Assembly (NCBI GenBank): GCA_016182235.1
Contig: JACOXT010000003.1
Span: forward strand, 451,488-515,487
Direction: 5' to 3'
Length of the DNA stretch: 64,000 bases
DNA from: Candidatus Levyibacteriota bacterium
Lineage (GTDB): Bacteria; Patescibacteriota; Microgenomatia; Levybacterales; UBA12049
In this document: positions 1 to 64,000 of the stretch, piece by piece
Numbering within the stretch: position 1 is the first letter of the stretch
Layout: the number at the start of each line of letters is the position of its first letter
Program-made: the position numbers and the translations under genes
The notes under the pieces: model-generated
The model's database searches: none
Seen by the model: the letters and a program-made list of their open reading frames with translations, nothing else
Told to the model about the DNA's origin: nothing

Positions 1-897
1 GAGGAAAGCTTAAAGTATTTCTACGAAGAGCTAATCAACACATTTTCTAATGAGACAATAAAATACGAAGTTATTTTTATTGATGATGGTTCCGACGATT
101 CTTCATTAGAAATTCTAAAAACATTTGAGAATCAAAATAAAAATGTACGGGTTTTTGCATTCAGAAAAAATAGAGGAAAGTCGGAAGCGCTTTTATATGG
201 GTTTTTAAAAGCCAGGGGTGAATATATTTTGACCATGGACGCAGATCTGCAAGACAAGCCTTCTGAGGGATTGTCACTTCTTAAAAAATTGCGAGAAGGC
301 AATGATCATATATCTGGGTGGAGAAAGGTGAGGAAAGATACGGGTCTTAAAATTCTATTCTCAAGAGTTTTTAATACTTTGGTAAGTCTTATTTTTGGCC
401 TAAGGTTTCATGATTATAATTGCGGACTTAAAGCCTATACAAAAGAAGCTGCTAAGAGTCTTAAGCTCTATGGGGGACTTCATAGGTTTATTCCGCTAAT
501 TCTATATCAACAGGGTTTTAAGGTAGGAGAAATGCCCGTCAGTCATGGTCAGCGAAGATTTGGAAAATCGAAGTTTGGAATATCAAAAGTTTGGAAAGAT
601 TTGCCCGATATGCTTACAATGATATTTCTTATTAAATACAGCAATCGTCCGCTTCATTTTTTTGGGGTCGCTGGATTTATGTTCCTTTTTATTGGATTTG
701 GGATTTTAATATATCTTACATTTGCAAAAATTTTTTATGGAGAGGGAATCGGAGATAGGCCAATTATTTTTTTGGGAATTCTTCTCATGCTTACTGGTTT
801 TCAGACCTTATTTACGGGCTTTTTAGCGGACCTTACTATAAACATCTCGCAAAGAGAGACTAAAGAATTTTATCTTAAATATTCAAGTAAAGATTAA
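1..897 (+). CDS. GT2-family glycosyltransferase (polyprenyl-phosphate sugar transferase type, DPM1/GtrB-like); 5-prime end outside window
   Basis: Frame-1 ORF runs in from the window edge. Motifs FIDDGSDDSS and ILTMDADLQD (DXD) are typical of GT2. The C-terminal hydrophobic helices resemble GtrB/DPM1-type enzymes. Confidence 0.8.
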   Translation, partial: EESLKYFYEELINTFSNETIKYEVIFIDDGSDDSSLEILKTFENQNKNVRVFAFRKNRGKSEALLYGFLKARGEYILTMDADLQDKPSEGLSLLKKLREGNDHISGWRKVRKDTGLKILFSRVFNTLVSLIFGLRFHDYNCGLKAYTKEAAKSLKLYGGLHRFIPLILYQQGFKVGEMPVSHGQRRFGKSKFGISKVWKDLPDMLTMIFLIKYSNRPLHFFGVAGFMFLFIGFGILIYLTFAKIFYGEGIGDRPIIFLGILLMLTGFQTLFTGFLADLTINISQRETKEFYLKYSSKD

Positions 898-1505
898 TTT
901 TTTTCATTTTTTTCTCCTAAAATTATTATCCATGGAAAAGGTAATTTTATTTTCTTTATTTTCAATCCATGCTTTTTAAGAAGATTTATGAAGGAAATAA
1001 TGGTCCAATGATTAATATGTCCTGGGTCGTTTCCTAACCTTGAAATATTTTTTCCTCTAAGAAAATTACTTAGCATAAAGAAAGGCTCATTAGGAACAGA
1101 AATAACAACATCTTTTGTTGAAATCCTTAGTATCTCTTTAAGTGCTCTTTGTGGACTATCTAAGTGCTCTAATACTTCAGTACACACAACTAAGTCAAAA
1201 AAATTATTAGGATATGGTATGCTGTAAATACTTCCTCTTTTTATCTTTAGGTCCGGGAAAAGCTTTTTACCTATCGTAATTGTTTCTTCTGAGAACTCTA
1301 TCCCTTCTACATTTTCTCCAATATTATTTTTAATTAAATTATTCATGGTAAATCCTTCTCCGCAGCCTGCGTCAAGCACGGTTTTTGGATTGAGTGGTTT
1401 TATTAATGAGACTAACGAGGAGTAGAAATTATCAATTAAATATTTTTGTAACGGGTTTTTACTTGTATGTTTTATGTAATTTGTGGGAAGTTGAGTTTTA
1501 TCCAT
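894..1505 (-). CDS. class I SAM-dependent methyltransferase
   Basis: 203-aa ORF with motif I LDAGCGEGF and the post-I acidic motif VVCTEVLEHL. Confidence 0.75.
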   Translation of the reverse strand: MDKTQLPTNYIKHTSKNPLQKYLIDNFYSSLVSLIKPLNPKTVLDAGCGEGFTMNNLIKNNIGENVEGIEFSEETITIGKKLFPDLKIKRGSIYSIPYPNNFFDLVVCTEVLEHLDSPQRALKEILRISTKDVVISVPNEPFFMLSNFLRGKNISRLGNDPGHINHWTIISFINLLKKHGLKIKKIKLPFPWIIILGEKNEKN

Positions 1506-1533
1506 GCATAGAATAATATAGAATACTAATTAT

Positions 1534-1773
1534 ATGTGGAATGATATGAAGATACAAGATATTGCGTTTATCATTACTTTATTAAGCTTAATTTATAAAC
1601 GAAGTCCTAAATGGACAGTTGTCTTTGGGATTGTCAGCCTTTTATTATCGATTCCTCTTTTTACCCTTTGGGTTTTCTTTACTGCTGAGCGGCTTACTTG
1701 GTATGCGGCAGGTTTTTTTCTTTTGGCTATCATTTTCTTTTTATTAAATGCAAGAAAGTATAGAGGCAATTAA
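1534..1773 (+). CDS. small hydrophobic membrane protein (hypothetical)
   Basis: 79-aa ORF with two or three predicted TM helices, sitting between flanking genes. Confidence 0.4.
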   Translation: MWNDMKIQDIAFIITLLSLIYKRSPKWTVVFGIVSLLLSIPLFTLWVFFTAERLTWYAAGFFLLAIIFFLLNARKYRGN

Positions 1774-1795
1774 CCCAATCTGATACAATTAAGGG

Positions 1796-2362
1796 ATGAA
1801 GATTGGCATAGATATATCTCAAATTGCATATGAAGGGACTGGAGTTGCGCGATACTTAAGGTCTCTGGTTGAAGAGCTCCTGAGAATTGATAAAAAGAAC
1901 GAGTATGTCCTTTTTTTCTCAAGCCTCAGAAGAAAAATTCCCTCCTTCGCCAAGGCTGCCTCCTTCGCCGAAGTGGCTACGAAGGCCGAGTCGGCGGGCA
2001 AGAGAAATTCCAAAATAAAGGCTTTTAGATTTCCCCCTTCTTTGTTAGATTTACTCTGGAATAGGCTGCATATTTTGCCGGTCGAGTGGCTAATTGGAGA
2101 TGTTGATATTTTTATTACTTCCGACTGGACGGAGCCTCCTGTACTTCGAGCAAAAAAGGCAACAATTCTATACGACCTTATTGTTTATAAATATCCTCAA
2201 GAAACAGATAAACATATTGTCGAGGTTCAAAAGCGAAAATTAGAATGGGCTAAAAAAGAATCAGATTTAATTTTTTGCATATCAGAGGCCACAAAGAAAG
2301 ATGCCATGGAAATCTTAGACGTTGAAGAGGAACGATTAAAGGTTATATTGCCGGGAGTGTGA
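1796..2362 (+). CDS. truncated GT4 glycosyltransferase, N-terminal Rossmann domain only (possible gene remnant)
   Basis: 188 aa. Starts MKIGIDISQ..GTGVARY like a GT4 N-domain and stops just after ...ILPGV, the position where the downstream GT4 has TYPGV. Lacks the C-terminal EX7E/nucleotide-sugar domain. Contains the GC-rich in-frame insertion at 1934-2011. Confidence 0.5.
   Translation: MKIGIDISQIAYEGTGVARYLRSLVEELLRIDKKNEYVLFFSSLRRKIPSFAKAASFAEVATKAESAGKRNSKIKAFRFPPSLLDLLWNRLHILPVEWLIGDVDIFITSDWTEPPVLRAKKATILYDLIVYKYPQETDKHIVEVQKRKLEWAKKESDLIFCISEATKKDAMEILDVEEERLKVILPGV
1934..2011. repeat. GC-rich ~60-bp in-frame insertion flanked by AAATTCC direct repeats inside the GT4 fragment
   Basis: agAAAAATTCC[ctccttcgccaaggctgcctccttcgccgaagtggctacgaaggccgagtcggcgggcaag]AGAAATTCCaaaat. 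The core contains palindromic CTTCGCCGAAG. Confidence 0.6.
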
Positions 2363-3564
2363 TTATGACTATTGGGATCAATGGATACGAAGCTGTAATG
2401 CCGAGGTTTGGATATGATTTTGAAACAAAACTGCCAAGAAGGGTCGGCAGCGGTGAATATTGTTTTGAACTCCTACTATATCTTAACAAAATTGATAAGA
2501 AAAACAAATATATAATATTTCTTCCCAAAACTCCAACAATGGATTTACCTAGGCAATCAGATAGCTGGCGATATAGGATTGTTGGGCCAAAGCGCTTTTG
2601 GACGATTTTTGGGTTATCAATGGAATTTTTGCTTAGGCGGTCTAAGGTAGACGTATTTTTCTCCCCAACTCATTATTTGCCTTTTTTTTTGCCAGTAAAA
2701 TCCGCTGTTTCTGTTTTAGATGTTTCCTTTATTCATTTTCCTAAGCTTTTTAAAAAGAAAGATCTGTATCAGCTTAAGAGTTGGACAGCTTATTCGGTAA
2801 GGAAAGCATCAAAAGTGTTAACGATTAGCCTGGCGTCAAAAGATGATATAATTAAGACATACAATGTTTCGAAGGAAAAGGTGATAGTTACATATCCCGG
2901 AGTAAAATCCGAAATTCAAATATCGAAATTCGAAACAAATGCAAAATTCAAAATGCAAAATTCAAAATTTCTTAAAGATAAGTACGGGGCTGAAGGGAAT
3001 TATATTTTGTTTGTGGGGACATTACAGCCCAGAAAAAATATAGTCCGTCTTATCGAGGCCTTTAGCCATATTTCTTCTTCTTTAATCATTAATCCTGCCT
3101 CGCCGGCAGGCAGGCCTTTATCGTTAATCATTGTGGGTAAAAAGGGTTGGTTATATGAGGAAATTTTGGAGACTCCCAAAAAGCTTAATATTGAGACGAA
3201 AGTAAAGTTTTTAGAAAATATTTCAGATGAAGATTTGCCTTATTTTTATAAAAACGCTTTATGTTTTGTTTTACCTAGCCTATATGAAGGGTTTGGCCTG
3301 CCAATTTTGGAAGCAATGAGATATGGGTGTCCGGTTATCACAAGTAATATCTCCTCGCTTCCCGAGGCAGGAGGAGACGCGGCTCTATACGTAGATCCTC
3401 TCAATGTAGACGATATTGCCAAAAAATTGGAATTAGTAATTAATAATGAAGATTTAAGGAAAAAACTTATAAAAAAAGGTTACGAACAAGTTAGGAAATT
3501 CAGTTGGGAGAAAACAGCAAGAGAAACATTAAGGGTATTGGAAGGTGTAGTAAATAATGAGTAG
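2359..3564 (+). CDS. GT4-family glycosyltransferase
   Basis: 401 aa with the C-terminal GT4 signature EGFGLPILEAMRYGCPVITS. Carries two in-frame mini-insertions (2905-2972 and 3082-3132). Confidence 0.85.
   Translation: MIMTIGINGYEAVMPRFGYDFETKLPRRVGSGEYCFELLLYLNKIDKKNKYIIFLPKTPTMDLPRQSDSWRYRIVGPKRFWTIFGLSMEFLLRRSKVDVFFSPTHYLPFFLPVKSAVSVLDVSFIHFPKLFKKKDLYQLKSWTAYSVRKASKVLTISLASKDDIIKTYNVSKEKVIVTYPGVKSEIQISKFETNAKFKMQNSKFLKDKYGAEGNYILFVGTLQPRKNIVRLIEAFSHISSSLIINPASPAGRPLSLIIVGKKGWLYEEILETPKKLNIETKVKFLENISDEDLPYFYKNALCFVLPSLYEGFGLPILEAMRYGCPVITSNISSLPEAGGDAALYVDPLNVDDIAKKLELVINNEDLRKKLIKKGYEQVRKFSWEKTARETLRVLEGVVNNE
2905..2972. repeat. AT-rich in-frame insertion with GAAATTC/AAAATTC tandem units in GT4
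   Basis: tccGAAATTCaaatatcGAAATTCgaaacaaatgcAAAATTCaaaatgcAAAATTCaaaatttc encodes SEIQISKFETNAKFKMQNSKF. Confidence 0.6.
3082..3132. repeat. GC-rich hairpin mini-insertion with perfect 9-bp direct repeat (TTAATCATT) inside GT4 CDS
   Basis: TTAATCATTaatCCTGCCtcgccGGCAGGcaggcctttatcgTTAATCATT. Repeat-to-repeat distance is 42 nt (14 codons), so it is in frame. Confidence 0.7.
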
Positions 3565-4108
3565 GCTAACAAGAAGAATAAAAACTGTATTGTTGGAATT
3601 TATAGTCATGAAGCTGCATTTTGTGGGATATGTTCCATCGCATCATTATCGTAGGTTTTTTTATAGACTTTTTGGTATGAAAATTGGAAGAGGATCAACA
3701 ATACACATGGGTGCTCGATTTTATAATCCAAGAAACATACAAATTGGTGAGGATTCTATTGTCGGTGAAGGGACAGTATTGGATGGAAGAGACAAATTGA
3801 CTATTGGAGATCATGTGGATATAGCAAGTGAAGTTATGATTTATAATTCAGAACACGATGTTCAAAGTAGCGATTTTCAGGCAAAGACTGCGCCTGTTGA
3901 AATTTCAGATTATGTTTTTATTGGACCACGTGTAATTATTTTGCCCGGAGTAAAAATTGGTAAAGGAGCTGTAATTGCTGCAGGAGCGGTGGTTACAAAA
4001 GACGTTGAGAGTTTTGCAATTATTGGTGGTGTACCTGCACAAAAGATTGGAGAAAGAAAAATTAAGGAATTAAATTACAAACTCGGAAGAGCTGCGTGGT
4101 TTAGATAG
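3557..4108 (+). CDS. hexapeptide-repeat (LbH) sugar O-acetyltransferase, WcaF/maltose acetyltransferase-like
   Basis: 183 aa with repeated [LIV]G-x4 hexapeptide units (IGEDSIVGEGTVLDG..IGDHVDIAS..IGPRVIILPGVKIGKGAVIAAGAVV). Confidence 0.8.
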   Translation: MSRLTRRIKTVLLEFIVMKLHFVGYVPSHHYRRFFYRLFGMKIGRGSTIHMGARFYNPRNIQIGEDSIVGEGTVLDGRDKLTIGDHVDIASEVMIYNSEHDVQSSDFQAKTAPVEISDYVFIGPRVIILPGVKIGKGAVIAAGAVVTKDVESFAIIGGVPAQKIGERKIKELNYKLGRAAWFR

Positions 4109-4127
4109 CCTAAAATCTTTAATTGTT

Positions 4128-5018
4128 GTGATAGAACTCTCTATAATTATTCTTTCTTATAATACCAAAGATTTAACGCGTCGATGCATCCAATCAGTAA
4201 GAAAGCAATATAAAAAAGAACTGATAGACAAAAAATTGGAAATTATAGTTATTGACAATAATTCATCCGATGATTCTGCATCTTTATTGTCAGATCTTAA
4301 AAAAGAAATACTCGCCTCGCGGCGAAGCGGGTCAAATTTTACACTAATTCAAAATAGAGAAAATTTAGGATTTGCTAAAGGTTGCAATTTCGGCGCTAAA
4401 AACGCTAAAGGAAAATATCTTCTTTTTCTAAATTCTGATACTACAGTTCTAGATAGGGGATTTTTACGGATGACAGAATTTTTAGATAATCACAAAGAAG
4501 CTGGTATTTTGGGTGGAAGACTTCTGAATCCAAATGGTACTCCCCAACGATCGGGTGGAAAGTTTTATAACCTATGGTACCTTTTTTTAATGCTTTTAGG
4601 GTTGGAGGTGTTAGTAAGAAGATCACCTACTAAGATAGATAAGATTGATTGGGTAAGTGGGGCTTGCTTGATGATAGGAAAGAATCAATTCAATAATCTA
4701 TCTGGTTTTGATGAACATTTTTTCATGTACATAGAAGACATGGAATTATGCTATAGGATGAGAAAACTTGGTTTTTCAACTTATTTTTATCCTTTTGTTG
4801 GGATTGAGCATAAAACCCTAGGTAGCAGCAACAGATCATTTGCTATAATTAATATTTATAAGGGAATTCTCTATTTTTATTCAAAACACAAAAATCATCT
4901 AGAGTATTTAGTTGCCAAAACATTGCTTATCTCAAAAGCAGAAATTTTAATTTTGGTAGGATTTTTGACATTTAGCTCTGGGCTAAGGGATAGATACAGA
5001 AAGGCGGTAATGTTTTAA
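4128..5018 (+). CDS. GT2-family glycosyltransferase
   Basis: N-terminal IIILSYNTKD and VIDNNSSDDS with a DXD-like FLNSDT. Contains a GC-palindrome insertion at 4311-4332. Confidence 0.8.
   Translation: MIELSIIILSYNTKDLTRRCIQSVRKQYKKELIDKKLEIIVIDNNSSDDSASLLSDLKKEILASRRSGSNFTLIQNRENLGFAKGCNFGAKNAKGKYLLFLNSDTTVLDRGFLRMTEFLDNHKEAGILGGRLLNPNGTPQRSGGKFYNLWYLFLMLLGLEVLVRRSPTKIDKIDWVSGACLMIGKNQFNNLSGFDEHFFMYIEDMELCYRMRKLGFSTYFYPFVGIEHKTLGSSNRSFAIINIYKGILYFYSKHKNHLEYLVAKTLLISKAEILILVGFLTFSSGLRDRYRKAVMF
4311..4332. repeat. GC-rich palindromic core CTCGCCTCGCGGCGAAGCGGGT inside GT2 CDS
   Basis: Same core family as the copies at 29026-29047 and (reverse complement) 45518-45538. Confidence 0.6.
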
Positions 5019-5021
5019 TCC

Positions 5022-8000
5022 ATGAAAATTTTTAAATGGATGTCGGATAATCTTTTGTTTGTTTTCACTTTGATCTTATTGGGACTGATTCCTCTTTACC
5101 CGAAAATCCCTCTTATTGATATAAAAAATACATGGGTGTATGTTAGGGCAGAAGATTTTTTTGTTACATTTGTTGTTTTGTTTTGGGTGGGATTAGTCTT
5201 GTTTAGAAGGGTTACTCTAAAAACACCTTTAACATTGCCGATTTTCATTTTTTGGATTATTGGCGGCATATCAACCCTCCATGGAGTGCTTCTGATTTTC
5301 CCAACCATTTCAGATGTTTTTTCCAACGTAGCCATGCTAAGCCTGCTTAGGAGAGTGGAATATTTATCTTTATTTTTTGTGGCAGTTACTTCAATAAAAG
5401 ATAAAAAAGCAATTTTTTATGTTGTTTGGGCATTGGCAATTGTACTTTTGTTGGTGGCTGGATATGGGTTTGGACAAAAATTCCTAAGCTTTCCGGCGTA
5501 TTTAACCATGAATGAAGAATTCGCGAAAGGAATTCCCATTCACCTTTCCGAGCTTTCAAGAGTGCCGTCTACGTTTGCGGGTCATTACGATCTGGCCGCT
5601 TATTTAGTTCTTGTAATCCCAATACTTATTAGCATAGTTTTTGGATTTAGGAATTTATTTGCAAAACTTTTCTTTCTTACGACATCTGTTTTGGGATTTA
5701 TACTTCTTTTCATGACCGTATCTCGAGTTTCATTTTTTGTTCTTTTGATTTCCATTGTTGTGCTTTTGATTCTTCAGAAAAAAAAATGGTTTATTGGATC
5801 TCTTCTGGTAGTGGCAGTTCTTTTTTTAAGTTTTGCTCCAAGTCTTATTGCCCGGTTTGGAGATACGGTTAAAGAAATTAATGTTTTAGTTGATGCTAGG
5901 ACAGGAGGGGCAATAGGCCAAGTAAAAGAAGTGCCTTCTGCGTATTTCAAAGATAAGATTATTAAAAAGGTGGCAATCTCCAATAAAGACGCCTTAAACG
6001 CAAGCGTTTCGGCAGTAGTTCCATTCTCCCTGATCCCTCCTATAGCCTCCCTTGTTGTTGAGGCCAACAGCCCAACAGGAGAAAATCTTCCGCAGGGAAC
6101 AAGCTATATTAATCTACCTCTGTCACCTGTTATCAAAAAGGTGGACGAGTATTATTATCAAAAATTGACTAACAAGTCTGGATTGGAATCGGAGGAAATT
6201 AGCGTTATCTATGGGGATTTTTTGATAAAAAAAGCAAAAGCATATGATCTTTCTTTTACCACAAGATTTCAAGGAGAGTGGCCAAATGCAATATTGGCTT
6301 TCAAGAGAAATATTTTTCTTGGCAGCGGTTATGGTTCGGTTAGTTTGGCGGTTGACAATAACTATCTGCGAATTTTGGGAGAATCAGGACTATTAGGATT
6401 TGTTTCATTCATATCTATCTTTTTAATTGCAGGAATTTATATCTGGAAAATACTTCCAAATGTTACTTCGCCTGTTGTCAGGAATTTTGTTTTTGGGTTT
6501 GTGGCAGGTGCTTTTGGTTTGGCGTTGAACGCGCTTCTTATTGATGTGTTCGAAGCTTCAAAAGTTGCGTTTACTCTATGGCTTTTAATGGGAATAACTC
6601 TTGGGATTTTAAGTTTGTATAAAACAGAAGATGTAGATATTCTTAAAGAACTTAAAAGAATGGTAACATCTACCGTTGCAGTTGTAGTTTATCTATTTGT
6701 TGCCTCGGTATTACTTTTGGGAGTTTCAAGTTACTTCTTTGTCGGAGACGATTTTACTTGGTTTAAGTGGGTTACAGACCCGTCCAACAGCATTATTAGC
6801 TATTTTACCAAGGCCGATGGATTTTTTTACCGCCCTGGGACAAAACTCTATTTTTACTTAATGCATTCGGTGTTTTGGCTTAATCAGTCTGTTTATCATT
6901 TTGTTTCCATATTTCTTCATTTTGCAGTTTCGGTTTTGGTATTTTTGATCGCCAAAAGAATTTTTAAAAATTATTTCTCATCTGTCGCAGCTGCCTTTTT
7001 ATTTCTTATACTAAGCGGGTATCACGAAGCAGTCTTCTGGATTTCAGCTTCTGGGTTTCTCTTTAATGCATTATTCGCGATGCTTTCTTTGCTTTCGTAT
7101 ATTTACTGGAGGGAAAAAAGGAAATCTGTTTATTTCGCAAGTGCTATAGTTTTTATATTTTTGAGCATGATGTTTCACGAACTCGGAGTAGTCGTTCCTT
7201 TTCTTCTTATTGCGTACGATTTGATTTTTGGAGAGTTTACAATCGGGAAATTTTTTAAGAAGAGCTATCTAGTTTTGCTCTCACCTATTTTACCATATCT
7301 TGCATTTCGCCTTTCTGCCAATAGTCATTGGTTTAGTGGAGATTATAGTTATAGCTTAATCAATTTTCCATTTAACTTTATAGGCAATATCATGGGATAC
7401 TTAGCTCTTGGTTTTTTCGGACCCAAGTCTATGGTTTTTTACCAGGCATTAAGAGATTTTGGAAGAAACAACACGTCCATTTCTATTTTGGTTTATTTGG
7501 TTATTGTATTTGGTGTTTTTATACTTTATAGATTGTTTGCTAAAAAGATTGAAAAACAGGAATGGAGAATTATTGTTTTTGCATCTTTATTTTTTGTTAT
7601 ATCACTCCTGCCATTTTTAGGGTTAGGAAATATGACTTCTCGCTATAGCTATTTATCGTCATTTGGGATTGTAATTCTTTTAGTTTTTTTCTTCAAGAAG
7701 ATATATTTTTACTTAACAAGTATTAGCGATAGATACGTTGGTGCTACGGCTATGACCATGATAGTAATTGTTTACTGCATTTTTCAACTATTTGGACTCC
7801 AAAATATTCATACGGATTGGAAAGTTGCCGGTGAGAAGTCTAAGAGATTTTTTATTTCAATCGAAGAATATTCTAAAGACTTTTGGATAAGAGATAGCAT
7901 GCAATTTTATTTTGTTGACATACCGATTCGAAACGGCGAGGCATGGGTATGGCCGGTAGGATTGGAAGATGCCTTGTGGTTTACATTCAAGAATCCAAAT

Positions 8001-8156
8001 ATCGCAGTTTACAAAATGTCAGATATTAGCCTCGCATTTGATCAGGCGGCAAACTCATCAAGCGCCCACGTATTTCGATTTGATAAGTATGGAAACGTGG
8101 AAGAGGTTGTTAGAGCAAAGAACGGACAAATAAATCTCCTAAATTCTCCAAGATAA
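5022..8156 (+). CDS. large polytopic membrane protein, probable glycan polymerase/ligase-like (O-antigen ligase, Wzy_C-type) with a second multi-TM domain
   Basis: 1044 aa with more than 20 hydrophobic helices in two blocks separated by a soluble loop. Embedded in the glycosyltransferase locus. The function is inferred from context and topology only. Confidence 0.45.
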   Translation: MKIFKWMSDNLLFVFTLILLGLIPLYPKIPLIDIKNTWVYVRAEDFFVTFVVLFWVGLVLFRRVTLKTPLTLPIFIFWIIGGISTLHGVLLIFPTISDVFSNVAMLSLLRRVEYLSLFFVAVTSIKDKKAIFYVVWALAIVLLLVAGYGFGQKFLSFPAYLTMNEEFAKGIPIHLSELSRVPSTFAGHYDLAAYLVLVIPILISIVFGFRNLFAKLFFLTTSVLGFILLFMTVSRVSFFVLLISIVVLLILQKKKWFIGSLLVVAVLFLSFAPSLIARFGDTVKEINVLVDARTGGAIGQVKEVPSAYFKDKIIKKVAISNKDALNASVSAVVPFSLIPPIASLVVEANSPTGENLPQGTSYINLPLSPVIKKVDEYYYQKLTNKSGLESEEISVIYGDFLIKKAKAYDLSFTTRFQGEWPNAILAFKRNIFLGSGYGSVSLAVDNNYLRILGESGLLGFVSFISIFLIAGIYIWKILPNVTSPVVRNFVFGFVAGAFGLALNALLIDVFEASKVAFTLWLLMGITLGILSLYKTEDVDILKELKRMVTSTVAVVVYLFVASVLLLGVSSYFFVGDDFTWFKWVTDPSNSIISYFTKADGFFYRPGTKLYFYLMHSVFWLNQSVYHFVSIFLHFAVSVLVFLIAKRIFKNYFSSVAAAFLFLILSGYHEAVFWISASGFLFNALFAMLSLLSYIYWREKRKSVYFASAIVFIFLSMMFHELGVVVPFLLIAYDLIFGEFTIGKFFKKSYLVLLSPILPYLAFRLSANSHWFSGDYSYSLINFPFNFIGNIMGYLALGFFGPKSMVFYQALRDFGRNNTSISILVYLVIVFGVFILYRLFAKKIEKQEWRIIVFASLFFVISLLPFLGLGNMTSRYSYLSSFGIVILLVFFFKKIYFYLTSISDRYVGATAMTMIVIVYCIFQLFGLQNIHTDWKVAGEKSKRFFISIEEYSKDFWIRDSMQFYFVDIPIRNGEAWVWPVGLEDALWFTFKNPNIAVYKMSDISLAFDQAANSSSAHVFRFDKYGNVEEVVRAKNGQINLLNSPR

Positions 8157-8237
8157 CCTTATTTTTTTTGAAAGCCTAACGATAACTGAGACAATTTGGC
8201 AATAAGAGTAGAATAAGCTACAATAATAGAATAGATA

Positions 8238-9719
8238 ATGAGGAAGTTTGAGATTTTTGCGTTGGCAGTTATTCTTATTGGGGCGTTTACAGTTAGGTTA
8301 TATAGGTTCGACTGGCCGGTTGCGGATTGGCACAGTTGGCGTCAGACTGACACATCGGCAGTTTCCCGAAATTTTGTAAGAGAAGGTTTCGACATATTCC
8401 GTCCCAAATTTGATGATTTATCTTCCGGTGTTTCTTTAATCGATAACCCAGAAGGTTACAGGTTTGTTGAATTTCCTATCTATAATGTGTTTCAAGCCAT
8501 TCTTTATCAGCAAATCGGTAAATTTACACTTGAGGAATGGGGAAGAGTAGTAACTATCTTTTCTTCCCTAATTTCGATAGTTTTTCTTTACCTTCTAGTT
8601 GCAAAGTACACGAATTCTCGCACCGGACTTTTGGCTTCTTTTTTCTTTGCTCTCATTCCATATAATATTTTTTATGGTCGCACCATTCTTCCCGATCAAT
8701 CTATGGTTGCATCACTTCTTGCAGGAACATACTTTTTTTCAAATTGGATGGAAAATAAAGACTTCAAATTTTCGATTTTCAATCTTCAATTTTTTCTAGC
8801 TGTCTTACTTATGGCGATGGCTTTACTTTTGAAGCCTTACGCTTTGTTTTTTACTTTGCCTTTGGTTTATCTTGCATGGAGTCGTTTTGGCTTTGGCTTT
8901 TTAAAAAAATGGCAGCTTTGGGCTTATTTTATTCTGGCAATTTTGCCTTTGATCTTGTGGCATATATGGATGAGTCAAAGGGAGTTTATTCAAGGAATTC
9001 CGCGTAATGATTGGTTATTTAATGGTAACGGCATTAGATTTAAAGGAGCATTTTTTCATTGGCTTTTTGGAGACAGAATAGGTCGTCTTATCTTGGGATA
9101 CTGGGGATTGCCTTTTGTTGTTTTGGGAATCATAAGGAAAATCAATAGAAAAGAAAATTGGTTTTTTTATTTTTTTATAGTTTCCTCTCTTGCCTATATG
9201 ACAATTTTAGCAACAGGAAATATCCAGCACGATTATTATCAAATTCTTATTGTTCCAACCCTTTCAATTTTTCTTGCAAAGGGTGTAGACCTTATACTTA
9301 GCAGTAAAGAATTTTTTAACCGGTCAGTTTCTTATATAATAATTGCTGGTGGAATTATTTTTATGTTAGCCTTCGGTTGGTTTGGGGTCAGGGATTATTA
9401 CAGCATTCAGCACCCGAACCTTATAGCTGCGGGACTCGCAGTTGACGAGCTTACTCCGAAAGATGTAAAAATTATTGCGCCCTATGGCGGGGATACAACC
9501 TTGTTATACCATACCAATCGAAAAGGCTGGCCGGTTTTTGACAGATCTTTTAAGGATTTTAAGAAAGCAGGAGCATCTTATATTGCCTTTGCTGATCCAA
9601 CGCCAGAGGAACTAAATTTAGAAACGTTATTCGAGCCTGTAATTATCACCCCTCAATACGCAATATTTGATCTTACAAAACCCACTCTGCAAGGCTTAAG
9701 AGAACAGAAAAAAGATTAA
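8238..9719 (+). CDS. GT39/GT83-like (ArnT/PMT-type) membrane glycosyltransferase
   Basis: N-terminus RLYRFDWPVADWHSWRQTDTSAVSRNF is the typical PMT_2/ArnT-like signature. Has about 11 TM helices. Contains a heptamer tract at 8763-8795. Confidence 0.7.
   Translation: MRKFEIFALAVILIGAFTVRLYRFDWPVADWHSWRQTDTSAVSRNFVREGFDIFRPKFDDLSSGVSLIDNPEGYRFVEFPIYNVFQAILYQQIGKFTLEEWGRVVTIFSSLISIVFLYLLVAKYTNSRTGLLASFFFALIPYNIFYGRTILPDQSMVASLLAGTYFFSNWMENKDFKFSIFNLQFFLAVLLMAMALLLKPYALFFTLPLVYLAWSRFGFGFLKKWQLWAYFILAILPLILWHIWMSQREFIQGIPRNDWLFNGNGIRFKGAFFHWLFGDRIGRLILGYWGLPFVVLGIIRKINRKENWFFYFFIVSSLAYMTILATGNIQHDYYQILIVPTLSIFLAKGVDLILSSKEFFNRSVSYIIIAGGIIFMLAFGWFGVRDYYSIQHPNLIAAGLAVDELTPKDVKIIAPYGGDTTLLYHTNRKGWPVFDRSFKDFKKAGASYIAFADPTPEELNLETLFEPVIITPQYAIFDLTKPTLQGLREQKKD
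8763..8795. repeat. TTCAATT/TTCGATT heptamer tract inside GT39-like CDS (encodes FKFSIFNLQFF)
   Basis: ttcaaattttcgattttcaatcttcaatttttt. Related to the ileS AATTTTC tract. Confidence 0.6.
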
Positions 9720-9720
9720 G

Positions 9721-9772
9721 ATGACCCGTTCGGCTAACGCTCAGGGTCATAGTGAGTGAAATCGAATCTATG
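9721..9772 (+). promoter_or_regulatory. conserved hairpin-containing 5-prime leader element (copy 1) immediately upstream of the GT4 start codon
   Basis: ATGACCCgttcggctaacgctcaGGGTCATagtgagtgaaatcgaatctATG. Homologous to 22892-22940. Confidence 0.45.
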
Positions 9773-10987
9773 AATATTCTTCTTATCTCGTCATTTCTTC
9801 CTTATCCTCTGTTTACCGGAGGACATATTCGCTTATTTAATTTAATAAAGCTCTTATCAAAAAAACACTCAATAACACTGGTATGTGAAAAAAGAGAATC
9901 GCAAAAGCAAAATGATGTTAGAGAGTTAGAGAAATATTGCAAGATTGTTAGAGTGATTCCTCGAAGAAAGCAATGGTCAATGGGTAATATTTTAAAAACA
10001 GGTTTTTCAATTTCCCCATTTTTAGTAACTGGACACACGAGTAGACTTATGAAAGAGGAAATAAAGAGTCTAATTAGCCAAACTCAATTTGATTTGATTC
10101 ATATAGAAACATCTTATGTGATGCAAAATCTGCGCTCCGGTAAGCTAGGTATTCCTATTGTTTTAGTTGAGCATAATATAGAGTATCTGGTCTATAAACG
10201 ATTTGTTGACAATATGCCTTTATATCTTCGGCCGATTTTGTATTTAGATATATTGAAGCTAAAATACTGGGAGGAAAGGATGTGGAGAAAAGCAACTAAA
10301 TTAATAGCTGTATCAGAGTCTGAAAAGAAAATAATGAGTTTAGAAAAAAAGGACGTGGTAGTGGTGCCAAATGGAGTAGATGTTAATAAATATCAAATAT
10401 CATCCATTCGACAAGCTCAGGATAAAAATAGAAAAGAAGAGAAAAGAGTTCTTTTTATTGGAGACTTTAGATGGATTCAAAACAGAGATGCTCTTACACA
10501 AATTATTTTAGACATTTGGCCAAAACTTAGAGCAGAAGTTATACCTTCATTAACAGAGGGATTAAAACTTTGGGTTGTTGGGAGAAAAATACCAGACTCA
10601 ATAAAGAAATTAACAAGAGACAAAAGTATTTTTTTTGATGAAAATGCGCCCGCCGATACACAGCTTATTTATAAAAATGCTTATCTTTTACTTGCTCCAA
10701 TTAACGTTGGGGGAGGAACAAGTTTTAAGATCTTAGAAGCTATGGCTTCAGGCGTTCCTGTAATAACAACGCGTTTGGGAAACGCTATCGGGGCACAGGA
10801 TAACTTAGAGATTCTTGTTGCTCATTCCCCAAAAGACTTTGTGCAGAGAATTATTGAACTATTCGAGAATAAAGCTCTTTATAGTAAAATTTCTACAAAT
10901 GCGCGAAAACTCGTGGAAGAAAAGTTTAATTGGGATAAGATTGCAAACGATTTAAATTCTGTCTACGAATCTGTAGTATATGCTTGA
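9770..10987 (+). CDS. GT4-family glycosyltransferase
   Basis: N-terminal ILLISSFLPYPLFTGGHIRLFNL and C-terminal FKILEAMASGVPVITT. The ORF track uses GTG 9752, but ATG 9770 is the more likely start. Confidence 0.8.
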   Translation: MNILLISSFLPYPLFTGGHIRLFNLIKLLSKKHSITLVCEKRESQKQNDVRELEKYCKIVRVIPRRKQWSMGNILKTGFSISPFLVTGHTSRLMKEEIKSLISQTQFDLIHIETSYVMQNLRSGKLGIPIVLVEHNIEYLVYKRFVDNMPLYLRPILYLDILKLKYWEERMWRKATKLIAVSESEKKIMSLEKKDVVVVPNGVDVNKYQISSIRQAQDKNRKEEKRVLFIGDFRWIQNRDALTQIILDIWPKLRAEVIPSLTEGLKLWVVGRKIPDSIKKLTRDKSIFFDENAPADTQLIYKNAYLLLAPINVGGGTSFKILEAMASGVPVITTRLGNAIGAQDNLEILVAHSPKDFVQRIIELFENKALYSKISTNARKLVEEKFNWDKIANDLNSVYESVVYA

Positions 10988-11879
10988 TTTATCTATTATT
11001 ATCGTTAATTACAACACCAAAGAATTTTTAGAAGGATGTGTTGATTCGCTTCTGAATTCAATTTCAAAGAAAATTAATTATGAAATTGTTGTGGTTGATA
11101 ATGCATCCATTGATGACTCGCCATCGGCAATCTCTCGCCTTCGTCAAGACTTCGGGGGGAAAGTAAATATAAAAACAATTTTAAATAAGGAAAATTTGGG
11201 GTTTTCTAGAGCGAATAATCAAGGAATAAAAATTTCTCAAAACAGCCGATACATATTGTTTTTAAATCCTGATACTCTTGTCAAAAATGACACGGTCGAA
11301 AAAATGATCGAATTTATGGATAAGCATAAAGATGCGGGGGCTGCAACATGTAAAGTCGTTATGCAAAATGGGCAAATAGATGATGCGTCTCATCGCGGAT
11401 TTCCAACGCCTTGGAACGCTTTTTGTCATTTTGTAGGTTTTGAAAAAATATTTCCAAAGTCAAGATTATTTAGCGGATACACTTTAGGGTGGAAAGAATT
11501 TTCAAAAGTACATGAAATAGATGTTTTGGCCGGAGCTTTTATGCTAGTCAGAAGAAAGGCGGGAGAGGATGTTAGCTGGTGGGATGAAGATTATTTTTTC
11601 TATGGAGAAGACATAGAATTTTGCTATCAATTAAAACAAAAAGGATGGAAGATTTATTATGTGCCACAGGCTTCAATAATGCATTTTAAAGGCGTTTCGG
11701 GAGGAATAAAATCAGTTTCCAAAGATATTACAACAGCAAATCCAGAAACAAAAAGAATAGCAACAAACGCACGATTTAACGCTATGCGTATTTTTTATAA
11801 CAAGCACTACAAAAAAAAGTATCCACAGGTTGTTAACTGGTTAGTACATCTTGGAATTTCAATAAAAGAACATTTATGA
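10980..11879 (+). CDS. GT2-family glycosyltransferase
   Basis: LSIIIVNYNTKEF, VVDNASIDDS and a DXD-like FLNPDT. Confidence 0.8.
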   Translation: MLDLSIIIVNYNTKEFLEGCVDSLLNSISKKINYEIVVVDNASIDDSPSAISRLRQDFGGKVNIKTILNKENLGFSRANNQGIKISQNSRYILFLNPDTLVKNDTVEKMIEFMDKHKDAGAATCKVVMQNGQIDDASHRGFPTPWNAFCHFVGFEKIFPKSRLFSGYTLGWKEFSKVHEIDVLAGAFMLVRRKAGEDVSWWDEDYFFYGEDIEFCYQLKQKGWKIYYVPQASIMHFKGVSGGIKSVSKDITTANPETKRIATNARFNAMRIFYNKHYKKKYPQVVNWLVHLGISIKEHL

Positions 11880-13033
11880 AAATTGGTATTGACGCAAGAC
11901 TTTGGAACGAAGGAGGGGTAGGAAGATACATAAGAAATCTAATTAAGCAAATTCAGCCTTTAGATAAAAGTAATCTTTATACTTTGTTTGTTTTGTCTAA
12001 AGACTATGAAAGTATTAAGTACGAAGTATCAAGTATTAAGGAGGAAAATTGGGAACTTATAAAGACAAATATTCGGTGGCATTCGATTGAGGAGCAGTTA
12101 AAGTTTGCTAACATTTTAAACAAAGAAGAATTAGATTTGGTGCATTTTCCCTATATTTCGGTGCCGTTGAATTATCAAAAGCCATTTATCATTACAATAC
12201 ACGATTTAATTCCATATCATTATCCTTCTTCAAATGCTTCCGCTCTCCCTTTCCCTATTTACTTCTTAAAATTATTGGCATATAAATTTGTGGTGAGAGC
12301 CGCAGCAAGAAAAGCGCAAAAAATTATCGCGCCCTCAAATTTTACAAAAAAGGAAATTGTAGAACATCTAAAAATTGATCCAAGAAAAGTAATAGTAACT
12401 TACGAAGGAGTAAATAGTAAAATTACAAATTCAAAATCTCAAATTCCAAAAAAATCCCAAAATACTAAATACAAAATACTAAATACAAAATACTTTTTAT
12501 ATGTAGGAAACGCGTTTCCGCATAAGAATCTTGAGGTATTGATAGAAGCTTTCAATCTTTTCCGTCAAGAGCATCCTGGTATTTTTCTTGTCTTTGTCGG
12601 CAAGGAGGATTTCTTCTACAGTCGATTAAAAAATGAGGTTTACAAGCGTAAAATTTCAGACGTAGTTTTTTTACATAATATAATTGATGGGCAATTAGTA
12701 AGTTTGTACAGAAGCGCAATTGCATTTGTTTCACCTTCTCTTATGGAAGGATTTGGTCTGCCGGTTCTTGAGGCAATGGTAAATAGATGTTTGGTTTTGG
12801 CATCGGATATTCCAACACATCGAGAAATTTGTGGCAAGGTTGCCTTATACTTTGATCCTAATAATGTTGGGGATCTAACTCAAAAACTAGAATCCATTCA
12901 CTCTAATGATATGTATTATTATAGTGAAAAAAAAAGGGGGTTTGATCGAGCGAAAGTGTTCTCTTGGGAAAAGATGGCAAGAGAAACTTTAAAAATATAT
13001 GAAAGTTGCGTTGGTTTACGACAGAGTGAATAA
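11876..13033 (+). CDS. GT4-family glycosyltransferase
   Basis: C-terminal EGFGLPVLEAM. Contains the AT-rich in-frame insertion at 12418-12493. Confidence 0.8.
   Translation: MKIGIDARLWNEGGVGRYIRNLIKQIQPLDKSNLYTLFVLSKDYESIKYEVSSIKEENWELIKTNIRWHSIEEQLKFANILNKEELDLVHFPYISVPLNYQKPFIITIHDLIPYHYPSSNASALPFPIYFLKLLAYKFVVRAAARKAQKIIAPSNFTKKEIVEHLKIDPRKVIVTYEGVNSKITNSKSQIPKKSQNTKYKILNTKYFLYVGNAFPHKNLEVLIEAFNLFRQEHPGIFLVFVGKEDFFYSRLKNEVYKRKISDVVFLHNIIDGQLVSLYRSAIAFVSPSLMEGFGLPVLEAMVNRCLVLASDIPTHREICGKVALYFDPNNVGDLTQKLESIHSNDMYYYSEKKRGFDRAKVFSWEKMARETLKIYESCVGLRQSE
12418..12493. repeat. AT-rich ~70-bp in-frame insertion (A/C/T heptamer-like tracts) in GT4, homologous to the murE copy at 29515-29585
   Basis: aaaattacaaattcaaaatctcaaattccaaaaaaatcccaaaat... 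encodes KITNSKSQIPKKSQNTKYKILNTKY. The murE copy is aaaattccaaactcaaaatctcaaattacaaataaatccaaaatt. Confidence 0.65.
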
Positions 13034-14099
13034 GTGGGGAGGGGCGGAAAGAGTTTTGCTTGTACTTCATAGGATATTTCCAGATGCGCCGCTTTACACT
13101 TCGGTTTACGATAAAATAAATGCTCCATGGGCGAAAATTTTTGATGTTAAGACATCGTTTTTAGAGAATTTTCCATTTGCTACCCGCCACGAGCTGTACG
13201 CAACCCTGATGCCTCTTGCATTTGAAAGCTTTTCTTTTGATGACTATGACTTAGTCATTTCTGTTACTAGCGAGGCTGCGAAGGGAATAATTACAAAACC
13301 CAAAACAAAGCATATTTGTTATTGCTTGACTCCAACTCGATATCTATGGAGTGGTTATGAGGATTATTTTAGTAATCGATATTTTCGCTTCATATCAAAG
13401 CCAATAGTTTCATATTTAAGAACTTGGGATAGAATTGCAGCTCAAAGACCAGATGGATATATTGCCATTTCGAATGAGGTTAAAAATAGAATTAAGAGAT
13501 ATTACAATCGAGAATCAGAAGTAGTTTATCCCCCTTTGAGTGAAACTTTCAGTCAACTAGCGTCTAGCGCTCAGTTAAAAAATAAGAAATTAAACGCTGA
13601 ACGCTCGTATTTTTTGATTGTTTCGCGGCTTGTTCCTTATAAAAGAATTGATATTGCAATAAATGCATTTAATAGTCTTAAATTACCCTTAAGAATTGTT
13701 GGAGTAGGCTCGGAAATGGGAAGATTGAAAAGTATGGCGGGGCCATCGATTGAATTCCTTGGTAACTTGACTGATGATGAGTTAGTAGGATATTATAGGG
13801 GTTGTCGCGCTCTCATCTTCCCGGGTCTTGAGGACTTTGGGTTAACAATAGTTGAGGCGCAAAGTTTTGGGAAACCAGCCATAGCGTTTCGAGGAGGAGG
13901 AGCGCTTGAGACAATTATTGAAAGGAAAACAGGAATATTTTTTGATGAGCAAAATCCTGAAAGCTTAATTAATGCAATTAAACAATTTAGGAATACAACA
14001 ATTAATTCAGAGGACTGTCTTAGTCAAGCGCGAAGGTTTAGCTTTGATTCATTTAAAAAATCTTTTATGAGTACGTTAGGAACTAATACCCTGAAATAA
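12999..14099 (+). CDS. GT4-family glycosyltransferase
   Basis: N-terminal VYDRVNKWGGAERVLLVL and C-terminal EDFGLTIVEAQSFGKPAIA. Confidence 0.8.
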   Translation: MKVALVYDRVNKWGGAERVLLVLHRIFPDAPLYTSVYDKINAPWAKIFDVKTSFLENFPFATRHELYATLMPLAFESFSFDDYDLVISVTSEAAKGIITKPKTKHICYCLTPTRYLWSGYEDYFSNRYFRFISKPIVSYLRTWDRIAAQRPDGYIAISNEVKNRIKRYYNRESEVVYPPLSETFSQLASSAQLKNKKLNAERSYFLIVSRLVPYKRIDIAINAFNSLKLPLRIVGVGSEMGRLKSMAGPSIEFLGNLTDDELVGYYRGCRALIFPGLEDFGLTIVEAQSFGKPAIAFRGGGALETIIERKTGIFFDEQNPESLINAIKQFRNTTINSEDCLSQARRFSFDSFKKSFMSTLGTNTLK

Positions 14100-14122
14100 A
14101 TTCAGGATGACAATTTTAGTAT

Positions 14123-15205
14123 ATGAAGTTTATAATTTTCGCAGGAGGAGTTGGCACAAGGCTTTGGCCTCTTTCTCGAAAAAATAGTCCAAAACAATTT
14201 GAAAAAATTCTTGGCGACAAGTCCACACTTCAACTGGCAGTGGATCGGCTTCTTCCCGACTTTAGCGTTTCTGATATCTATATAGCAACGGGCGAAAGAT
14301 ACAAAGATGTTGTAGAAGAGCAGCTTACTTCAATACCGAAAGAAAACTTTATCTTCGAGCCAGAGACTAGGGATGTAGGTCCGGCTGTTGGCATGGCTTT
14401 GTCAATCGTAGGTGAAAAATACCCCAATGTTCCTGTCGCCATTCTTTGGAGTGACCATTTTGTTAAAAAGGAAAGACGATTTCGTGAGGTATTGCATTTT
14501 GCGGAAGACCTAGTTTCAAAAAACAATAATTCCCTTATTCTTATAGGGCAGCGCGCTAGATTTGCTAATCAAAATTTGGGATGGATTGAATTTGGCAACG
14601 AGATTAAAAATATTAGAGGAACAAAAGTTTTTGAGTTTAAGAAGCTGATTTATAGACCGAGTCTTGTTGAGGCAGAGGAGTTTTTAAAAAAAGAAAGATT
14701 TTCCTGGAATCCGGGATATTTTGTCACAACGCCTAAATTTTTATTGTCGCAGTTTGAAAAGTTTGCTCCTAATTTATGGAAAAGTCTTTTAAAAATACAA
14801 AATTCGATTGGCAAAAAAGATTTTGTCGAAGTTATGAATAAGGTGTATCCGACACTTGACAAAATAAGTTTTGATAACGCAATCTTGGAAAAAATAGACC
14901 CAAAATACGTATTTGTCATAGCATCAGATCTTGGCTGGAGCGATGTTGGAGCATGGGAAGCATTAAAAGAAGCTCTAGAGGTATCTTCGGAACAAAACGT
15001 AACAAAGGGGAAAGTGTTAATAAACGATTCGTTAGACAATCTTGTTTTTAACTATACTGATCAGCTGGTTGTAGGAATTGATTTAGAAAAAATGATCGTT
15101 ATCAACACCGACGATGTCTTATTAGTTTGTCATAAAAACTCCGTCCCCAAAATTAAGAAACTCGTTGAAGGTTTACAAAATACTCCCAACGTCCATCTCA
15201 CTTAA
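14123..15205 (+). CDS. mannose-1-phosphate guanylyltransferase (nucleotidyltransferase only, no isomerase domain)
   Basis: FAGGVGTRLWPLSR..PKQF is the canonical ManC/CpsB N-terminus. 360 aa. Confidence 0.8.
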   Translation: MKFIIFAGGVGTRLWPLSRKNSPKQFEKILGDKSTLQLAVDRLLPDFSVSDIYIATGERYKDVVEEQLTSIPKENFIFEPETRDVGPAVGMALSIVGEKYPNVPVAILWSDHFVKKERRFREVLHFAEDLVSKNNNSLILIGQRARFANQNLGWIEFGNEIKNIRGTKVFEFKKLIYRPSLVEAEEFLKKERFSWNPGYFVTTPKFLLSQFEKFAPNLWKSLLKIQNSIGKKDFVEVMNKVYPTLDKISFDNAILEKIDPKYVFVIASDLGWSDVGAWEALKEALEVSSEQNVTKGKVLINDSLDNLVFNYTDQLVVGIDLEKMIVINTDDVLLVCHKNSVPKIKKLVEGLQNTPNVHLT

Positions 15206-15206
15206 T

Positions 15207-15881
15207 ATGCCAAGTACTGAAGTGACAGAGATTAAAAAAAGTACGTCTTACCTTGTTGTCAAAAGAGCTATGGATATTTTTTTCTCAATTCTTTTGATTA
15301 TTCTATTTGCGCCTGTTATCATAATAATAGCAATAGCTATAAAGCTTGACTCCAAAGGGCCTATTCTGGCGGATACACCAAACCGTGTTGGTAAAAATGG
15401 CAAACTTTTCAAGATGTATAAATTCCGTTCTATGATTGACAATGCCCATGAGATGTTACGCGATAACCCTAAGTATTCAAATCTTTATAGCATTTATAAA
15501 AAAGGTAGTTATAAATTAAAAGACGACCCTAGAATCACCAAAATTGGGCACTTTTTACGTAAACATTCCTTAGATGAGATTCCTCAAGCTTTGAATATCT
15601 TAAAAGGAGAAATGAGCTTGGTTGGTCCCAGAGCTTACTATCCGGATGAATTACAGGAACAGCAAAAAAAATATCCTTATACTATAGATTCTGTTAAAAT
15701 TGTGTTATCTGTGAAACCGGGGGTGACTGGATACTGGCAAGTTTCAGGCCGTAGTGAAATAAATTTTGACAAACGAATACAAATGGATGCTATGTATGTG
15801 AAGAAAAGGTCAATTCTATATGATCTTTGGATTATTGCAAAAACTCCCTTCGCCATGATCACGGGGGTTGGTGCGTTATAA
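15207..15881 (+). CDS. polyprenyl-phosphate sugar phosphotransferase (bacterial sugar transferase, WbaP/EpsL C-terminal domain type)
   Basis: AMDIFFS..LLIILFAPVIIII..KLDSKGPILA..RVGKNGKLFKMYKFRSM and DEIPQALNILKGEMSLVGPR are hallmark motifs. The start is moved to ATG 15207 to avoid overlap with the upstream gene. Confidence 0.85.
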   Translation: MPSTEVTEIKKSTSYLVVKRAMDIFFSILLIILFAPVIIIIAIAIKLDSKGPILADTPNRVGKNGKLFKMYKFRSMIDNAHEMLRDNPKYSNLYSIYKKGSYKLKDDPRITKIGHFLRKHSLDEIPQALNILKGEMSLVGPRAYYPDELQEQQKKYPYTIDSVKIVLSVKPGVTGYWQVSGRSEINFDKRIQMDAMYVKKRSILYDLWIIAKTPFAMITGVGAL

Positions 15882-15923
15882 TAAGGATTGACAGGGCTTG
15901 TTGACTTTGGTTATAGTTAATAT

Positions 15924-17852
15924 ATGGAAGGTTTTAATAAGATTGATTTGGATAAAGTTAGGAAAAAGAAATGGCGTCTTTCTAAAAGAATGTTAGTTAT
16001 TCTTTCCGTTCTGGGGATATTGTTAATAATTTTCTCTTTTATATTAATTCCGCAGGTATCGAAAACCTACAAGGACGCGAAGAGCACTTTTGACCAAGTA
16101 AAAATTACAGTAGATGCTCTAAAAAAGCAGGATATTGAATTAGCATCTAAAGAGCTTGATAAAACAAAAATTGAACTTACCCAAACCCAAAAAGATCTTG
16201 ACTCCATGAGCTATTTCAGATTTGTCCCTCTGATCAACGTTTATTACAATGATTCACAGCATTTGGTAAAGGCAGGTTTTCATGGACTGGAAGCGGCACG
16301 AGTTCTCATAGATTCTATAGAGCCATATGTTGATGTGTTGGGACTAAAAGGTAAAGGAAGCTTTGTCTCAGGAACTGCCTCACAGCGCATAGAGACAGCA
16401 GTTACAACAATGGGGAAAATTACGCCTCATATAGATGACATTGTTAAATATATGGAATTGGCAAGAAAAGAAATTGATTATGTTGACCCCAGTCACTATC
16501 CTTCAATCTTTGGAGGGGATAAGATTAAAAAAGGATTGACTCAGGTAAGACAGATGACAGATCAGGGCGTCACGCTTATTGCTGACGCAAGGCCTTTAAT
16601 CAAGATTCTTCCGAGTCTTTTGGGCGATCCAAAGGAGAAAAGATATTTGGTGTTATTCCAAAACGATAAAGAGCTTCGTCCAACAGGAGGGTTTATTACC
16701 GCTTATGCTATTTTTAGAATAGATAAAGGTGTTATCCATGTAGATAGGTCAGACGACATCTATAACTTAGATAATGGAATAAGTGGAAAACCTACCGCGC
16801 CCGAGCCCATTCTTAAATACCTTCCCAAAGTTCCTGTTCTTAACCTTCGAGACAGTAATCTTTCTCCGGATTTTATAGAATCAATGAAGACATTTAATTC
16901 TTTGTATTCTAAAGCGCGGGGAGCAGTTGATGTCGATGGAATTATTGCTTTGGATACTAGCGTTTTAGTTTCAACAATTAAAATTTTGGACGATGAGGTT
17001 TATGCGGGAGGGATTAAATTCACTACCCAAAAGGATTCCCGCTGTAACTGCCCCCAGGTTATTTACGAACTGGAGCGTCTGATCTCGACTCCTAAAAGTG
17101 TTGATCTTAAAGTAACTACTCTTGCGGCAGTACAAGCTCAACGAAAAGATCTAATCGGGGTACTTTTGTATGCCATTATGGACAAAGCTCTCAAGTCCTC
17201 ACCAAAGCTGTATTGGGGGCCTTTATTCCAAGATATGTTAGCTCAGGTGGAACAAAAACATGTTATGTTTTATGTTTACAATAAGGACGCTCAAGGCGGG
17301 ATCGAAGCATTGAATGCGGCAGGAAAAATAAGACCATACGATGGAGATTACCTTCATATTAATCAAGCTAATTTTGGAGGAGCAAAGTCTAACTTATTTG
17401 TAGAGGAGGCTGTTAATCAGGATTACGAAGTGTCAGGAGATGGGGTCATAACAAAAAAAATCACTATAAATTATAAAAATCCTCATCCTCCGTCAGATTG
17501 CAACCTGGAACGCGGAAATCTTTGTTTAAACGCGGTTTTGAGGGATTGGATCAGAATATATGTACCAAAAGGGAGTAAGCTCCTTGATAGTCAAGGTTCG
17601 GAAGTTAAAATGACTTCTTATGACGAGCTGGATAAGACCGTATTTGAGGGTTTTCTTACGGTAAGGCCTAAGGGAGCTGCTGTTTTTTCTCTTTCTTACT
17701 CATTGCCATTTAAAGCGGCAGACGGAAACCTCCCCTTACTTATTCAAAAGCAACCGGGGACAAACGCGAATGAATACGTTATAAATGTCAAAGGCAAAGA
17801 AGTTAATAAATTCCCGCTCTTAACAGACAAAGAAGTAAGACTTAAAATATGA
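15924..17852 (+). CDS. N-terminally membrane-anchored large extracytoplasmic protein, DUF4012-like
   Basis: 642 aa with a single N-terminal TM helix followed by a coiled-coil. Such proteins commonly accompany cell-envelope glycan loci. The family assignment is from memory, not a search. Confidence 0.4.
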   Translation: MEGFNKIDLDKVRKKKWRLSKRMLVILSVLGILLIIFSFILIPQVSKTYKDAKSTFDQVKITVDALKKQDIELASKELDKTKIELTQTQKDLDSMSYFRFVPLINVYYNDSQHLVKAGFHGLEAARVLIDSIEPYVDVLGLKGKGSFVSGTASQRIETAVTTMGKITPHIDDIVKYMELARKEIDYVDPSHYPSIFGGDKIKKGLTQVRQMTDQGVTLIADARPLIKILPSLLGDPKEKRYLVLFQNDKELRPTGGFITAYAIFRIDKGVIHVDRSDDIYNLDNGISGKPTAPEPILKYLPKVPVLNLRDSNLSPDFIESMKTFNSLYSKARGAVDVDGIIALDTSVLVSTIKILDDEVYAGGIKFTTQKDSRCNCPQVIYELERLISTPKSVDLKVTTLAAVQAQRKDLIGVLLYAIMDKALKSSPKLYWGPLFQDMLAQVEQKHVMFYVYNKDAQGGIEALNAAGKIRPYDGDYLHINQANFGGAKSNLFVEEAVNQDYEVSGDGVITKKITINYKNPHPPSDCNLERGNLCLNAVLRDWIRIYVPKGSKLLDSQGSEVKMTSYDELDKTVFEGFLTVRPKGAAVFSLSYSLPFKAADGNLPLLIQKQPGTNANEYVINVKGKEVNKFPLLTDKEVRLKI

Positions 17853-18406
17853 GAAATCATAAAATTGAAGCAATTATTTTAAAAAGACGAAATTTGGGGG
17901 ACGCAGATAAAATATTAACGGTGTTAAGCAAAAACAATGGAAAATTTCAAGTAAAAGCTCCCGGCGTTAGAAAAATCACGAGTCGAAGATCTCCTCATGT
18001 TGAACTCCTCAACTTTTCAGAGCTGACCCTTTATTCGGCCAGAATTTCTTCAAATTTTTTGCCAACCCTTACAGGTGCTCATACGATCGAAGATTTTTCC
18101 AATATTAAGGACGATTTAGGGAAAATCGGTTATGCTTATTATATTTGCGAGCTTACCAATGGTCTTTGTGCTGAGGGTCAGGAAAACAAGGAGGCTTTTT
18201 CTTTGCTTAAGTCTACTCTTTATGAGCTTTGCCGGAATTTTGATTCAAAAAAAGTAGTTAGGTATTTTGAAAGAGAGCTTTTAGGAAGTCTTGGTTTTTG
18301 GAGAGAAGTTAATTTACTAAAAACTTATGACGGCCGGGAAGTTATAGAGAGAATTATAGAAAGAAAATTAAAGACTACAAAAGTAATTCCTCTTTTTACT
18401 TCTTAA
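17849..18406 (+). CDS. recO: DNA repair protein RecO
   Basis: The N-terminal OB-fold region (IEAIILKRRNLGDADKILTVLSKNNGKFQVKAPGVRK) matches RecO. 185 aa is a short form. Confidence 0.7.
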   Translation: MRNHKIEAIILKRRNLGDADKILTVLSKNNGKFQVKAPGVRKITSRRSPHVELLNFSELTLYSARISSNFLPTLTGAHTIEDFSNIKDDLGKIGYAYYICELTNGLCAEGQENKEAFSLLKSTLYELCRNFDSKKVVRYFERELLGSLGFWREVNLLKTYDGREVIERIIERKLKTTKVIPLFTS

Positions 18407-18941
18407 TTAAAGCAAGAAAAGTTGATAAATCTACTATTAGCAAAAAAAGAAAATAGATAGAATATATAATTGCGGTTGAAGCATTCACTTTCATAAAAGG
18501 AAAAAGAAAAAATAGAAATATAGCAGTAATTAAAAATAACCCTAAAAACGATGAGATCTTTGCGATTGGCCTTATCCTTAAAAATGTAAGACCCAAAGCG
18601 TTAATTGAGATTATTAAAGTGAGAACGACAAGCCCTAAGTGGTAAATTTCAAATGTTATTGGCCATGAAACACTTAAAAAACTTCCCATTGACTCAAGAT
18701 GTGTCGGAAATCTTAAAAACATGAAATTTGGCGGGGGAAAGACGTGGGGAGGGGTAACAAGTACAATTGTAAAAATAAGGATAAAAAGATATAAAAACCT
18801 TAATATATTAATGTTCAATTTTATATAACCCATATATGTTTTAAGGATATTATATGGGACTTTTAAAATCAATCGCTTATTGTTATAATTTAAAAAAGTG
18901 GAATCTTCTAATCTAATGGATAAAATTGTTGCTCTTTGCAA
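18396..18941 (-). CDS. hypothetical multi-pass membrane protein (uncertain)
   Basis: 181-aa ORF with about 4 hydrophobic segments. Fills the otherwise 490-bp recO-glyS gap. There is no homology anchor. Confidence 0.3.
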   Translation of the reverse strand: MQRATILSIRLEDSTFLNYNNKRLILKVPYNILKTYMGYIKLNINILRFLYLFILIFTIVLVTPPHVFPPPNFMFLRFPTHLESMGSFLSVSWPITFEIYHLGLVVLTLIISINALGLTFLRIRPIAKISSFLGLFLITAIFLFFLFPFMKVNASTAIIYSIYFLFLLIVDLSTFLALIKK

Positions 18942-20268
18942 GAGGCGGGGTTTTATTTATCCCGGAAGCGAAATATACGGAGGGATTACTGGATTTTGGG
19001 ATTACGGACCGCTTGGAGTCGAGCTTAAGAACAATATTAAACGCGAGTGGTGGAAGAGCATAGTCTATGACCGCGACGATGTGGTTGGGATTGATGCCGC
19101 AATAATAATGAACCCCGAAGTTTGGAAAGCATCGGGACACCTGGATGCATTTACGGATCCATTGGTGGAATGCAAGACTTGTCATCATAGATTTAGAATA
19201 GACCATCTACCAGGTGTTTCCCGAGAAGAAAAATATTATAAATTTGATCAATACCCATTTCCTTGTCCAACCGGAGGGCATGAGATTAATCTTGGGATGC
19301 TTAATAAACTCCCCAAAGAAATAAAATCAATAGAGCCGCGCCATTTTAATCTTTTAGTAGAAGCAAAGATTGGCGTGGTTGAAGGAGAAAAGAAAACCGC
19401 TTATCTTCGCGGGGAGATAACGCAGGGTGCGTTTGTGAATTTTGAAAACATTGTAAATTCCTCAAGGGTTAAGATCCCTTTTGGTATCGCGCAAATTGGT
19501 AAAGCGTTTAGAAACGAAATAACTCCCGGTAATTTTACTTTTAGGTCTCGTGAGTTTGAGCAGATGGAGCTTGAATTTCTTGTAAAGCCTGACGATAGGG
19601 AAAGCAACAAGTGGTTTGAATATTGGAGAAAAGAGCGCATGAGGTGGTATTTGGATTTGGGAATGAAAAAAGAAAACTTGCGTTTTCGGATACATGAGGA
19701 GAGCGAAAGAGCGCATTATGCAAGATCAGCTGAAGATATCGAGTATAACGCTCCTTTTGGATGGAGCGAGTTTGAGGGGATTCACCACAGAGGAGATTGG
19801 GATTTATCCCGACATAATCTTAAATACAAAGATGAAAGAGCAAAGGAAGAATTTACTCCTTGGGTGATAGAAACATCTGGTGGAGTTGACCGTTCAACAC
19901 TATTTTTCTTAGTAGATTCATATTATGAAGATGAGAAAAGAGTAGTTTTAAAACTCCATCCCAAACTTGCACCAGTTAAGGTGGCTGTATTTCCTTTGCT
20001 TGCGAATAAATTGCCTCTTGTAAAAATGGCAAAAGATATTTATCATAATCTTAAGGAACAAATTAATGGCATGATTGCGTTTGACGACAGAGGAAACATT
20101 GGAAAGCGTTACTATTCTCAAGACGAAATCGGAACACCATTTTGCGTAACAATAGATTTTCAAAGTATTGAAGACAAAACAGTTACAATTCGCGATCGTG
20201 ATACAATGAAGCAAGAGAGACTTGAAATATCAAAACTTCAAGAATATTTAAAAAAGAAATTATCGTAA
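18898..20268 (+). CDS. glyQS: glycyl-tRNA synthetase (class II, alpha2 type)
   Basis: FIYPGSEIYGG..GFWDYGPLGVELKNNI is the GlyRS N-terminal signature. Class II motifs are present. 456 aa. Confidence 0.9.
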   Translation: MESSNLMDKIVALCKRRGFIYPGSEIYGGITGFWDYGPLGVELKNNIKREWWKSIVYDRDDVVGIDAAIIMNPEVWKASGHLDAFTDPLVECKTCHHRFRIDHLPGVSREEKYYKFDQYPFPCPTGGHEINLGMLNKLPKEIKSIEPRHFNLLVEAKIGVVEGEKKTAYLRGEITQGAFVNFENIVNSSRVKIPFGIAQIGKAFRNEITPGNFTFRSREFEQMELEFLVKPDDRESNKWFEYWRKERMRWYLDLGMKKENLRFRIHEESERAHYARSAEDIEYNAPFGWSEFEGIHHRGDWDLSRHNLKYKDERAKEEFTPWVIETSGGVDRSTLFFLVDSYYEDEKRVVLKLHPKLAPVKVAVFPLLANKLPLVKMAKDIYHNLKEQINGMIAFDDRGNIGKRYYSQDEIGTPFCVTIDFQSIEDKTVTIRDRDTMKQERLEISKLQEYLKKKLS

Positions 20269-20269
20269 G

Positions 20270-20608
20270 ATGATAAAAGAAGCACTTAATGAAGTTTCTC
20301 CTAGCCAGATGAGATTAAGTGAGGAAGAAGTATTTGCTTCATCTACGGGTTTGTTTTTGAGTGTCAGAGGAAGCGCTTTACAGAAAGTCGTAATGCTTGC
20401 GAATGAAATATCTTCTGATCCAGTTTATCCATCGTCAAAAAATGGAAGACGTGATCCAACCCCTATCGCAATTGAACAAACTAAAACAGATTTAAGCAGT
20501 TCCTGCGAGAAAGTAGGAATAGAAAACAATATTTTTGTTTTACATGCACTGCATGAAGAGCTTGTAAGAGTTGTTTCGGAAAGAATTGATAGAGAAAAAT
20601 TAGGGTAA
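20270..20608 (+). CDS. hypothetical protein
   Basis: 112-aa ORF starting 2 nt after the glyQS stop. No recognisable motifs. Confidence 0.4.
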   Translation: MIKEALNEVSPSQMRLSEEEVFASSTGLFLSVRGSALQKVVMLANEISSDPVYPSSKNGRRDPTPIAIEQTKTDLSSSCEKVGIENNIFVLHALHEELVRVVSERIDREKLG

Positions 20609-20626
20609 TAGTAAATGAGAAGTGAG

Positions 20627-20654
20627 TTGACAAAGTTTAAGGGGTTGGTACAAT
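20627..20654 (+). promoter_or_regulatory. sigma70-like promoter (TTGACA, 16-nt spacer, TACAAT)
   Basis: TTGACAaagtttaaggggttggTACAAT lies 9 nt upstream of the GTG start at 20664. Confidence 0.4.
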
Positions 20655-20663
20655 AAATAAATA

Positions 20664-21116
20664 GTGAAAAATCAGAATTTAGTTATTGCTGGAGTTATCG
20701 CTTTAATTATTGTTTTAATTGGAGGATTTTTTATTTTGTCTCCCGGCAAAAAGACAGAGCCTGACTTAGTTACGAAACTGCCTATTGAGGAACAAATAAC
20801 TGAAATTAATCCTGAGGATATAGGGCTTACCCTTACAGCATCTGCGGACAACAGAAAAGTAATTCTTGAAGTAAATAAAACCGAAGGATTATCCGGATTA
20901 GACTATGAATTGTCTTATATCTCAAAGGGAGACATTCCAAGAGGAGTCATCGGGCATGTTGACATAGAACAGGAAGGAGATCCTGTAGCACAATCAATCA
21001 CTCTTGGAACTTGTTCTGATGTTTGCCATTATGACGAAGATGTCTCAGATATTAAGATAATTGTAAAAGTTTCAAAAACAGACGGATCTACAGCGCAAGT
21101 AGAAAAATCCCTCTAA
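20664..21116 (+). CDS. hypothetical protein with N-terminal membrane anchor
   Basis: 150 aa with a GTG start. One N-terminal TM helix, then an acidic soluble domain. Confidence 0.5.
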   Translation: MKNQNLVIAGVIALIIVLIGGFFILSPGKKTEPDLVTKLPIEEQITEINPEDIGLTLTASADNRKVILEVNKTEGLSGLDYELSYISKGDIPRGVIGHVDIEQEGDPVAQSITLGTCSDVCHYDEDVSDIKIIVKVSKTDGSTAQVEKSL

Positions 21117-21204
21117 ACTTCTTTTCTACCAGTTGAGTTTTGAATCTTCTCATTACGCTAAACTGCTGTTTTGATATATTGACAAAGAACTATAAACAGT
21201 TCAA

Positions 21205-21240
21205 AATGGGAATAAGTGGGAAAAGGTGGGTAGGATATGG
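21205..21240 (+). promoter_or_regulatory. MraZ operator: four direct (A/G)TGGG repeats with 10-bp periodicity overlapping the mraZ start
   Basis: aaTGGGaataaGTGGGaaaagGTGGGtaggatATGG, with repeats at 21206, 21216, 21226 and 21236. Confidence 0.6.
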
Positions 21241-21686
21241 CAGGATCATTATTGATAGGTCAATATGATGCACGAATAGACGAGAAACATAGAATTGCTT
21301 TCCCTAAAAAAATAAGAGAAATTATTGGAAATAAATTTATAGTTACACTCGGATATGAAAACTCGCTCATTATTGTCAAAGAAGAAGGATGGAAGGCGCT
21401 TCTTGAAGGCACAGAAGGAAAGCCTTTCATCCAAAAAGGGGCAAGGGAAACTCAAAGATACTTACTTGGAGGAGCAAGTTTCGTTGAGCTTGATAGCAAA
21501 GGAAGGTTTATTATACCTGACTACTTACGACGCTTTGCAAAGATTAAAGGAGAAGTTATATTCTTAGGACTTGAAAGATTTGTAGAACTATGGGATAGAG
21601 AAATATGGGAATCCTATAGACAGAACCTTGAAAAAAATATAGACAAAATTTCAGAGAAACTCATAAATGTCGACAATAAAGAGTGA
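21237..21686 (+). CDS. mraZ: transcriptional regulator MraZ
   Basis: 149 aa with duplicated DxxxR modules (DEKHRIAFP and DSKGRFIIP). First gene of the dcw cluster. Confidence 0.9.
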   Translation: MAGSLLIGQYDARIDEKHRIAFPKKIREIIGNKFIVTLGYENSLIIVKEEGWKALLEGTEGKPFIQKGARETQRYLLGGASFVELDSKGRFIIPDYLRRFAKIKGEVIFLGLERFVELWDREIWESYRQNLEKNIDKISEKLINVDNKE

Positions 21687-22602
21687 ATTGAGTTTCGATA
21701 TGGATAACTTTCATACACCAGTTCTTTTAAAAGAGGTCATTGAAAACTTAAGAATTGAGAAGGACAAAAAATATATTGACGCAACAATTGGCGGAGGGGG
21801 ACACGCAGTTGAGATTTTAAAGCTTGGTGGGAAAGTTCTAGGAATTGACGTAGATAGGGAAGCGATCGGTTATATAAAAGATCAAGAATTAAATATCAAA
21901 AATTCTAAAAATTTAATTTTGGTTAAGGGGAATTTTAGGGATATTGATGAGATAGCGAAATCAAAAGGATTTGATAAAGTGGCGGGAATAATTTTTGATC
22001 TAGGAGCATCAAGTCATCAGCTTGAGAGGCAAGAAAGGGGATTTAGCTTCCAAAAAGAAGGACCGTTAGACATGAGGATGGATCAGGAACTGGCTGTTCG
22101 GGCTTTAGACTTAATAAAAATTTTGACGAAAAGAGAACTTTATGAAATTTTTACTAAATTTGGTGAGGAAAATCGTGCTTGGGCCATTTCTGAACGTATT
22201 GTCAGCTCCCGTAAGATGAAACCGATTAAGACGACAAAGGATTTAACATTGGTTGTTGGGGAGGCTTTTGGCATAGGAGGCAGCAGGTCTAATTTTGCTA
22301 AGGCTCAAGTAGCTAAGAGGGTTTTTCAAGCGTTAAGGATTGCAGTGAACGATGAATTAGACGCTTTAGAGCAAGCTTTACCCAAGGCTATAAGCCTTCT
22401 TGAGAAAAATGGGAAATTAGCGGTAATTTCGTTTCACTCTCTTGAAGATAGAATCGTTAAAAAAGAATTTATAAAATATAAAGAAAAAAAACTTGGAGTA
22501 ATTATTACTGAAAAACCAATAATTCCTGAGGATCACGAGTTAAAAAAAAACTGGAAAGCAAGAAGTGCCAAGCTTAGAATTTTTGAGAAATCATTAATTT
22601 AA
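21667..22602 (+). CDS. rsmH: 16S rRNA (cytosine1402-N4)-methyltransferase RsmH (MraW)
   Basis: HTPVLLKEVIENL..DATIGGGGHA and DLGASSHQL motifs. Confidence 0.9.
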   Translation: MSTIKSELSFDMDNFHTPVLLKEVIENLRIEKDKKYIDATIGGGGHAVEILKLGGKVLGIDVDREAIGYIKDQELNIKNSKNLILVKGNFRDIDEIAKSKGFDKVAGIIFDLGASSHQLERQERGFSFQKEGPLDMRMDQELAVRALDLIKILTKRELYEIFTKFGEENRAWAISERIVSSRKMKPIKTTKDLTLVVGEAFGIGGSRSNFAKAQVAKRVFQALRIAVNDELDALEQALPKAISLLEKNGKLAVISFHSLEDRIVKKEFIKYKEKKLGVIITEKPIIPEDHELKKNWKARSAKLRIFEKSLI

Positions 22603-22610
22603 ATTGAAAT

Positions 22611-22895
22611 ATGAAGAAGTCGTCATTTGTTATACTGTTATTCATAATTACAATTGTCTCGCTATCCGTTGCGCAGGGAGTCGTATCAAATAAGCTTTCC
22701 ACAAAAGGAGTGATTCTGCATGAAATTGAGAAAAAAGTGTATGATTATAAAACCCAAAATAGTATTTTGTCTGAAGAAATTTTATACAACTCATCTCTCA
22801 CGAATTTAGCATCTAAAGCCGCAGAGTTAGGATTTGGTAAACTGAGAGAGCAATTTGTGCTAAATTCGGGGTCAAGTCTGGCAGTTAAGCCATGA
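22611..22895 (+). CDS. ftsL: cell division protein FtsL-like (small bitopic membrane protein)
   Basis: 94 aa with an N-terminal TM helix plus coiled-coil. Sits between rsmH and ftsI. Confidence 0.5.
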   Translation: MKKSSFVILLFIITIVSLSVAQGVVSNKLSTKGVILHEIEKKVYDYKTQNSILSEEILYNSSLTNLASKAAELGFGKLREQFVLNSGSSLAVKP

Positions 22896-22940
22896 TCCTT
22901 CGATTACGCTCAGGATCATACTGAGCATGTCGAATGTATG
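22892..22940 (+). promoter_or_regulatory. conserved hairpin-containing 5-prime leader element (copy 2) immediately upstream of the ftsI start codon
   Basis: ATGATCCTtcgattacgctcAGGATCATactgagcatgtcgaatgtATG. The stem and the 18-19-nt spacing to the ATG are both conserved. Confidence 0.45.
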
Positions 22941-24617
22941 AGATGGAGATATAATTTCCTTTTTATATTCCTATCAGTTCTTTTCGTATCCATAATCGCT
23001 CGGTTGTTCTACTGGCAGGTTGTGAAGGCAGAGATGCTTTCAGAATTAGCAATTTCTCAGTATACTGGTGTTAGGGAAATTGCGCCAACAAGAGGAGAGA
23101 TAAAGACCTCAGATGGGTTTCCAATTGTTGCCAATAAAGTTTCGTATATTCTTTTTGCTAACCCTAAAGAGATAAAAAATAAAAAGGAAACAATTGATAG
23201 GCTTTCATCTTTTATAGACATAGACATAGCTTCCGCAAGCTCCTTACTTAATAGTGATTTGTTCTGGGTTCCAATAAAGTCAGGAGTAAGTGCAAAGGTC
23301 AAAGACGAAATTGAAAAAGATAGTCCTATAGGGGTTGGATTTGAACAGCAATTTAATCGTTTTTATCCAGAAGCATCTATGGCTGCTGAGCTTATTGGTT
23401 TTGTAGGTAAAAGCGATGAGGGGAAAGATAAAGGGTATTTTGGTCTTGAAGGCTATTACGATAGATTACTTAGAGGTAAAGAAGGACGTTCTCTTGAAAT
23501 TCGCGACGCGTTAGGCAGTCCAATATTATCAAAAAGGAATGAAAACATTAGTGGTATAGGAGGAAGTAACGTTATTTTAAGTTTGGATAGATCAGTGCAG
23601 TTCTTGGTAGAAGATAGGTTAAAAAAGGCAATAGAAAGTTATGAGGCAACTGGCGGAATGATAGGAATTATGGATCCCCAGACTGGAAATATTATCGCGA
23701 TGGCATCTTTTCCAACATTTGATCCTGTGAATTTTCAATATTATGACGAAACTTTGTATTCTAATAATTTTATCGCGGATACTTACGAGCCGGGGTCTAC
23801 ATTGAAACCAATTATTATGTCTTCAGCCCTAGACGCAGGGGCGATAACACCCCTTACAAAATGTCCTATTTGTTATGGGCCAGTTTCTGTAAGCGGCTAT
23901 GAACTCCATACTTGGAACGACAAATATTATAAGGATACAAATATGATTGATGTGATTAAGCATTCAGACAATACTGGTATGGCATTTGTTGCTCTAAAAC
24001 TTGGAAGAGATAGGATTATTCGATATCTTGATAGATTTGGAATAGGTAAGTTAACAGATATTGATCTTCAGGGTGAGGCACTCGCGCAGCTTAAGCCGAA
24101 AAACGCATGGTATGATGTAGATCTTGCAACTACCGGATTTGGACAGGGCATATCTGTTACCCCAATCGCACTCTTAAATGCGTTTTCAGCTATTGCGAAT
24201 AAAGGTGTCATGATGCAGCCAAAAGCTGTTTCGGCGATCGAGGGTCCAGATGGAAAAATAATTAAGGTTCCCACAAAGACTAGGGGAACTCCTATTTCTG
24301 AAAAAACGGCAAAAATTATGACTGAAATGTTGGTAAATGCTGTTGATAATGGCGAGGCAAAGTGGGCTCGCGTAAAAGGTTATAGAGTCGCTGGAAAAAC
24401 AGGGACTGCCTCGATTCCAGTTGAGGGACATTACGATCCTGAAAATACAATTGCTTCTTTTATAGGGTTTGCTCCAGCAGATGATCCGAAGTTTGTGATG
24501 CTAGTTATACTTGATAAACCAACAACTTCTATTTATGCCGCAGAGACCGCAGCGCCTTTGTTTTTTGATATCACAAAAGAACTTTTAACCTACTACGGCA
24601 TCCCCCCGAGTGAGTAA
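22938..24617 (+). CDS. ftsI: penicillin-binding protein 2/3 (FtsI-type transpeptidase)
   Basis: N-terminal TM helix, the PBP dimerisation region, and the SxxK (STLKP), SxN (SDN) and KTG (KTGTA) active-site motifs. Confidence 0.9.
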   Translation: MRWRYNFLFIFLSVLFVSIIARLFYWQVVKAEMLSELAISQYTGVREIAPTRGEIKTSDGFPIVANKVSYILFANPKEIKNKKETIDRLSSFIDIDIASASSLLNSDLFWVPIKSGVSAKVKDEIEKDSPIGVGFEQQFNRFYPEASMAAELIGFVGKSDEGKDKGYFGLEGYYDRLLRGKEGRSLEIRDALGSPILSKRNENISGIGGSNVILSLDRSVQFLVEDRLKKAIESYEATGGMIGIMDPQTGNIIAMASFPTFDPVNFQYYDETLYSNNFIADTYEPGSTLKPIIMSSALDAGAITPLTKCPICYGPVSVSGYELHTWNDKYYKDTNMIDVIKHSDNTGMAFVALKLGRDRIIRYLDRFGIGKLTDIDLQGEALAQLKPKNAWYDVDLATTGFGQGISVTPIALLNAFSAIANKGVMMQPKAVSAIEGPDGKIIKVPTKTRGTPISEKTAKIMTEMLVNAVDNGEAKWARVKGYRVAGKTGTASIPVEGHYDPENTIASFIGFAPADDPKFVMLVILDKPTTSIYAAETAAPLFFDITKELLTYYGIPPSE

Positions 24618-24652
24618 GTAAAGTAGTTTATTGCTATTTCAAAAGGAGCCAG

Positions 24653-27600
24653 TCAATTGTTATTTCTCTTAAAATGTTCTCTTATTTTTTCAACTAATTC
24701 AGGAGAGTAGTGTTCGCTTTGAATATTTCTTCTTCCTCTTAAAATTCTAAACCATTCAGGATGATCCTCTCGAAATTGGGTAGCGAATTCACTAACTCGG
24801 GGACTTATTATACCTAGTTCTTTAGCCAAAGTAGTTTTATTTAACCAACCAACTTCCAAATCTGAAGGCCTAGCATTCTCTTGTTTTATCAACGAGGTAA
24901 GTTCTGGAGATACAAAGTAACCAATGTGGCGACTTTCATTCCGAAATACTCCCAAAAGGGTTGGGTGAGATTCTTTATACTGACTTAACAATCTTAATAC
25001 AGAAGCTTCAGATAACCTCAGGTTATTAGATAGTTCAATCGTATTTGACCAGCCAGGTGGTGGCGCTACTACTTCCAAATACTCATTTTTTATCAGTTCT
25101 ACTAATTCAGGTGAAAAGTATTGAGACAGATGGTGTTTTCTTCCTACCAATACTTTAAAATATTCAGGATGTGATTTTCCGTATCTTTTCACGTAGAATC
25201 TAACATTGACAGCATCAATACCAAAAATTTGTTCTATATCATAACTATTCATCCATCCTGTTGGAGGGGTTTCTCTACCTATAATTTCATTTCTTAATAG
25301 CTTTTCTATTTCAGGAGCAACATATTCTCGTACCTTACTTTTTTGTCTTTCTCGATCAATATATATTCTAAAGAGCTGTGGGTAAGTTTTACGATACTCT
25401 TCAATTCTTTTATTTACAGTTGTTCTAGAAATGCCTAATTCTTTGTGAATAACACTATGGTCAATCCATCCTTCATCTGGTTTATTAAGAAGCAGAGTGA
25501 TTTCATCTCTAAGTAAAGTAGCAAGCTCTGGAGAAAAATGCTCAGAAATTCTACCGCCTTGTGTCGTTCTGAACAATTGAATTCCCTCGGCTTGAATGTC
25601 TCTATTTTTTCCTACAAGTGTATTAATAACAGCTGTACTGATTCCAAACTCTTTTCCTAGTAAACTTGGACGCACCCAGCCCTCGCTAGCAACTGGAACT
25701 TTATCTAATTTTGTCTTTAAATAATCAATGATAGAAGCTGATATATATTCTGCGACTCTTCCTCCTCTTTTTTTGAATATTCCAAACATTTCAGGATGAC
25801 TTTCTTTATATCTTGCAGTGAATCTTTTAATAGTTTTTCTATCAACTTTTAATAAACGGGCAGCCTCTCTTTCCGTTACCCAACCTTCAGGTGGAATGTC
25901 AGCAGTTACTAGATTGTCTCTTGTCTGTTGTCTAATTATACCAACTAATTCAGGAGATAAGTATTCAATTATTTGCCCTCCTTCTCTTTTGAAAACTCTA
26001 AAATATCTTGGGATATTTACTCGATATTCATTAATAATTCTTCTAAGCGTTGGGCGCGAGATATTTAACTCACTTTCGATTGAAGTTAAACTTTGCCATC
26101 CTTCTATTGAAGCCTGTAATTTTTCTTTTGTATCTTTGATCATTTCTACCAATTTGGGGGAAACATATTCGTACACCCGTCCTCTAGAGCTACGAAATAA
26201 TTTAAAATCTTCCGAGTATAAGTCTCTTAGGTTGTCTAAAATTCGACGCATAGTTTGCGGACCAACTCGATAAGTGTTATTTAAAGCTGTAATGCTTAAC
26301 CACCCTTCCTGAACAGGTTGATACTTTTGTTCAACCACCTGTTGAACAATTTTCATTACCTCTTCGGCTTCTGTGATAACTTTTAAGCCGTAAATCTCTA
26401 TTTGAGGGTAAAGTATAGTTCCGGTGTCGGTATCTTCTCTAGGATAATCTGGAGGATTATCTTTCCTAAATATATGGGCAGATTCTAGTATTTGAGCAAA
26501 TGAAACCGGAAAACGATTCGGATCTCCAAAATTGTCTATAAAGTCGACGATATAGGCATGCTTGAATGGATTGGCTGGGTCCGGTCTTAATACGCGTCCA
26601 GCCCTTTGTTCAGCAACCACAGGAGATGCAGTTGGTCGAAGATTAAGACATACATTGACGCTAGGATCATCAAAACCCTGTATAAGAAGATCGGCATTAC
26701 ATAATACCTTTATTTCCCCTGTTTTGTATTTTCTTAATATGGTTTTCTGTTCTGCTGGCAACTGATATCCGCTAACAACTGCTGCCTTTATACCATTTTC
26801 TTCAAAACGTTTAGCTAAATCTGTCGCATGATTAACTGTGACACAATAAGCTAATGCCTTTTGATCTAGGAACATAGCTTTATATAGATCGACCGCAGCT
26901 GAATTTCGAGTTGTTATGTTTATTGCTCGTTCAAGATCTTCATCCTTATACTCCCCTGTGCTTGTTATTTTAACTTCACTTAAATCAACATCTGTTTTTC
27001 CAATATACACAGATAAAGAAGAAAGCATCCCCAGCTCTATTGCTTCTCTAATAGGCATGCTATGAATCTCGGTATTTAGCAGGTTACCCAGGTGTTTATC
27101 TTTTGTGTATCTAGGAGTTGCAGTAAAACCAAGTTTTACAGCGTTTGTAAACTTGCGTACTGCTTCCATTCTTCTTGGGCTTAACGATTCATGTGCCTCA
27201 TCCAAAATAAGCAGTTCGTAATCTTCAGGTTTCATTTTTACCGACTCAACATCTTTTAAAAACGACGCATACGTAATAATTGTTACTGGTTTTTCATATT
27301 CTTTTGATCGCGCATAAACTTTTCCAGTTTCAACAGTCGGCGCAAACTCTTCAAATCTCTCTTCTGTTTGGTCAACCAAGATTTGCGTCGGCACAACTAT
27401 GAGAGTTTTAAGGTCGGTGGCTTCGACAAACTCGGTAAATACTACAGTTTTTCCAGAACCAGTAGGCAATCGTATATAACCTTCTGTAACTCCTTCCTCA
27501 ATAGATTTTCTCAATGCTTCAAATGCGTTCATTTGAGGATCAAAAAGAGTTCTCTCGTCTTCGTTTTGGGAATAATAGGTATTAATATATCTATCAAGTG

Positions 27601-27853
27601 CGTTGAGAGCATGTATTCTCCTTTCATATAATAGATTAGGTTCTTCATTTCTTTTTTGTCTGCGTAAAGTATCAACATACACTTTGTATCTGGTAGGAAA
27701 TTTTTCTTTAAGTTCGCTTGAAGTTGTATCAAATAGTACTCCATTATCTAACATTGGAGATATGGGACTACCTAAAGCTTCTGAAACATTGTTAACTTGC
27801 CTACCAAGTTGTTCTATTGTTTTTGGTTTTGCTCGCTCGATCATAGCCAGCAA
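24653..27853 (-). CDS. SF2 helicase (ResIII/XPB-like core) fused to eight tandem ~68-aa winged-HTH-like (excisionase/MerR-like) repeats
   Basis: Walker A LPTGSGKTV, DEAH box ILDEAHE and motif VI QRAGRVLR fall within aa 125-425. From aa 516, eight repeats follow the pattern EGW-x6-LAKELGISRxTV-x6-YRxxHPExF-x7-GGR-x3-EY(F)SPELVxxI. Confidence 0.85.
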   Translation of the reverse strand: MLAMIERAKPKTIEQLGRQVNNVSEALGSPISPMLDNGVLFDTTSSELKEKFPTRYKVYVDTLRRQKRNEEPNLLYERRIHALNALDRYINTYYSQNEDERTLFDPQMNAFEALRKSIEEGVTEGYIRLPTGSGKTVVFTEFVEATDLKTLIVVPTQILVDQTEERFEEFAPTVETGKVYARSKEYEKPVTIITYASFLKDVESVKMKPEDYELLILDEAHESLSPRRMEAVRKFTNAVKLGFTATPRYTKDKHLGNLLNTEIHSMPIREAIELGMLSSLSVYIGKTDVDLSEVKITSTGEYKDEDLERAINITTRNSAAVDLYKAMFLDQKALAYCVTVNHATDLAKRFEENGIKAAVVSGYQLPAEQKTILRKYKTGEIKVLCNADLLIQGFDDPSVNVCLNLRPTASPVVAEQRAGRVLRPDPANPFKHAYIVDFIDNFGDPNRFPVSFAQILESAHIFRKDNPPDYPREDTDTGTILYPQIEIYGLKVITEAEEVMKIVQQVVEQKYQPVQEGWLSITALNNTYRVGPQTMRRILDNLRDLYSEDFKLFRSSRGRVYEYVSPKLVEMIKDTKEKLQASIEGWQSLTSIESELNISRPTLRRIINEYRVNIPRYFRVFKREGGQIIEYLSPELVGIIRQQTRDNLVTADIPPEGWVTEREAARLLKVDRKTIKRFTARYKESHPEMFGIFKKRGGRVAEYISASIIDYLKTKLDKVPVASEGWVRPSLLGKEFGISTAVINTLVGKNRDIQAEGIQLFRTTQGGRISEHFSPELATLLRDEITLLLNKPDEGWIDHSVIHKELGISRTTVNKRIEEYRKTYPQLFRIYIDRERQKSKVREYVAPEIEKLLRNEIIGRETPPTGWMNSYDIEQIFGIDAVNVRFYVKRYGKSHPEYFKVLVGRKHHLSQYFSPELVELIKNEYLEVVAPPPGWSNTIELSNNLRLSEASVLRLLSQYKESHPTLLGVFRNESRHIGYFVSPELTSLIKQENARPSDLEVGWLNKTTLAKELGIISPRVSEFATQFREDHPEWFRILRGRRNIQSEHYSPELVEKIREHFKRNNN

Positions 27854-27910
27854 ATTTTATAACAATATGCCTTTTATTACAAACTTCTATACTATGTTAT
27901 ACTGGATTGT

Positions 27911-28486
27911 ATGGCTGGGAGGACGCATGATTTGGGTGCTTTTACTGCGCTAACTTATACGGTGGCTACGCAGCCCCTACACGAGATGACGCTTGCGACA
28001 GCGATCGTTGCCTTTTTGGCTAACATGGTTGGAGGGTTGGCGCCTGATATTGACCAGCCAACCGGAAATTTGTGGAACAGAGTTCGGGGAGGAAGGTTGG
28101 TTAGCAGACTTGTTACTCCTCTTCTTGGAGGACATCGTTTTATCTCACATTCGTTATTAGGCATATTACTATTTGGGTTCGTTGTGAGTAAACTTCTAGA
28201 TACTGTGAGTTCAGTTCTACTCGTTGATATGAATATTGTTTGGTGGGCTTTTATGATAGGATTTGTGTCTCACCTAATGCTAGATACACTTAGTCGAGAA
28301 GGAGTTCCATGGCTATTTCCGATTCCAATTCGTATCGGAATTCCTCCATTTCGGTTTCTCCGTATAAAAACCGGTGGTATAGTCGAAAAATCATTTGCCT
28401 TTCCCATGCTTTTGATTGCAAATATTTATATGTATTATATCCACTACCCCAAATTTATGGACTTCTTACGGCACTACATAAAGTAG
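27911..28486 (+). CDS. membrane-bound metal-dependent hydrolase, DUF457/YdjM-like
   Basis: 191 aa, GC-rich compared with its neighbours. Has His-rich TM helices. The family assignment is from memory. Confidence 0.5.
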   Translation: MAGRTHDLGAFTALTYTVATQPLHEMTLATAIVAFLANMVGGLAPDIDQPTGNLWNRVRGGRLVSRLVTPLLGGHRFISHSLLGILLFGFVVSKLLDTVSSVLLVDMNIVWWAFMIGFVSHLMLDTLSREGVPWLFPIPIRIGIPPFRFLRIKTGGIVEKSFAFPMLLIANIYMYYIHYPKFMDFLRHYIK

Positions 28487-28518
28487 AGAAGAGGTTAAGA
28501 AAAGGGTATAATGGGGAC

Positions 28519-29757
28519 ATGCTACAGAGAATTAAGAATATTTATCACCTTGGAAATGGCATTCTGGGTAATTTGCGGTTTGGGTTTCCATCACATAAGC
28601 TTACTGTAATAGGCGTTACCGGAACTGATGGTAAAACAACAACTACAAGTCTAATATACCATGTCCTTTCTACATCTGGACGAAATGCATCGATGATAAG
28701 CTCAGTTGGGGCAGTAATAGGAGGAAGAGAGTATGATGTGGGATTTCATGTTACAACTCCTTCTTCCTGGGCGCTTCAGAAGTTTATTAAAGAGGCAGAA
28801 AAGGGCTTTCTGGTTCTTGAGACGACGTCTCATGCCTTGGATCAATTTAGAGTTTGGGGAATAAAATTTGACATTGGAGTTTTAACCAATATCACCCATG
28901 AACACCTAGATTACCACAAGACTTACCATAAATACGTTGAGGCAAAAGCAAAGCTTCTTGAAATGAGCCGAGTAGCGATTGTGAATAGAGACGACAAATC
29001 ATACCCGTTAATAAATTCGAAATTCGCTCGCCTCGCTGCGAAGCGGGAAATTCGAAATTCGAAATTAATTACCTATGGGATGAAAGATAATGCGGATTTA
29101 AATCCAAAAAAATTTCCATTTAAAACAAATATGATTGGAGAGTTCAATATTTACAACAGTCTTGCCGCAATAGCGGTATGTAGAGCTCTTGGTATTCCAG
29201 ATGAAGATATTAGAACGGGTTTAAAGTCATTTAAGCCTCCGATTGGCAGAGAAGAAGTAGTTTATAAGAAAGATTTTACCGTTATGATTGATTTTGCACA
29301 TACACCTAACGCCTTTGAGGAAATTCTGAGTTCAATTAAACCGAGTATAAAAGGCAGACTTATTCACGTATTTGGGTCGGCGGGACTTAGAGACAATACC
29401 AAAAGACCAATTATGGGGAGAGTCTCATCAAAATATGCGGATATTATTGTTTTGACCTCTGAAGATCCAAGATCGGAATCGGTTGAGAAGATTTCAGACG
29501 AGATAGAATCAGGAATAAAAATTCCAAACTCAAAATCTCAAATTACAAATAAATCCAAAATTCAAATATATAAAATTCCAAATCGACAAGAAGCAATTCA
29601 ATTTGCTATTAAGATTGCTAGAAAAGGAGATTTGGTCTTGACAACGGGGAAATCGCACGAAAAATCAATGAATTATGGACATGGAGAAGTTCCGTGGGAC
29701 GAGTACAGCGCTGTACGAAAAGCATTAAAAGGTTTGGGATTAAAGATTAAGGATTAA
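28519..29757 (+). CDS. murE: UDP-N-acetylmuramoyl-tripeptide ligase (MurE-type Mur ligase)
   Basis: P-loop VIGVTGTDGKTTT and a C-terminus GDLVLTTGKSHEKSMNYG resembling MurE GKGHE. Start set at ATG 28519 (MLQRIKN). Carries two in-frame mini-insertions (29014-29066 and 29515-29585). Confidence 0.75.
   Translation: MLQRIKNIYHLGNGILGNLRFGFPSHKLTVIGVTGTDGKTTTTSLIYHVLSTSGRNASMISSVGAVIGGREYDVGFHVTTPSSWALQKFIKEAEKGFLVLETTSHALDQFRVWGIKFDIGVLTNITHEHLDYHKTYHKYVEAKAKLLEMSRVAIVNRDDKSYPLINSKFARLAAKREIRNSKLITYGMKDNADLNPKKFPFKTNMIGEFNIYNSLAAIAVCRALGIPDEDIRTGLKSFKPPIGREEVVYKKDFTVMIDFAHTPNAFEEILSSIKPSIKGRLIHVFGSAGLRDNTKRPIMGRVSSKYADIIVLTSEDPRSESVEKISDEIESGIKIPNSKSQITNKSKIQIYKIPNRQEAIQFAIKIARKGDLVLTTGKSHEKSMNYGHGEVPWDEYSAVRKALKGLGLKIKD
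29014..29066. repeat. mini-insertion in murE: GAAATTC heptamer duplications flanking GC palindrome GCTCGCCTCGCTGCGAAGCGGG
   Basis: aaattcGAAATTC[gctcgcctcgctgcgaagcggg]GAAATTCGAAATTCGAAATT. In frame. Confidence 0.7.
29515..29585. repeat. AT-rich in-frame insertion in murE, homologous (~85% over ~50 nt, same reading frame) to 12418-12493
   Basis: Encodes KIPNSKSQITNKSKIQIYKIPNRQ. The tail tccaaaattcaaatata matches tccgaaattcaaatatc of the copy at 2905-2972. Confidence 0.65.
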
Positions 29758-31196
29758 TGATAAAAAAAATAAGATATATTCACTTCGCAGGGGTAAAAGG
29801 TGTTGGCATGGCTCCTCTTGCGATTATTGCCAAGGAAGCCGGAATAAATGTAACTGGCTCAGACATTGAAGACGAATTCATCACTGATGAGCTTCTTGAA
29901 AAAGCAAATATTAAGCCTTTTGTTGGTTTTTCAAAAAAAAATATCAAAGACCCAGATCTTGTTATTACAACAGGCGCACATGGCGGATTTGATAATTTAG
30001 AAGTTAAAGAGGCAAAGAGGAAAAAAATCAGAGTTATGACACAAGGCGAGGCAGTGGGTCTTTTTATGGATGGAACGATCTTTGGGAGAAGATTTACTGG
30101 AATTTCAGTAACTGGAACACATGGTAAAACGACAACAACAGCTATGGTAGCAACGATTCTTAAAGAAGCAAATCTTGACCCCTCATATGTTGTTGGAACA
30201 GGTTTTGTGCCGTCTCTTGGATCATCAGGGCACTTAGGGCAAGGAAAGTATTTTGTTTCAGAAGCCGATGAATATATAACAGAACCAAAATATGATAGAA
30301 AAATAAAATTCATGTGGCAAAACCCCAAAATTGCGGTTATTACAAACATAGAGTTTGATCATCCGGATGCTTATAAAACAATTGATGACGTAAAAGAAGC
30401 GTTCAAAAAATTCCCTAGCAAACTTCCAAAAGATGGCATATTAATTACCTGTGGCGATGATCATGAAGTAAGGAAGCTTTTTAAAGCTTATAAAGGGAAC
30501 AGAATTACGTATGGATTTTCAAAAGATAACGACTTTACAGTCAGCGAGGTCCGACCTTGTAATGACGGTAAGAAATATAAAGGCATACTAGAATTTAGGG
30601 TTATGAGAAAAAATCAAGATTTTGGAAAGTTCTATCTTAATGTTTTTGGCATACATAATGCTCTTAATGCCACTGCGGCATTTGTTGTGGGGCATAATCT
30701 TGGTTTGAATACACACAGTATTAAAAAAGGTTTGCTTGCATTTCAAGGCACAAAAAGAAGATCGGAATTTATAGGTGCACTAAAATCCGGTGCTAGGGTT
30801 TTCGACGATTACGCGCATCATCCAACAGAAATAAAAAACACACTTAGGGGATTTAAACAGAATTTTTCGAATATAAAATTAGTATGCATATTCCAGCCAC
30901 ATACCTACTCTCGAACAAAATCATTGTTCGAACAATTTTCTAAATCGTTTACGGATGCTGATATACTCATACTAACAAATATTTTTGCGTCCCTTCGTGA
31001 GAAAAAAGATCCTGAAATGTCATCTGAGCTTTTAGCAAATGAGGCTAGAAAATATAACAAGGAAGTATATTTCAAGCCTGCGCTTTCAGATGTGGTAAAA
31101 TATGTCAATTCTAAAAAATACGGGAAAGACACGATTATCATTACAATGGGAGCAGGAGACGTATATAAAATAAGTGAAGGGTTAAGATTACATTAA
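29757..31196 (+). CDS. murC: UDP-N-acetylmuramate--L-alanine ligase
   Basis: IHFAGVKGVGMAPLA and GTHGKTTTTAM with the Mur ligase C-terminal domain. Confidence 0.85.
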   Translation: MIKKIRYIHFAGVKGVGMAPLAIIAKEAGINVTGSDIEDEFITDELLEKANIKPFVGFSKKNIKDPDLVITTGAHGGFDNLEVKEAKRKKIRVMTQGEAVGLFMDGTIFGRRFTGISVTGTHGKTTTTAMVATILKEANLDPSYVVGTGFVPSLGSSGHLGQGKYFVSEADEYITEPKYDRKIKFMWQNPKIAVITNIEFDHPDAYKTIDDVKEAFKKFPSKLPKDGILITCGDDHEVRKLFKAYKGNRITYGFSKDNDFTVSEVRPCNDGKKYKGILEFRVMRKNQDFGKFYLNVFGIHNALNATAAFVVGHNLGLNTHSIKKGLLAFQGTKRRSEFIGALKSGARVFDDYAHHPTEIKNTLRGFKQNFSNIKLVCIFQPHTYSRTKSLFEQFSKSFTDADILILTNIFASLREKKDPEMSSELLANEARKYNKEVYFKPALSDVVKYVNSKKYGKDTIIITMGAGDVYKISEGLRLH

Positions 31197-31262
31197 TGTC
31201 ATCCCGAATTTATTTCGGGATCTAATTAGATGCTGAAGCAAGTTCAGCATGACAACTAATAA
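31197..31262 (+). terminator. two adjacent 8-bp-stem hairpins after murC (putative terminator or processing site)
   Basis: aTCCCGAAtttattTTCGGGAt followed by ATGCTGAAgcaagTTCAGCAT, nested within outer GTCAT/ATGAC complementarity. No clear U-tract. Confidence 0.35.
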
Positions 31263-31264
31263 AT

Positions 31265-32605
31265 ATGGAGAAGTTAATTATAAATGGCGGAAGGAAATTA
31301 AAAGGCAATATTTCGGTATCGGGAGCGAAAAATGTTGCTTTGAAAGCTTTGGTTGCCGCGTGTCTAACAAATGAGGAGGTAACTATTAAAAATATTCCAT
31401 TAATTACGGATTTTATGGTGATGGTCGCGATAATTCGAGATCTTGGCGGGCATGTTAAGCTTCTTGATCACACCGTAACTGTTCAGATTAAGGAATTTAA
31501 GAAAGAAAAAATTTCCTTAGACCAGGGAGCAAAAATAAGAACCTCTGCCATGTTTATGGCGCCGCTTCTCGCAAGAGTGGGAGTTGCAATTATTCCCAAT
31601 CCCGGAGGTTGTAGAATTGGAGCGCGCCCGATTGACAGAACAATAAAAGGAATAAAAGAATTAGGAGTAGAGGCTAAGTACAATAGGAGGGATGGGTATT
31701 TTTATCTTAAAAAAGAAAATAGAAAAAAAGACTGGAAAAAAGTTGTCCATAAGTTTGACAAAAACACCCATACCGGGACAGAAATAATGATCCTTGCTTC
31801 CACGCTTTTCAACGGAGAAGTTATTCTTAAAAATGCTGCGGAAGAGCCGGAAATTGATGAGCTTATAAATCTTTTAGTTCTCATGGGCGCCAAGATTGTA
31901 AGAACAGGAAAAAGAGAAATCACAATAGACGGCGTAGGAAAACTTCATGGAGCGACATTTACAATCGCTCCGGATAGGAATGAGATAGTAACCTTCGCTG
32001 TTGCGGGAATTGTAACAAAAGGAGATATTTTTGTTCTTGGCGCTCATAATGTTGATCTTAAAGAATTTATCAAAAGGCTAAAAAGTGCCGGAGGAGGCGT
32101 TGAGGAAAGGCAAGACGGAATACGTTTCTTTTACAAAGGACCTCTTACAAAAACATACATAAATACATCTTTTTATCCCGGGTTTATGACAGACTGGCAA
32201 GGTCCTTGGGCGGTTCTTATGACTCAAGCGAATGGAGATTCGGTGATTCATGAGACAGTATATGAAAGCAGGTTCGGATATGTAAAGGAGCTTAGAAAAA
32301 TGGGCGCAAATATTACTTTTTTTAATCCGAAGATTGTAAGCCCCGATAACGTTTATAATTTTAATCTTTCCGACCGGATCCCGGACTATTATCACGCAAT
32401 AAAGATTAAGGGTCAAATAAGGCTTCATAACGCGGTGGTTGAGATTTCAGATCTTCGGGCAGGCGCGTCTCTTGTTTTGGCTGCATTGTCTTCTCCCAAC
32501 GAAAGCGTTATTTTTGGCGTGGAGCATTTGGATAGAGGCTACGAGAATTTTGAAGAAAGATTAAAAAGTTTGGGAGGTGAAATTAAACGTGTTAAAAATG
32601 AATAA
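31265..32605 (+). CDS. murA: UDP-N-acetylglucosamine 1-carboxyvinyltransferase
   Basis: N-terminus MEKLIINGGRKLKGNISVSGAKNVALKAL and length 446 aa match MurA. Confidence 0.9.
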   Translation: MEKLIINGGRKLKGNISVSGAKNVALKALVAACLTNEEVTIKNIPLITDFMVMVAIIRDLGGHVKLLDHTVTVQIKEFKKEKISLDQGAKIRTSAMFMAPLLARVGVAIIPNPGGCRIGARPIDRTIKGIKELGVEAKYNRRDGYFYLKKENRKKDWKKVVHKFDKNTHTGTEIMILASTLFNGEVILKNAAEEPEIDELINLLVLMGAKIVRTGKREITIDGVGKLHGATFTIAPDRNEIVTFAVAGIVTKGDIFVLGAHNVDLKEFIKRLKSAGGGVEERQDGIRFFYKGPLTKTYINTSFYPGFMTDWQGPWAVLMTQANGDSVIHETVYESRFGYVKELRKMGANITFFNPKIVSPDNVYNFNLSDRIPDYYHAIKIKGQIRLHNAVVEISDLRAGASLVLAALSSPNESVIFGVEHLDRGYENFEERLKSLGGEIKRVKNE

Positions 32606-33866
32606 AGTTCAGGCAGTTGTACTAGCGGCTGGAGAATCTAGGAGGTTTTATCCATTTAATGGTTTTTCTCATAAAACACTTGTTGCAGTATTGGGAAAAC
32701 CAATTATCGTTCATACGATAGAATCAATCAAGCGATCAGGGATAACTGACATCATTATTGTTACATCTCCAAACGGCGAAATTAAATCAATTCTTGGGAA
32801 TGGAGAAAGATTTGGAGTATCTATTAGGTATGTTGTACAGGACAAGCCTGAAGGTATGGGCGATGCGCTTTTACTTTGTAGAGAGCGTATAAAAAGCGAC
32901 TTTTTTCTAATGCACGCTTCGCATCTTGATTTTGATACCTTTGCTGAAGATTTGTTAAAAGCAAAAAAAGAAGACATAAAAGGAGTTTTACTGGCTAAAA
33001 GGAAGAAATTAGGTCAGAATCAAGGCATTCTGAAATTATCTGGGAGAAAAGTAGAAGAGATAATTGAGAAGCCAAAAAAAGTTGAGGATCCTTCAAGTAT
33101 GCACGTGGTCGGAATATATCTTCTCAATAAGGACTTTCTGAATACGCTTGAGAAGTCGTCCAAAGAGCACTATAGACTGGAAAAAGCGATTTCAGATTAC
33201 GCTAAAGAAAATCACATTGGGTTTTTAGAAACTAAGAAAGATACGATATCTTTAAAATATCCCTGGGATTTACTAGCGGTTAAAGATTACCTTTTCAAGA
33301 ACATTAAAAGACAAATAAGTCCAAATGCGCGTATCGCGAAAAACGCTGAGATTATCGGAGAAGCTGTGGTAGGAGATGGAGTCGAAATAATGGAAGGTGC
33401 TCGCATAAAAGGCCCTTGTTTTATTGGTAAAAATGTGACTGTCGGGAATAACGCGCTTTTAAGGAATGGTGTAGACGTCGAAGAACATAGCGTTGTGGGC
33501 GGATATATGGAAATGAAAAATACTATACTTATGAGAAATTCAACAACTCACTCCGGGTTTATCGGCGACTCGATAATTGGACCAAACTGCAAAATAGCTG
33601 CTCAATTTTGCACAGGCAATTTACGTTTGGATCGCAATTTAGTCAAATCAAATGTGGGGCAGGACGAAACAGACACCGGGCTAAAATATTTAGGGGTAAT
33701 TGTTGGAGAAGATACAAATATAGGCATTAAGGTTTCGACAATGCCGGGCGTAATAATTGGCAGACATTCGGTTATCGGACCATCAACAGTTGTCATGAAA
33801 AATGTTTCCGATAATACGAGATATTATACAAAGTTTGCGGAGATTGTGAGTAAAAATGAAAAATAA
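32598..33866 (+). CDS. bifunctional sugar-1-phosphate nucleotidyltransferase / LbH acetyltransferase (GlmU-like, archaeal type)
   Basis: N-terminal AVVLAAGESRRF nucleotidyltransferase fold plus C-terminal hexapeptide repeats (IGEAVVGDGVEI, GKNVTVGNNALL). Start set to ATG 32598. Confidence 0.65.
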   Translation: MNKVQAVVLAAGESRRFYPFNGFSHKTLVAVLGKPIIVHTIESIKRSGITDIIIVTSPNGEIKSILGNGERFGVSIRYVVQDKPEGMGDALLLCRERIKSDFFLMHASHLDFDTFAEDLLKAKKEDIKGVLLAKRKKLGQNQGILKLSGRKVEEIIEKPKKVEDPSSMHVVGIYLLNKDFLNTLEKSSKEHYRLEKAISDYAKENHIGFLETKKDTISLKYPWDLLAVKDYLFKNIKRQISPNARIAKNAEIIGEAVVGDGVEIMEGARIKGPCFIGKNVTVGNNALLRNGVDVEEHSVVGGYMEMKNTILMRNSTTHSGFIGDSIIGPNCKIAAQFCTGNLRLDRNLVKSNVGQDETDTGLKYLGVIVGEDTNIGIKVSTMPGVIIGRHSVIGPSTVVMKNVSDNTRYYTKFAEIVSKNEK

Positions 33867-34434
33867 ATCCATCACTTTTCTATCGCAGAGCAGTGACTCG
33901 CTAGAAAAAAATAACCATATTCGCACACACACTAAACACCGAAATTTTAAAAAGGTGCTGGATAAACCCGTTGTCCTTTTTGACATTGACTATACACTTT
34001 TTGACACAGATCATTTTAAGAAAAGTTATCTTACAAAACATAGAATTTATGAAGAAGTGGGAAATGTTTTGAAGAGTTTAAGTAATATAGCAATTCTTGG
34101 AATTTTTTCAGAGGGAGATTTAGAACTTCAAAAAAGGAAGCTAATTAAAACTGCAATTCTAAATTACTTTGAAAAAGGTAACACCCATATAGTTCTTAAT
34201 AAATTAGTCGACCTTAAAAGAGTGTTGGGAAAATACAAAAATAGAAAAACCTTTTTTATTGACGATAAGCTTAGTATTTTATGCGATACGAAAAAAATAT
34301 TTCCAGAAGTTGTCGCTATTTGGGTGAAAAGAGGCGTTTACGCGAAGAACCAGAAGGAGATCGCAGGATTTAAGCCGGATGCGGAAGTTGAAGATTTGAA
34401 AGAAGTTGTTAAGATTATAAATTCTAAGTTATAA
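33856..34434 (+). CDS. HAD-superfamily hydrolase (putative sugar phosphatase)
   Basis: HAD motif I LFDIDYTLFDT. Sits between the glmU-like gene and glmS. Confidence 0.5.
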   Translation: MKNKSITFLSQSSDSLEKNNHIRTHTKHRNFKKVLDKPVVLFDIDYTLFDTDHFKKSYLTKHRIYEEVGNVLKSLSNIAILGIFSEGDLELQKRKLIKTAILNYFEKGNTHIVLNKLVDLKRVLGKYKNRKTFFIDDKLSILCDTKKIFPEVVAIWVKRGVYAKNQKEIAGFKPDAEVEDLKEVVKIINSKL

Positions 34435-34449
34435 ATCTTAAATTATTTT

Positions 34450-36210
34450 ATGTGCGGTATATTCGGCTATGTTGGCAAGAAATCTAGTGCTGCCAAAATT
34501 GTTTTTGACGGACTGAAACTTCTTGAGTATAGAGGGTATGATTCATGGGGAATCGCAATAAAAATCAAAAATAAGTTTATTATTGAAAAACACGTTGGTA
34601 AAATTGGAGATGCAAAGATTAATCTTCCGGAAGGTGATTTGGGAATAGGGCATACTCGCTGGGCGACTCACGGAGGAGTAACGGTTGCAAATGCTCATCC
34701 TCATCTGGATTGCACAAAGTCCATAACTGTTGTTCATAACGGCATTGTTGAGAATTTTCAGGAAATAAAAGATAAGCTTGTAAAATTAGGACACAAGTTT
34801 GTTTCAGAAACTGATACAGAAGTCATCCCTCATCTTATTGAAGAAAACTTGAAACATATTGGTTTTGCATCTTCTGTTCGTAACTCCTTTAATAAATTAA
34901 GAGGTCTAAACGCTATTGTGGTTGCGAATGCCGTTTCAAAAGAAATCGTAGCGGCCAAGAACGGTTCGCCTCTTATTGCGGGTATAGGAAGTGGGGAGTT
35001 TCTTGTCTCGTCCGATATTGTTGGAATTGTGCCTCATACAAGAAATGTAATTTTTCTAAAAGATAATGAAATGGTGATCTTGGGTAAAGAAATTCAGCTT
35101 ATTTCTCTTCCAACCGGAAAAAAACTTTCTATAAGACCCGAAAAAATAGATTGGAAATTTGAAAATACATCAAAAGGCAAGTTCCAGGACTTTATGATTA
35201 AGGAAATCCATGAACAGCCGCTTATCGTACGAAATATCGCCAAAAATTATTCGGAGAGTTTGAAAAAACTTGCAAATTATGTTCAAAATGCCAAAGGCAC
35301 ATTTTTTATTGGAGCTGGTACCGCGTTTCATGCCGGCCTTTCCGGAACTTATTTTTTTTCCAAAATCGCCAAAAAACACGTAAATACTACAGTTGCCTCT
35401 GAATTTAATTATTTGGAGGATTTTTTGACAAAAGAAAGCCTTGTTATTGTTCTTTCCCAAAGTGGTGAGACAATTGATGTTGTTGAGCCTGTAAATAGGG
35501 CAAAAAGTAAAAAAAGTAAAATCGTTGCGATTACAAATTCCTTGGGTTCAACACTTTATAGGATGGCAGATTATAATGTTTTGTTAAACGCCGGTCCGGA
35601 AAAGGCAGTCGCCTCAACAAAAGCCTATATCGCAAAACTTTCGGTTTTATTGATGCTGACATTTGCCTTAATTAACAAAGAAGAAAGAGCAAAAGAAATT
35701 CTTCTTAGGACTGCAAAGGAGATGGAAAGGCTTTTGGAAAGCAAACAAGTTTTGGAAATTAAAAAAATTGCCAAGTTTTTGTCAAAAACTAGAAATATTT
35801 ACGCACTTGGCCGCGGCGCGTCTTATCCTTCAGCCCTTGAGGCTGCTTTGAAAATAAAAGAAGTGACCTATATTCCAACAGAAGGATTTCCCGGAGGAGA
35901 GCTAAAGCACGGCACAATTGCACTGATAGGGCATGGAACGCCGGTTATAGTATTTGCTCCTCAGGATGAGACTTATGAATCTATTATTTCAAATGCTATT
36001 GAAATCAAATCAAGAGGCGGAGTTATAATTGGAATTTCCGATAGACAATCTTCAGCTTTTGATTATTTTATTTCAGTCAAGGACGTGGAAGAAGGTTCAT
36101 ATTTAGCGCAAGTTGTAGTTGCTCAGCTTTTGGCTTATTATATGGCAGTTGAATTGAAGCTTGATCCTGATATGCCCCGCAACCTCGCAAAATCAGTTAC
36201 CGTAAAATGA
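34450..36210 (+). CDS. glmS: glutamine--fructose-6-phosphate aminotransferase
   Basis: Begins MCGIFGY (N-terminal nucleophile Cys2) and has two SIS domains. 586 aa. Confidence 0.9.
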   Translation: MCGIFGYVGKKSSAAKIVFDGLKLLEYRGYDSWGIAIKIKNKFIIEKHVGKIGDAKINLPEGDLGIGHTRWATHGGVTVANAHPHLDCTKSITVVHNGIVENFQEIKDKLVKLGHKFVSETDTEVIPHLIEENLKHIGFASSVRNSFNKLRGLNAIVVANAVSKEIVAAKNGSPLIAGIGSGEFLVSSDIVGIVPHTRNVIFLKDNEMVILGKEIQLISLPTGKKLSIRPEKIDWKFENTSKGKFQDFMIKEIHEQPLIVRNIAKNYSESLKKLANYVQNAKGTFFIGAGTAFHAGLSGTYFFSKIAKKHVNTTVASEFNYLEDFLTKESLVIVLSQSGETIDVVEPVNRAKSKKSKIVAITNSLGSTLYRMADYNVLLNAGPEKAVASTKAYIAKLSVLLMLTFALINKEERAKEILLRTAKEMERLLESKQVLEIKKIAKFLSKTRNIYALGRGASYPSALEAALKIKEVTYIPTEGFPGGELKHGTIALIGHGTPVIVFAPQDETYESIISNAIEIKSRGGVIIGISDRQSSAFDYFISVKDVEEGSYLAQVVVAQLLAYYMAVELKLDPDMPRNLAKSVTVK

Positions 36211-36299
36211 CTTTGCCCTGAGTGAATAGATGCGAATCGAAGGACAAAAAGCGTGACTGTAAAGTAAATCCTCAGAAAAAGTGGTAAAATCTGCTTGTT

Positions 36300-37127
36300 A
36301 TGAGTAGAGTGGAAACTTTTCCCAGGCCAACACAAGTTGAAATCCCTAAAGTAAAGAACATGCCTCTTTCTGATATTGTTCCTGAACCGGAGAGGCGATC
36401 CTCACCTCCCGGATTAATAACTGTTGCGGGCCATGAACTCAACCATGCTCTGGTCGCACTGGCTCATGGGATACCAATTGTTAGTCTTTCCGTAATGCCG
36501 AAAGGCGACTCACTAGGCAGAACAGTTATCGGAGGGTGGGTTTCAACGGAAACGATGAAGGTAATCGCGGCAGGCGGAGGGGTTGAGACGCATGATGGAA
36601 GCGCGGAGGGCTTTGGAAGCGATAAATACAAGGTAGATGTCATGCATCATTTTCATGGCGGGCATTCCTGGGACTCGGCAAGAAATCAAGCCGCGAGTAT
36701 CGTTTCCAGATTTTCAAATAGAATTAGGGAAAGAGCTGCGGAAATTATAGCTTATTTGGGGACAGTAGCAGGATCACTTATTGGAGACATAATGCGTCGT
36801 GCGCAAATGGAACTTGATCAAGAAAAAGGAATCGAAACAGAGCAATTAATATTAGTTTCAAACCCTCAGCAGGAATATAAATATAAAACAATTATTGACG
36901 AGCTTCCGGGCAATGTGCAAAGAATTAGATATGTAGTGGTAGGAGTAGTTAAAAAAGAAGAATATCTTTGCGGAATTTGCCAGGGAATAAACAGCCATGA
37001 AGAAGATTGCCCAAACGCAAAACTCAAAGAAAATTCGGATGAATCTAAATCTTCCCCAAAACCGCTAACAAATGAAGGGATAATTATCTCTTTCCCAGTC
37101 CGCAAGCCTCTAAAACTTGTTGCATGA
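36300..37127 (+). CDS. putative Zn-metallopeptidase-like protein (HExxH) with C-terminal Cys-rich zinc-ribbon-like motif
   Basis: AGHELNHALVALAHG (HExxH) and CGICQGINSHEEDCPN. GC content of about 48% against about 33% in the flanks. Confidence 0.45.
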   Translation: MSRVETFPRPTQVEIPKVKNMPLSDIVPEPERRSSPPGLITVAGHELNHALVALAHGIPIVSLSVMPKGDSLGRTVIGGWVSTETMKVIAAGGGVETHDGSAEGFGSDKYKVDVMHHFHGGHSWDSARNQAASIVSRFSNRIRERAAEIIAYLGTVAGSLIGDIMRRAQMELDQEKGIETEQLILVSNPQQEYKYKTIIDELPGNVQRIRYVVVGVVKKEEYLCGICQGINSHEEDCPNAKLKENSDESKSSPKPLTNEGIIISFPVRKPLKLVA

Positions 37128-37291
37128 TAGGTTGATATATAATGAATTGAAAGACTGAATGGTGAAAAAAAGTAGAGAAGAGATTATAATAATGGTATAA
37201 ATTCAAATGCGAAAGAGAATTTAAAGGCGACTAGTGTATTGGCGAAATTCGTAATTAAAAGGAACACTTAAAGAAAATAATAAAGAAGTAG

Positions 37292-40024
37292 ATGAATAAA
37301 CTGCAAAAAGAAGCAAAAGAAAAAATTAAAGAACTTATCGGTAAGTATGAGTTAGCTGTTGTGGCGGGGCAAATTAAGAAGTACACGGAAGAAGAGACAA
37401 AAAATTCTTTTATAAAACCTCTTTTTGAAGCTCTAGGATGGGATTTTTCAGAAAAAAACGAAGTCTCTGCGGAAGAAAATATTATATCTTCAGGCAGAGT
37501 TGATTACGGATTTTATATTAACGGTCGAGCCAAATTTTATCTTGAAGCAAAAAAGTTAAAAGCGGATTTAAATTCGGAAGAATTTGCCCGCCAAGCAATT
37601 AGATACGGCTTCAATAAGGGCGTTACTTGGGCTGTTTTAACTGATTTCGAAAGCATCAAGGTCTTTAATTCCCAAGCTCTTTCAAATTATTTAGGGGATA
37701 AACTGTATTTTGAAATAAATTATTCGGAATATTTAGAGTGTTTGGATCAATTATGGCTCTTGTCAAAAGAAGCATTTGAAACTGACCTAATTGATAAGGA
37801 GGCTGAGAAAGCAGGTAAGAAATTACAAAAAGTTCCTGTTACTGAGCTTCTCTATAAAGATTTAAATGAATGCAGAAAAATATTGACAGAATATTTGGGT
37901 AAATGGAATCCGAAAGTGACAAAAGATCTTTTAGATGAAGGTGTACAAAAATTACTAGATAGATTAATTTTTATCAGAGTTGCCGAAGATAGAAAAATTG
38001 AACAGAATATTTTAGTTCCTTTAATTAATCAGTGGAGAGCTTTTGCTGGTAAGAATAAACCCGAGCTGTATGAATCCATGGCTGACAAATTTAGAGAGCT
38101 TGATGATATTTACAATTCCAATCTATTTACTCCGCATCCTTTTGAGAAATGGGAGGACGATGGCGGAGCGCTAGAGAAAGTCATAAAAATTCTACACGGA
38201 AAATCAGGTTATTATGAATATGACTTTAGTGTTATGCCGGCTGATGTTTTAGGAAGTGTCTATGAAAATTACTTGGGACATAAATTATCTCAGTCTAAAA
38301 AAGGACTGACGTTGGATAAAACAGCAAATAAAAGAAAAGAACAGGGAATTTACTATACTCCAACTTTTATAGTTGATTATATTGTCAGAAATGCTCTAAA
38401 ACCAGTTTTGGATAAGTGCAGAAGCATTAATGATTTGAAGAAAATTAAAGTTTTGGACCCTGCTTGCGGTTCGGGATCTTTTCTCATAAAAGCGTTGGAA
38501 GTTATAGCGGAAAAGTACAAGGATTTTAACGCTCCAATAAATGAGTTTACGAAAATACAAATAATTTTAGAGAATTTATATGGAGTTGATTTGGATATGC
38601 AAGCGGTAGAAATTGCAAGACTTAATCTACTGGTTAATACTCTCGAGGAAAAAGGCAAACTGCCCTCTTTGGACAAAAATATAAAGAATGGCAATTCGTT
38701 GATTTCAGGAACAGACGAAGAACTGGAAAAATATTTCGACAAAAACTTCAGAGACAAAAAACCTTTTAATTGGCAAGAAGAATTTCCGGAAGTCTTCAAG
38801 CAAGGTGGATTTGATGTAATAATAGGCAATCCTCCATACATTTTTGCTCGGGGTGGTAATTTTGATGACAATGAAAAAAAATATTATTATGACAACTATA
38901 AACTTCAAAAATATCAGATTAATACGTACCTTCTTTTTATAGAACGCACATACAACTTACTTAAACAGAACGGGAGATTAGGGTTCATAGTTCCTAACAA
39001 CTGGTTAACGATAAGCACTTTCAAGAATCTTAGAGAATTTATCCTGAAGGAGATGGGGGGAGTAAGAATAATTAATACTGTTGAAGCAGTATTTTCTCAG
39101 GCAAGTGTTGATACTTGCATTCTAATATTTGAAAAGTCAAAACCAACAGAAATTCAACTTGGAGAGCTAAGGGAAAATCAAGCACCATTAATGAAAAAAT
39201 ACAAGCCAGAAGATTTTTATGCGAACGATTTTATAATAAATATAACAAAAATATCTAGCCTTAAAGGCAATGCTATATTGAACAAAATAGATAGCAATTC
39301 CCTTTCTCTTAGTGACATAGCAAGAGTGTCTTCTGGGTTAAAAGCTTATCAGGAAGGCAAAGGTAAGCCGATTCAAACAAAAGAGATTAAAGAATCAAGA
39401 AAATATCATTCTCAGAAAAGACTAGATAAAACTTATTTTCCATATTTACAAGGTAGCGATGTCAAACGATATTTTCTTGACTGGTCTAAGGAATACTTAA
39501 GTTATGGTGATTGGTTAGCCGAACCAAGAAAATCTGTTCCCTTCAACGGCCATAGAATCTTAGTTCGGCAAATACCTTCTTCTTTACCTTACTGCATAAA
39601 TGCTGCATATACAGAAGATTACTATTTTAACGATATTAACAGTATGGTTATTTTCGATTCGATTAGAGGATACGATCTTAGATACATTCTGGGTATTATA
39701 AATACTAAGTTAATTTCCTATTGGTTTGCAAATGTTTTTGATAAATTTCAACGTAAAATATTCCCACAATTTAAGGTAAATGAGCTAGCTAAATTTCCGA
39801 TTTATAAGGCAGAAAAAAATAAACAAAAAGCAATTATTGAATTGGTTAATAAGATAATGCAGCTTAAGAAAGATTTAAAAAAATTAGATGCAAATTCCAA
39901 TAAATGGGTCAAGATAAAAGAAGAAATAGAAAAAACGGACAAAAAAATTGATGAAGAAGTCTATAAACTCTATGGTCTCACGCAGGAAGAAATTAGAGTT
40001 GTGGAAGATAATAACGAGAACTAA
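37292..40024 (+). CDS. Type IIG/IIL restriction-modification enzyme (MmeI-like): N-terminal PD-(D/E)xK nuclease, gamma-class N6-adenine methyltransferase, C-terminal TRD
   Basis: N-terminal ...GRVDYGF..FYLEAKK (D...E-x-K), methyltransferase motif I VLDPACGSGSFL, motif IV IGNPPY. 910 aa, close to the MmeI family size. Confidence 0.75.
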   Translation: MNKLQKEAKEKIKELIGKYELAVVAGQIKKYTEEETKNSFIKPLFEALGWDFSEKNEVSAEENIISSGRVDYGFYINGRAKFYLEAKKLKADLNSEEFARQAIRYGFNKGVTWAVLTDFESIKVFNSQALSNYLGDKLYFEINYSEYLECLDQLWLLSKEAFETDLIDKEAEKAGKKLQKVPVTELLYKDLNECRKILTEYLGKWNPKVTKDLLDEGVQKLLDRLIFIRVAEDRKIEQNILVPLINQWRAFAGKNKPELYESMADKFRELDDIYNSNLFTPHPFEKWEDDGGALEKVIKILHGKSGYYEYDFSVMPADVLGSVYENYLGHKLSQSKKGLTLDKTANKRKEQGIYYTPTFIVDYIVRNALKPVLDKCRSINDLKKIKVLDPACGSGSFLIKALEVIAEKYKDFNAPINEFTKIQIILENLYGVDLDMQAVEIARLNLLVNTLEEKGKLPSLDKNIKNGNSLISGTDEELEKYFDKNFRDKKPFNWQEEFPEVFKQGGFDVIIGNPPYIFARGGNFDDNEKKYYYDNYKLQKYQINTYLLFIERTYNLLKQNGRLGFIVPNNWLTISTFKNLREFILKEMGGVRIINTVEAVFSQASVDTCILIFEKSKPTEIQLGELRENQAPLMKKYKPEDFYANDFIINITKISSLKGNAILNKIDSNSLSLSDIARVSSGLKAYQEGKGKPIQTKEIKESRKYHSQKRLDKTYFPYLQGSDVKRYFLDWSKEYLSYGDWLAEPRKSVPFNGHRILVRQIPSSLPYCINAAYTEDYYFNDINSMVIFDSIRGYDLRYILGIINTKLISYWFANVFDKFQRKIFPQFKVNELAKFPIYKAEKNKQKAIIELVNKIMQLKKDLKKLDANSNKWVKIKEEIEKTDKKIDEEVYKLYGLTQEEIRVVEDNNEN

Positions 40025-40045
40025 CTGGCCGATGAAAATTTTCAT

Positions 40046-41128
40046 TTGAATATGGCATACCCACTTATCATTTTAGGAGCAGGTGCATCCTTTGACTTTC
40101 AAGATCTTTTAGATTATGAGGGAAGCAATGACATTATTAAGCTACTTGAATGGCGTCCTCCACTTGTAAATAAAATGTTTGATGTTGCGCGACTTGGAAG
40201 AATAATTGGAAACTATGATGATGTTAAACCACTTGCCTCAACAGTAAATAATCTTGTTAAAAATAAAAATATCAACTTTGATTTTGAAAAGCATTTGTCA
40301 CAAATAGAAAGCAAGTATCCTGAAAATAGCTATAAACAGATAATGGCCTTAAGGTTTTACCTTGCAGAACTTTTTAGTAAAATTTCTTACTACTATTTTA
40401 GACATACAAATAACCATCTTCATTTAATTAACGAGGTCAATAACAGAGGAGGAAATGCCTGTGTTGTAAACTTTAATTATGATACTTTATTTGAAAAGAA
40501 TATTAAAACTATCGGTAATAATGATAATATCGATGCCTATATTTCAGGAAACATCAAGATAATTAAAATACACGGTGCTCATAATTGGCGTTACAGCCCC
40601 AAAGCAGCAATTGCTAAAACTGGTGTTTATGATTTTTTTATATCTGGAGGGCGGAGCTTCTATGAAGAATATAAAGATCATGAAGTTGATCCAACAACTA
40701 CAAAAATTCTTGACTACAGTAAAGAAAATTTTGACCTAAACGAGTATAGGAAAAGTAGGGAAGATAAAACCCTCTCTATCAACACATGGCTATACTACTT
40801 ACCTGCAATAGCAATACCTATAGGGACAAAAGGAAATCACGTATGCCCAAAAAAACACATAAACACTTTAATTGAACAGTTAAAGATGGTTGACAGGATT
40901 CTTGTTATTGGATGGCGCGTTCAGGATGAGTACCTTTTATCACTATTAAAAGCACACTTACAAAATGGTGTTAAGTTAACTGTCGTATCTAGTGGCAATA
41001 CCTCAGCAAAAGAATACATAGAAAAGTTTAAGGCAATAATTCAAATAAAAATTCTAGACATGACTTTTCCTAATAATGGATATACAAATTTTATGATTAA
41101 CGGAGGGATTGAACGATTTTTATCATAA
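40046..41128 (+). CDS. SIR2_2-like (Thoeris ThsA/DSR-type SIR2) domain protein, putative NAD+-consuming defense effector
   Basis: LIILGAGASFDF (GAGxS), VVNFNYDTLFE (NYD motif) and IKIHGAHNW (HG motif). Confidence 0.6.
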   Translation: MNMAYPLIILGAGASFDFQDLLDYEGSNDIIKLLEWRPPLVNKMFDVARLGRIIGNYDDVKPLASTVNNLVKNKNINFDFEKHLSQIESKYPENSYKQIMALRFYLAELFSKISYYYFRHTNNHLHLINEVNNRGGNACVVNFNYDTLFEKNIKTIGNNDNIDAYISGNIKIIKIHGAHNWRYSPKAAIAKTGVYDFFISGGRSFYEEYKDHEVDPTTTKILDYSKENFDLNEYRKSREDKTLSINTWLYYLPAIAIPIGTKGNHVCPKKHINTLIEQLKMVDRILVIGWRVQDEYLLSLLKAHLQNGVKLTVVSSGNTSAKEYIEKFKAIIQIKILDMTFPNNGYTNFMINGGIERFLS

Positions 41129-41264
41129 CTCATGAAATTTGACCAACCGGTAAAAAATTATGAGGAGATATAAAACTAAATTGTTCGATATTGCAACCCA
41201 GACAGAACGAAAATTTACATGATAAAATCTCAAGAGATACTTGTGGAGATATTTAAAAAATAAT

Positions 41265-41420
41265 ATGGGTAAAAGTAAAAAAATTATTGTAAAAGGAAGC
41301 AAAATCGGTATCATCTTACATATTGGGGATAATGATTTTATCTCTCTAACCGATATGGCAAAATATAAAACTTACTGGTTTGGGGACTGGTTTGGGGACG
41401 GTCCTCGGAGGTGTTGTTAA
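41265..41420 (+). CDS. 51-aa ORF resembling a KilA-N/Bro-N-like N-terminal fragment (possible mobile-element remnant)
   Basis: MGKSKKIIVKGSKIGIILHIGDNDFISLTDMAKYK... The 3-prime end overlaps the TTTGGGGAC repeat motif. The assignment is weak. Confidence 0.2.
   Translation: MGKSKKIIVKGSKIGIILHIGDNDFISLTDMAKYKTYWFGDWFGDGPRRCC
41378..41410. repeat. GGTTTGGGGAC x2 + GGTCCTCGGAG motif (copy 1 of 3)
   Basis: ggtttggggactggtttggggacggtcctcggag. Confidence 0.6.
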
Positions 41421-41547
41421 GACACTCCAAAACAAACGCTGTTCTTGGAGCACCCACAACTCACCCTTAAATACTTGAGAATATTGGCATGTTATCGATT
41501 ATCTATTTCTTTTACTATCTCGAGCATGAAGGAGTAGATGTCTATTT

Positions 41548-42198
41548 CTATTGTTCAATTGCTAAAACCTGAAGGTGACTTTCGTGTTGTTCCAGAACCC
41601 CGCCATATGTCTGAACATATATGGATACAGTATGGTTTCCGGCAGATACAGGGAATACTCCGTTTACCGCTAAAGGAACTGCGGCATTTGCCGTAGTCAT
41701 AGTCGTTTGGTTGAACACTGCTTGATCAATATCATCAATATAAATATGGTAGAGGTGCTGAAATCCTCCGACTGTATTTCTGGTATCAACGTCGTAGTTT
41801 ACCCATAGAAGGCAATTTTCCGGGCAATTGGCTGTAATCTCATCAGGCGTTTTTACACTGTGTGGGTGTGTTATAGAAGTGCTAAAGAAAGATCCCCTTC
41901 TGGACCATATTCCAAAAACTATTTTATTTGATAAATTCTTGTTTTCAATTTCTTCAATTTTTGCAGACATTGTCGCATCATTAGTCTTGAGATCCTCTAT
42001 ATCGTCTTCATTTTGACTGACCCTGTTACTTAGGTCGTCGATGTCTTTTGACAAATTTGAGATAGCATCGGATATGAGTTGTTCAACTTGTACTATTGTT
42101 GCGAAAATGGGATTATTTACAGGTGCCGCTTTTACTAACTGGGGAAAAGCTAGGATGCCAGCAAGGAAAAGAAGCAGGATTGTTCTTTTAACTACCAT
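41548..42198 (-). CDS. secreted coiled-coil protein with C-terminal beta-rich domain (hypothetical)
   Basis: Signal peptide MVVKRTILLLFLAGILAFPQLVKA, then an acidic coiled-coil (DDLSNRVSQNEDDIEDLK), then a C-terminal globular domain. Flanked on both sides by the GGGGAYGGTCCT motif. Confidence 0.6.
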   Translation of the reverse strand: MVVKRTILLLFLAGILAFPQLVKAAPVNNPIFATIVQVEQLISDAISNLSKDIDDLSNRVSQNEDDIEDLKTNDATMSAKIEEIENKNLSNKIVFGIWSRRGSFFSTSITHPHSVKTPDEITANCPENCLLWVNYDVDTRNTVGGFQHLYHIYIDDIDQAVFNQTTMTTANAAVPLAVNGVFPVSAGNHTVSIYVQTYGGVLEQHESHLQVLAIEQ

Positions 42199-42240
42199 AA
42201 TTAAGTTGTATTGTAAGAATATTAAATCTATTTGTCAATC

Positions 42241-42260
42241 GTTTGGGGATGGTCCTGAGA
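42241..42260. repeat. GTTTGGGGATGGTCCTGAGA motif (copy 2 of 3), 43 nt upstream of the minus-strand secreted-protein gene
   Basis: gtttggggatggtcctgaga. Confidence 0.6.
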
Positions 42261-42449
42261 TATATTGTTGTAGTAAGCTGAAAGTGAAACATTTTGATCC
42301 TTCGGCCAGCTCAGGACAAGTATGTAGGCATCAATTCAAATGTTAATTATTTTGCCTTGAGAAGATTTTAAGGGTTAGAAACAAGAACTATGTTAAAAAG
42401 TATTTAAACTTTAATTTTTTCTTAAAAAGCTTTAAGATAGTAAGATTGC

Positions 42450-42818
42450 ATGATGGATGAAGAAAGATTTAGAGAGTTGGTGGAGGAGGCGATTGATTCA
42501 CTTCCGACTGAGTTTGCGGAAAAACTTAATAACGTTGCAGTTATTGTGGAGGATACTCCCTCTCCAATGCAAATTAGAAAACTTGGGCTTCGTTCGTTAA
42601 CTCTTCTTCTGGGACTTTATGAAGGAATCCCCCAAACAAAAAGAGGGCATTATTCAGGAGTGCTTCCTGACAAAATAACAATATTCAAAAGCTCAATTGA
42701 GATGATCGCAAGAACTGAAGAGGAGATAAAAGAAAAGGTCAGAGATACGGTTATCCATGAAATCGGGCATCACTTCGGGCTTTCCGATAAAGACTTGGAC
42801 AAGAATAGGGTAGAATAG
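42450..42818 (+). CDS. small zincin-like metallopeptidase family protein (HExxH)
   Basis: VIHEIGHHFGLSD in a 122-aa protein, placed immediately upstream of mraY. Confidence 0.6.
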   Translation: MMDEERFRELVEEAIDSLPTEFAEKLNNVAVIVEDTPSPMQIRKLGLRSLTLLLGLYEGIPQTKRGHYSGVLPDKITIFKSSIEMIARTEEEIKEKVRDTVIHEIGHHFGLSDKDLDKNRVE

Positions 42819-42832
42819 TATAATATAGTTCT

Positions 42833-43843
42833 ATGGCGCAACTTTTGGGGCTGATTCTCCTTTCTTTATTCATTACCGCCATTCTTTTAGTTCCCTTTAT
42901 AGATTTTCTATATCGGATGAAGTTTCGCCGCCTCAAGCAAAGGACGCTGGATATGTTTAATAAGCCAACGCCTGTTTTTGATAAGTTCAATAACTGGAAA
43001 GTTGGAACGCCTGTAGGAGGAGGATTACTAATTATCGCTGTTGTTTCCATCTTGACCTTGTGGGCATATGGAATACTGGGTGTTGAGTATAAGCCGTGGC
43101 AGCTTTTTGCCATTTTATTTACATTCATAGGTTTTGGAGCGTTGGGGTTTTATGATGATATGAAAAAGCTGGTTAACGGCAGAAAAATAGCTTTTTTTGG
43201 TCTTCGCTTTAGGCATAAATTTATAATTCAATGGATATTGGCCCTTATTATCGCATCAGTATTGTATTTCAAACTGGGTTACTCTTTTATCTTCATCAAA
43301 GGGTTTGATCTTATAACATTGGGGTTTCTATTTATACCGTTTGCGGCTTTTGTAATAGTCTCATTTGCTAACGCATTTAATATAGCTGATGGATTAGACG
43401 GACTTTCATCAGGGCTTCTTCTTATTTGTCTTGCGGCCTTTCTTGCAATTACAGCTAATCAATTAGATGAGCCTCTTGGAATTTTTATCGCGATCCTCAT
43501 GGGAAGCGTTGCCGCATTTTTATATTTTAACATCTATAAAGCAAGAATTTGGCTTGGAGATGTCGGTTCCTTGTCTCTGGGCGCTGTTTTGGCTGTTATG
43601 GGACTATTGACAGGTAAGATTATCGCCCTTGCTTTTATAGGCGGAGTATTTGTTATAGAAATAGCATCTTCTCTTATTCAGATTATCTCTAAAAAATTTT
43701 TTCATAGAAAGGTGTTTTTAGCCTCGCCTTTTCATTTGTTTTTACAAAGACTTGGCTGGGAAGAACCGAAAGTTGTTATGAGAGCGTGGCTTTTAGGATT
43801 TCTTTTTGCAATATTAGGTCTTTATATTGCTTTTATAACTTAG
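42833..43843 (+). CDS. mraY: phospho-N-acetylmuramoyl-pentapeptide-transferase
   Basis: Ten-TM protein with the NAFNIADGLDGL motif. Confidence 0.9.
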   Translation: MAQLLGLILLSLFITAILLVPFIDFLYRMKFRRLKQRTLDMFNKPTPVFDKFNNWKVGTPVGGGLLIIAVVSILTLWAYGILGVEYKPWQLFAILFTFIGFGALGFYDDMKKLVNGRKIAFFGLRFRHKFIIQWILALIIASVLYFKLGYSFIFIKGFDLITLGFLFIPFAAFVIVSFANAFNIADGLDGLSSGLLLICLAAFLAITANQLDEPLGIFIAILMGSVAAFLYFNIYKARIWLGDVGSLSLGAVLAVMGLLTGKIIALAFIGGVFVIEIASSLIQIISKKFFHRKVFLASPFHLFLQRLGWEEPKVVMRAWLLGFLFAILGLYIAFIT

Positions 43844-43864
43844 TACCAGCCGCTTCAAAAGCTT

Positions 43865-45001
43865 ATGGGAAAGATTGATATTTCGCTTTTTATATCAGTA
43901 ATCCTACTTACTCTTTTTGGTCTTTTTATCATTTATGATGCTTCATCCTTTGTAGCCTACCGTGACTTTTCGGATAAATATCATTATATTAAAGATCAAT
44001 TTTTTTGGGTTGCGTTAGGAGTGGGTTTACTTATTTTTTTTTCGATGTTCGATTATCATAAGTTGTATTTACTTTCAATTCCCATTCTCTGTACCGCCTT
44101 AATTTTACTTATATTGGTTTTTGTGCCGGGAATTGGCGTTCGCCTTTTGGGAGCAAATAGATGGATTAACTTGGGAGCGTTTGTTTTGCAACCGGCGGAG
44201 TTTGTTAAACTTGCATTAGCAATCTATCTTTCCGCATGGTTCTCAAACAAAGAAAAAGGAAGACTATTGGCATTTTTACTTATATTAGGTTTGGTGTTAT
44301 TTCTTGTATTAATGGAGCCGGATATGGGCACTGCCGCCGTTATCCTTTCTGAAGCACTGGCAATTTATTTTTTATCTGGAGCAAACGTATTTTATTATGT
44401 CTTATTGGCGCCTATTTTGTTTGTATTGGGATTAATTATTATAAAGGTTTCTCCATATAGGGCTGAAAGACTTCAGGCATTTTTAAACATAGATCAGTCA
44501 ATAAGTACATCCTCTTACCATGTAAAACAGGCTCTAATTGCTCTAGGAGCTGGAGGATTAACAGGAGTTGGGCTTGGTAACTCATTACAAAAATATGCTT
44601 ATTTACCGGAGAGTGCGACTGATTCAATTTTTGCCATAATCGCTGAAGAACTCGGTTTTATTGGCGCGACTGGTCTTATTTTGGTTTTTGTTTTTATTGT
44701 TTGGAGATGTTTTCGTATTGCAGTTTCGGCGAAAGATGAATTCGGAAGACTTTTAGCTTCAGGCATCGCGACTTTTCTGGCAGTTCAGGCTGTTATTAAT
44801 TTGGGGTCACAAACAGCGCTTATTCCTCTGACAGGAATTCCTCTTCCTTTTCTGTCCTATGGAGGATCGGCTCTTATTGTGGATCTTTGTTCGATCGGAA
44901 TACTCCTTAATATATCAAAACAGGGTCTAGGGACTAACATTCAGCGTTCAGTTTATAGGAGTCGAAAAACTAGACGCCAGGCGGTAATAACTAAACGCTA
45001 A
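43865..45001 (+). CDS. ftsW: SEDS-family peptidoglycan glycosyltransferase FtsW
   Basis: SEDS motifs (QPAEFVK, LPESATDSIFA, PLPFLSYGGS). Sits between mraY and murG. Confidence 0.85.
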   Translation: MGKIDISLFISVILLTLFGLFIIYDASSFVAYRDFSDKYHYIKDQFFWVALGVGLLIFFSMFDYHKLYLLSIPILCTALILLILVFVPGIGVRLLGANRWINLGAFVLQPAEFVKLALAIYLSAWFSNKEKGRLLAFLLILGLVLFLVLMEPDMGTAAVILSEALAIYFLSGANVFYYVLLAPILFVLGLIIIKVSPYRAERLQAFLNIDQSISTSSYHVKQALIALGAGGLTGVGLGNSLQKYAYLPESATDSIFAIIAEELGFIGATGLILVFVFIVWRCFRIAVSAKDEFGRLLASGIATFLAVQAVINLGSQTALIPLTGIPLPFLSYGGSALIVDLCSIGILLNISKQGLGTNIQRSVYRSRKTRRQAVITKR

Positions 45002-45006
45002 ATATT

Positions 45007-46143
45007 ATGAAAGTTGTAGTAATAGGAGGCCATTTATCTCCAGCGTTATCCGTAATCGAAGCGCTGCCAAAAGAGGTAAGTATATTATTTGTTGGAAGAA
45101 AATATTCTTTTGAGGGAGATAAGTCAAAATCTTTGGAATACGAGACCATTAATTCTCTTAAGTTTCCTTTTGCTGAGATTACTACAGCAAGGTGGCAAAG
45201 AAAGTTTACAAGACACACTATTAATTCGCTCTTTAAATTTCCTATTGGAGTTATTCAGTCGTTATTTATTTTATTAAGATTTAAGCCAGATGTTGTTGTT
45301 GGATTTGGAGGGTATGTGTCTCTGCCAGTTGCTATATCTTCTTTTATCCTAAGAGTTCCCGTTGTAATTCACGAGCAGACTTTGGAGGCAGGTTTTTCAA
45401 ATAGAATAATTTCGGTATGGGCTTCTAAGATATGTATATCATGGGAGTCATCACGCTCATTTTTTCCAAAAGAAAAAACGGTATTGACAGGAAACCCGAT
45501 ACGGAAGTTCGAAGTTCCCGCTTCGCAGAGAGGCGAGCGAAGTATGAAGTATGAAGTTGATAAGAAGGTTCCTACAATTTATATAACCGGTGGAAGTTCG
45601 GGATCGCATTTTATCAACAAATTAGTCGAAGGTTGTATTGGGGAACTGCTGAGAAAATTCAACATAATCCATCAGATTGGAGAGTCAAAATTTGGCGATT
45701 TTGAACGCTTAGTAAAGCTTCGTGAGACATTTTCTTTTGATCAACGCAAAAGATATATTTTAAAAAAATTTGTTAAACCGTCCCAAGTTGCCTCAATTTT
45801 AAAATATTGCGATTTAGCTATATCACGTTCGGGTATAAATACAATAACAGAACTTATTTATTTTGAAAAACCAGCTATTCTAATACCCCTCCCATTTTCT
45901 CAAAATAACGAACAATTGAAAAACGCAAGATTTTTGGAGACGTTCAAATTAGGAAAAGTATTGTCTCAAAACGAAGCTGACTCAAGAAGCTTATCTCAAA
46001 TGGTAGACTTAATATTTGATAATATAAAAGAGCATAAGTTAAATGAGAGCGAATCAGCGAAGAGGCAAATAGAAAATGCGGCTCAAAATATAGTTAAGAT
46101 TGTTGAATATGTCGGTGAAACAAAGAAAGTCCCGAAATTATAG
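45007..46143 (+). CDS. murG: undecaprenyldiphospho-muramoylpentapeptide beta-N-acetylglucosaminyltransferase
   Basis: N-terminal VIGGHLSPALSV and a GT28 C-terminal domain. Carries the GC-palindrome insertion at 45504-45558. Confidence 0.8.
   Translation: MKVVVIGGHLSPALSVIEALPKEVSILFVGRKYSFEGDKSKSLEYETINSLKFPFAEITTARWQRKFTRHTINSLFKFPIGVIQSLFILLRFKPDVVVGFGGYVSLPVAISSFILRVPVVIHEQTLEAGFSNRIISVWASKICISWESSRSFFPKEKTVLTGNPIRKFEVPASQRGERSMKYEVDKKVPTIYITGGSSGSHFINKLVEGCIGELLRKFNIIHQIGESKFGDFERLVKLRETFSFDQRKRYILKKFVKPSQVASILKYCDLAISRSGINTITELIYFEKPAILIPLPFSQNNEQLKNARFLETFKLGKVLSQNEADSRSLSQMVDLIFDNIKEHKLNESESAKRQIENAAQNIVKIVEYVGETKKVPKL
45504..45558. repeat. mini-insertion in murG: GAAGTTC/GAAGTAT heptamer duplications flanking GC palindrome CCGCTTCGCAGAGAGGCGAGC (reverse orientation of the murE core)
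   Basis: GAAGTTCGAAGTTC[ccgcttcgcagagaggcgagc]GAAGTATGAAGTATGAAGTT. In frame. Confidence 0.7.
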
Positions 46144-46516
46144 GAAAAAGATTATATGGTATTTCCTGTATTTATTTGTTTTGGGCTTACTGGTTTTTTC
46201 ATATTACTATTTTAATCTCTCAAAAAACGGAACGTTTATTAGTCCACTTGCAAAGAGTAACAACAAAACTCAGGATAACGTTGAAAAAAAGTTAAAAGAA
46301 TCAAGCATCCCATATTCTGAAATAGAGTCCAATTCCGATTCTTCGTACACTATTACATCTGACCAAGGAGGTGAAATTATTCTATCTTCAAAAAAAGACT
46401 TAGATACGCAAATATCCTCTTTACAAAGAATACTCAGAGAGCTTACAATGAGAGGAAAAGGTTTTAAAAATATTGATTTTAGGTTCGAAAAACCTGTTGT
46501 TGAGTTTAGCGAGTAA
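46109..46516 (+). CDS. ftsQ: FtsQ/DivIB-like small bitopic protein (putative)
   Basis: Basic N-terminus, one TM helix and a short periplasmic domain. Lies between murG and ftsA. Overlaps the murG 3-prime end by 35 nt. Confidence 0.4.
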   Translation: MSVKQRKSRNYRKKIIWYFLYLFVLGLLVFSYYYFNLSKNGTFISPLAKSNNKTQDNVEKKLKESSIPYSEIESNSDSSYTITSDQGGEIILSSKKDLDTQISSLQRILRELTMRGKGFKNIDFRFEKPVVEFSE

Positions 46517-46519
46517 ATT

Positions 46520-47800
46520 ATGAATGACGGGAAGATAGTGGTTGGAGTGGACATCGGAACTTCAAAAATCGTTACTATCATCGCCAGAGTTGGTGAATCA
46601 ATAAATGTTTTGGGTGTTTCCGAAGCTCTTGCCCAAGGTGTAAAAAAAGGACAGATAGTAGACATTAAGGAAGCGGTAAATTCTATAAATAACTCACTTG
46701 ACGGGGCAGAAAGAATGGCAGGATATTCTGTTTCTCACGTAGTCTCGTCAATCGGAGGAAGCCATATCGAATCCCAGAATTCAAGAGGAGTGGTCGCTGT
46801 CTCGACTCCTGAGGGGGAAATTGCGGAGAACGACACCCATAGGGTAATTGATGCGGCAAAAGCAATTTCCCTTCCGTCAAGCAGGCAAATAATCCACGTT
46901 TTGCCTAGAAGTTACGTTGTTGATGGACAGGAGGGCATAAAAGACCCAATAGGAATGACAGGGATAAGACTTGAGGTAGACACTCATATCATTACTGGAG
47001 CTTTAACATCTTTAACAAACCTTCAAAAAGCTTTTTCTCAAGTCGGGATTGATTTGGACGCGGTTGTCTTTAGCGGATATGCATCCAGCCTTGCGGTCCT
47101 ATCGGAAACAGAGAAAGAATTAGGAGCCGTTTTAGTCGACATGGGCGCTGGAACAACCGATATATCTATCTATGTTGATGGATCGGTTGCTTATTCTTCG
47201 GTATTGCCAATTGGAGCTCGCCACATAACAAATGATTTGGCAATTGGACTTAGGATATCTTTGGATAGTGCAGAAAAAATAAAAATGCACCTATCTAAAA
47301 CTGCAAAAAAACGCAAAATTGAACGGTTAGGTGAAACTTTTGAACCACAAAGAAACGTAGATGAGATAGATCTTACTAGCCTTAATCTACCTGAGGAGCT
47401 AAGGAAAGTTTCAAATAAAACACTTGTTGATGGAATTATAAGACCAAGGCTTAACGAGCTTTTTACAATGATAGGTTTTGAAATAAAAAGAAGTGGCTTC
47501 CTCGGCCAAACACCATCAGGTATTGTGGTAACAGGTGGAGGCGCACTCACGGTTGGGGTGACAGAATGCGCAAAAAGAACACTTGCAATGCCCGTTCGAA
47601 TTGGAATACCGACAAATATAAAAGGACTGATAGACGAGATACAAGATCCTTCTTTTGCGGCGGTTGTTGGGCTTGCAAGCTTTGGATCGACACTTGATGA
47701 AAAAAAATCACTTTTGCCTTTTGGCATGAACCTTCCTAATTTTGGTTTTAATAAAATATTTTCTCGCATTTGGGGCTTTATCAAATCTTTCCTACCCTGA
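46520..47800 (+). CDS. ftsA: cell division protein FtsA
   Basis: VGVDIGTSKIVTII actin-fold phosphate-1 motif, then VDMGAGTTDISI. Confidence 0.9.
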   Translation: MNDGKIVVGVDIGTSKIVTIIARVGESINVLGVSEALAQGVKKGQIVDIKEAVNSINNSLDGAERMAGYSVSHVVSSIGGSHIESQNSRGVVAVSTPEGEIAENDTHRVIDAAKAISLPSSRQIIHVLPRSYVVDGQEGIKDPIGMTGIRLEVDTHIITGALTSLTNLQKAFSQVGIDLDAVVFSGYASSLAVLSETEKELGAVLVDMGAGTTDISIYVDGSVAYSSVLPIGARHITNDLAIGLRISLDSAEKIKMHLSKTAKKRKIERLGETFEPQRNVDEIDLTSLNLPEELRKVSNKTLVDGIIRPRLNELFTMIGFEIKRSGFLGQTPSGIVVTGGGALTVGVTECAKRTLAMPVRIGIPTNIKGLIDEIQDPSFAAVVGLASFGSTLDEKKSLLPFGMNLPNFGFNKIFSRIWGFIKSFLP

Positions 47801-47847
47801 ATAGGTCATTGCAATAGAGTTTTATATATGTTAGATTTAAATCAATA

Positions 47848-48948
47848 ATGTTAATAAAGCCGCATACTACAAATTTCGCAAAAATTCGCGTTATGGGAGT
47901 TGGGGGAGGCGGAATGAATGCTCTTTCCTCAATGATGAGTGACAGTCAAATAAAAGGGGTTGATTTTGTCGCAGTCAATACTGATGCTCAAGTTTTACTT
48001 TTATCCCGTGCACAGACAAAAATACAAATAGGAGAAAATCTTACAAAAGGGTTAGGCAGTGGCGGCAACCCAGAAATTGGGAGGCAAGCAGCAGAAGAAT
48101 CATACGAGAAAATAAAAGAATTTATAGAAGGTTCTGACATGGTTTTTATAACTTCCGGCATGGGAGGAGGTACGGGAACTGGAGCTTCTCCTGTAATTGC
48201 GCGCGCTGCTAAAGAGATAGGAGCTTTGACGGTTGCTGTAGTTACTAAGCCTTTCGCGTTTGAAGGAACAAGGCGCATGGTTACAGCTGAGGATGGAATT
48301 GAAAGTATAAGAGGCATGGTTGATACGCTTATTGTTATTCCCAATCAAAGGATATTGGATGTAGTTGATAAAAAAGTGTCATTGCTTGATGCTTTTAGAG
48401 TTGCAGATTCTGTTTTGACCCAAGGCGTTCAGGGGATTTCGGATCTTATTACAATTCCGGGCCTAATTAATGTAGATTTTGCAGATGTAAAAGCGATTAT
48501 GAGTAATGCAGGATCAGCTCTTATGGGCATTGGAACTGGCGCTGGGGAAAATAGAGCACAAACCGCAGCTAGAATGGCAATTGCTTCCCCTCTTCTTGAA
48601 ATATCAATGGATGGAGCAAGAGGGGTCTTATTTAATATTACAGGAGGAGCGGATCTTACGATGTCTGAAGTTGATGAGGCATCGAAGATCATCTCAAGTG
48701 CCGCTGATCCGGACGCGAATATTATTTTTGGAGCTACTGTTAATGAGGCCATGAAAGACCAAATAAAAATAGCAGTTATCGCAACTGGTTTTGATCGCAC
48801 AAGACAAACCCTTAAAGAATTTGTCAAGCCGGTTGAAATTCCTAAGCAAGAAGTTAAAACTGATGAGGGGGGAGAGCCTCCACAAGAAACTCCACAACAA
48901 ACTGACGATGTGTGGGACATCCCCGCATTTCTAAGGCAGAAGAATTAG
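47848..48948 (+). CDS. ftsZ: cell division GTPase FtsZ
   Basis: Tubulin signature GGGTGTG (..[14 protein letters not shown]), T7 loop NVDFADV, and the C-terminal peptide DIPAFLRQK. Confidence 0.95.
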
Positions 48949-49020
48949 CTTCTAGAAACGACATTGCTAAACCACTCGGGAAAATAGAATTAAGCCAAGA
49001 ACTGATGTTATAATATATGC

Positions 49021-49512
49021 GTGAACAAGCTAAAACTTTTTGTTGTAAGTATTCTGGCCATAAACTTAATTGGGACAACAATTGTTGATTCACGCTATCT
49101 TTCAAAAAAAATATTCTTCCTTCCAAACGGCGCATTGGATACTACTTTTGAGTTATCTTCTACAAAAGTAAAAACAACAAAAGATATTAACCAAATAAAG
49201 AACGTTAATGTGATAGTTTTAAAAATTAACCTTAAAAATAATGCATCCTACCCTTTAACTAATATGAAATTAATCGTAGCAAATAAGGGGATTGATGCAC
49301 TTGAAACACCATCTGCTTTGCGTTTTACACATTTCCCTCCAAATACATCTGAATCTGCTTTTAAAGTACCAGATTTGTCGGCAGGAAGCGAAAGATCTTC
49401 AGAGATTCTTTTATACGCCAGAGAGAGAGGTACTTATTCAACGAATGTTATTGTTGAGAATGATGAAAAAGTAAAAGGCAGTACAGATCTTATCACCTTT
49501 ACAGCGGAATAA
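49021..49512 (+). CDS. hypothetical secreted/anchored protein
   Basis: 163 aa with a GTG start and an N-terminal hydrophobic signal/anchor. Preceded by an extended -10 element (TGtTATAAT at 49006-49014). Confidence 0.45.
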   Translation: MNKLKLFVVSILAINLIGTTIVDSRYLSKKIFFLPNGALDTTFELSSTKVKTTKDINQIKNVNVIVLKINLKNNASYPLTNMKLIVANKGIDALETPSALRFTHFPPNTSESAFKVPDLSAGSERSSEILLYARERGTYSTNVIVENDEKVKGSTDLITFTAE

Positions 49513-49517
49513 AAAGT

Positions 49518-51110
49518 TTAATATTGACGGCTGTCTGTGAAATTGCAAGTCCCCCCATGAGGGTAGTAATTGGTTTGTGACCTTTTTTTCATGACTAGCA
49601 AATATTGCAGATTATATACCACGGCATCATCTATGTCGGTTTTGCTGATATTATAAAATGACTGTTGTGCTACATTGTTTTTGCCCCATAAAGCAATACT
49701 TACTGGGTCAACAGAAAAATATAATCCCACAAAGTTAAGGGTACTTAGTAATAATAAGAAAAAAACAGGTATTTTTTTAATGTTTGAGGCAATGACAAAT
49801 GAAGCAGCAATAACAATAATTGGAATTAAAGGCAAAGCATATCGTGGGGTACTTAATACTGGAAATGTGAGCACGGAAATAGTATAAAACACAAAAAAAA
49901 TTATCATAGCAACGATTGTTTTTATCTTTTGATTTCTTTGTGAGATAGCCAATCTCAATTGATATGAGATTGTTTGTGTTTTTGCTAGAAAAGCCGCGAA
50001 AAAGATAAATATAATTAATGTCATTACCCAATAGACGCCGTTGAAGTTAAAATAGGTTACATAGGGATTAGGAGCTATCAATGCTTGCAGTGTAACTGTA
50101 GCAAGGGTGTATGCTAGAAGAAAAGACAATAAGAATAAAAGTAGAAACACTTTTTGTTTGTTTTTCTCAAAACTAAGTTTTATTTTTTGATGTTTAAAAT
50201 TTTTTATTGTTTGCGTAAATCCTATTATGATAATAAGCCAATAAACCCAAGTAAAATTCAGGTAAAATAATTGAAGGATATGAGCTTGAGCATATTGATG
50301 AAAAAAATTAAAAGTTAATAGATTATAGAATATTGTAACAAATGCTCCCTTACTAGCAGTTTCCGAAAGTATGTATTTGTGAAAAATTTCAAACCCATTG
50401 AATTTTACGTATGAATACCATATGAAATACATAATTATGGGGATAATTACTATGGAAAGTCTTAAGGCTTTTAGGAAAAATTTCTGTTTCTCCAAAAAAA
50501 AAGAGTACAGTTCAAGCAATAAGATAGATAAGGGCAAAATAAATCCTGTGTCTTTTGAGAGAGTAGTGAATGATGCAAGAATTGCATAGAAAATAAGTCT
50601 TTTTTGGGAATATGCAAATAGAGCTAGTACCAAAAATACAGTCACAAAAAAATCTGTATAGTTATCAAGACTATTTGCAACAAAGAGGGGAAAGGTGGCA
50701 AAAAGTAGTGATGCGATAATTCCAACCCCTTTATCAAACAATTTTTTACATAAAAAATATATGCCCAATATAGCAAGATATCCTAGCGTAAGGCCCATAA
50801 GGTGATAGCTTAATATGTTTTCTCCCCCAATAGTGTAATAAATACTTGATACAATAAATTTAAAAGGAGGGTGGAGTCCGCCATTTGTTAAATTTTTTAT
50901 ATAATCGTAAATGCTTTGTAGAAAGCCGCCCCTGAAAGTTCCTGTATTGGTGCTAAGTTCTGTTGAGCCATCCCAACAAGGACTTGTGTATAAGAAGGGG
51001 AAAAGCAAAAAGGAATACATAACTAAAGGAAGGATAACAACAAGATTCTCTGATAGGAATTTTTTGAAGTTTACAATAAAACTTCTTCTCGTATTTTTTT
51101 CTTTACTCAT
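49518..51110 (-). CDS. GT39/GT83-like (ArnT/PMT-type) polytopic membrane glycosyltransferase
   Basis: 530 aa with about 13 TM helices and an N-terminal periplasmic-loop pattern like PMT_2 proteins. Assigned by topology and family feel only. Confidence 0.5.
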   Translation of the reverse strand: MSKEKNTRRSFIVNFKKFLSENLVVILPLVMYSFLLFPFLYTSPCWDGSTELSTNTGTFRGGFLQSIYDYIKNLTNGGLHPPFKFIVSSIYYTIGGENILSYHLMGLTLGYLAILGIYFLCKKLFDKGVGIIASLLFATFPLFVANSLDNYTDFFVTVFLVLALFAYSQKRLIFYAILASFTTLSKDTGFILPLSILLLELYSFFLEKQKFFLKALRLSIVIIPIIMYFIWYSYVKFNGFEIFHKYILSETASKGAFVTIFYNLLTFNFFHQYAQAHILQLFYLNFTWVYWLIIIIGFTQTIKNFKHQKIKLSFEKNKQKVFLLLFLLSFLLAYTLATVTLQALIAPNPYVTYFNFNGVYWVMTLIIFIFFAAFLAKTQTISYQLRLAISQRNQKIKTIVAMIIFFVFYTISVLTFPVLSTPRYALPLIPIIVIAASFVIASNIKKIPVFFLLLLSTLNFVGLYFSVDPVSIALWGKNNVAQQSFYNISKTDIDDAVVYNLQYLLVMKKRSQTNYYPHGGTCNFTDSRQY

Positions 51111-51236
51111 TTGTCAATTTATATATCTTTCCAGCATCAATAGTCAATAGCCCTATTGGTTTTTAATGGTTATTTTATGTTAAATTTGATAAAGTCAGAG
51201 GCTTTACGCCTCGAAGGGGTATCAACGCTTTGATGT

Positions 51237-52429
51237 CTACGAGGTCGGGAGGCGAAAGCCTAATATTTGTAAAATTGATGAAATTCTTTGCGAGTTTTCT
51301 AAACCATTTCTGGCTGATTTTAAAATATAAGATAATACACTAGGTGTATCTAGGTCATTGTTCATATAGACTTCAAATTCTTTCTGTGAAAGAGAATCTT
51401 CTTTGTTTTTCAGATTACCTTCTTGGAAGTTTTTAATATATTCTTCGATAAAATTAACATTTTCCTGAGCTTTTTCCATTTCACCCTCAGTAAACTCCCA
51501 GGAACTCCTGTAATGATGGGACAGCAACATCCAGCGGATGGCGTTAGGGGAATATTTTTTTAGAAGATCAGAAATAAGAACTAGATTTCCCAAAGATTTT
51601 GACATTTTTCCGCCTTTGTATCTTACCTCTCCTGTGTGAAGCCAATATTTGGCAAATGGAATTTTGCCAGTTGCGCCTTCTGATTGTATGACTTCACTTT
51701 CGTGATGAGGAAATTTAAGATCCTGCCCTCCTCCGTGGATATCGATTTGTTGTCCAAGTGATGAGATTGCCATAGCCGAACATTCAATGTGCCAGCCAGG
51801 ACGCCCCATTCCAAAAGGACTATCAAATGAGGGAATATGTTTGGCTTGATTAGGAGTTGACGCGCGCCAAAGAGTAATATCCAGCCGGTGTTTTTTAAAT
51901 GGGTTATCCAGGTCTTCATCAAACTCTTTTGCAATTTTTAGCATTTCTTTTTCGGAAAGATGAGAAAGTTTGCCATATTGAGGAAAGTTTGTAATGTCAA
52001 GAAAAATATTTCCTTGGACTTTGTACGCTAGACCATTATTAAGTAATTGCGCAATTAAATTGATCATAGAATTAATTTGTTCAGAAGCTTTTAGATAGTT
52101 TGTGGGTATAATCCAATTGAGTTTTCCCATATCGTCATGAAACCTTTTTGTCCAGAAATCCGCAAGTTCATGCCAAGAAACATTTTGCTCTTTAGCACGA
52201 GCCAAAAGATCACTATCGCGGTCATTTATATCGGTTACGTTTTGAAAATTACTTTATATCCTTTAAGCATTAGGTAACGGATTAGGGTATCAAAGGAAAT
52301 GTAAGTGAAGGCATGACCTAGATGAGTAGTGTCGTATGGAGTTATACCGCAGACATACATAAGAACTTTTTTGTTGTAAAGAGGCTTGAACTCTTCAGCT
52401 TTGTGTGTTAATGAATTATACAAATGCAT
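51237..52429 (-). pseudogene. cysS: cysteinyl-tRNA synthetase interrupted by a single-nucleotide frameshift in a homopolymer (authentic pseudogene, programmed shift or assembly error)
   Basis: The N-terminal ORF (52235-52429) has the HIGH motif HLGHAFTY and ends ...GYKVIFKT*. The downstream ORF (51237-52205) has KMSKSLGN. The +1 frame reads ...[11 protein letters not shown], joining the two across the T4/A4 run at 52245-52248. Confidence 0.7.
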
Positions 52430-52452
52430 AGAGTTATTATATAATAATTTAC

Positions 52453-53154
52453 ATGAAAATTATGTTTGTCTTTGCGCATCCAGATGATGAGAGTTTCTCA
52501 TCAGGCGGAACCATTGCAGAGCTTGCTAAGAAAGGTCATGAAATAGCACTCATTACGGCAACAAAAGGCGAAAAAGGCGAACTAGGTGATCCGCCGATAA
52601 CAACAAAAGCGAATCTCGGAAAAACGAGAGAACAAGAACTTAGAAAAGCTGCCAGAATCTTAGGAATTAGAAGTGTTGAATTTTTAGGTTTTATCGATGG
52701 GACGCTTAAAAATTATGTGAAAGATCTTAAAAAGAAGATTTTAGTAATACTCATAAAAGAGACTCCTGATATTATTGTGACATTTGACAGATATGGAGGA
52801 TCTAATCATCCTGATCATATCGCGATATCGAATGTTACTACTACTTCGTTTAGGGAGTACATGAAAAGATCAAAGAAACGTGTTTGTCTATATCACACTG
52901 CGGTTCCCCGAAGCTATCTTAGAAAGTACGAGAAAACAAATCTTAGTTATACTGCATTTGGAAAAATGAGGGGAACTCCTGATTCTAATATTACAACAAT
53001 AGTTGATATCAAAAAAACGTACCCGGTTAAAGTTAGAGCTCTTCAGTGTCACAAGACTCAAAAAAAAGATGTTGACCGGTTTCTCAAACGTGTTTCGTAT
53101 GTAGACTTAAAGAGAGAGTTTTTTGAGTTGATTTGCGAGAATAGCTTGATTTAA
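52453..53154 (+). CDS. PIG-L/LmbE-family N-acetylglucosaminyl deacetylase
   Basis: The [17 protein letters not shown] and HPDH motifs are characteristic. Confidence 0.8.
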
Positions 53155-53169
53155 GCTAATATTAAGTTT

Positions 53170-56097
53170 ATGTTCGAAGTTGTAGATCCAAAATTAAATT
53201 TCCCCAAGCTCGAAGAGGACCTTCTTAAAATGTGGTACAAAGAGGGAATTGTGAAAAAATATCTTCAAAAAAATAATTCTTCCAAGAAGAAATTTTCTTT
53301 TCTTGATGGGCCAATAACTGCTAACAATCCCATGGGTGTTCACCATGCCTGGGGAAGAACTTACAAAGATCTCTGGCAAAGATTTTGGAACATGAGAGGC
53401 TATAAGCAAAGATTCCAGAATGGATTTGATGAACAAGGGCTTTGGGTCGAGGTAGAAGTTGAAAAAGAATTGGGTTTGAAGAATAAGAAAGATATTGAAA
53501 ATTTAATTCCGGGCAATAAGTTTGCAAGTCTTGAGAAATTTATAAATCTTTGTAAAGAAAGAGTAAGAAAATTTTCTAAGATTCAAACCGAACAAAGCAA
53601 GAGGCTTGGATATTTTATGGACTGGGACAACTCTTATCATACCTCTTCGGATCGAAATAACTACACAATCTGGAATTTCTTAAAAATCGTCAATGAAAAA
53701 GGCTGGCTTTACAAGGGACGAGACAGTGTGCCGTGGTGCCCAAGATGCGGGACTGCAATTTCTCAACATGAAATTTTGACTGAGGAATACAAAGAACTTA
53801 CTCATAAAACAGTCGTTTTTAAACTTACAATTAAAGGGAGAAACAAAGAATATTTACTTGCTTGGACTACAACGCCCTGGACAATTCCGGGAAATGTCGC
53901 GCTTGCAGTTGACAATAATCTATCGTATTGGAAGATGGAAAACGCCAAAGGCGAGAAAATAATTATTGTTAATCCGACAGCAAATGGTGATCTTAATAAG
54001 GAAGCTATGCTTGTTAATAGGCTAGGATTAATAGAAGGTTATGTAAAAGTAGAGGAACTTAAGGGAAAAGATCTTGTAGGACTTGGATACGAGGCGCCTT
54101 ATGATAGTTTGCCTTCTGTTAAAAAAACCCTTGGGAATTATACGCATCGGGTAGTTGCAACTGATCCCCAAGTATTACCGATTAATCCAGCTGAGGGTAC
54201 TGGAATTGTCCATATTGCTCCTGGCGCGGGCGCGGAAGATTTTAAGCTTAGCAAGAAAGAAAAAATACCTGCAATTGAGGAAATTGACGAAAGTGGTGTA
54301 TTTATAGACGGATTTGATTTTATGTCTGGAAAGCATGTTAAAAAAGCAATGCCTCAGATTTTGGAGGACCTTGAAAAACGTAACTTTGCTTTTAAAATTT
54401 TTGACTATATGCATCGCTATCCTACATGCTGGAGGTGTAAAACTGAGTTAGTCTGGAGAGTAGTTGATGAATGGTATATAGCAATGGATAAAGCATTAAA
54501 GTCAAAAGTCAAAAGTCAAAAGTCAAAAGTTGAAGAAAATAAAACATATAGAGAACAGATGATTGAGGTAGCTAAGAAGATTAACTGGATACCTAAATGG
54601 GGATTAGATAGGGAACTTGATTGGCTTTCCAACATGCACGATTGGCTTATAAGCAAAAAGCGTTTTTGGGGACTGGCATTACCAATTTGGGAATGCAAAG
54701 AGTGCGGAAGTTTTGAGGTGATTGGCGGACGGGAGGAGCTTAAAGTTCGAGCATTTAGCGGTTGGAAGGAGTTCGATGGAAATAGCCCCCATAGACCATG
54801 GATTGATCAAATAAAAATAAAATGCAAAAATTGTAGATCAATAATGTCACGAATACCTGATGTTGGAAACCCATGGCTTGATGCAGGTATTGTTCCTTTC
54901 TCAACATTGCCCGCTGGTTGGTTTCCAGCAGATTTTATTACTGAAAGTTTTCCAGGGCAATTTAAAAATTGGTTTTACTCTCTTATTGCAATGGCAACAG
55001 CTATTAAAAATGAACCTCCTTTTAAAACAGTTTTGGGGTTTGCTTCAGTTCGAGACGAAAAAGGAGAGGAAATGCATAAATCAAAAGGAAATGCTATTGA
55101 ATTCAATGAAGCCGCAGGCAAGATTGGGGGAGACGTCATGAGGTGGCTTTACACGACTCAAAAGCCTGAACTCAATCTTAATTTTGGTTATGGACCCGCA
55201 ACAGACGTAAAAAGAAGATTCTATTTAATACTTTGGAACAGTTATAAATTTTTTGTTGACTACGCAAAAGCTTCTTCATGGGAATGTGGAAGAAATGTTA
55301 AAGATTTAACAATACTAGATAAATGGATTCTGGCAAGATTAACAGAAGTAGTTTTCTTGGTAAATGAATCTTTAGAAAGATTCGATGCAAGTCGCGCCTC
55401 TTTCGCAATAGAGGAATTTGTAGTGAAAGATTTTTCTACATGGTACATAAGAAGATCTCGAGACAGGGTTTCGCCAATTTCAGACGCAAATGACAGAAAT
55501 ACTTGTTTTTCAGTTATGTACGGAGTCTTGGTTACGCTTTCCAAATTACTTGCTCCTTTTACGCCATTTATTGCTGAGGAAATATTTAGAAATTTGGCAA
55601 ATGAAGAATCAGTACATTTACAAAGTTATCCGAAGGGCGACAAGTCGCTATTGAATAGAAATCTTATTGAGGATATGAAGAAAGTAAGGGAAGTTGTCGA
55701 AGCTGGACACGCAAAACGAAAAGAAATTGGGATAAGAGTAAGACAACCGCTACCCAAATTTTCAATTTTCAATTTTCAATTTTCAATTGAAGAGAAGCTA
55801 ATAGATCTTATTAGGGATGAGTTAAATGTTAAAAATGTTATTTTCAAGATGAGAAAAGGACCGTTTTCTGTGGAGTTCGATACGGAGATTACAAACGATC
55901 TTAAAAATGAAGGTGAGGCAAGAGAAATAGTTAGAAGAATTCAGCAGGAACGAAAAATTATAGGTACGACATTGAATGAGAGGGTAAATGTCACTTTGGA
56001 GAGTTGGCCGGCTTCATATAGCAATTACATTAAAAGAAATGCGTTAGTTGGAAGTCTCAAAAAAGGAGACGAATTTTCGGTCGCAAGGCAGAAATGA
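53170..56097 (+). CDS. ileS: isoleucyl-tRNA synthetase, type 2 (eukaryote/archaeal-like)
   Basis: FLDGPITANNPMGVHHAWGRTYKDL..GFDEQGLWVE matches the type-2 IleRS N-terminus. KMSKS-like HKSKGN present. Carries in-frame repeat tracts at 54498-54531 and 55757-55789. Confidence 0.85.
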   Translation: MFEVVDPKLNFPKLEEDLLKMWYKEGIVKKYLQKNNSSKKKFSFLDGPITANNPMGVHHAWGRTYKDLWQRFWNMRGYKQRFQNGFDEQGLWVEVEVEKELGLKNKKDIENLIPGNKFASLEKFINLCKERVRKFSKIQTEQSKRLGYFMDWDNSYHTSSDRNNYTIWNFLKIVNEKGWLYKGRDSVPWCPRCGTAISQHEILTEEYKELTHKTVVFKLTIKGRNKEYLLAWTTTPWTIPGNVALAVDNNLSYWKMENAKGEKIIIVNPTANGDLNKEAMLVNRLGLIEGYVKVEELKGKDLVGLGYEAPYDSLPSVKKTLGNYTHRVVATDPQVLPINPAEGTGIVHIAPGAGAEDFKLSKKEKIPAIEEIDESGVFIDGFDFMSGKHVKKAMPQILEDLEKRNFAFKIFDYMHRYPTCWRCKTELVWRVVDEWYIAMDKALKSKVKSQKSKVEENKTYREQMIEVAKKINWIPKWGLDRELDWLSNMHDWLISKKRFWGLALPIWECKECGSFEVIGGREELKVRAFSGWKEFDGNSPHRPWIDQIKIKCKNCRSIMSRIPDVGNPWLDAGIVPFSTLPAGWFPADFITESFPGQFKNWFYSLIAMATAIKNEPPFKTVLGFASVRDEKGEEMHKSKGNAIEFNEAAGKIGGDVMRWLYTTQKPELNLNFGYGPATDVKRRFYLILWNSYKFFVDYAKASSWECGRNVKDLTILDKWILARLTEVVFLVNESLERFDASRASFAIEEFVVKDFSTWYIRRSRDRVSPISDANDRNTCFSVMYGVLVTLSKLLAPFTPFIAEEIFRNLANEESVHLQSYPKGDKSLLNRNLIEDMKKVREVVEAGHAKRKEIGIRVRQPLPKFSIFNFQFSIEEKLIDLIRDELNVKNVIFKMRKGPFSVEFDTEITNDLKNEGEAREIVRRIQQERKIIGTTLNERVNVTLESWPASYSNYIKRNALVGSLKKGDEFSVARQK
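54498..54531. repeat. (AAAGTC)x5 hexamer tandem repeat inside ileS (encodes KSKVKSQKSKV)
   Basis: Seen directly: aaagtcaaaagtcaaaagtcaaaagtcaaaagt. Confidence 0.8.
55757..55789. repeat. (AATTTTC)x4.7 heptamer tandem repeat inside ileS (encodes KFSIFNFQFSI)
   Basis: Seen directly: aattttcaattttcaattttcaattttcaattg. Confidence 0.8.
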
Positions 56098-57167
56098 ATA
56101 GGAGATTTTATTTTGATATTGACTGGGCACTAATTACTCCCATAATGGTTCTAGCTACGTTAAGTCTGGTTACACTTTTTTCTATTAATATAGAGTTATT
56201 CAAAAACCAACTTCTTTTTTTAATTATAGGAATAATAGCTTTTTTATTTTTTTCTAAAGTAAATTACAGCATAATTAAGTTATACTCATTCCCAATCTAT
56301 ATTGCTTCGGTCGTGTCTTTTGTCCTGGTGCTATTTATCGGCATCGAGAGTCGCGGATCTTCAAGGTGGTTTGAGATTTTAGGTTTTAGATTTCAATTTT
56401 CTGAAATATTCAAGCCTTTTCTTGCGATTTCGTTATCTTCCTACCTTGGATCAAAAGAGAGTTATTCTTTAAAAACATTTTTTATTGTATTTTGTTTGTT
56501 GGTGCCTTTAGCTTTTTTAATTTTTATGCAGCCAGATTTGGGTAACGCTTTAATATATGGCATGGTGGTAGTATTGACACTTTTGGCATATGGATTTCCA
56601 AAACGTTTCTTCTTGGGGCTCCTTGTGTTAGGCTTTTTAGCATTTCCAGTAGTTTTTAGATTTTTGCATGACTATCAGAGAGAGCGCATCTTAACTTTTT
56701 TGAATCCGTCGGATCCTCTAGGGCTTTCTTACAATATTATCCAGTCAGTGATATCTGTGGGATCTGGGATGTTATTTGGCCGCGGACTGGGCTTAGGTAC
56801 CCAATCCAGTCTTAGATTTTTACCCGAGTTACATACTGATTTTATTTTCGCAACCATTTCCGAGCAATTGGGCTTTGTTGGAGCAATTACTATAGTTTTA
56901 GCGTTTTTTGTATTACTCTATAGAATTTTGAAAATCATTTCTCATCAGGAAGAAATCTTTAGTAAAATATTTTCTATTGCTGCGTTCTTTTTGATATTTA
57001 TTCAGTTCTTTGTAAATATTGGGATGAATATTGGCATGCTCCCAATCGTTGGAATAACTCTTCCTTTTGTTTCTTATGGAGGAAGTTCACTTCTGTCCAG
57101 TTTTATTTTGATCGGACTTATTTCCGCAATTAACAAGAAAACATCCCAAGTGTTGGAAATAAGATAG
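56094..57167 (+). CDS. rodA: SEDS-family protein RodA (second SEDS paralogue)
   Basis: SEDS motifs (QPDLGNALIY, LPELHTDFIFA, LPFVSYGGSS). Lies outside the dcw cluster. Confidence 0.8.
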   Translation: MNRRFYFDIDWALITPIMVLATLSLVTLFSINIELFKNQLLFLIIGIIAFLFFSKVNYSIIKLYSFPIYIASVVSFVLVLFIGIESRGSSRWFEILGFRFQFSEIFKPFLAISLSSYLGSKESYSLKTFFIVFCLLVPLAFLIFMQPDLGNALIYGMVVVLTLLAYGFPKRFFLGLLVLGFLAFPVVFRFLHDYQRERILTFLNPSDPLGLSYNIIQSVISVGSGMLFGRGLGLGTQSSLRFLPELHTDFIFATISEQLGFVGAITIVLAFFVLLYRILKIISHQEEIFSKIFSIAAFFLIFIQFFVNIGMNIGMLPIVGITLPFVSYGGSSLLSSFILIGLISAINKKTSQVLEIR

Positions 57168-57192
57168 AAACTTTGTTATAATACTTCAAAAG

Positions 57193-57510
57193 ATGGAATA
57201 CGTAGTTTTAAAATTAGGTGGCAGGCAGTATAGGGTTTCAAAGGGAGACATACTAGAAATAGATAAAATGGAAGGCAAAAAAGGTCAAGAATTTACTTTA
57301 TCTAATGCATTACTTTTTGTGTCAAATGGCAAGGTTCATGTTGGTAAACCAGCCCTTTCCAATGTAAAAGTAAAGGCTAAGATTTTGGATCAAAAAAAAG
57401 GAGAGAAAATTCGAGTCGCTAAGTTTAAGGCCAAGGTAAGATATAGAAGAGTCATGGGATTCAGACCGTCATTAACTCAATTACAAATCGTTGACATTAA
57501 AGAAGGCTAA
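57193..57510 (+). CDS. rplU: 50S ribosomal protein L21
   Basis: MEYVVLKLGGRQYRVSKGD. 105 aa. Confidence 0.95.
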   Translation: MEYVVLKLGGRQYRVSKGDILEIDKMEGKKGQEFTLSNALLFVSNGKVHVGKPALSNVKVKAKILDQKKGEKIRVAKFKAKVRYRRVMGFRPSLTQLQIVDIKEG

Positions 57511-57541
57511 GCCTCATTTAATCTGATATATTTTGATATTC

Positions 57542-57570
57542 TTGACATCCGTGAAAAATTAACGTAATAT
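57542..57570 (+). promoter_or_regulatory. sigma70-like promoter upstream of rpmA (TTGACA, 17-nt spacer, TAATAT)
   Basis: cTTGACAtccgtgaaaaattaacgTAATAT is followed by an AT-rich leader containing AACTAACT direct repeats and no Shine-Dalgarno sequence. Confidence 0.5.
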
Positions 57571-57629
57571 AGGGTAGATTTTCACAGTTCCAATAACTAA
57601 CTATCCAACTAACTAATTAACTATCTAAT

Positions 57630-57878
57630 ATGGCACATACCAAAGCGCAGGGGTCAGTTAAGGGAAATAGAGATTCAAGATCAAAAAGATTGGGCGTTAA
57701 AATATATAGCGGCCAGAAAATTTTTAAAGGCAATATTATCGTAAGACAGAGGGGGACAAAGCTCTTTGCGGGAAGTGGTGTGTCTATGGGAAAAGACCAT
57801 ACTCTATTTGCGATTAGAGACGGTACGGTAGATTTTAAGAGATTAAAAAGTAAAAGAATTGCCCAGATTATCAATTAA
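57630..57878 (+). CDS. rpmA: 50S ribosomal protein L27
   Basis: [24 protein letters not shown]. Confidence 0.95.
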
Positions 57879-57896
57879 AATTAAAGCCATAAGTAT

Positions 57897-58724
57897 ATGG
57901 ATAATGTAAACTTAGATGAAAAAGTATACGAACTAGAAATAGATATGCTTCAATCTAATCCTCTGCAACCTCGGGGCATAATTTCTCCCTCTTCATTAAA
58001 TGAACTTATAGATTCAATAAGAGAGCAGGGAATTCTTGAGCCATTGGTTGTCGCAAAAACGCCGGCTGGATATCAGATTATTGCGGGAGAAAGACGTTGG
58101 AGAGCTGCCAAAATCCTCGGACACTCAAAGGTTCCAGTTGTTGTTAGAGAAACTACTCCCCAGGGAATGCTTGAAATGTCTATTGTCGAGAATGTACAGC
58201 GAGAGGATTTAAATCCGATTGAAAGAGCCCAAGCCTACAAAAGATTAATTGATGAGTTCGGATTAGGGACAAATGAAGTAGCAAAAAAAGTCGGAAAAAG
58301 TGCTCCTGCAGTATCTAATACCATAAGGCTTTTGTCTCTTCCGGATGCAATTAAAGATGCACTTGTTGCAGGTGTTATCACTGAAGGGCACGTTCGTCCT
58401 TTAATTACGCTAGGGGACACTAATTTGATGCTTGAGCTGTTCAAAAGGATACTACGCGAGAACAGTACGGTTCGTCAAACGGAAGAACAGGCGCGCAAAT
58501 TAAAAGGTGAAATTCAGAAAAGGGAACCAAGAACGGCTATTGATAGACTATGGGTTCCTGAAATGGATGAGATGGCAAAAAGAATTCAAGACCTTTTTGG
58601 ACTTACAAAAGTATCAATCTTTCAGTCAAGCAAAAAAGGGAGATTTGTAATAGAAAAAGATGGAGATGTGGAAGTAACCGGACCTTTAATAAAAAAGATA
58701 AGCGAAAAACTTTTGGTTCAATAA
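57897..58724 (+). CDS. parB: chromosome partitioning protein ParB/Spo0J
   Basis: ParB box GERRWRAAKILG and the HTH region. Confidence 0.85.
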   Translation: MDNVNLDEKVYELEIDMLQSNPLQPRGIISPSSLNELIDSIREQGILEPLVVAKTPAGYQIIAGERRWRAAKILGHSKVPVVVRETTPQGMLEMSIVENVQREDLNPIERAQAYKRLIDEFGLGTNEVAKKVGKSAPAVSNTIRLLSLPDAIKDALVAGVITEGHVRPLITLGDTNLMLELFKRILRENSTVRQTEEQARKLKGEIQKREPRTAIDRLWVPEMDEMAKRIQDLFGLTKVSIFQSSKKGRFVIEKDGDVEVTGPLIKKISEKLLVQ

Positions 58725-58726
58725 TA

Positions 58727-59296
58727 TCACTCAGAGTAAGGATTTTTTATTGCTCCAATCTTATCTGGCGGCCAATAGACAAAGAATGCTTCTCCAACTA
58801 TTGAATTAAAAGGGACGAAACCCCACTCTCTTGAATCTGAGCTTTCAAGCCTATTATCGCCCATTACAAAATACTCGTTTTCGGGAACCGTTATGGTCTT
58901 TCCTTCTTGAATAAAGGACCCTCCGGGAGTTACAATAGAGCTCTTTAGGTATTTCTTCTCATTGAGTTCTTTTTCATTTAGATATACTTTCCCAGATTCT
59001 AATAATATCTTATCTCCAGGTACTCCTATTACGCGCTTTATGTAATCTCTCTCAGGGTCTGGTGGAGCTCTGAATATGACTACATCCCCAAACTTTGGTT
59101 CCTTAAACCTCATAGTAATTATATTTGTTAATATGTATTCTTTGTGGAAAAAATTTGGATACATAGAGTCTCCGTTAACTTGAAATGGGCGAAATAAAAA
59201 GATGTAAATAACTATGAATATTGCAAATACCAAAAGAAGGGTCTGGATTATATCTAAGAAAAAAAAGTAAATTTTCCGGATAATGTCCAAAATCAT
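58727..59296 (-). CDS. lepB: signal peptidase I
   Basis: N-terminal TM helix, catalytic Ser motif NGDSMYPN, Lys box KRVIGVPGD and C-terminal GDNRLES. Confidence 0.9.
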   Translation of the reverse strand: MILDIIRKIYFFFLDIIQTLLLVFAIFIVIYIFLFRPFQVNGDSMYPNFFHKEYILTNIITMRFKEPKFGDVVIFRAPPDPERDYIKRVIGVPGDKILLESGKVYLNEKELNEKKYLKSSIVTPGGSFIQEGKTITVPENEYFVMGDNRLESSDSREWGFVPFNSIVGEAFFVYWPPDKIGAIKNPYSE

Positions 59297-59329
59297 ACGA
59301 TCTTTACATTGTCCTCAATTTAATCCACT

Positions 59330-59358
59330 TTGTCAATGCGAGAGAAAAGATGTAAAAT
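59330..59358 (+). promoter_or_regulatory. candidate promoter for tRNA-Val (TTGTCA, 17-nt spacer, TAAAAT)
   Basis: TTGTCAatgcgagagaaaagatgTAAAAT ends about 35 nt upstream of the tRNA 5-prime end. Confidence 0.35.
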
Positions 59359-59393
59359 AAGGATGTCGTGGTAGACATACCCACTTGCCATAT

Positions 59394-59465
59394 GAGTCCG
59401 TAGCTCAGCGGTAGAGCGTTGCATTCACATTGCAAATGTCGGAGGTTCAAATCCTCCCGGGCTCA
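59394..59465 (+). tRNA. tRNA-Val (anticodon CAC)
   Basis: Manual cloverleaf. 7-bp acceptor stem (GAGTCCG/CGGGCTC with one G-U), D arm GCTC-AGCGGTA-GAGC, anticodon arm TTGCA-TTCACAT-TGCAA, T arm GGAGG-TTCAAAT-CCTCC. A73 discriminator, and no encoded CCA. Confidence 0.85.
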
Positions 59466-59569
59466 CTAGAAAATGGCTGTTAATATCAGGAGTGGATTTT
59501 ACTTTTGTATAAACAAATACACCTGCCTGTATTTTAGAAGTGCTTTGCTCGATTATTTTTTTAAGTTCA

Positions 59570-60595
59570 TCATTCATAATCCTTGCAAGATGGAATTACA
59601 CCTTTATAACCTTGTTCAAACTTTATAGTTTCCGCTGATAAACAAGCATTATAAATACTTTCTTGAACTGCTTTAGCGGCGGCATTACCTACTACATCAA
59701 CGCTAAATAGTGGCCAGCCGGGGGTTTCCCAGCTTTTACCATTTTTGTTAAGGAGATTCTTATTTTCTTCTGTAGAAAAGACAAAAACAGTGTCGCCATC
59801 AACTGATGTGTGGACAGGATTGATAGCTCTTATTTGGCCATGCGTAGCCATGTGAGCAACTCTTTCATAGTTTTCTCTAGTTTTTAGGTCTATATTCATT
59901 CCAACAATATTAATGGTGGTATTTGTTTTCGATGTTACAAATTCTGAAGTTTCGTCAAACACCTTAAACTTTTTCTTTTCGTCTCTATTTCCTGCAAGTA
60001 TTGTGCCGTCTTCTTTAACAACGTTTCCTAAAGCATTGACTACCGATAAAGCACAAATCATTGATCCACCACCTAAATCAATGCGGGCAGAACCTACGCC
60101 CGATTTCATTCCGCCATTCTTTTTTCCCATTTCCAAGTATTGAAACTTACCAACTGCTGTTCCGGTTCCTGCTCCTACATTTCCATTGGCTACTGGATCG
60201 ACTGATAAATTTTCAAATGCTTCTCTTCCGAATTTAGGGTCAAAATTTTGGCCAAGATCTACACCTAAATCAAACACGATAGCTCCTCTTATGACTGGAT
60301 TGATAATTTTTCCATCAGGAGAACCTATTTTATTTTCGATCATAGCCTGCATAATTTCAGATGCAGACATTAACCCTGTCAAACTTCCGCCAGCAATAAA
60401 TATTCCGTTGCTTCGGTAAAAACTCATTCCACTTTTAAGAATCTCTGTATTAAATGTTCCTGGAGCGCCTCCGTACGATTTATAAGCGGTGGGGTACCAA
60501 TCGTCGAACATAACAAGCGTGCAGCCGGTGAGTTTGTCTAAATGAGTAGAGTGTCCAACCTTTACACCTTTTAGTGCTGTAAGAGTTTTATTCAT
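59570..60595 (-). CDS. DmpA/ArgJ-fold (peptidase S58) family aminopeptidase/amidase
   Basis: 341 aa with a Gly-rich core (GAGTGTAVGKF) and GGS motifs typical of DmpA-family Ntn hydrolases. Confidence 0.6.
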   Translation of the reverse strand: MNKTLTALKGVKVGHSTHLDKLTGCTLVMFDDWYPTAYKSYGGAPGTFNTEILKSGMSFYRSNGIFIAGGSLTGLMSASEIMQAMIENKIGSPDGKIINPVIRGAIVFDLGVDLGQNFDPKFGREAFENLSVDPVANGNVGAGTGTAVGKFQYLEMGKKNGGMKSGVGSARIDLGGGSMICALSVVNALGNVVKEDGTILAGNRDEKKKFKVFDETSEFVTSKTNTTINIVGMNIDLKTRENYERVAHMATHGQIRAINPVHTSVDGDTVFVFSTEENKNLLNKNGKSWETPGWPLFSVDVVGNAAAKAVQESIYNACLSAETIKFEQGYKGVIPSCKDYE

Positions 60596-60651
60596 ATCTT
60601 CTAAGTTCGATTATATAACAAAAGCTGAGAGAAAGTTTATCGAAACGTACA

Positions 60652-60693
60652 TGGGGACCATTTTGGGGACCATTTTGGGGATGGTCCTCAGAG
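60652..60693. repeat. GGGGACCATTTT x2 + GGGGATGGTCCTCAGAG motif (copy 3 of 3), 57 nt upstream of the minus-strand DmpA-family gene
   Basis: tggggaccattttggggaccattttggggatggtcctcagag. GGACCAT and ATGGTCC can pair as a 7-bp hairpin. Confidence 0.6.
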
Positions 60694-60898
60694 CGATTGA
60701 TTTAACAATCCAGACTAATCATAGATTTGAGATATAACTCCACTTTGATAAAATTAGCCGATTGGAATAATTGTCAACAATTTGGCTTTGATTTTATGAA
60801 TAATATTAAATGTTTTGAAACATTTAATCTAATTCATAATTTCTCATATTTTATTTTATTGAATAGCATGGTAGAATCTAAGGCGTTGAAAATTAACA

Positions 60899-61957
60899 AT
60901 GAATGTTTTATTTTTATCTCGCTTATTTTATCCCCATATTGGAGGTGTCGAGAAGCACGTTTTGGAAATAAGTAAGATTTTGGTTGAAAAAGGACACAAA
61001 ATAACAATTATTACAGAACAATACTCAAGAGACCTTCCGAAAGAAGAAGATTTTAACGGAATTAGAGTATTAAGAATATTTACAGGACAAGACGATTGGT
61101 TTAAGAAATTTAGAATCTGGAAAGAATTGTTTAAATTAAAAAAACTAATCAGAAATGCTAGCATAGTCCATTGTCACGATGTGTTTTTTTGGTACTTCCC
61201 ATTTCTTTTTTTATACCCCAAGAAAAAAGTATATGTGACATTTCATGGGTATGAAGATTACCCGATTCCCAAAAAGGCGGTATTGGTAAGAAGACTCTCT
61301 GAAAAATTATCTAAGGGAAATATATGTATTGGAGACTTTATGAAAAAATGGTATGGAACAGAACCAACATTTGTGACATACGGAGGGGTTGACAAATATC
61401 AAATATCAAACATTAAATATCAAAAAGATGAGAGATTAAAAGATCCAAATTCTGCAGTCTTTGTTGGCAGATTGGATGAGCAGACAGGAATAAAAACTTA
61501 TTTGAAAGCTTTTAAGATGATAAAGAAGAAAATTAAAAATTTTAAATTATTGGTGGTAGGAGACGGTAAATTCAAAAAACATATTGTTAAAAATGTTCGA
61601 GGAGTAGGTTTTCAGTTGAACCCAGAAAAATATATTAGAGAATACCGATTTGCATTTGTTTCTCGCTATCTATCAATTCTTGAAGCCTTTGTCTCAAAAA
61701 GACTAGTCTTTGCCGTTTACGATAACCCTTTGAAGGAAGATTATCTTAAAATGTCTCCATTTGCGAAATATATAATTGTTGCCAGAAATTCAAAAAAACT
61801 TTCGGACGCAGTTTTTTACTTTTTAAACAATCCGAATGAAGAGAAAAAAATGCTAAACAAAGCGTATAATTGGGTTAATAAGCAGACATGGGAAAAAGTG
61901 ACAGACACATATTTGAATCTTTGGGGTTTCAAGACAGAAAATATAATTTTTCCTTGA
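60899..61957 (+). CDS. GT4-like glycosyltransferase
   Basis: N-terminus MNVLFLSRLFYPHIGGVEKHVLEISKIL has the GT4 N-domain pattern. Carries the AAATATC heptamer tract at 61394-61421. Confidence 0.6.
   Translation: MNVLFLSRLFYPHIGGVEKHVLEISKILVEKGHKITIITEQYSRDLPKEEDFNGIRVLRIFTGQDDWFKKFRIWKELFKLKKLIRNASIVHCHDVFFWYFPFLFLYPKKKVYVTFHGYEDYPIPKKAVLVRRLSEKLSKGNICIGDFMKKWYGTEPTFVTYGGVDKYQISNIKYQKDERLKDPNSAVFVGRLDEQTGIKTYLKAFKMIKKKIKNFKLLVVGDGKFKKHIVKNVRGVGFQLNPEKYIREYRFAFVSRYLSILEAFVSKRLVFAVYDNPLKEDYLKMSPFAKYIIVARNSKKLSDAVFYFLNNPNEEKKMLNKAYNWVNKQTWEKVTDTYLNLWGFKTENIIFP
61394..61421. repeat. (AAATATC) heptamer tandem tract inside GT4-like CDS (encodes KYQISNIKYQ)
   Basis: aaatatcaaatatcaaacattaaatatc. 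Confidence 0.7.
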
Positions 61958-61982
61958 TAATATTGACTTTTATAGATATAGA

Positions 61983-62777
61983 ATGAGAGTAAAAACTGAA
62001 GAATATTTTAGGAGATATTTGAGAATTTCTCCGCTTTGTGTTGCTCTTTGGAGATCTGTTGAGGCAAAACATTTATCAAAAGTTAAGCTAAATCGCCCGA
62101 TTCTTGATATTGGCTGTGGATGGGGAGAGTTTGCAGAGGCGTTTGGAAAGAAAATTGATATGGGTATCGACATCGCGCCACGCGACCTATATGTTGCTTC
62201 AAAAGGAAAAATGTATAAAAATTTAACTCTTGCTGATGCACGAGCTTTGCCGTTTGCAGACGAAAGCTTCGGATCTATAATCTCCATAAGTACATTTGAA
62301 CATATTCCAAACGAAAAAAAACTTTTAAAAGAAATGTATAGAGTACTAAAGCCCAATGGAGTTATTGCTATAACAATGGAAACAGAAGATGTGGATAAAA
62401 ATACTTTCTATAGGCCAATGTTGCGAAAGATTGGCCTTTCATTTTTAAGTGATTTTTTGACATGGGCATATAATACAAAGTTCCATAGACATAATTTGCC
62501 TTCGAAAGAAAAATGGTTAAGCGACTTTAAAAAGACAGGCTTTCAAATAGTTCAGGCCCGCGATATAATCTCTCCAACAATTACAAAACTTTATGATTTT
62601 TTTATTCTCACAGCCTGGCCGGCTCAACTTTTCCGTCCGTTTATTGGAAAAAGGAAAGTATTTAGGCCAAGATTTACAGAAGATTTACTTGTGAAAATAT
62701 TCTTGAGATACGTTGAGGAAGATGAAAAAATAGGGACCAATTTATTTATTGTGGCAAAAAAACCTTCAAGTGCTTAA
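61983..62777 (+). CDS. class I SAM-dependent methyltransferase
   Basis: Motif I ILDIGCGWGEF and VLKPNGVIAI. Confidence 0.75.
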   Translation: MRVKTEEYFRRYLRISPLCVALWRSVEAKHLSKVKLNRPILDIGCGWGEFAEAFGKKIDMGIDIAPRDLYVASKGKMYKNLTLADARALPFADESFGSIISISTFEHIPNEKKLLKEMYRVLKPNGVIAITMETEDVDKNTFYRPMLRKIGLSFLSDFLTWAYNTKFHRHNLPSKEKWLSDFKKTGFQIVQARDIISPTITKLYDFFILTAWPAQLFRPFIGKRKVFRPRFTEDLLVKIFLRYVEEDEKIGTNLFIVAKKPSSA

Positions 62778-63610
62778 GACCATTTTCTTCCTTCCAGGAG
62801 AGTTTGTTTTACGAAAAGGTAAATTTCCATAAGTCCTTTTTTAATATTTCCTCTATATAATATAAAAAGTGTAACAGGATTGACCTCAATTGTTACTGAT
62901 CCTTTCCACTTTTTCTTATTTAACCATAAAAGCTGCTCTTCAGCGAGTGAATTTTCATGTTTAGTTATTTTCTTTAATCCATTTATTCCAATAAAAGTTA
63001 GCTGAATACATTTGATTTTTTTAACCCCTATCCAATTCCAAAATTTCTGCCAACTATTAAATCCGTAGTTTTTTGCCCACCTTAATGATTGATCATCCCG
63101 ACAGTCAACGACAACATTATGAGTCTCATCTTTCATCCAAATTTTTAATTTTTTAGGATTTATAGAGGTACCAATTATTTCATATAAAATTCCTCCAGGG
63201 AATTCTTTTCCTTGATTGTCTTTTGTCCAATTGTCTGAAATGTCATGCACCGTAACGGGAATATTTAAGTTTTGGGTTAATAATTCAATAAGGTTATTCG
63301 ATTCTCTGACTTTTGGGAAAAGCAAAAATCGAAGCATTATAAAAAACAAAGATGAAATAAAGCCTATCCCATACTCTTCGTCGTGTCCTACATCAAGACG
63401 CCAACTTTGATGCACGTTCTTTACATAACTCATCTCTACGTCATTTCTAAAAGCATTTTGCCTGTATGACTTGAGCAGTTCAGAAGTGATGCGTTTAAAC
63501 GGAACGAGTTCTATTCCATCAAGGCCAGTTTCTTTTGCTAACTTTATGGATTGTTTTGTGTTTAACCAGGGAATACTTCCTCCGGATAGATAAATATTAC
63601 ATTTATTCAT
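62774..63610 (-). CDS. hypothetical protein (possible TIM-barrel sugar-phosphate isomerase/epimerase-like)
   Basis: 278-aa ORF. GLDGIEL resembles the xylose-isomerase-like TIM-barrel motif. The assignment is weak. Confidence 0.3.
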   Translation of the reverse strand: MNKCNIYLSGGSIPWLNTKQSIKLAKETGLDGIELVPFKRITSELLKSYRQNAFRNDVEMSYVKNVHQSWRLDVGHDEEYGIGFISSLFFIMLRFLLFPKVRESNNLIELLTQNLNIPVTVHDISDNWTKDNQGKEFPGGILYEIIGTSINPKKLKIWMKDETHNVVVDCRDDQSLRWAKNYGFNSWQKFWNWIGVKKIKCIQLTFIGINGLKKITKHENSLAEEQLLWLNKKKWKGSVTIEVNPVTLFILYRGNIKKGLMEIYLFVKQTLLEGRKWS

Positions 63611-63662
63611 AGTACGGTATTTATTGAATATTTGATATTATTATGATATCTTCATTGAATAT

Positions 63663-64000
63663 ATGAAGAGTATACCAGTATCAGGACCATTGTTCTCTGG
63701 AAATGAAATTAAATATGTCACCGATTGCATTACAACATCGTGGGTTTCAACAGGAAAATATATAACAAAATTCGAAAAAAAATTTGCGCGATTTTGTAAT
63801 TCATCGTATGCTCTTACGACTTCAAGCGGAACATCATCTCTCCATCTTACGCTTCTTGCATTAGGTATTAAACCAGGAGATGAAGTTATGATCCCTGACT
63901 TAACTTATGTTTCTACAGCAAATGCAATAAAGTACGTTGGGGCTACGCCCGTTTTTGTTGAGGTAGATAAAGACATATGGTCAATTGATCCTGAGGAGCT
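63663..64000 (+). CDS. DegT/DnrJ/EryC1/StrS-family PLP-dependent sugar aminotransferase; 3-prime end outside window
   Basis: Hand-translated from ATG 63663: MKSIPVSGPLFSGNEIKYVTDCITTSWVSTGKYITKFEKKFA...TSSGTSSLHLTLLALGIKPGDEVMIPDLTY matches the family N-terminus. Missing from the ORF track because it is truncated. Confidence 0.8.
   Translation, partial: MKSIPVSGPLFSGNEIKYVTDCITTSWVSTGKYITKFEKKFARFCNSSYALTTSSGTSSLHLTLLALGIKPGDEVMIPDLTYVSTANAIKYVGATPVFVEVDKDIWSIDPEE

Follow-up and report, generated by a model that had tools for sequence, protein, structure and literature searches.

The window (the whole 64-kb stretch of DNA analysed here, from a Levybacteria genome of the candidate phyla radiation) contains three copies of a GC-rich, imperfect palindrome, the family-1 core CTCGCCTC[G/T]C[G/T]GCGAAGCGGG, located within genes for a Mur ligase (MurE), a GT2 glycosyltransferase and the GT28 enzyme MurG. 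The form CTCGCCTCNCNGCGAAGCGGG is found on the plus strand in GT2 and murE and, with one mismatch, on the minus strand in murG. Two related elements are present in other ORFs, one of which encodes a GT4 protein (Table 1). A sequence-only reading of this DNA had placed a 22-bp palindrome in murE within 29014–29066, recurring in GT2 and murG as part of a family of at least five copies. Direct reading confirmed the sequence of the murE segment; the host genes had been named correctly, and the core does recur in GT2 and murG. The genome-wide GC content of about 33% given there holds only as the lower end of the 33–39% found for the window, and both the size and the copy number required revision. 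Comparison of empty and filled sites shows an insert of exactly 21 bp, equivalent to seven codons. The hairpin at 3082–3132, formerly taken as a copy of the same element, represents a second, distinct 21-nt family, and the segment at 1934–2011 holds a composite insert related to a third family seen at another locus (L117). The count is thus three family-1 copies plus two related elements.

Table 1. Palindromic inserts and associated heptamer arrays in the window.
Feature	Host	Position	Strand	Product or remark
Composite GC-rich insert, family-3-like	ORF 1796-2362	1941..2002	+	AAAATTC-type context
Family-2 21-nt palindrome CCTGCCTCGCCGGCAGGCAGG	GT4 ORF 2359-3564	3094..3114	+	PASPAGR
Family-1 core CTCGCCTCGCGGCGAAGCGGG	GT2 glycosyltransferase ORF 4128-5018	4311..4331	+	LASRRSG
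Older heptamer array, left part (AAATTCG x2)	murE	29013..29026	+	Target, not duplication
Family-1 core CTCGCCTCGCTGCGAAGCGGG	murE	29027..29047	+	21-bp imperfect palindrome; ARLAAKR; one-base boundary ambiguity
Same heptamer array, right part (AAATTCG x2 + AAATTA)	murE	29048..29067	+	
Heptamer array (GAAGTTC x2 ... GAAGTAT x2, GAAGTT)	murG	45504..45558	+	Split by murG core
Family-1 core CTCGCCTCTCTGCGAAGCGGG	murG ORF 45007-46143	45517..45537	-	PASQRGE

The palindrome is strand-asymmetric, its arms are complementary at eight of ten positions, and none of its six reading frames contains a stop codon. As had been noted earlier, every copy in the window lies in a long ORF, keeps the frame and is free of stop codons; the three genes read the core in differing frames and orientations. 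With seven codons and no stop in any of the six frames, an insertion of the core into coding sequence never breaks the frame. The repetition is beyond chance, as three copies are observed in the window where none is expected, and none of 100 dinucleotide shuffles contained a match. DNA folds of the hairpin are only modestly better than those of shuffled sequences (z-scores of −0.8 to −2.2), and exceptional hairpin stability was rejected as a feature of the core. A known RNA family was also rejected as its identity, since the Rfam search of the window returned only one tRNA, with miRNA matches at the site at chance level. A literature text search with both core half-sites yielded nothing but primers and viral sequences unrelated to the core, and no paper tying the candidate phyla radiation to MITEs or palindromic elements was found in the literature search.

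The murE copy is located in a loop that is filled by lineage-specific heptamer arrays in ∼50 orthologues. In an AlphaFold2 model, the seven inserted residues (170–176) are predicted to occupy a helix end and the coil after it, ahead of strand 182–186. The orthologue P0084 (locus L201) has the same loop minus 21 bp. At the DNA level, L201 and L202 contain an identical 35-nt array, ATAAATTCGAAATTCGAAATTCGAAATTCGAAATTA or (AAATTCG)x4.7, which is uninterrupted, and the window has this array plus exactly 21 bp. Since L201 has the array without the core, the array predates the insertion, and the insertion yields no duplication. The GAAATTC heptamers, which had been read as a target duplication, belong to this older array. 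A second lineage has the core at the same loop, in a different heptamer array: murE of L131, L135, L137 and L141 reads ...AATTTCTAATTT^CAAATTTCTAATTTC... (an empty site), and L155 carries the core at the position of the caret. A different, 42-bp GC palindrome occupies the same position in L134. A near-identical strain was sought for a presence/absence comparison and none was found; with the nearest MurE relative at 72% identity, we infer movement from precise, phylogenetically scattered insertions. Counts of GC-rich k-mers over the orthologous murE loci returned conserved coding words only.

The inserted residues are missing from relatives of all three proteins: from the aligned MurE relatives, from 39 GT2 orthologues, where the gap is exactly 7 aa, and from 21 MurG relatives. 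In MurG, the insert lies in the linker joining the GT28 N and C domains, and one relative (P0298) has a heptamer-type segment, KFEIRNSKL, at the same loop. The earlier proposal of an in-frame mini-insertion tolerated within housekeeping genes is supported by repetition at the DNA level, by location in variable loops and by orthologues that lack the insert.

The same comparisons bear on a MITE-like, cut-and-paste origin with a duplicated 7-bp target, in which the heptamers would be duplications, possibly piled up by insertion and excision. The murE and murG copies are indeed flanked by tandem 7-mers, the two 10-nt arms look like fused terminal inverted repeats, and flank identity is highest at k=7. 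However, identical 7-mers on both sides are present in only six of 127 copies, all within pre-existing heptamer arrays, and the other 121 have no 7-bp direct repeat. Orthologues keep uninterrupted arrays with an equal unit count (L201; L131/L135/L137/L141 versus L155), GT2 has gained exactly seven residues, many period-7 arrays in the genome are free of the core, and no partner transposase was found near the copies. Removal of the core from nested copies also gives back an intact 21-nt host. Empty sites, the GT2 gap, nested copies and flanks all argue for a clean 21-bp insertion, and target duplication, the mechanism favoured by the sequence-only reading, is very unlikely. The construction of the arrays themselves by 7-bp duplication through insertion/excision cycles is ruled out by the empty sites and the flank statistics.

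The nested copies involve the related families. Elsewhere, family 2 hosts family-1 cores, as in the succession of cctgcctcgccgg, the core and caggcagg, and it is the intact family-2 21-mer that core deletion restores in these forms. Tandem or nested cores are also present at L047 and L115. In the composite insert of the window, an 18-nt segment is duplicated internally and small palindromes are nested; the insert's relative at L117, CCTCCTTCGCCGAGGCTTCGGCGGGCAGG, is itself located within an (AAAATTC)n array.

Cores are found preferentially at palindrome centres, within other 21-nt palindromes and in period-7 arrays. Once the core is deleted, 32% of the junctions have arms complementary at six or more of eight positions, compared to 5.6% of random sites (∼6-fold), and all eight positions are complementary at 5.5% of the junctions, compared to 0.1%. 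A heptamer-array context is seen for 7/127 copies and 5/2540 random sites (∼28-fold). Since a clear palindrome is present at only about one third of the sites, the target rule is a preference and not a law. The flanks follow the consensus C(C/T)(T/G)G. Tandem arrays of period 7 far exceed those of other periods and are common in this genome without the core; within coding loops, they have frame-keeping copy numbers of ∼4.5–5 and ∼10 units. These arrays are separate, older microsatellites under concerted evolution; insertion targets them but does not create them.

Species-representative genomes were scanned for 19 exact bases of the 21, and at least 120 loci matched. More than 130 core copies are found at unrelated sites in many lineages. 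The matches listed (at least 120 loci) come mostly from Patescibacteria of many classes and from genuine Bacteroidota MAGs, with no cyanobacterial record among them; at one locus (L025), an LptD_2 gene accompanies the core. Both the uniformity of the copies and this taxonomic breadth are biased, as the scan required 19 exact bases and the matches are those listed for at least 120 loci. Matches labelled Gammaproteobacteria were rejected as evidence of phylum breadth, because RpoB at L027 is Microgenomates-like and deposited taxon labels are unreliable. Further matches outside Patescibacteria bear the labels Omnitrophota, Elusimicrobiota, Planctomycetota and Nitrospirota.

About 56% of the copies are genic (open stretches of at least 150 codons), compared to 79% of random positions. 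The 74 genic copies are distributed about evenly over the six frame and orientation classes (15/9/14/13/8/15), giving six different peptides, and RpoC is also among the essential proteins that carry the seven-residue insertions. There is no peptide-level constraint on the insert. This distribution is relevant to programmed translational bypassing, which had been suggested earlier and in which the ribosome would hop over the GC hairpin and leave the insert untranslated, as in Magnusiomyces byps or T4 gene 60. In keeping with this idea, the hairpin is GC-rich, the host is AT-rich, and repeats on both sides could supply take-off and landing codons. However, the insert is always 21 nt, contains no stop in any of the six frames and always leaves the host frame intact. 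The even use of the frames and the ∼44% of copies outside long ORFs also argue against bypassing, as does the occurrence of all insert codons elsewhere in the window (the rarest, CGG, at 1.8 per 1000). By direct reading of murE, landing at the first downstream TTC would meet TAA. We consider bypassing highly improbable.

The core has so far been seen in MAGs and metagenomes, barring a variant 21-mer in the isolate Agreia sp. Leaf210 (L046; GC-rich, 67% GC), which has two mismatches to the consensus and is plausibly a chance match. No true core match is present in IMG/VR viral contigs, PLSDB plasmids or INPHARED phages, and a plasmid or phage vehicle was rejected. In an all-against-all BLASTP of 2462 ORFs from the 120 core-bearing loci listed, the top shared neighbour family occurred in only nine; a linked transposase was rejected, with no family in more than nine of 120 loci. 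The arms of the core are inverted repeats, and no transposase or longer element with core-like ends was seen in the 868 kb of flanks. An assembly or sequencing artefact would be in line with matches that come almost entirely from MAGs and metagenomes, with none in cultured plasmids or phages, yet insert-bearing proteins (P0001 and P0391) recur in independent NCBI and Logan assemblies, complete long-read chromosomes (OY970292.1 and CP181398.1) carry cores, and the copies always preserve the frame and lie in variable loops. The core is also present in a further complete genome, OY969116.1. One insert-bearing protein cluster (P0039, SPRGEAG) has eight members. Isolate collections lack the core because the host lineages are themselves uncultured, and an artefact is extremely unlikely.

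Decayed copies are few. None with two to four mismatches was found in 404 kb of Levybacteria loci, and a two-mismatch re-scan of 868 kb gave ∼6 degenerate and ∼11 further intact copies, suggesting that the core is mobile now or was so recently. In this re-scan, the stem mismatches T2.G20 and C6xA16 did not vary, a weak test as the scan pattern fixed 19 of 21 positions; their persistence suggests that the core may act as a structured single strand. Selection for a DNA-level function could also explain why decayed copies are scarce.

A DNA or RNA motif under host selection, such as a signal for protein binding, recombination, uptake or replication, spreading through its usefulness, would account for the near-invariant sequence including the conserved stem mismatches, for the few decayed copies and for heptamer arrays that are better conserved than the gene around them. 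However, the exact-match scan partly imposes this uniformity, and the density is low and erratic, with three copies in the 64-kb window versus one in ∼340 kb of other Levybacteria loci. Copies sit at non-orthologous positions in different lineages and in any frame or orientation, in unrelated genes as well as between genes, and Rfam has no matching family; such a motif appears unlikely. A local mutational by-product, with GC hairpins built de novo by template switching, quasi-palindrome correction or slippage, would be consistent with sites that are slippage-prone arrays and palindromes. It is contradicted by the recurrence of one 21-mer, asymmetric mismatches included, at more than 130 unrelated sites across many lineages. 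As the shared 21-mer is unrelated to its flanks, local processes could not converge on a single sequence, and we give this origin almost no credence.

Precise 21-bp insertion without duplication, independent insertions at the same loop, target bias and dispersal across lineages characterize the core. It is probably a selfish, non-autonomous and very small mobile palindrome that inserts precisely without target-site duplication, and it ranks among the smallest DNA elements that appear to be mobile. The core would be copied or moved in trans and then inserted at a hairpin-forming site, preferably the centre or loop of a short palindrome. Elements of the same class may take cores at their own centre, giving nested palindromes, and slippage-prone period-7 arrays, whose units often make TTCGAA-type dyads, could likewise serve as targets. 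Copies that land in surface loops or linkers of even essential proteins (MurE, MurG, RpoC, glycosyltransferases) would survive and be read as seven extra residues. A structured strand would fit an HUH/Y1-like or other hairpin-recognizing enzyme acting on single-stranded DNA. A more far-reaching possibility, which we regard as speculative and doubtful, is that a new structure-specific machinery uses the core and its sister families (families 2 and 3 and the nested 42-bp forms) as substrates. Such a machinery would paste a mismatched single-strand hairpin, without duplication, into a hairpin loop or a slipped heptamer array, and the elements would be shared horizontally by co-habiting Patescibacteria and Bacteroidota. 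The period-7 arrays might also be made or maintained by this putative machinery. If this were the case, no transposable unit smaller than these elements would be known, and their mechanism of transposition would be a new one.

In ultra-small, genome-reduced bacteria, MurE, MurG and RpoC are altered by seven-residue insertions of a DNA parasite, which its seven-codon design, open in six frames, makes almost harmless. The insertions offer a route to loop and linker variation in proteins, and they confound gene calling, alignment and phylogenomics of candidate-phyla-radiation proteins. Identical 21-mers in Patescibacteria and Bacteroidota MAGs could mark DNA exchange or common mobile agents. With fewer than ∼1000 genes in Patescibacteria genomes, the mobilizing enzyme should be findable by phylogenetic profiling.

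Among known systems, the core resembles most the small dispersed repeats (SDRs), and also the Rickettsia palindromic elements (RPEs) in its in-frame tolerance. SDRs are dispersed, hairpin-forming repeats of ∼20–27 nt that are thought to be mobile. SDR4, SDR5 and SDR6 of Nostocaceae were reportedly described by Elhai and colleagues in 2008 (Genome Res 18:1484), and are said to be nested in each other and associated with tandem heptameric repeats. To our knowledge, very small mobile palindromes have been described only in Nostoc-type cyanobacteria (2008), and the mechanism that mobilizes them is still unknown. SDR5 inserts precisely between nucleotides 3 and 4 of the HIP1 sequence GCGATCGC (PMC4390886), and SDRs are reported only in Nostocaceae (PMC5861425); other details come from citing papers (PMC3116915, PMC2884548). 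Like SDRs, the core is very short (21 bp), dispersed in more than 130 copies and palindromic (8/10 arms); it is nested in family-2 21-mers and at L047 and L115, and it enters palindromic sites (∼6-fold) and heptamer arrays (∼28-fold). In contrast to SDR4/5/6, its hosts are Patescibacteria and Bacteroidota, it is exactly seven codons long with six open frames, and it often lies within essential genes; its sequence family apparently differs, judging from descriptions of the SDRs. The SDR-type class is thereby extended beyond cyanobacteria to these two phyla.

RPEs (Ogata et al. 2000) are described in PMC10969869 as ∼150 bp long, with a peptide conserved in one frame, and limited to Rickettsia. 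Both they and the core are palindromic selfish DNA found in frame in unrelated housekeeping genes of reduced genomes, with a fold-compatible peptide. Unlike RPEs (∼100–150 bp, conserved peptide), the core is 21 bp, uses six frames and is also intergenic, so that only the in-frame trait is common to both. REP/REPIN sequences are extragenic and species-specific, have a 5' GTAG, flank the RAYT gene and are mobilized by RAYT (Y1 HUH) transposases (PMC3116915). The core is similar to them as a short (20–40 nt), imperfect, GC-rich, dispersed and non-autonomous palindrome, probably recognized as a single-strand hairpin, without target-site duplication. However, 56% of cores are genic, the flanks are C(C/T)(T/G)G, the sequence crosses phyla and no neighbour gene recurs. 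MITEs differ by target-site duplication, which is absent in murE (two lineages), GT2 and the nested copies.

Yeast mitochondria, with their AT-rich genomes, contain mobile GC clusters and byps, which are also short, GC-rich and hairpin-forming inserts within protein-coding genes. In Magnusiomyces capitatus, byps break the reading frame and the ribosome hops over them, its A site holding an unused codon (PMC5009743), whereas the core always preserves the frame and ordinary decoding is sufficient. Finally, bacterial heptanucleotide microsatellites are over-represented (Mrazek et al. 2007, as cited in PMC4692102), and an origin by polymerase slippage has been proposed; STRR heptamers are their cyanobacterial counterparts. 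The arrays described here are similar in that period 7 far exceeds other periods, and they are distinguished by their location in coding loops, their frame-keeping unit numbers and their role as landing sites for palindromic elements.

The murE sequence described at 29014-29066 by the sequence-only reading matches the DNA of the window, and the encoded MurE is 100% identical to a Levybacteria protein in NCBI/Logan (P0001). The repeat within it, the core of family 1, consists of 21 nt with arms CTCGCCTCGC and GCGAAGCGGG flanking a central T or G. The window, which belongs to a Candidatus Levybacteria genome (Microgenomates, candidate phyla radiation), has a GC content of 33–39%. The pattern CTCGCCTCNCNGCGAAGCGGG has three sites in the window and no match in any of 100 dinucleotide shuffles, so that the repeat is real and far beyond chance, as had been proposed. 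Three of three window cores lie in long ORFs. Since these copies are read in different frames and orientations, the conserved entity is the DNA and not the peptide. The earlier suggestion that five GC-rich hairpins are copies of one element holds for murE, GT2 and murG; those at 3094-3114 and 1941-2002 are related but different elements. The former, a family-2 palindrome, also occurs free-standing in four database loci (L005, L022, L071 and L088), and the ends of the latter match an element set within an (AAAATTC)n array in locus L117. The ORF that hosts this composite insert matches only the N-terminal GT4 domain, adjoins a full-length GT4 gene (2359-3564) and could represent a gene that was split or truncated.

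Features of the window discussed in the text
Feature	Position	Strand	Remarks
Composite GC-rich insert	1941-2002		in ORF 1796-2362
Period-7 array	2904-2969
Family-2 21-nt palindrome	3094-3114		CCTGCCTCGCCGGCAGGCAGG; in GT4 gene
Family-1 core	4311-4331	+	in GT2 glycosyltransferase ORF; peptide LASRRSG
Period-7 array	8767-8793
Period-7 array	12010-12040
Period-7 array	12420-12494
murE N-terminal extension	28309-28518		70 codons; probably untranslated
Family-1 core	29027-29047	+	in Mur ligase (murE) ORF; peptide ARLAAKR
A-rich tract near murE 3' end	29519-29583		period ~16/32; encodes KIPNSKSQITNKSKIQIYKIP
12-nt tandem repeat	41374-41399		perfect; ACTGGTTTGGGG x2.2
Family-1 core	45517-45537	-	in GT28/MurG ORF; 1 mismatch to the core as first described; peptide PASQRGE
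Period-7 array	54498-54530
Period-7 array	55757-55788
12-nt tandem repeat	60652-60681		perfect; TGGGGACCATTT x2.5
Period-7 array	61393-61424

To compare empty and filled sites, 25 Levybacteria MurE proteins were aligned and the loop DNA was taken from 80 metagenomic orthologues. In most lineages, the loop flanked by VNRDD.S and ITYG is taken up by a tandem array of 7-nt units, whose sequence depends on lineage (AAATTCA, AAAGTCA, AAACTCA, AAATCCG, TCAAATC, ATTTCTA and others). In the orthologue P0084 (64% protein identity; loci L201 and L202), the loop reads ...ATAAATTCGAAATTCG^AAATTCGAAATTCGAAATTA..., where ^ marks the insertion point. The window murE shares these 35 nt, with exactly 21 bp added at this point; thus, the heptamers are older than the insertion and were not duplicated by it. 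A second lineage independently shows the same: L131, L135, L137 and L141 have ...AATTTCTAATTT^CAAATTTCTAATTTC..., L155 has the same core (CTCGCCTCGCGGCGAAGCGGG) at ^, and L134 has a different nested GC palindrome of 42 bp (2 x 21) there. The proposed target-duplicating element is contradicted by these sites and by the flanks, which carry the same 7-mer on both sides in only 6 of 127 copies among the matches listed.

Exactly the seven residues LASRRSG are missing from 39 of 39 GT2 orthologues, and the MurG insert, located in the variable linker joining the N and C domains, is missing from 21 relatives. The view of a mini-element tolerated in frame within housekeeping genes is upheld. AlphaFold2 modelling of MurE (mean pLDDT 80) places ARLAAKR (residues 170–176) across the end of helix 162–174 and the coil preceding strand 182–186.

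Several other features of murE were observed. The longest ORF begins at 28309, while orthologues and P0001 begin at the ATG at 28519. The A-rich tract near the 3' end corresponds to another length-variable loop in orthologues. A second hot-spot loop, after FIKKA, is 14 to 76 aa long and carries far longer in-frame GC-rich inserts in L155 and L142 (also L149 and L128), one of them a ~150-nt imperfect palindrome resembling Rickettsia palindromic elements (RPEs) or MITEs, another a ~50-nt nested palindrome. Its GC content is 0.27–0.41 in versions of at most 23 residues and 0.44–0.62 in five long ones; the window's own 14-residue loop has 0.48.

The core stem contains two non-Watson-Crick positions, T2.G20 and C6xA16, which make its strands distinguishable; both were invariant in a two-mismatch re-scan whose pattern itself fixed them. 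The sequence logo of the flanks gives only a weak signal among the matches listed: 63% of copies have G at -1 and 61% have C at +1. Insertion targets were scored by deleting the core, rejoining the flanks and comparing them with random positions. Among the matches listed, complementary arms of at least 6/8 within 2 nt of the junction were found at 32% of core sites vs 5.6% of random positions, 8/8 arms at 5.5% vs 0.1%, and a period-7 array at 7/127 vs 5/2540. In defined cases, the insertion point is a dyad centre or loop: the core enters the window murE and murG arrays at TTC^GAA, and the L155/L134 point is AATTT^C^AAATT. The flanks are often family-2 elements (e.g. cctgcctcgccgg-core-caggcagg), and core deletion gives back an intact 21-mer; the core is thus nested without duplication. 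GCGAAGC, known to form a DNA mini-hairpin of unusual stability, recurs in several inserts, including the 3' half of the core and the L142 murE loop (CCTGCGAAGCAGG).

According to Tandem Repeats Finder, period 7 dominates the tandem repeats of the window, all over coding sequence, with units including AAAATTC, AAGTATT, AAATACT, AAAGTCA, AATTTTC and CAAATAT. Most arrays checked sit in long ORFs, two of them in a class-I aminoacyl-tRNA synthetase ORF (53170-56097). Copy numbers, mostly ~4.4–5 and once ~10, would fit frame preservation, with additions only in threes. Same-unit arrays are near-identical across lineages sharing only 70–79% murE DNA identity, which indicates concerted evolution or constraint. 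Many bacterial genomes have an excess of heptanucleotide microsatellites, and polymerase slippage has been put forward as an explanation (PMC4692102). In our reading, the arrays are separate from the core, are older than it and supply it with landing sites. The perfect 12-nt repeats in the window are unlike them.

Programmed translational bypassing, the other mechanism raised by the sequence-only reading, finds no support here. As read from its sequence, the core is seven codons, stop-free in six of six frames. The 74 genic cores among the matches listed fall about evenly into the six frame/orientation classes (15/9/14/13/8/15; chi-square ~3.9 by our own arithmetic, 5 degrees of freedom, not significant), and all codons of the four window inserts are also used elsewhere in window genes (rarest CGG, 1.8 per 1000). 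In contrast, Magnusiomyces inserts disrupt frames, with an unused codon in the A site (PMC5009743). The sequence data neither require nor suggest ribosome hopping.

One genome per species (GTDB representatives) was scanned with a pattern of 19 specified bases, giving at least 120 loci; the loci listed and the window contain at least 131 cores. Copies among the matches listed are near-uniform (CTCGCCTCGC[T/G]GCGAAGCGGG), a uniformity partly built in by the search, as this census favours exact matches. Decayed copies are scarce: unselected Levybacteria loci totalling 404 kb contained none with 2–4 mismatches, and 868 kb re-scanned gave ~6 degenerate vs ~11 further intact copies. By deposited label, the matches listed include many classes of Patescibacteria (Levy-, Roizman-, Curtiss-, Davies-, Gottesman-, Falkow-, Taylor-, Kerfeld-, Wildermuth- and Berkel-bacteria, Saccharibacteria), several Bacteroidota MAGs, and a few Omnitrophota, Elusimicrobiota, Planctomycetota, Nitrospirota and WOR-1. 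The Bacteroidota occurrence is genuine, since the 8-kb locus L025 carries both a core and an LptD_2 outer-membrane gene (E = 1.8e-176). The many 'uncultured Gammaproteobacteria' MAG labels are suspect, because the RpoB of one such locus (L027; CAYIRD010000018.1) is nearest to Levybacteria/Dojkabacteria/Microgenomates. L027 and other 'binchicken' MAG loci so labelled are Patescibacteria-like; L027 has a core within rpoC (..VRIDSPRGEAGGKIIE..). Tandem and nested cores and a 24-nt loop variant (CTCGCCTCGATTCGGCGAAGCGGG) occur in L047 (1380-1445) and L115 (~4250-4300), within a 484-codon Saccharibacteria ORF with a repeated SEASPLR peptide. Of the cores in the matches listed and the window, ~56% fall within open stretches of 150 codons or more, vs 79% of random positions in the same loci; the core is thus both genic and intergenic, with mild depletion from genes. 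PLSDB (plasmids), INPHARED (phages) and IMG/VR (viral contigs) yielded no true match, and no recurrent protein family was found in the 8-kb neighbourhoods of the matches listed.

The scattered, precise insertions suggest that the core is mobile, and we consider it fairly probable that it is a selfish palindrome, although it may, less probably, serve a host function at the DNA level. The core inserts precisely and without duplication, prefers hairpin loops and slippage-prone arrays, nests, and forms a conserved, strand-asymmetric mismatched hairpin. These four features point to a putative trans-acting, structure-specific activity that would work on single-stranded or extruded hairpin DNA. The same logic underlies HUH/Y1 'peel and paste' transposition and REP/RAYT. 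However, among the matches listed the core lacks the REP hallmarks (extragenic location, 5' GTAG, linked RAYT) and is therefore not classed as a REP. Our literature search found no paper linking Patescibacteria with such elements.

Very small mobile palindromes are a kind already known, and the core is best seen as a new family of them in phyla new to this kind. By description, the closest known kind is the small dispersed repeats (SDRs) of Nostocaceae (Elhai et al. 2008); they are reportedly 21–27-nt hairpin repeats that nest and sit in heptameric repeats. SDRs insert precisely into the HIP1 palindrome (PMC4390886) and were reported from Nostocaceae only (PMC5861425). The core resembles RPEs in its effect on proteins, but RPEs are ~150 bp and encode a conserved peptide (PMC10969869), whereas the core has 21 bp and varied peptides. 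With SDRs, compared by description, it would share the very short hairpin, nesting, the heptameric-repeat context and precise insertion into palindromes.

Follow-up and report, generated by a model that had tools for sequence, protein, structure and literature searches.

Does a restriction-modification (RM) gene that is followed by a gene for a SIR2-like protein, within a cell-wall and division gene cluster, form a defence module with it, and which of the neighbouring genes belong to that module? The question arises from a 64,000-nucleotide stretch of DNA (here called the window, at its full length), for which an initial annotation had described a GC-shifted foreign island of three genes, encoding a protein with an HExxH motif, an RM enzyme and a SIR2-like protein. 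All three co-oriented open reading frames (ORFs) were verified (Table 1), the last at 40046-41128 (360 aa) when its start is placed mechanically at TTG 40046; homologues and the NCBI model favour ATG 40052, which yields a protein of 358 aa.

The inserted segment and its resident neighbours

The cluster interrupted in the window is glmS...mraY-ftsW-murG-ftsA-ftsZ, so the description of the region as splitting the glmS/mraY side of the dcw cluster is borne out. While 5.3 kb separate the HExxH and Zincin_1 genes in the window, related contigs are without such a segment: L006 has the order glmS-HExxH-mraY with nothing between, and L173 has glmS-Zincin_1-mraY-ftsW-murG-ftsA-ftsZ with nothing inserted. 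The data support a foreign, defence-type insert in the cell-wall and division cluster of a Candidatus Levybacteria (CPR) genome, containing the genes for the type IIG RM enzyme and the 358-aa SIR2_2-type protein, together with what remains of a KilA-N gene and a 216-aa ORF on the reverse strand. A repeat search found no convincing att-like direct repeats at the borders (37.1 and 42.45 kb), and Rfam gave no match on 36-43 kb at E ≤ 1.

The left neighbour of the insert carries both motifs ascribed to it, HELNH (residues 45-49) and a C-terminal C224-x2-C227-x5-H233-x3-C237, and both are conserved in 33 homologues. Its AF2 model (pLDDT 79) finds its best Foldseek matches in FtsH/YME1, and Pfam returns only sub-threshold M50/M50B hits; the fold thus resembles that of FtsH/M41, and the ImmA/IrrE, M78 and SprT families, which had been put forward as candidates, were rejected. 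The initial annotation had regarded this HExxH/Zn-ribbon protein as a possible sensor or regulator of the RM enzyme and the SIR2-like protein, in a three-gene composite for which co-orientation and proximity, in the window only, can be adduced. However, in L006, L007 and L009 its homologues lie directly after glmS and the RM and SIR2 genes are absent, no homologue occurs near any of the about 160 SIR2-like loci examined, and 164 nt, with a promoter-like site among them, lie between its stop codon and the RM gene. The synteny refutes the three-gene composite: the HExxH gene is a resident and not a member of the module, since its homologues are syntenic after glmS in genomes devoid of the other two genes.

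Base composition tells the same genes apart in another way than had been supposed. The visibly higher GC content at 36.3-37.1 kb is real, with a maximum of 0.47 at 36250-36749, but it is a family trait, being raised in the HExxH homologues too, whereas the inserted RM and SIR2 genes are slightly poorer in GC (0.32-0.33) than the window (0.36). Thus the foreign insert stands, but the high-GC HExxH gene turns out to be resident, the extent first given for the island is wrong and is replaced by that in Table 1, and GC richness does not mark foreign origin here.

On the right, Zincin_1 has more than 4000 homologues, with 70-79% identity across Levybacteria; at one SIR2-like locus, L103, a homologue follows the SIR2-like gene. 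The Zincin_1 gene lies directly upstream of mraY. It was considered as the "real" metallopeptidase partner and rejected, being a highly conserved resident at that same position in relatives.

Table 1. Features of the insert and of the genes that border it, in window coordinates.
Feature	Position	Strand	Basis or remark
HExxH protein, 275 aa	36300..37127	+	FtsH/M41-like protease fold and CCHC knuckle; left boundary marker, outside the module
Inserted segment (island)	37128..42449	.	Flanked by two residents of the glmS-mraY interval; ~5.3 kb
Promoter-like site GTGAAA-17-TATAAT	37162..37190	+	~100 nt ahead of the RM gene; weak evidence
Type IIG RM enzyme, 910 aa	37292..40024	+	Pfam, PADLOC, motifs
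SIR2_2-type (sirtuin-like) protein, 358 aa, stand-alone	40052..41128	+	Predicted NAD+-consuming effector
KilA-N gene remnant, 51 codons, N-terminus only	41265..41417	+	Match to L092:3992-4825
Tandem 12-mers TGGTTTGGGGAC x2 into a short hairpin	41378..41418	+	Terminator-like, downstream of the SIR2-like gene
216-aa ORF	41548..42198	-	Signal-peptide-like N-terminus, coiled-coil segment; inside the insert
Zincin_1 (PF06262) small metallopeptidase	42450..42818	+	Pfam 4.6e-30; right boundary marker, resident, outside the module

Within these borders the insert holds a two-gene cassette, a type IIG RM gene and then a gene for a SIR2_2-type enzyme, with a decayed KilA-N gene downstream. The promoter-like site is compatible with the start of a cassette transcript, spacing being the basis of the operon structure, and promoter- and terminator-like counts in the region are no higher than in shuffled sequence. 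The tandem 12-mers lie within a 16-nt motif, GTTTGGGGAYGGTCCT, which occurs three times in the window (at 41390, 42241 and 60673) against 0.06 expected, and two copies of which bracket the 216-aa ORF. This ORF has no family match at a meaningful E-value, is absent from L006 and L173, and at a GC content of 0.395 is richer in GC than the RM and SIR2 genes (0.32).

Domain composition of the two encoded proteins

The 910-aa enzyme unites on one polypeptide an N-terminal HSDR_N-like PD-(D/E)xK nuclease (D71, E85-x-K87), a gamma-class N6-adenine methyltransferase (MTase) with DPACGSGSF and NPPY motifs, and a TaqI_C-type specificity domain at residues 717-837. Pfam (Eco57I 3.8e-41, N6_Mtase 6.5e-27, TaqI_C 7.6e-19, HSDR_N 2.4e-7) and PADLOC (REase_MTase_IIG 1.9e-117, residues 7-634) agree with the motifs, and confirm the single-chain nuclease, MTase and target recognition domain (TRD) that had been read from the sequence. 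The solved structures nearest to it are CamA, PglX/BrxX, RM.BsaXI and M.TaqI. The label "MmeI-like" was imprecise: the MmeI_Mtase match (4.5e-14) is far weaker than that of Eco57I and covers the MTase core only, Pfam detects no MmeI-specific domains beyond this core, and no MmeI chains are found among the PDB sequence matches. Given the TaqI_C-type TRD and the HSDR_N N-terminus, the MmeI family proper was rejected, and by its sequence the protein classifies as an Eco57I/TaqI_C-type type IIG enzyme. With the Eco57I-family or TaqI_C-type IIG enzymes (BsaXI-like, BpuSI-like) and with PglX of BREX it shares the single-chain nuclease-MTase-TRD build, the gamma-class motifs and the TaqI-like TRD.

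The SIR2-like protein was modelled by AF2 with a pLDDT of 92.7 and a pTM of 0.92. Foldseek matches the model to Sir2Af2, Sir2Tm, SIRT2 and CobB in the PDB (probability 1.0, E about 1e-7) and to sirtuins among viral structures (probability 1.0). The window protein itself scores 16.4 bits against Pfam SIR2_2 (PF13289), below the cut-off of 24.5, and 1e-4 against PADLOC SIR2; among its relatives, 34 of 49 match PF13289 at E ≤ 0.01 (best 3.8e-8) and 30 of 49 match the PADLOC SIR2 models. Together, the sirtuin matches of the model and the PF13289 matches of the relatives confirm the SIR2 assignment, and we are confident in the predicted Rossmann-type sirtuin fold of the SIR2_2 class. A profile search of PDB sequences finds the closest solved relative in the SIR2 of SIR2-HerA (8w9l/8wld group, E 0.002), to whose NYD and HG motifs those of the window protein are aligned.

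These two motifs are present as first described, together with GAGAS, and each of G11-A12-G13, N144 and H176 (numbered on the 360-aa ORF) is unchanged in 134-138 of 139 distinct relatives. The protein has kept both the NAD-binding loop of sirtuins and the Asn and His residues on which catalysis in antiphage SIR2 NADases depends; in SaSir2, Asn and His form the catalytic dyad, and the H287 mutant loses NADase activity (PMC11514289). In the alignment of the 139 relatives, Cys is found in more than half of the sequences at only two columns and the 4-Cys zinc module is absent; SIR2_2 proteins are without the zinc module needed for deacetylation (PMC12700824). Other invariant residues, P253, P258, C267, H271 and W290, lie away from the NAD site. 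The family comprises ~1,600 clusters (50% identity) at E ≤ 1e-30, and its members are single-domain proteins of about 330-370 aa throughout. A metagenome scan with the single sequence returned no relatives, and tblastn against plasmid and phage collections gave no match.

Restriction-modification genes beside the SIR2-like relatives

Whether the pairing seen in the window is accidental was addressed by the neighbourhoods of the relatives. In the window, the SIR2-like gene begins 21-27 nt past the RM stop codon (a gap of 21 nt to the mechanical start). Most of the RM-adjacent relatives lie in type I operons: L001/L013, with a SIR2-like protein of 64-66% identity, have the order hsdM-NYN-hsdS-SIR2-hsdR, the genes being 1-3 nt apart; hsdM-(cargo)-hsdS-SIR2-hsdR, in which stop and start codons overlap, occurs in L017, L021, L092, L095, L096, L100 and L109, and a partial version in L011 and L094. 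Ten distinct relatives carry this arrangement. The SIR2-like gene adjoins a type IIG gene at two more loci, following it with a 14-nt overlap in L031 and diverging from it at about 510 bp in L014. The cargo in the hsdM-hsdS slot varies (NYN, Fic/SoFic, DUF3800, AAA_15/21, KilA-N), and such type I operons with assorted cargo are general landing pads for defence genes. The remnant in the window resembles one such cargo: across 31 aa it shares 52% identity with the N-terminal end of L092:3992-4825, which is a KilA-N protein (Pfam 7.9e-20) whose gene directly follows hsdM in an operon of type I RM and SIR2-like genes. The fragment alone has no Pfam match and was identified indirectly through L092; matching the cargo of a type I and SIR2 operon, it counts for the linkage between RM and SIR2 genes.

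Of the 19 loci in the neighbour-joining (NJ) subtree that surrounds the window protein, 13 are RM-adjacent; with the duplicate L038/L109 merged the count is 12 of 18, ten of the twelve being type I hsd loci and two lying beside type IIG genes. In the rest of the family, RM adjacency was seen at only 2 of 118 loci, a clade-versus-rest contrast that is inflated because the subclade was delimited after the RM status had been seen. RM genes make up 20 of the 32 adjacent ORFs in the subclade, against 5 of the 828 ORFs more than 3 kb away. An unbiased blastp clustering of the neighbours at 80 loci revealed no partner family common to all of them; the only neighbours to recur were RM genes, and these in this one subclade alone. 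Members elsewhere are single genes that adjoin unrelated ones, among them HSP70, LepA, MFS, IS66 and PilM; others have in their vicinity IS66, an IS-like transposase fragment, prophage tail genes, NERD, SNase or AAA_21. Evidently, the SIR2-like protein does not need an RM partner in order to function, or at least to persist.

Identity among the partner HsdR proteins is only 29-73%, and the SIR2-like proteins of both RM types are 54-66% identical, whereas their type I and type IIG partners share only 24-31% identity. The sequences therefore suggest an association that is old and/or has been re-formed repeatedly, rather than the product of one recent event. The divergences of the SIR2-like and HsdR proteins are not congruent (Spearman 0.13, not significant; the Pearson value depends on a single duplicate pair), and this mixed result was rejected as evidence for co-inheritance. 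Taken together, these neighbourhoods support the view that the pairing of RM and SIR2 genes is more than accidental, relatives of this SIR2-like protein being found repeatedly in RM operons of two types. Of the coupling first described, a standalone SIR2_2 gene with a type IIG gene and a metallopeptidase gene, the RM-SIR2 pairing has proved recurrent and the third partner has dropped out.

Possible roles of the SIR2-like protein

What might the cassette do? Judged by sequence, it is probably a defence cassette with an NAD-consuming SIR2 effector. For the role of this effector, the reading that we place foremost, at about an even chance, is that of an RM-linked, second-line, NAD+-depleting abortive-infection (Abi) protein. 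The RM enzyme, which holds all the parts required (domains and motifs complete), would form the first-line barrier, host DNA being methylated and unmodified DNA cut. The SIR2-like protein would be a latent, NAD+-hydrolysing second line, expressed together with the RM enzyme, which most likely silences it. Its release would come once a phage blocks or overwhelms restriction, so that the infected cell stops. A real functional coupling beyond co-location, as a guard or caged toxin, is plausible though somewhat less than an even prospect. More speculative, and rather unlikely, is a portable "restriction guard", a bare NADase caged on the MTase/specificity core common to HsdM2S and type IIG enzymes. 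Release would follow when anti-restriction proteins (DNA mimics, Stp-like peptides) or a failure of restriction disturb this core, and the device would be an NAD+-depleting backup in the style of PrrC and Ronin, interchangeable between RM types and prominent in CRISPR-poor Patescibacteria. A specific protein-protein cage is hard to reconcile with RM partners as dissimilar as those described above, unless the contact is the shared MTase/TRD core.

The combination, initially presented as not recognised, has a published precedent: Sir2-superfamily genes were reported in 2012 as "linked to Type I RM systems" and as components of AbiH (Makarova, Anantharaman, Aravind & Koonin 2012, Biol Direct 7:40, PMC3506569), with a PrrC-like rationale, a predicted Sir2 toxin in an RM operon coupling immunity to suicide or dormancy. 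The hsdM-x-hsdS-SIR2-hsdR relatives of the window protein resemble these predictions in arrangement, which does not imply a shared sequence family. By contrast, the partner in the window, L014 and L031 is a single-chain type IIG enzyme, and the lineage of the window is Patescibacteria. In EcoprrI of E. coli (prrA-prrB-prrC-prrD), PrrC is latent and activated by an anti-restriction peptide (PMC3506569), and in Ronin, HsdMS keeps the RonA toxin caged for as long as no anti-restriction protein is bound (10.1101/2023.04.06.535777). By analogy, the logic of our cassette may be the one demonstrated for these two systems, with a different toxin. The type I relatives share with EcoprrI the effector slot between hsdS and hsdR, and the proposed logic is alike, the RM complex masking a latent toxin that is freed on anti-restriction attack. 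However, PrrC is an ABC-ATPase with a HEPN anticodon nuclease and has no sequence or fold relationship to the SIR2-like effector, which in the window is attached to a type IIG enzyme and whose masking is here only proposed. Ronin (HsdS-HsdM and RonA) likewise links an MTase/specificity module tightly to a toxin, caging being Ronin's feature, but RonA is a 61-aa membrane peptide and hsdR is missing, whereas here a nuclease is present, the RM system looks complete and the effector is enzymatic.

Among characterised antiphage SIR2 NADases, SIR2-HerA (Nezha), ThsA, DSR1/DSR2 and SPARSA share with the window protein the SIR2_2/"SIRim" class, the GAG loop, the Asn/His pair and the lack of a zinc module. 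Unlike them, it is a bare SIR2 domain, with no HerA, TIR/ThsB, SLOG, pAgo/APAZ or ~700-aa sensor, and the recurrent partner of its subclade is an RM system. The initial analogy to Thoeris and DSR thus holds at the level of the catalytic domain and not beyond: no TIR or SLOG match was found among the island ORFs, the 358-aa protein being SIR2 domain throughout, and DSR1/DSR2 are ~1000-aa proteins with a large C-terminal sensor domain. HerA is likewise absent from the annotated neighbours; those of the window gene comprise the RM gene and the 216-aa ORF.

Two other roles compete with that of an RM-linked second line. The SIR2-like protein may be an autonomous, AbiH-type, single-gene Abi system that senses infection itself and depletes NAD+ uncoupled from the RM enzyme, whose proximity would then reflect clustering, co-mobilisation or shared expression. 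This autonomous role is favoured by the persistence of most of the wider family without an RM partner, its members being single-domain and mostly solitary (an RM neighbour is lacking at 116 of the 118 loci outside the subclade), as well as by the mobile-element and prophage genes near some of them, the unrelated cargo that RM operons also bear, and the divergence and two types of the RM partners. AbiH, which has been placed in the Sir2 superfamily (PMC3506569), is an Abi gene of Lactococcus lactis (PF14253) and, similarly, a single stand-alone protein of ~350 aa, and 7 of 49 relatives of the window protein match PF14253 weakly (best 1.7e-4). However, the window protein itself has no such match, SIR2_2 fits much better (34 of 49), and the two are by sequence not the same family at Pfam resolution. 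Moreover, the subclade keeps one slot, hsdS-SIR2-hsdR, with overlapping codons and HsdR proteins only about 30% identical, which speaks against random clustering, since a scatter of positions and orientations would be expected, and no separate sensor domain is obvious in the AF2 model of the 358-aa protein. On balance we regard the autonomous system as a serious but unlikely alternative.

Translational coupling as tight as that seen within hsd operons would also be expected of a subunit. The protein might therefore be an accessory or regulatory RM subunit, an NAD-dependent ADP-ribosyltransferase or deacylase acting on the RM enzyme, on phage or host DNA or on phage proteins; modification of the RM enzyme could control restriction alleviation. 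ADP-ribosyltransferase activity has been raised as an option for the Sir2 superfamily (PMC3506569) and a SirTM class is described (PMC12700824), and the invariant residues away from the NAD site could form a substrate site. Yet for most of the family there is no RM partner that could be regulated, the characterised SIR2_2-type antiphage enzymes found in the literature are all NADases, and there is no macrodomain partner, unlike in SirTM systems, so that a subunit role appears quite improbable. Far less credible still is a housekeeping, CobB-like deacylase sirtuin beside an RM gene by chance: canonical sirtuins are indeed the best Foldseek matches and an NCBIfam NAD-dependent deacylase model matches very weakly (E 0.13), but the zinc module is missing, no canonical SIR2 model of Pfam or NCBIfam matches at threshold, and the distribution is patchy, in variable genomic contexts and with absence from the syntenic L006 and L173.

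What is new here is the type IIG, CPR version of the Sir2-RM arrangement predicted in 2012; the searchable literature yielded no experimental study of an RM-embedded SIR2 beyond that comparative note. RM systems with their own suicide backups comprise very few tested cases, namely PrrC, Ronin and EcoR22I. The locus and its relatives provide a compact test set, a bare ~350-aa SIR2 in a fixed type I slot and the same lineage on type IIG enzymes, with which one can ask whether an RM complex can gate NAD+ depletion. If the SIR2-like protein were autonomous, it would be one more uncharacterised single-gene SIR2 system. Patescibacteria have tiny genomes, in which CRISPR is rare; a two-layer RM and Abi cassette placed in an essential cell-wall and division cluster would be an economical defence for them.

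Borders and content of the insert

The genes in question lie within a cell-wall and division cluster, which runs from an ftsI-like PBP gene through Mur ligases, murA, glmU and glmS to mraY, ftsW, murG, ftsA and ftsZ. The initial annotation had placed here a foreign, higher-GC island (36300-41128) of three genes encoding a HExxH protein, an 'MmeI-like' restriction-modification (RM) enzyme and a SIR2-like protein. All three ORFs and every motif quoted for them are present, but the borders, the reading of the GC content and the 'MmeI-like' label had to be revised. The HExxH and SIR2-like proteins are identical to the hypothetical proteins HYT07_02760 and HYT07_02770, respectively, of the same Candidatus Levybacteria MAG.

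The HExxH family counts only 33 homologues, each directly downstream of glmS in all contigs long enough to judge. The gene order is murA-glmU-157aa-glmS-HExxH-mraY-ftsW-murG-...-ftsA-ftsZ in L006, a contig without RM or SIR2 gene, glmS-157aa-HExxH-lexA in L007, and glmS-HExxH in L009. No HExxH homologue was found near the SIR2-like genes in ~160 loci. The raised GC content of the HExxH gene, 0.50 in its first half, recurs in its homologues (0.37-0.44 vs locus means of 0.34-0.37) and thus reflects the composition of the family, not a foreign origin. Since synteny is kept without RM or SIR2 genes, the HExxH family is absent from the other SIR2-like loci and the GC content is a family trait, the three-gene module does not hold by the co-occurrence criterion that the initial annotation had set for its refutation, and synteny places the HExxH protein outside the island. 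In a fold search with its AF2 model (pLDDT 79), the top match was the M41 protease domain of FtsH/YME1 (probability 1.0, E 3e-3), and not the ImmA/IrrE, M78 or SprT families that had been suggested; the M41-like domain is followed by a small beta domain with a conserved CCHC knuckle. The family is lineage-restricted, and its members of ~270 aa combine an FtsH/M41-like HExxH protease fold, lacking the AAA+ module, with a C-terminal CCHC zinc knuckle beta domain; Levybacteria-like genomes keep the gene between glmS and mraY/lexA. The protein may be a cell-envelope- or division-related protease.

On the other side, Zincin_1 has >4000 homologues, with 70-79% identity in Levybacteria, and contig L173 displays the order glmS-Zincin_1-mraY-ftsW-murG-ftsA-ftsZ, identifying it by synteny as a resident gene. 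Because the HExxH protein and Zincin_1 are both resident, the insert is delimited to ~37128-42449. Its RM and SIR2-like genes fall below the window mean GC of 0.36. A search for an integrase, a tRNA or direct repeats flanking the insert was negative.

Downstream of the SIR2-like gene, a KilA-N remnant retains 51 codons of the N-terminal part; over 31 aa it is 52% identical to the N-terminal end of the KilA-N protein whose gene follows hsdM in locus L092, a type I + SIR2 operon. This resemblance suggests a mosaic cassette derived from RM-operon cargo. The 216-aa reverse-strand ORF, with a signal-peptide-like N-terminus, a coiled-coil segment and no family match, may be a separate acquisition, as its GC content exceeds that of the RM and SIR2-like genes.

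The 16-nt motif GTTTGGGGAYGGTCCT occurs three times in the window, against 0.06 expected. Every copy follows one or two tandem ~12-mers (TGGTTTGGGGAC or GGGGACCATTTT) and can fold into a tiny hairpin. Two copies flank the 216-aa ORF and the third lies in an intergenic region; its role could be that of an operator or a terminator, or it could be a small repeat element. Elsewhere in the window, the ftsI-like PBP gene and the Mur ligase genes are separated by an opposite-strand gene for a 1066-aa ResIII/DEAD-box/SWI2-SNF2-type helicase, which is fused to an extended HTH-motif array; locus L001 has a similar helicase close to its RM operon, in that case joined to sigma-70 domains.

Features of the window and of compared loci (L numbers); positions without prefix are window positions
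Feature	Position	Strand	GC
Helicase-HTH gene	24653-27853	-	
glmS	34450-36210		
HExxH gene, 275 aa	36300-37127	+	0.436
Type IIG RM gene, 910 aa	37292-40024	+	0.326
SIR2-like gene, 358 aa (360-aa ORF from TTG 40046)	40052-41128	+	0.320
KilA-N remnant	41265-41417	+	
GTTTGGGGAYGGTCCT copy 1	41390-41405	+	
216-aa ORF	41548-42198	-	0.395
GTTTGGGGAYGGTCCT copy 2	42241-42256	+	
Zincin_1	42450-42818	+	
mraY	42833-43843		
Intergenic region with copy 3	60596-60898		
GTTTGGGGAYGGTCCT copy 3	60673-60688	+	
YgjP-like gene	L017:4662-5234		
YgjP-like gene	L011:4760-5332		
Split hsdR	L011:1669-4760		
SIR2-like gene	L103:722-1732		
Zincin_1 homologue	L103:1843-2037		

The RM enzyme and the SIR2-like protein

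The 910-aa protein matches Eco57I (3.8e-41), N6_Mtase, TaqI_C and HSDR_N in Pfam, and REase_MTase_IIG (1.9e-117) in PADLOC; these matches show it to be, unambiguously, a complete type IIG RM enzyme. Its closest solved relatives are CamA, PglX/BrxX, RM.BsaXI and M.TaqI; MmeI is absent among the nearest ones, and Eco57I/TaqI_C-type is the correct label.

By itself, the 360-aa SIR2-like ORF falls under the threshold of every SIR2 model (Pfam SIR2_2, E 0.01; PADLOC SIR2, 1e-4; NCBIfam, 0.13). Among 49 relatives, however, 34 match PF13289 and 30 match the PADLOC SIR2 models. The AF2 model built with these 49 homologues (pLDDT 92.7, pTM 0.92) retrieved sirtuins as best Foldseek matches in the PDB and a viral library (probability 1.0), bearing out the original motif-based SIR2 call. 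The family profile also weakly matches the SIR2 subunit of SIR2-HerA (8w9l/8wld group, E 0.002), in an alignment pairing NYD-L-E and K-HG-W. G-A-G, N144 and H176 (360-aa numbering) are conserved in 134-138 of 139 distinct relatives, in which no 4-Cys zinc module was found. These features place the protein with the SIR2_2/antiphage class and not with the deacetylases, the zinc module being the distinguishing criterion (PMC12700824). In SaSir2, catalysis depends on the Asn/His dyad (PMC11514289). A SIR2_2 domain that looks catalytically intact is shown 21-27 nt downstream of the RM gene.

Genomic neighbourhoods of the SIR2-like family

The family comprises 281 word-indexed matches and 1,576 50%-identity representatives at E<=1e-30, all of ~330-370 aa, in Patescibacteria, Acidobacteriota, Nitrospira, Bathyarchaeia and other groups. 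ORFs were called in ~160 loci and neighbours clustered without prior assumptions; separately, neighbours were searched with iterated HMMs seeded from HsdR, HsdM, HsdS and the window IIG enzyme. Neither approach found a universal partner in these loci. Many SIR2-like genes stand alone next to housekeeping or mobile genes (HSP70, LepA, MFS, PilM, SMC, IS66, prophage tail, AAA_21, NERD, SNase and UvrD genes).

The NJ subtree around the window protein holds 19 loci, or 18 once the duplicate L038/L109 is merged, and an RM gene is the immediate neighbour in 12 of these 18. Within it, 20/32 adjacent ORFs are RM genes, vs 5/828 ORFs >3 kb away, a contrast independent of the subclade limit; in the rest of the family RM genes are adjacent in 2/118 loci, a clade-versus-rest comparison whose P value is optimistic because the limit was set after RM status had been seen. 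The link between this subclade and RM operons is statistically strong and architecture-specific. The composite module proposed earlier is supported for its RM and SIR2 parts, and not for the HExxH protein.

One gene order recurs, hsdM-(1-3 variable genes)-hsdS-SIR2-hsdR, in which neighbouring genes are 1-3 nt apart or overlap at their stop/start codons; it is complete in L013, L017, L021, L092, L095, L096, L100 and L109 and partial in L011 and L094. The hsdM-hsdS slot carries NYN, Fic/SoFic, DUF3800, AAA_15/21 or KilA-N cargo. A type IIG partner precedes the SIR2-like gene in the window (21-nt gap) and, elsewhere in the tree, in L031 (14-nt overlap), and is divergently oriented at ~510 bp in L014; the three IIG enzymes share only 24-31% identity. 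Since L013, the nearest relative to the window protein (64-66% identity), resides in a type I operon, one and the same SIR2 lineage changes partners across RM types. Identity among the partner HsdR proteins spans 29-73%, and HsdR divergence does not track that of the SIR2-like proteins, which argues for an association that is old or was repeatedly re-formed.

YgjP-like (M48/WLM/SprT-related) metallopeptidase genes overlap the hsdR end in the type I + SIR2 operons of L017 and L011; a small zincin, distinct from the HExxH protein, therefore accompanies some of these RM systems. In L011, three ORFs (207 + 150 + 603 aa) take the place of a single hsdR 3' of the SIR2-like gene; either the restriction subunit is decaying while the SIR2-like gene next to it is intact, or the assembly is wrong here. 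On the short contig L103, a transposase-like fragment precedes the SIR2-like gene, and a Zincin_1 homologue, 51% identical to that of the window, follows 110 nt after it; this might be the insertion hotspot seen in the window, upstream of Zincin_1-mraY. In L076 and L082 (7.8-11 kb), a distant, longer SIR2-like branch (~442 aa) follows a conserved block of three genes (~570, 690 and 614 aa, the last a UvrD-type helicase), which may be a different multi-gene SIR2 system.

Possible mechanism and relation to known systems

The SIR2-like protein would hydrolyse NAD+ and act as a second-line abortive-infection effector. Among SIR2 proteins, ThsA and FAM118B assemble into filaments. In the type I operons, the SIR2-like gene occupies the slot held by PrrC in prrA-B-C-D. 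EcoprrI keeps PrrC masked until T4 Stp sets it free (PMC3506569; PMC9122126), and in Ronin the RonA toxin stays caged by HsdMS as long as neither ArdA nor Ocr is bound (10.1101/2023.04.06.535777). Based on the shared slot and these two precedents, we tentatively favour an RM-gated NADase, at somewhat under even odds. An autonomous, AbiH-like single-gene system is a serious rival, if a somewhat less likely one: solitary family members exist, the SIR2 lineage is promiscuous across RM types, and these RM operons act as a 'landing-pad'. A regulatory or ADP-ribosylating role seems improbable.

Missing defining features rule out Thoeris (no TIR or SLOG domain), DSR1/2 (358 aa, no sensor domain), SIR2-HerA (no HerA) and SPARSA (no pAgo) for the window system. 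Regarding AbiH, the window protein lacks a PF14253 match and 7/49 relatives match weakly, leaving it unmatched at Pfam resolution. In concept, the system belongs to the 'RM operon + toxin' class, as its Sir2 representative. The link was described in 2012 by Makarova, Anantharaman, Aravind and Koonin, in whose words Sir2-superfamily enzymes 'are linked ... to Type I RM systems' and who suggested that the coupling is PrrC-like (PMC3506569); our literature search found no experimental study of an RM-operon Sir2 system. Rather than a new category, this class gains a pairing with type IIG enzymes, a fixed position between hsdS and hsdR, and a concentration in Patescibacteria. The window cassette provides a tidy, testable example of predicted RM + Abi layering in a lineage poor in CRISPR, an idea already anticipated in the literature.

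Follow-up and report, generated by a model that had tools for sequence, protein, structure and literature searches.

A single-domain SIR2-like protein encoded beside a Type IIG restriction-modification gene in Candidatus Levybacteria, a candidate stand-alone defence effector

SIR2 proteins in immunity

The abortive-infection protein AbiH of Lactococcus lactis (PF14253) is about 346 aa long and is reported mostly on integrative conjugative elements of lactococci. It is a stand-alone protein encoded by a single gene, and it has been grouped with the SIRim proteins of the SIR2 superfamily (bioRxiv 10.1101/2024.09.18.613514; 2026 review PMC13064643, where it is termed 'sirtuin-like'). This placement provides a precedent for a SIR2 protein of ~350 aa that has no sensor. 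The SIRim proteins are set apart from classical sirtuins by a helical 'variable loop', the absence of a zinc site and the presence of at least seven strands (bioRxiv 10.1101/2024.09.18.613514). In classical sirtuins, the zinc-binding cysteine tetrad is tied to the binding of the acyl-lysine substrate (bioRxiv 10.1101/2024.09.18.613514). In eukaryotes, the human proteins FAM118B and FAM118A (SIRanc) also belong to the immune SIR2 branch; each is a SIRim protein of one domain to which no sensor is fused. By this description they resemble the protein reported here.

In other immune systems the SIR2 domain is accompanied by a partner or a sensor. The SIR2 proteins of the SIR2-HerA system (Nezha) are NADases, and the SIR2 component forms a dodecameric ring (PMC11472057, PMC11514289). 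They are single-domain proteins of 381-428 aa and require a HerA ATPase as partner. ThsA, DSR1/DSR2 and the SIR2-APAZ protein of SPARSA share the SIR2_2/SIRim catalytic domain and its Asn/His chemistry, to which they add sensors of different kinds: SLOG or Macro domains in ThsA, a large C-terminal region in the DSR proteins (>1000 aa) and APAZ with a pAgo in SPARSA.

The nesting of defence genes within Type I restriction-modification (RM), BREX and DISARM loci is a described pattern (bioRxiv 10.1101/2024.01.29.577857). In S. thermophilus, SIR2-HerA pairs are inserted between RM systems (PMC11514479). The anticodon nuclease PrrC of EcoprrI is a suicide effector whose gene is flanked by hsdS and hsdR in a Type I RM operon and is transcribed together with the restriction enzyme. 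PrrC is found almost only within RM loci, and its guard mechanism is established (bioRxiv 10.1101/2024.01.29.577857).

Stand-alone immune SIR2 proteins are thus a known kind. The SIR2-like family described here, to which a gene of Candidatus Levybacteria gives access, is new and unannotated within that kind.

The SIR2-like gene, its family and its predicted fold

The gene is located in a CPR genome, that of a Candidatus Levybacteria, within a stretch of 64,000 nucleotides of DNA that was analysed as a whole and is referred to as the window. All features given below lie on the + strand. The open reading frame is present exactly at 40046..41128, where a TTG start at 40046 yields 360 aa. The NCBI protein P0001 (HYT07_02770, a hypothetical protein of 358 aa from a Candidatus Levybacteria MAG) is 100% identical to it. 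Since all homologs in the alignment begin with MAYPL or MSYPL, translation probably starts at the ATG at 40052, which gives 358 aa.

In the window, the gene is flanked by an RM gene and by a gene coding for a secreted coiled-coil protein. A 51-aa open reading frame at 41265-41420, suspected to be the remnant of a KilA-N gene, has no match in Pfam. The RM neighbour (37292..40024) had been noticed in a preliminary description of this DNA and is confirmed as a Type IIG enzyme of 910 aa, with matches to Pfam Eco57I (3.8e-41), N6_Mtase, TaqI_C and HSDR_N and to the PADLOC model REase_MTase_IIG (1.9e-117). Its stop codon is separated from the SIR2-like start by 21-27 nt, in which no terminator-like or strong promoter-like site was found. 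The best promoter-like match, a candidate operon promoter GTGAAA-17-TATAAT at 37162..37190, is located upstream of the RM gene; it agrees with the consensus at 10 of 12 positions and is a consensus match only, the total count of promoter-like sites not exceeding that expected from shuffled sequence. The absence of a separating terminator or promoter and the position of this match make it likely that the two genes are co-transcribed.

Taken singly, the protein is hardly recognized by existing models. It matches Pfam SIR2_2 (PF13289) with an E-value of 0.01 and 16.4 bits, under the gathering cut-off of 24.5, a scan against NCBIfam returned nothing meaningful and a phmmer search of the PDB with the query sequence alone gave no matches. 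Its SIR2 identity is nevertheless settled by evidence at the level of the family. Among 65 aligned relatives, 50 match SIR2_2 at E<=0.01, 49 match a PADLOC SIR2 model and 29 match the Argonaute-associated SIR2 model (PADLOC Aga_SIR2). Nine of the ten relatives examined singly reach the gathering score, including P0033 with 34.0 bits. The SIR2 structures of the PDB were reached by the family profile only. The best profile matches among solved structures are the SIR2 proteins of SIR2-HerA (8w9l from Paenibacillus; 8j4u, 8su9 and 8sub from E. coli; 8yhx), and 8w9l, with an E-value of 6.6e-5, shares the TTNYD and K(L/I)HGxxNW motifs with the family. The G(Y/W)xxxD motif is common to both groups as well, although the overall sequence similarity is marginal.

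The family is large, uncharacterised and unnamed in Pfam, NCBIfam and PADLOC. A database search retrieved 281 relatives, all full-length and of ~330-380 aa, and family members in general are typically ~330-400 aa long. When the family profile was run exhaustively with HMMER, it matched 4,720 representative clusters at E<=1e-3, of which 1,609 at E<=1e-30. The best 150 of the 4,720 clusters are all single-domain proteins of 197-406 aa that cover the whole profile, so that family members are, as previously noted for the query, far smaller than the DSR proteins. The distribution is patchy: at least 98 relatives were found among 185,579 species genomes in a search with a pattern prefilter. According to the record titles, the hosts include Patescibacteria, Acidobacteriota, Nitrospira, Bathyarchaeota, Chloroflexota, Actinomycetota and Bacteroidota, among others. 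No relative was found by tblastn on PLSDB plasmids or INPHARED phages, nor in a scan of the viral contigs of IMG/VR. AbiH resembles the SIR2-like protein in being the product of a single gene with a predicted SIR2/SIRim fold and no fused sensor, but by sequence it constitutes a separate family. At E<=1, the AbiH profile does not match the query. Weak AbiH matches occur in 11 of the 65 relatives (best E-value 1.7e-4), with two relatives scoring 17.5 and 18.2 bits against a cut-off of 30.9.

The AlphaFold2 model, built from the 65-sequence alignment, consists of one compact domain (pLDDT 92.9, pTM 0.92) in which DSSP assigns 11 strands. Foldseek found 172 matches in the PDB at E<=1e-3. The best ones are all sirtuins (1ici, Sir2Tm, SIRT2/5, CobB), with ~360 aligned columns and a TM-score over the target of 0.52-0.58, and the highest TM-scores over the query (0.45-0.48) were obtained with the E. 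coli SIR2-HerA SIR2.

The motifs reported for the N-terminal 200 residues in the preliminary description are all present. The first is the GAGAS NAD-binding loop after beta-1 (residues 11-15, 40076..40090), in which G11, A12 and G13 are invariant across the 65 sequences and A14 and S15 at least 90% conserved; this loop aligns to the GAGAS of the SIR2 protein 8j4u_A. It is followed by an all-helical module (residues 16-137, 40091..40456; helices at 21-133) of 110-127 aa across the family. The NYD catalytic motif N144-Y145-D146, at the end of beta-2 (40475..40483), is invariant and aligns to the TTNYD of 8w9l_A. The catalytic histidine motif H176-G177, within KIHGxxNW (40571..40576), aligns to the KLHGSINW of 8w9l_A and 8yhx_G. 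E150, K174 and W181 are also invariant, together with H176 and G177.

The C-terminal ~150 residues had been considered unrecognizable and regarded as a novel tail. This does not hold, as they contain the fourth SIR2_2 motif, IGW..D (residues 288-294, VIGWRVQDEYLLSLL, 40907..40927), with G289, W290 and D294 invariant. The supposedly novel VIGWRVQDEYLL is this very motif, which HMMER pairs with CGYSYKDQHI in 8w9l and IGYGFPDEHI in 8yhx. In the model, residues 1-176 provide just three Rossmann strands (6-10, 138-142 and 170-173), and the remaining ones (284-288, 309-314 and 334-340) are each followed by a helix, making up three C-terminal Rossmann beta-alpha units (residues 284-360, 40895..41125). 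The SIR2 models of Pfam and PADLOC align through residues 305-337 of the query, and the PADLOC SIR2 model PDLC04082 matches residues 270-337 alone (E-value 1.1e-4). In relatives above the Pfam cut-off, SIR2_2 extends from the NYD motif to residues ~285-305, as in P0033, where residues 139-305 match profile positions 3-111/141; most of the Pfam-defined domain therefore falls within the protein's second half. A profile of the C-terminal 110 aa searched against the PDB gave non-significant matches throughout, the best (E-value 0.056) being to a designed protein, while 8yhx_G (E-value 0.79) was matched at the equivalent position. By model and alignment, the C-terminal half belongs to the SIR2 fold, the outcome that the preliminary description had named as refuting its reading, and the whole 358-360 aa constitute a single Rossmann-type NAD-binding domain. 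Structure prediction and a Foldseek comparison, suggested in that description for the C-terminal half, return one domain with sirtuin matches where a new pairing of effector and sensor had been envisaged.

In the alignment, the only non-canonical piece of the protein is a hypervariable, indel-rich insert at residues ~181-250 (40586..40795), which contains KILDYSKENFDLNEYRK, also ascribed previously to the novel tail. It shows the highest column entropy (2.4-3.2 bits), a gap fraction of up to 0.57 and a length of 50-78 aa across the family, and the pLDDT falls to 77 at residues 221-230. The insert holds no conserved domain, and being hypervariable and less conserved than any other region, it does not resemble a conserved ligand-sensing domain. 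It is followed by a family-specific conserved segment, LPAIAIPxxxKxxxVCPxxH (residues 251-271, 40796..40858), of low column entropy, in which P253, P258, C267 and H271 never vary and the conservation of K262 is at least 90%. Across residues 251-300, conservation is among the highest in the protein.

The classical sirtuin deacylases possess a small domain with a four-cysteine zinc ribbon, whereas the small domain of the SIR2-like protein is predicted to be all-helical. The protein has only two cysteines, C139 and C267, and hence no zinc ribbon. The helices at residues 21-133, the 11 strands of the model and the absence of a cysteine tetrad correspond to the marks of SIRim proteins, and the best reading of the model and of the alignments is that the SIR2-like protein belongs to the immune SIRim/SIR2_2 branch. 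Unlike ThsA, the DSR proteins and the SPARSA protein, it appears to be accounted for over its entire length by the SIR2 fold. No match to SLOG or Macro was found in it with Pfam, PADLOC or NCBIfam. The earlier view of a stand-alone SIR2_2-like protein of ~360 aa devoid of a recognizable sensor is thereby upheld.

Genomic context across relatives

The genomic context was examined in 80 loci from species-representative genomes, whose 1,072 neighbouring open reading frames were clustered all against all. Only RM components recur as neighbours, each in at most 8 loci. As no neighbour family is common to more than 8 of the 80 loci, the SIR2-like protein has no obligatory partner. In particular, no HerA-like gene is found in the window neighbourhood of the gene or recurs beside family members, in contrast with SIR2-HerA.

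RM genes are nonetheless concentrated next to the family. They account for 16 of 156 immediate neighbours as against 6 of 559 genes located at least four positions away (odds ratio 10.5, Fisher p=3e-7). In the clade nearest to the query (>=52% identity), 7 of 10 contexts are RM-adjacent, and an RM neighbour is absent from at least 68 of 81 loci. In eight loci (L001, L003, L005, L007, L010, L024, L084 and L088), hsdR follows the SIR2-like gene immediately, at a distance of -38 to +3 nt. In complete Type I operons, the SIR2-like gene is flanked by hsdS and hsdR, the position occupied by prrC in EcoprrI. Other arrangements involve a Type ISP enzyme gene overlapping the SIR2-like gene (L017) and, in the Bacteroidota loci L047 and L067, an hsdS gene directly downstream.

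The HsdR proteins form two clades that are only 31% identical to each other. The HsdR of L007 is 64-69% identical to those of the L003 group, but the SIR2-like proteins of these loci share just 34-37% identity with that of L007. Conversely, the Type IIG enzyme of L004 is only 30% identical to that of the window, against 54% for the SIR2-like proteins. Because the identities of the RM enzymes and of the SIR2-like proteins disagree, and because the RM types vary, the linkage is, as judged from these comparisons, no single inherited unit. The gap between hsdS and hsdR also houses unrelated cargo, namely an SduA_C (Shedu-like) gene in L088 and a gene resembling 3-keto-disaccharide hydrolases in L084, as an insertion hotspot would show.

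Further neighbours are typical of defence islands and include ABC/SMC ATPases, UvrD-like helicases and AbiEii. In L090, a NUDIX gene is found with reverse transcriptase and HTH genes, and in L085-L087 a CAP12-type TIR gene has genes for a Type ISP enzyme and a recombinase in its vicinity. Other contexts are plainly housekeeping, with uvrC and secG in L002/L081 and lepA in L029. A search for a cognate TIR or cyclase gene elsewhere in the genome had been proposed as a check on a new effector/sensor pairing. Neither recurs among 152 immediate neighbours: one CAP12-type TIR gene was found in ~90 loci, adjoining P0011, which is 57% identical to the query. In the window, the PADLOC scan of 57 open reading frames gave no TIR or cyclase among the matches listed (the best 25, mostly to the RM gene). 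Overall, the preliminary description was largely right in what it observed and largely wrong in its interpretation.

Proposed function and alternative readings

From the fold, the single-domain architecture, the conservation of the active-site residues, the family's size and the linkage to RM genes, all established computationally, we propose that the SIR2-like protein is rather probably an autonomous, AbiH-like SIRim NADase, which would act as a defence effector and would often be carried as cargo in RM loci. The family differs from AbiH in its hosts, which include CPR bacteria, Acidobacteriota, Nitrospira, Bathyarchaeota and others, and in its frequent location inside RM operons. The protein would be held inactive until phage infection. 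It would then be activated by direct recognition of the infection or by oligomerisation through its variable surfaces, with no second-messenger sensor involved. Once active, it would consume NAD+ at the site formed by the invariant residues N144, D146 and H176, and the loss of NAD+ would stop the growth of the infected cell, i.e. cause abortive infection. Carriage within an RM locus, beside the Type IIG gene in the window and in the hsdS-hsdR gap in relatives, may combine two defence layers in a single transcription unit.

A role outside defence is unlikely. The protein could be a divergent sirtuin-like enzyme that deacylates or ADP-ribosylates a cellular protein or an RM protein, for instance to regulate restriction, or an addiction toxin stabilising the RM locus. 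The catalytic residues are indeed common to protein-modifying sirtuins, and the housekeeping surroundings of some members (L002/L081, L029) and the predicted co-transcription with an RM gene also speak for such a role. The absence of the zinc-binding cysteine tetrad argues against it, as do the patchy distribution, the proximity of the family to the immune SIR2 models of PADLOC and the enrichment of its neighbourhoods in RM and defence-island genes. A housekeeping sirtuin in the strict sense was rejected on the grounds of the missing zinc site, the patchy distribution and the defence-related context.

The resemblance to PrrC raises another explanation, which we regard as decidedly unlikely. 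The RM complex, HsdMSR or the Type IIG enzyme, would keep the SIR2-like NADase silent, and a phage anti-restriction protein would free it and thereby trigger abortion of the infection; Ocr, Stp or ArdA-like proteins, which disable the RM enzyme, would be candidate triggers. As is proposed for the SIR2-like protein, PrrC is a suicide effector encoded in the same transcription unit as a restriction enzyme. The eight relatives that occupy the PrrC position (hsdM-hsdS-X-hsdR) in translational coupling to hsdR speak for a guard, and so does the repetition of the linkage with differing RM lineages, including two HsdR clades, Type IIG, Type ISP and the hsdS of Bacteroidota. The similarity does not extend to the proteins themselves: PrrC combines an ABC-ATPase with an anticodon nuclease, and the SIR2 NAD-binding domain is unrelated to it in fold and chemistry. 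Moreover, the partner in the window is a Type IIG enzyme and not a Type I system as for PrrC, and the SIR2-like family, contrary to PrrC, is mostly not embedded in RM loci. In the many loci that have no RM neighbour, the protein must be able to function, and to be kept inactive, independently of any RM enzyme. The presence of unrelated cargo in the same hsdS-hsdR gap also weighs against a dedicated guard.

The Thoeris-like arrangement initially envisaged, in which an N-terminal SIR2 effector would be fused to a novel C-terminal sensor for a TIR- or cyclase-derived signal, is very improbable and was rejected: residues 181-250 are family-specific, without counterpart in canonical sirtuins, and a close relative (P0011) does sit beside a TIR protein, but the C-terminal half carries the fourth SIR2_2 motif and three Rossmann units and is covered by the SIR2 profile alignments, the model has a single domain, the non-canonical stretch is too variable for a ligand-binding sensor, SLOG and Macro are not found, TIR neighbours are limited to about one in 90 loci and the window has no adjacent gene for a TIR-domain ThsB.

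If the reading as an autonomous SIRim NADase holds, the 4,720 representative clusters would make up a large family of minimal SIR2 immune effectors, concentrated in little-studied lineages such as the CPR/Patescibacteria, Acidobacteriota, Nitrospira and Bathyarchaeota. It would also join the few cases, AbiH and FAM118, in which a bare SIRim domain both senses and responds without a fused sensor. The part most worth following is the recurrent embedding of the SIR2-like gene immediately upstream of hsdR, a placement that offers a testable case of whether RM-embedded genes hitch-hike or back up the restriction enzyme. Should the SIR2-like protein prove to be guarded by its RM enzyme, the genome-reduced CPR bacteria would gain a two-layer, self-checking defence in one operon.

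Base composition and genes around the RM/SIR2 segment

The segment formed by the Type IIG restriction-modification (RM) gene and the SIR2-like gene has a GC content of 0.31-0.34, lower than that of the window overall (~0.36). Between glmS and the RM gene lies a 275-aa ORF (36300-37127, + strand), whose GC content is in turn unusually high for the window (0.426 in the 36-37 kb bin versus ~0.36 overall) and whose matches to M50-like peptidases are weak (E 0.012-0.03). Taken together, these features are consistent with a horizontally acquired islet located between glmS and the mraY-ftsW-murG cluster.

The SIR2-like gene is followed by a 420-nt gap (41129-41547) containing a 51-aa ORF (41265-41420, + strand; starting MGKSKKIIVKGSKIGIILHIGDNDFISLTDMAKYK), which stops just past a tandem 12-nt duplication (TGGTTTGGGGAC twice, ~41377-41400). 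This ORF appears to be what is left of a truncated gene and may be a scar from the insertion of RM/SIR2. Its sequence is suggestive of a KilA-N N-terminus, but it has no Pfam match. The next gene, on the opposite strand (41548-42198, - strand), codes for a 216-aa protein whose N-terminus is signal-peptide-like and whose C-terminus is beta-rich; it also contains a coiled-coil segment, and no significant family match was found for it.

The PADLOC matches listed for the 57 ORFs of the window include one to mREase_IV (E 8.5e-20) and one to PbeA (E 8.1e-23); behind the PbeA match there may simply be a cysteine-desulfurase-type protein with a housekeeping role. A tRNA gene is located at 59394-59465 (+ strand).

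Gene neighbourhoods of the relatives

In close relatives whose SIR2-like gene lies in a Type I RM operon, the gap between hsdS and hsdR carries extra cargo just 5' of the SIR2-like gene (coordinates are local to each genome locus, numbered with an L). The cargo consists of a gene for an SduA_C (Shedu nuclease-like) protein in L088 (5898-6953), and of a 3-keto-disaccharide-hydrolase-like gene together with a 207-aa protein of no assigned family in L084 (5588-7004), so that the gap behaves as a multi-gene insertion hotspot. In L001 (1669-4760), hsdR, 3' of the SIR2-like gene, is broken into three ORFs of 207, 150 and 603 aa, a split that could reflect either decay of the restriction subunit or a mistake in the assembly.

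Other neighbours are encoded next to single relatives. In L085-L087, a 362-aa CAP12/Pycsar-type TIR-domain protein (5820-6908) is encoded on the same strand, 92 nt upstream of a 57%-identical relative, in an island that also contains a Type ISP enzyme, a DUF2726 protein and a serine recombinase. It is the sole TIR neighbour seen in roughly 90 family loci. A gene for a 135-aa NUDIX hydrolase (5217-5624 in L090-L092) lies 14 nt 5' of a 52%-identical relative, an adjacency represented by a single protein, P0017, in three similar contigs. Such a hydrolase could have ADP-ribose products as its substrates. On a Bryobacterales chromosome (L022, 4808-11037), the family gene is flanked by genes for a Phage-tail_3-like protein and a non-contractile tail sheath TIM-barrel-domain protein, and this position between two tail-protein genes suggests that it is prophage- or tailocin-borne.

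A distant sub-clade, with a UvrD-like helicase gene in two loci

A distant sub-clade (L059, L060, L064, L069, L073-L076 and L080), mostly from Bacteroidota, comprises proteins of 436-487 aa, that of L080 having an N-terminal extension of ~90 aa. A UvrD-like helicase is encoded upstream of the family gene and tightly coupled to it, at a distance of 3-5 nt, in L059 (4857-6698) and L064 (4862-6700), where the two genes may constitute a distinct two-gene system.
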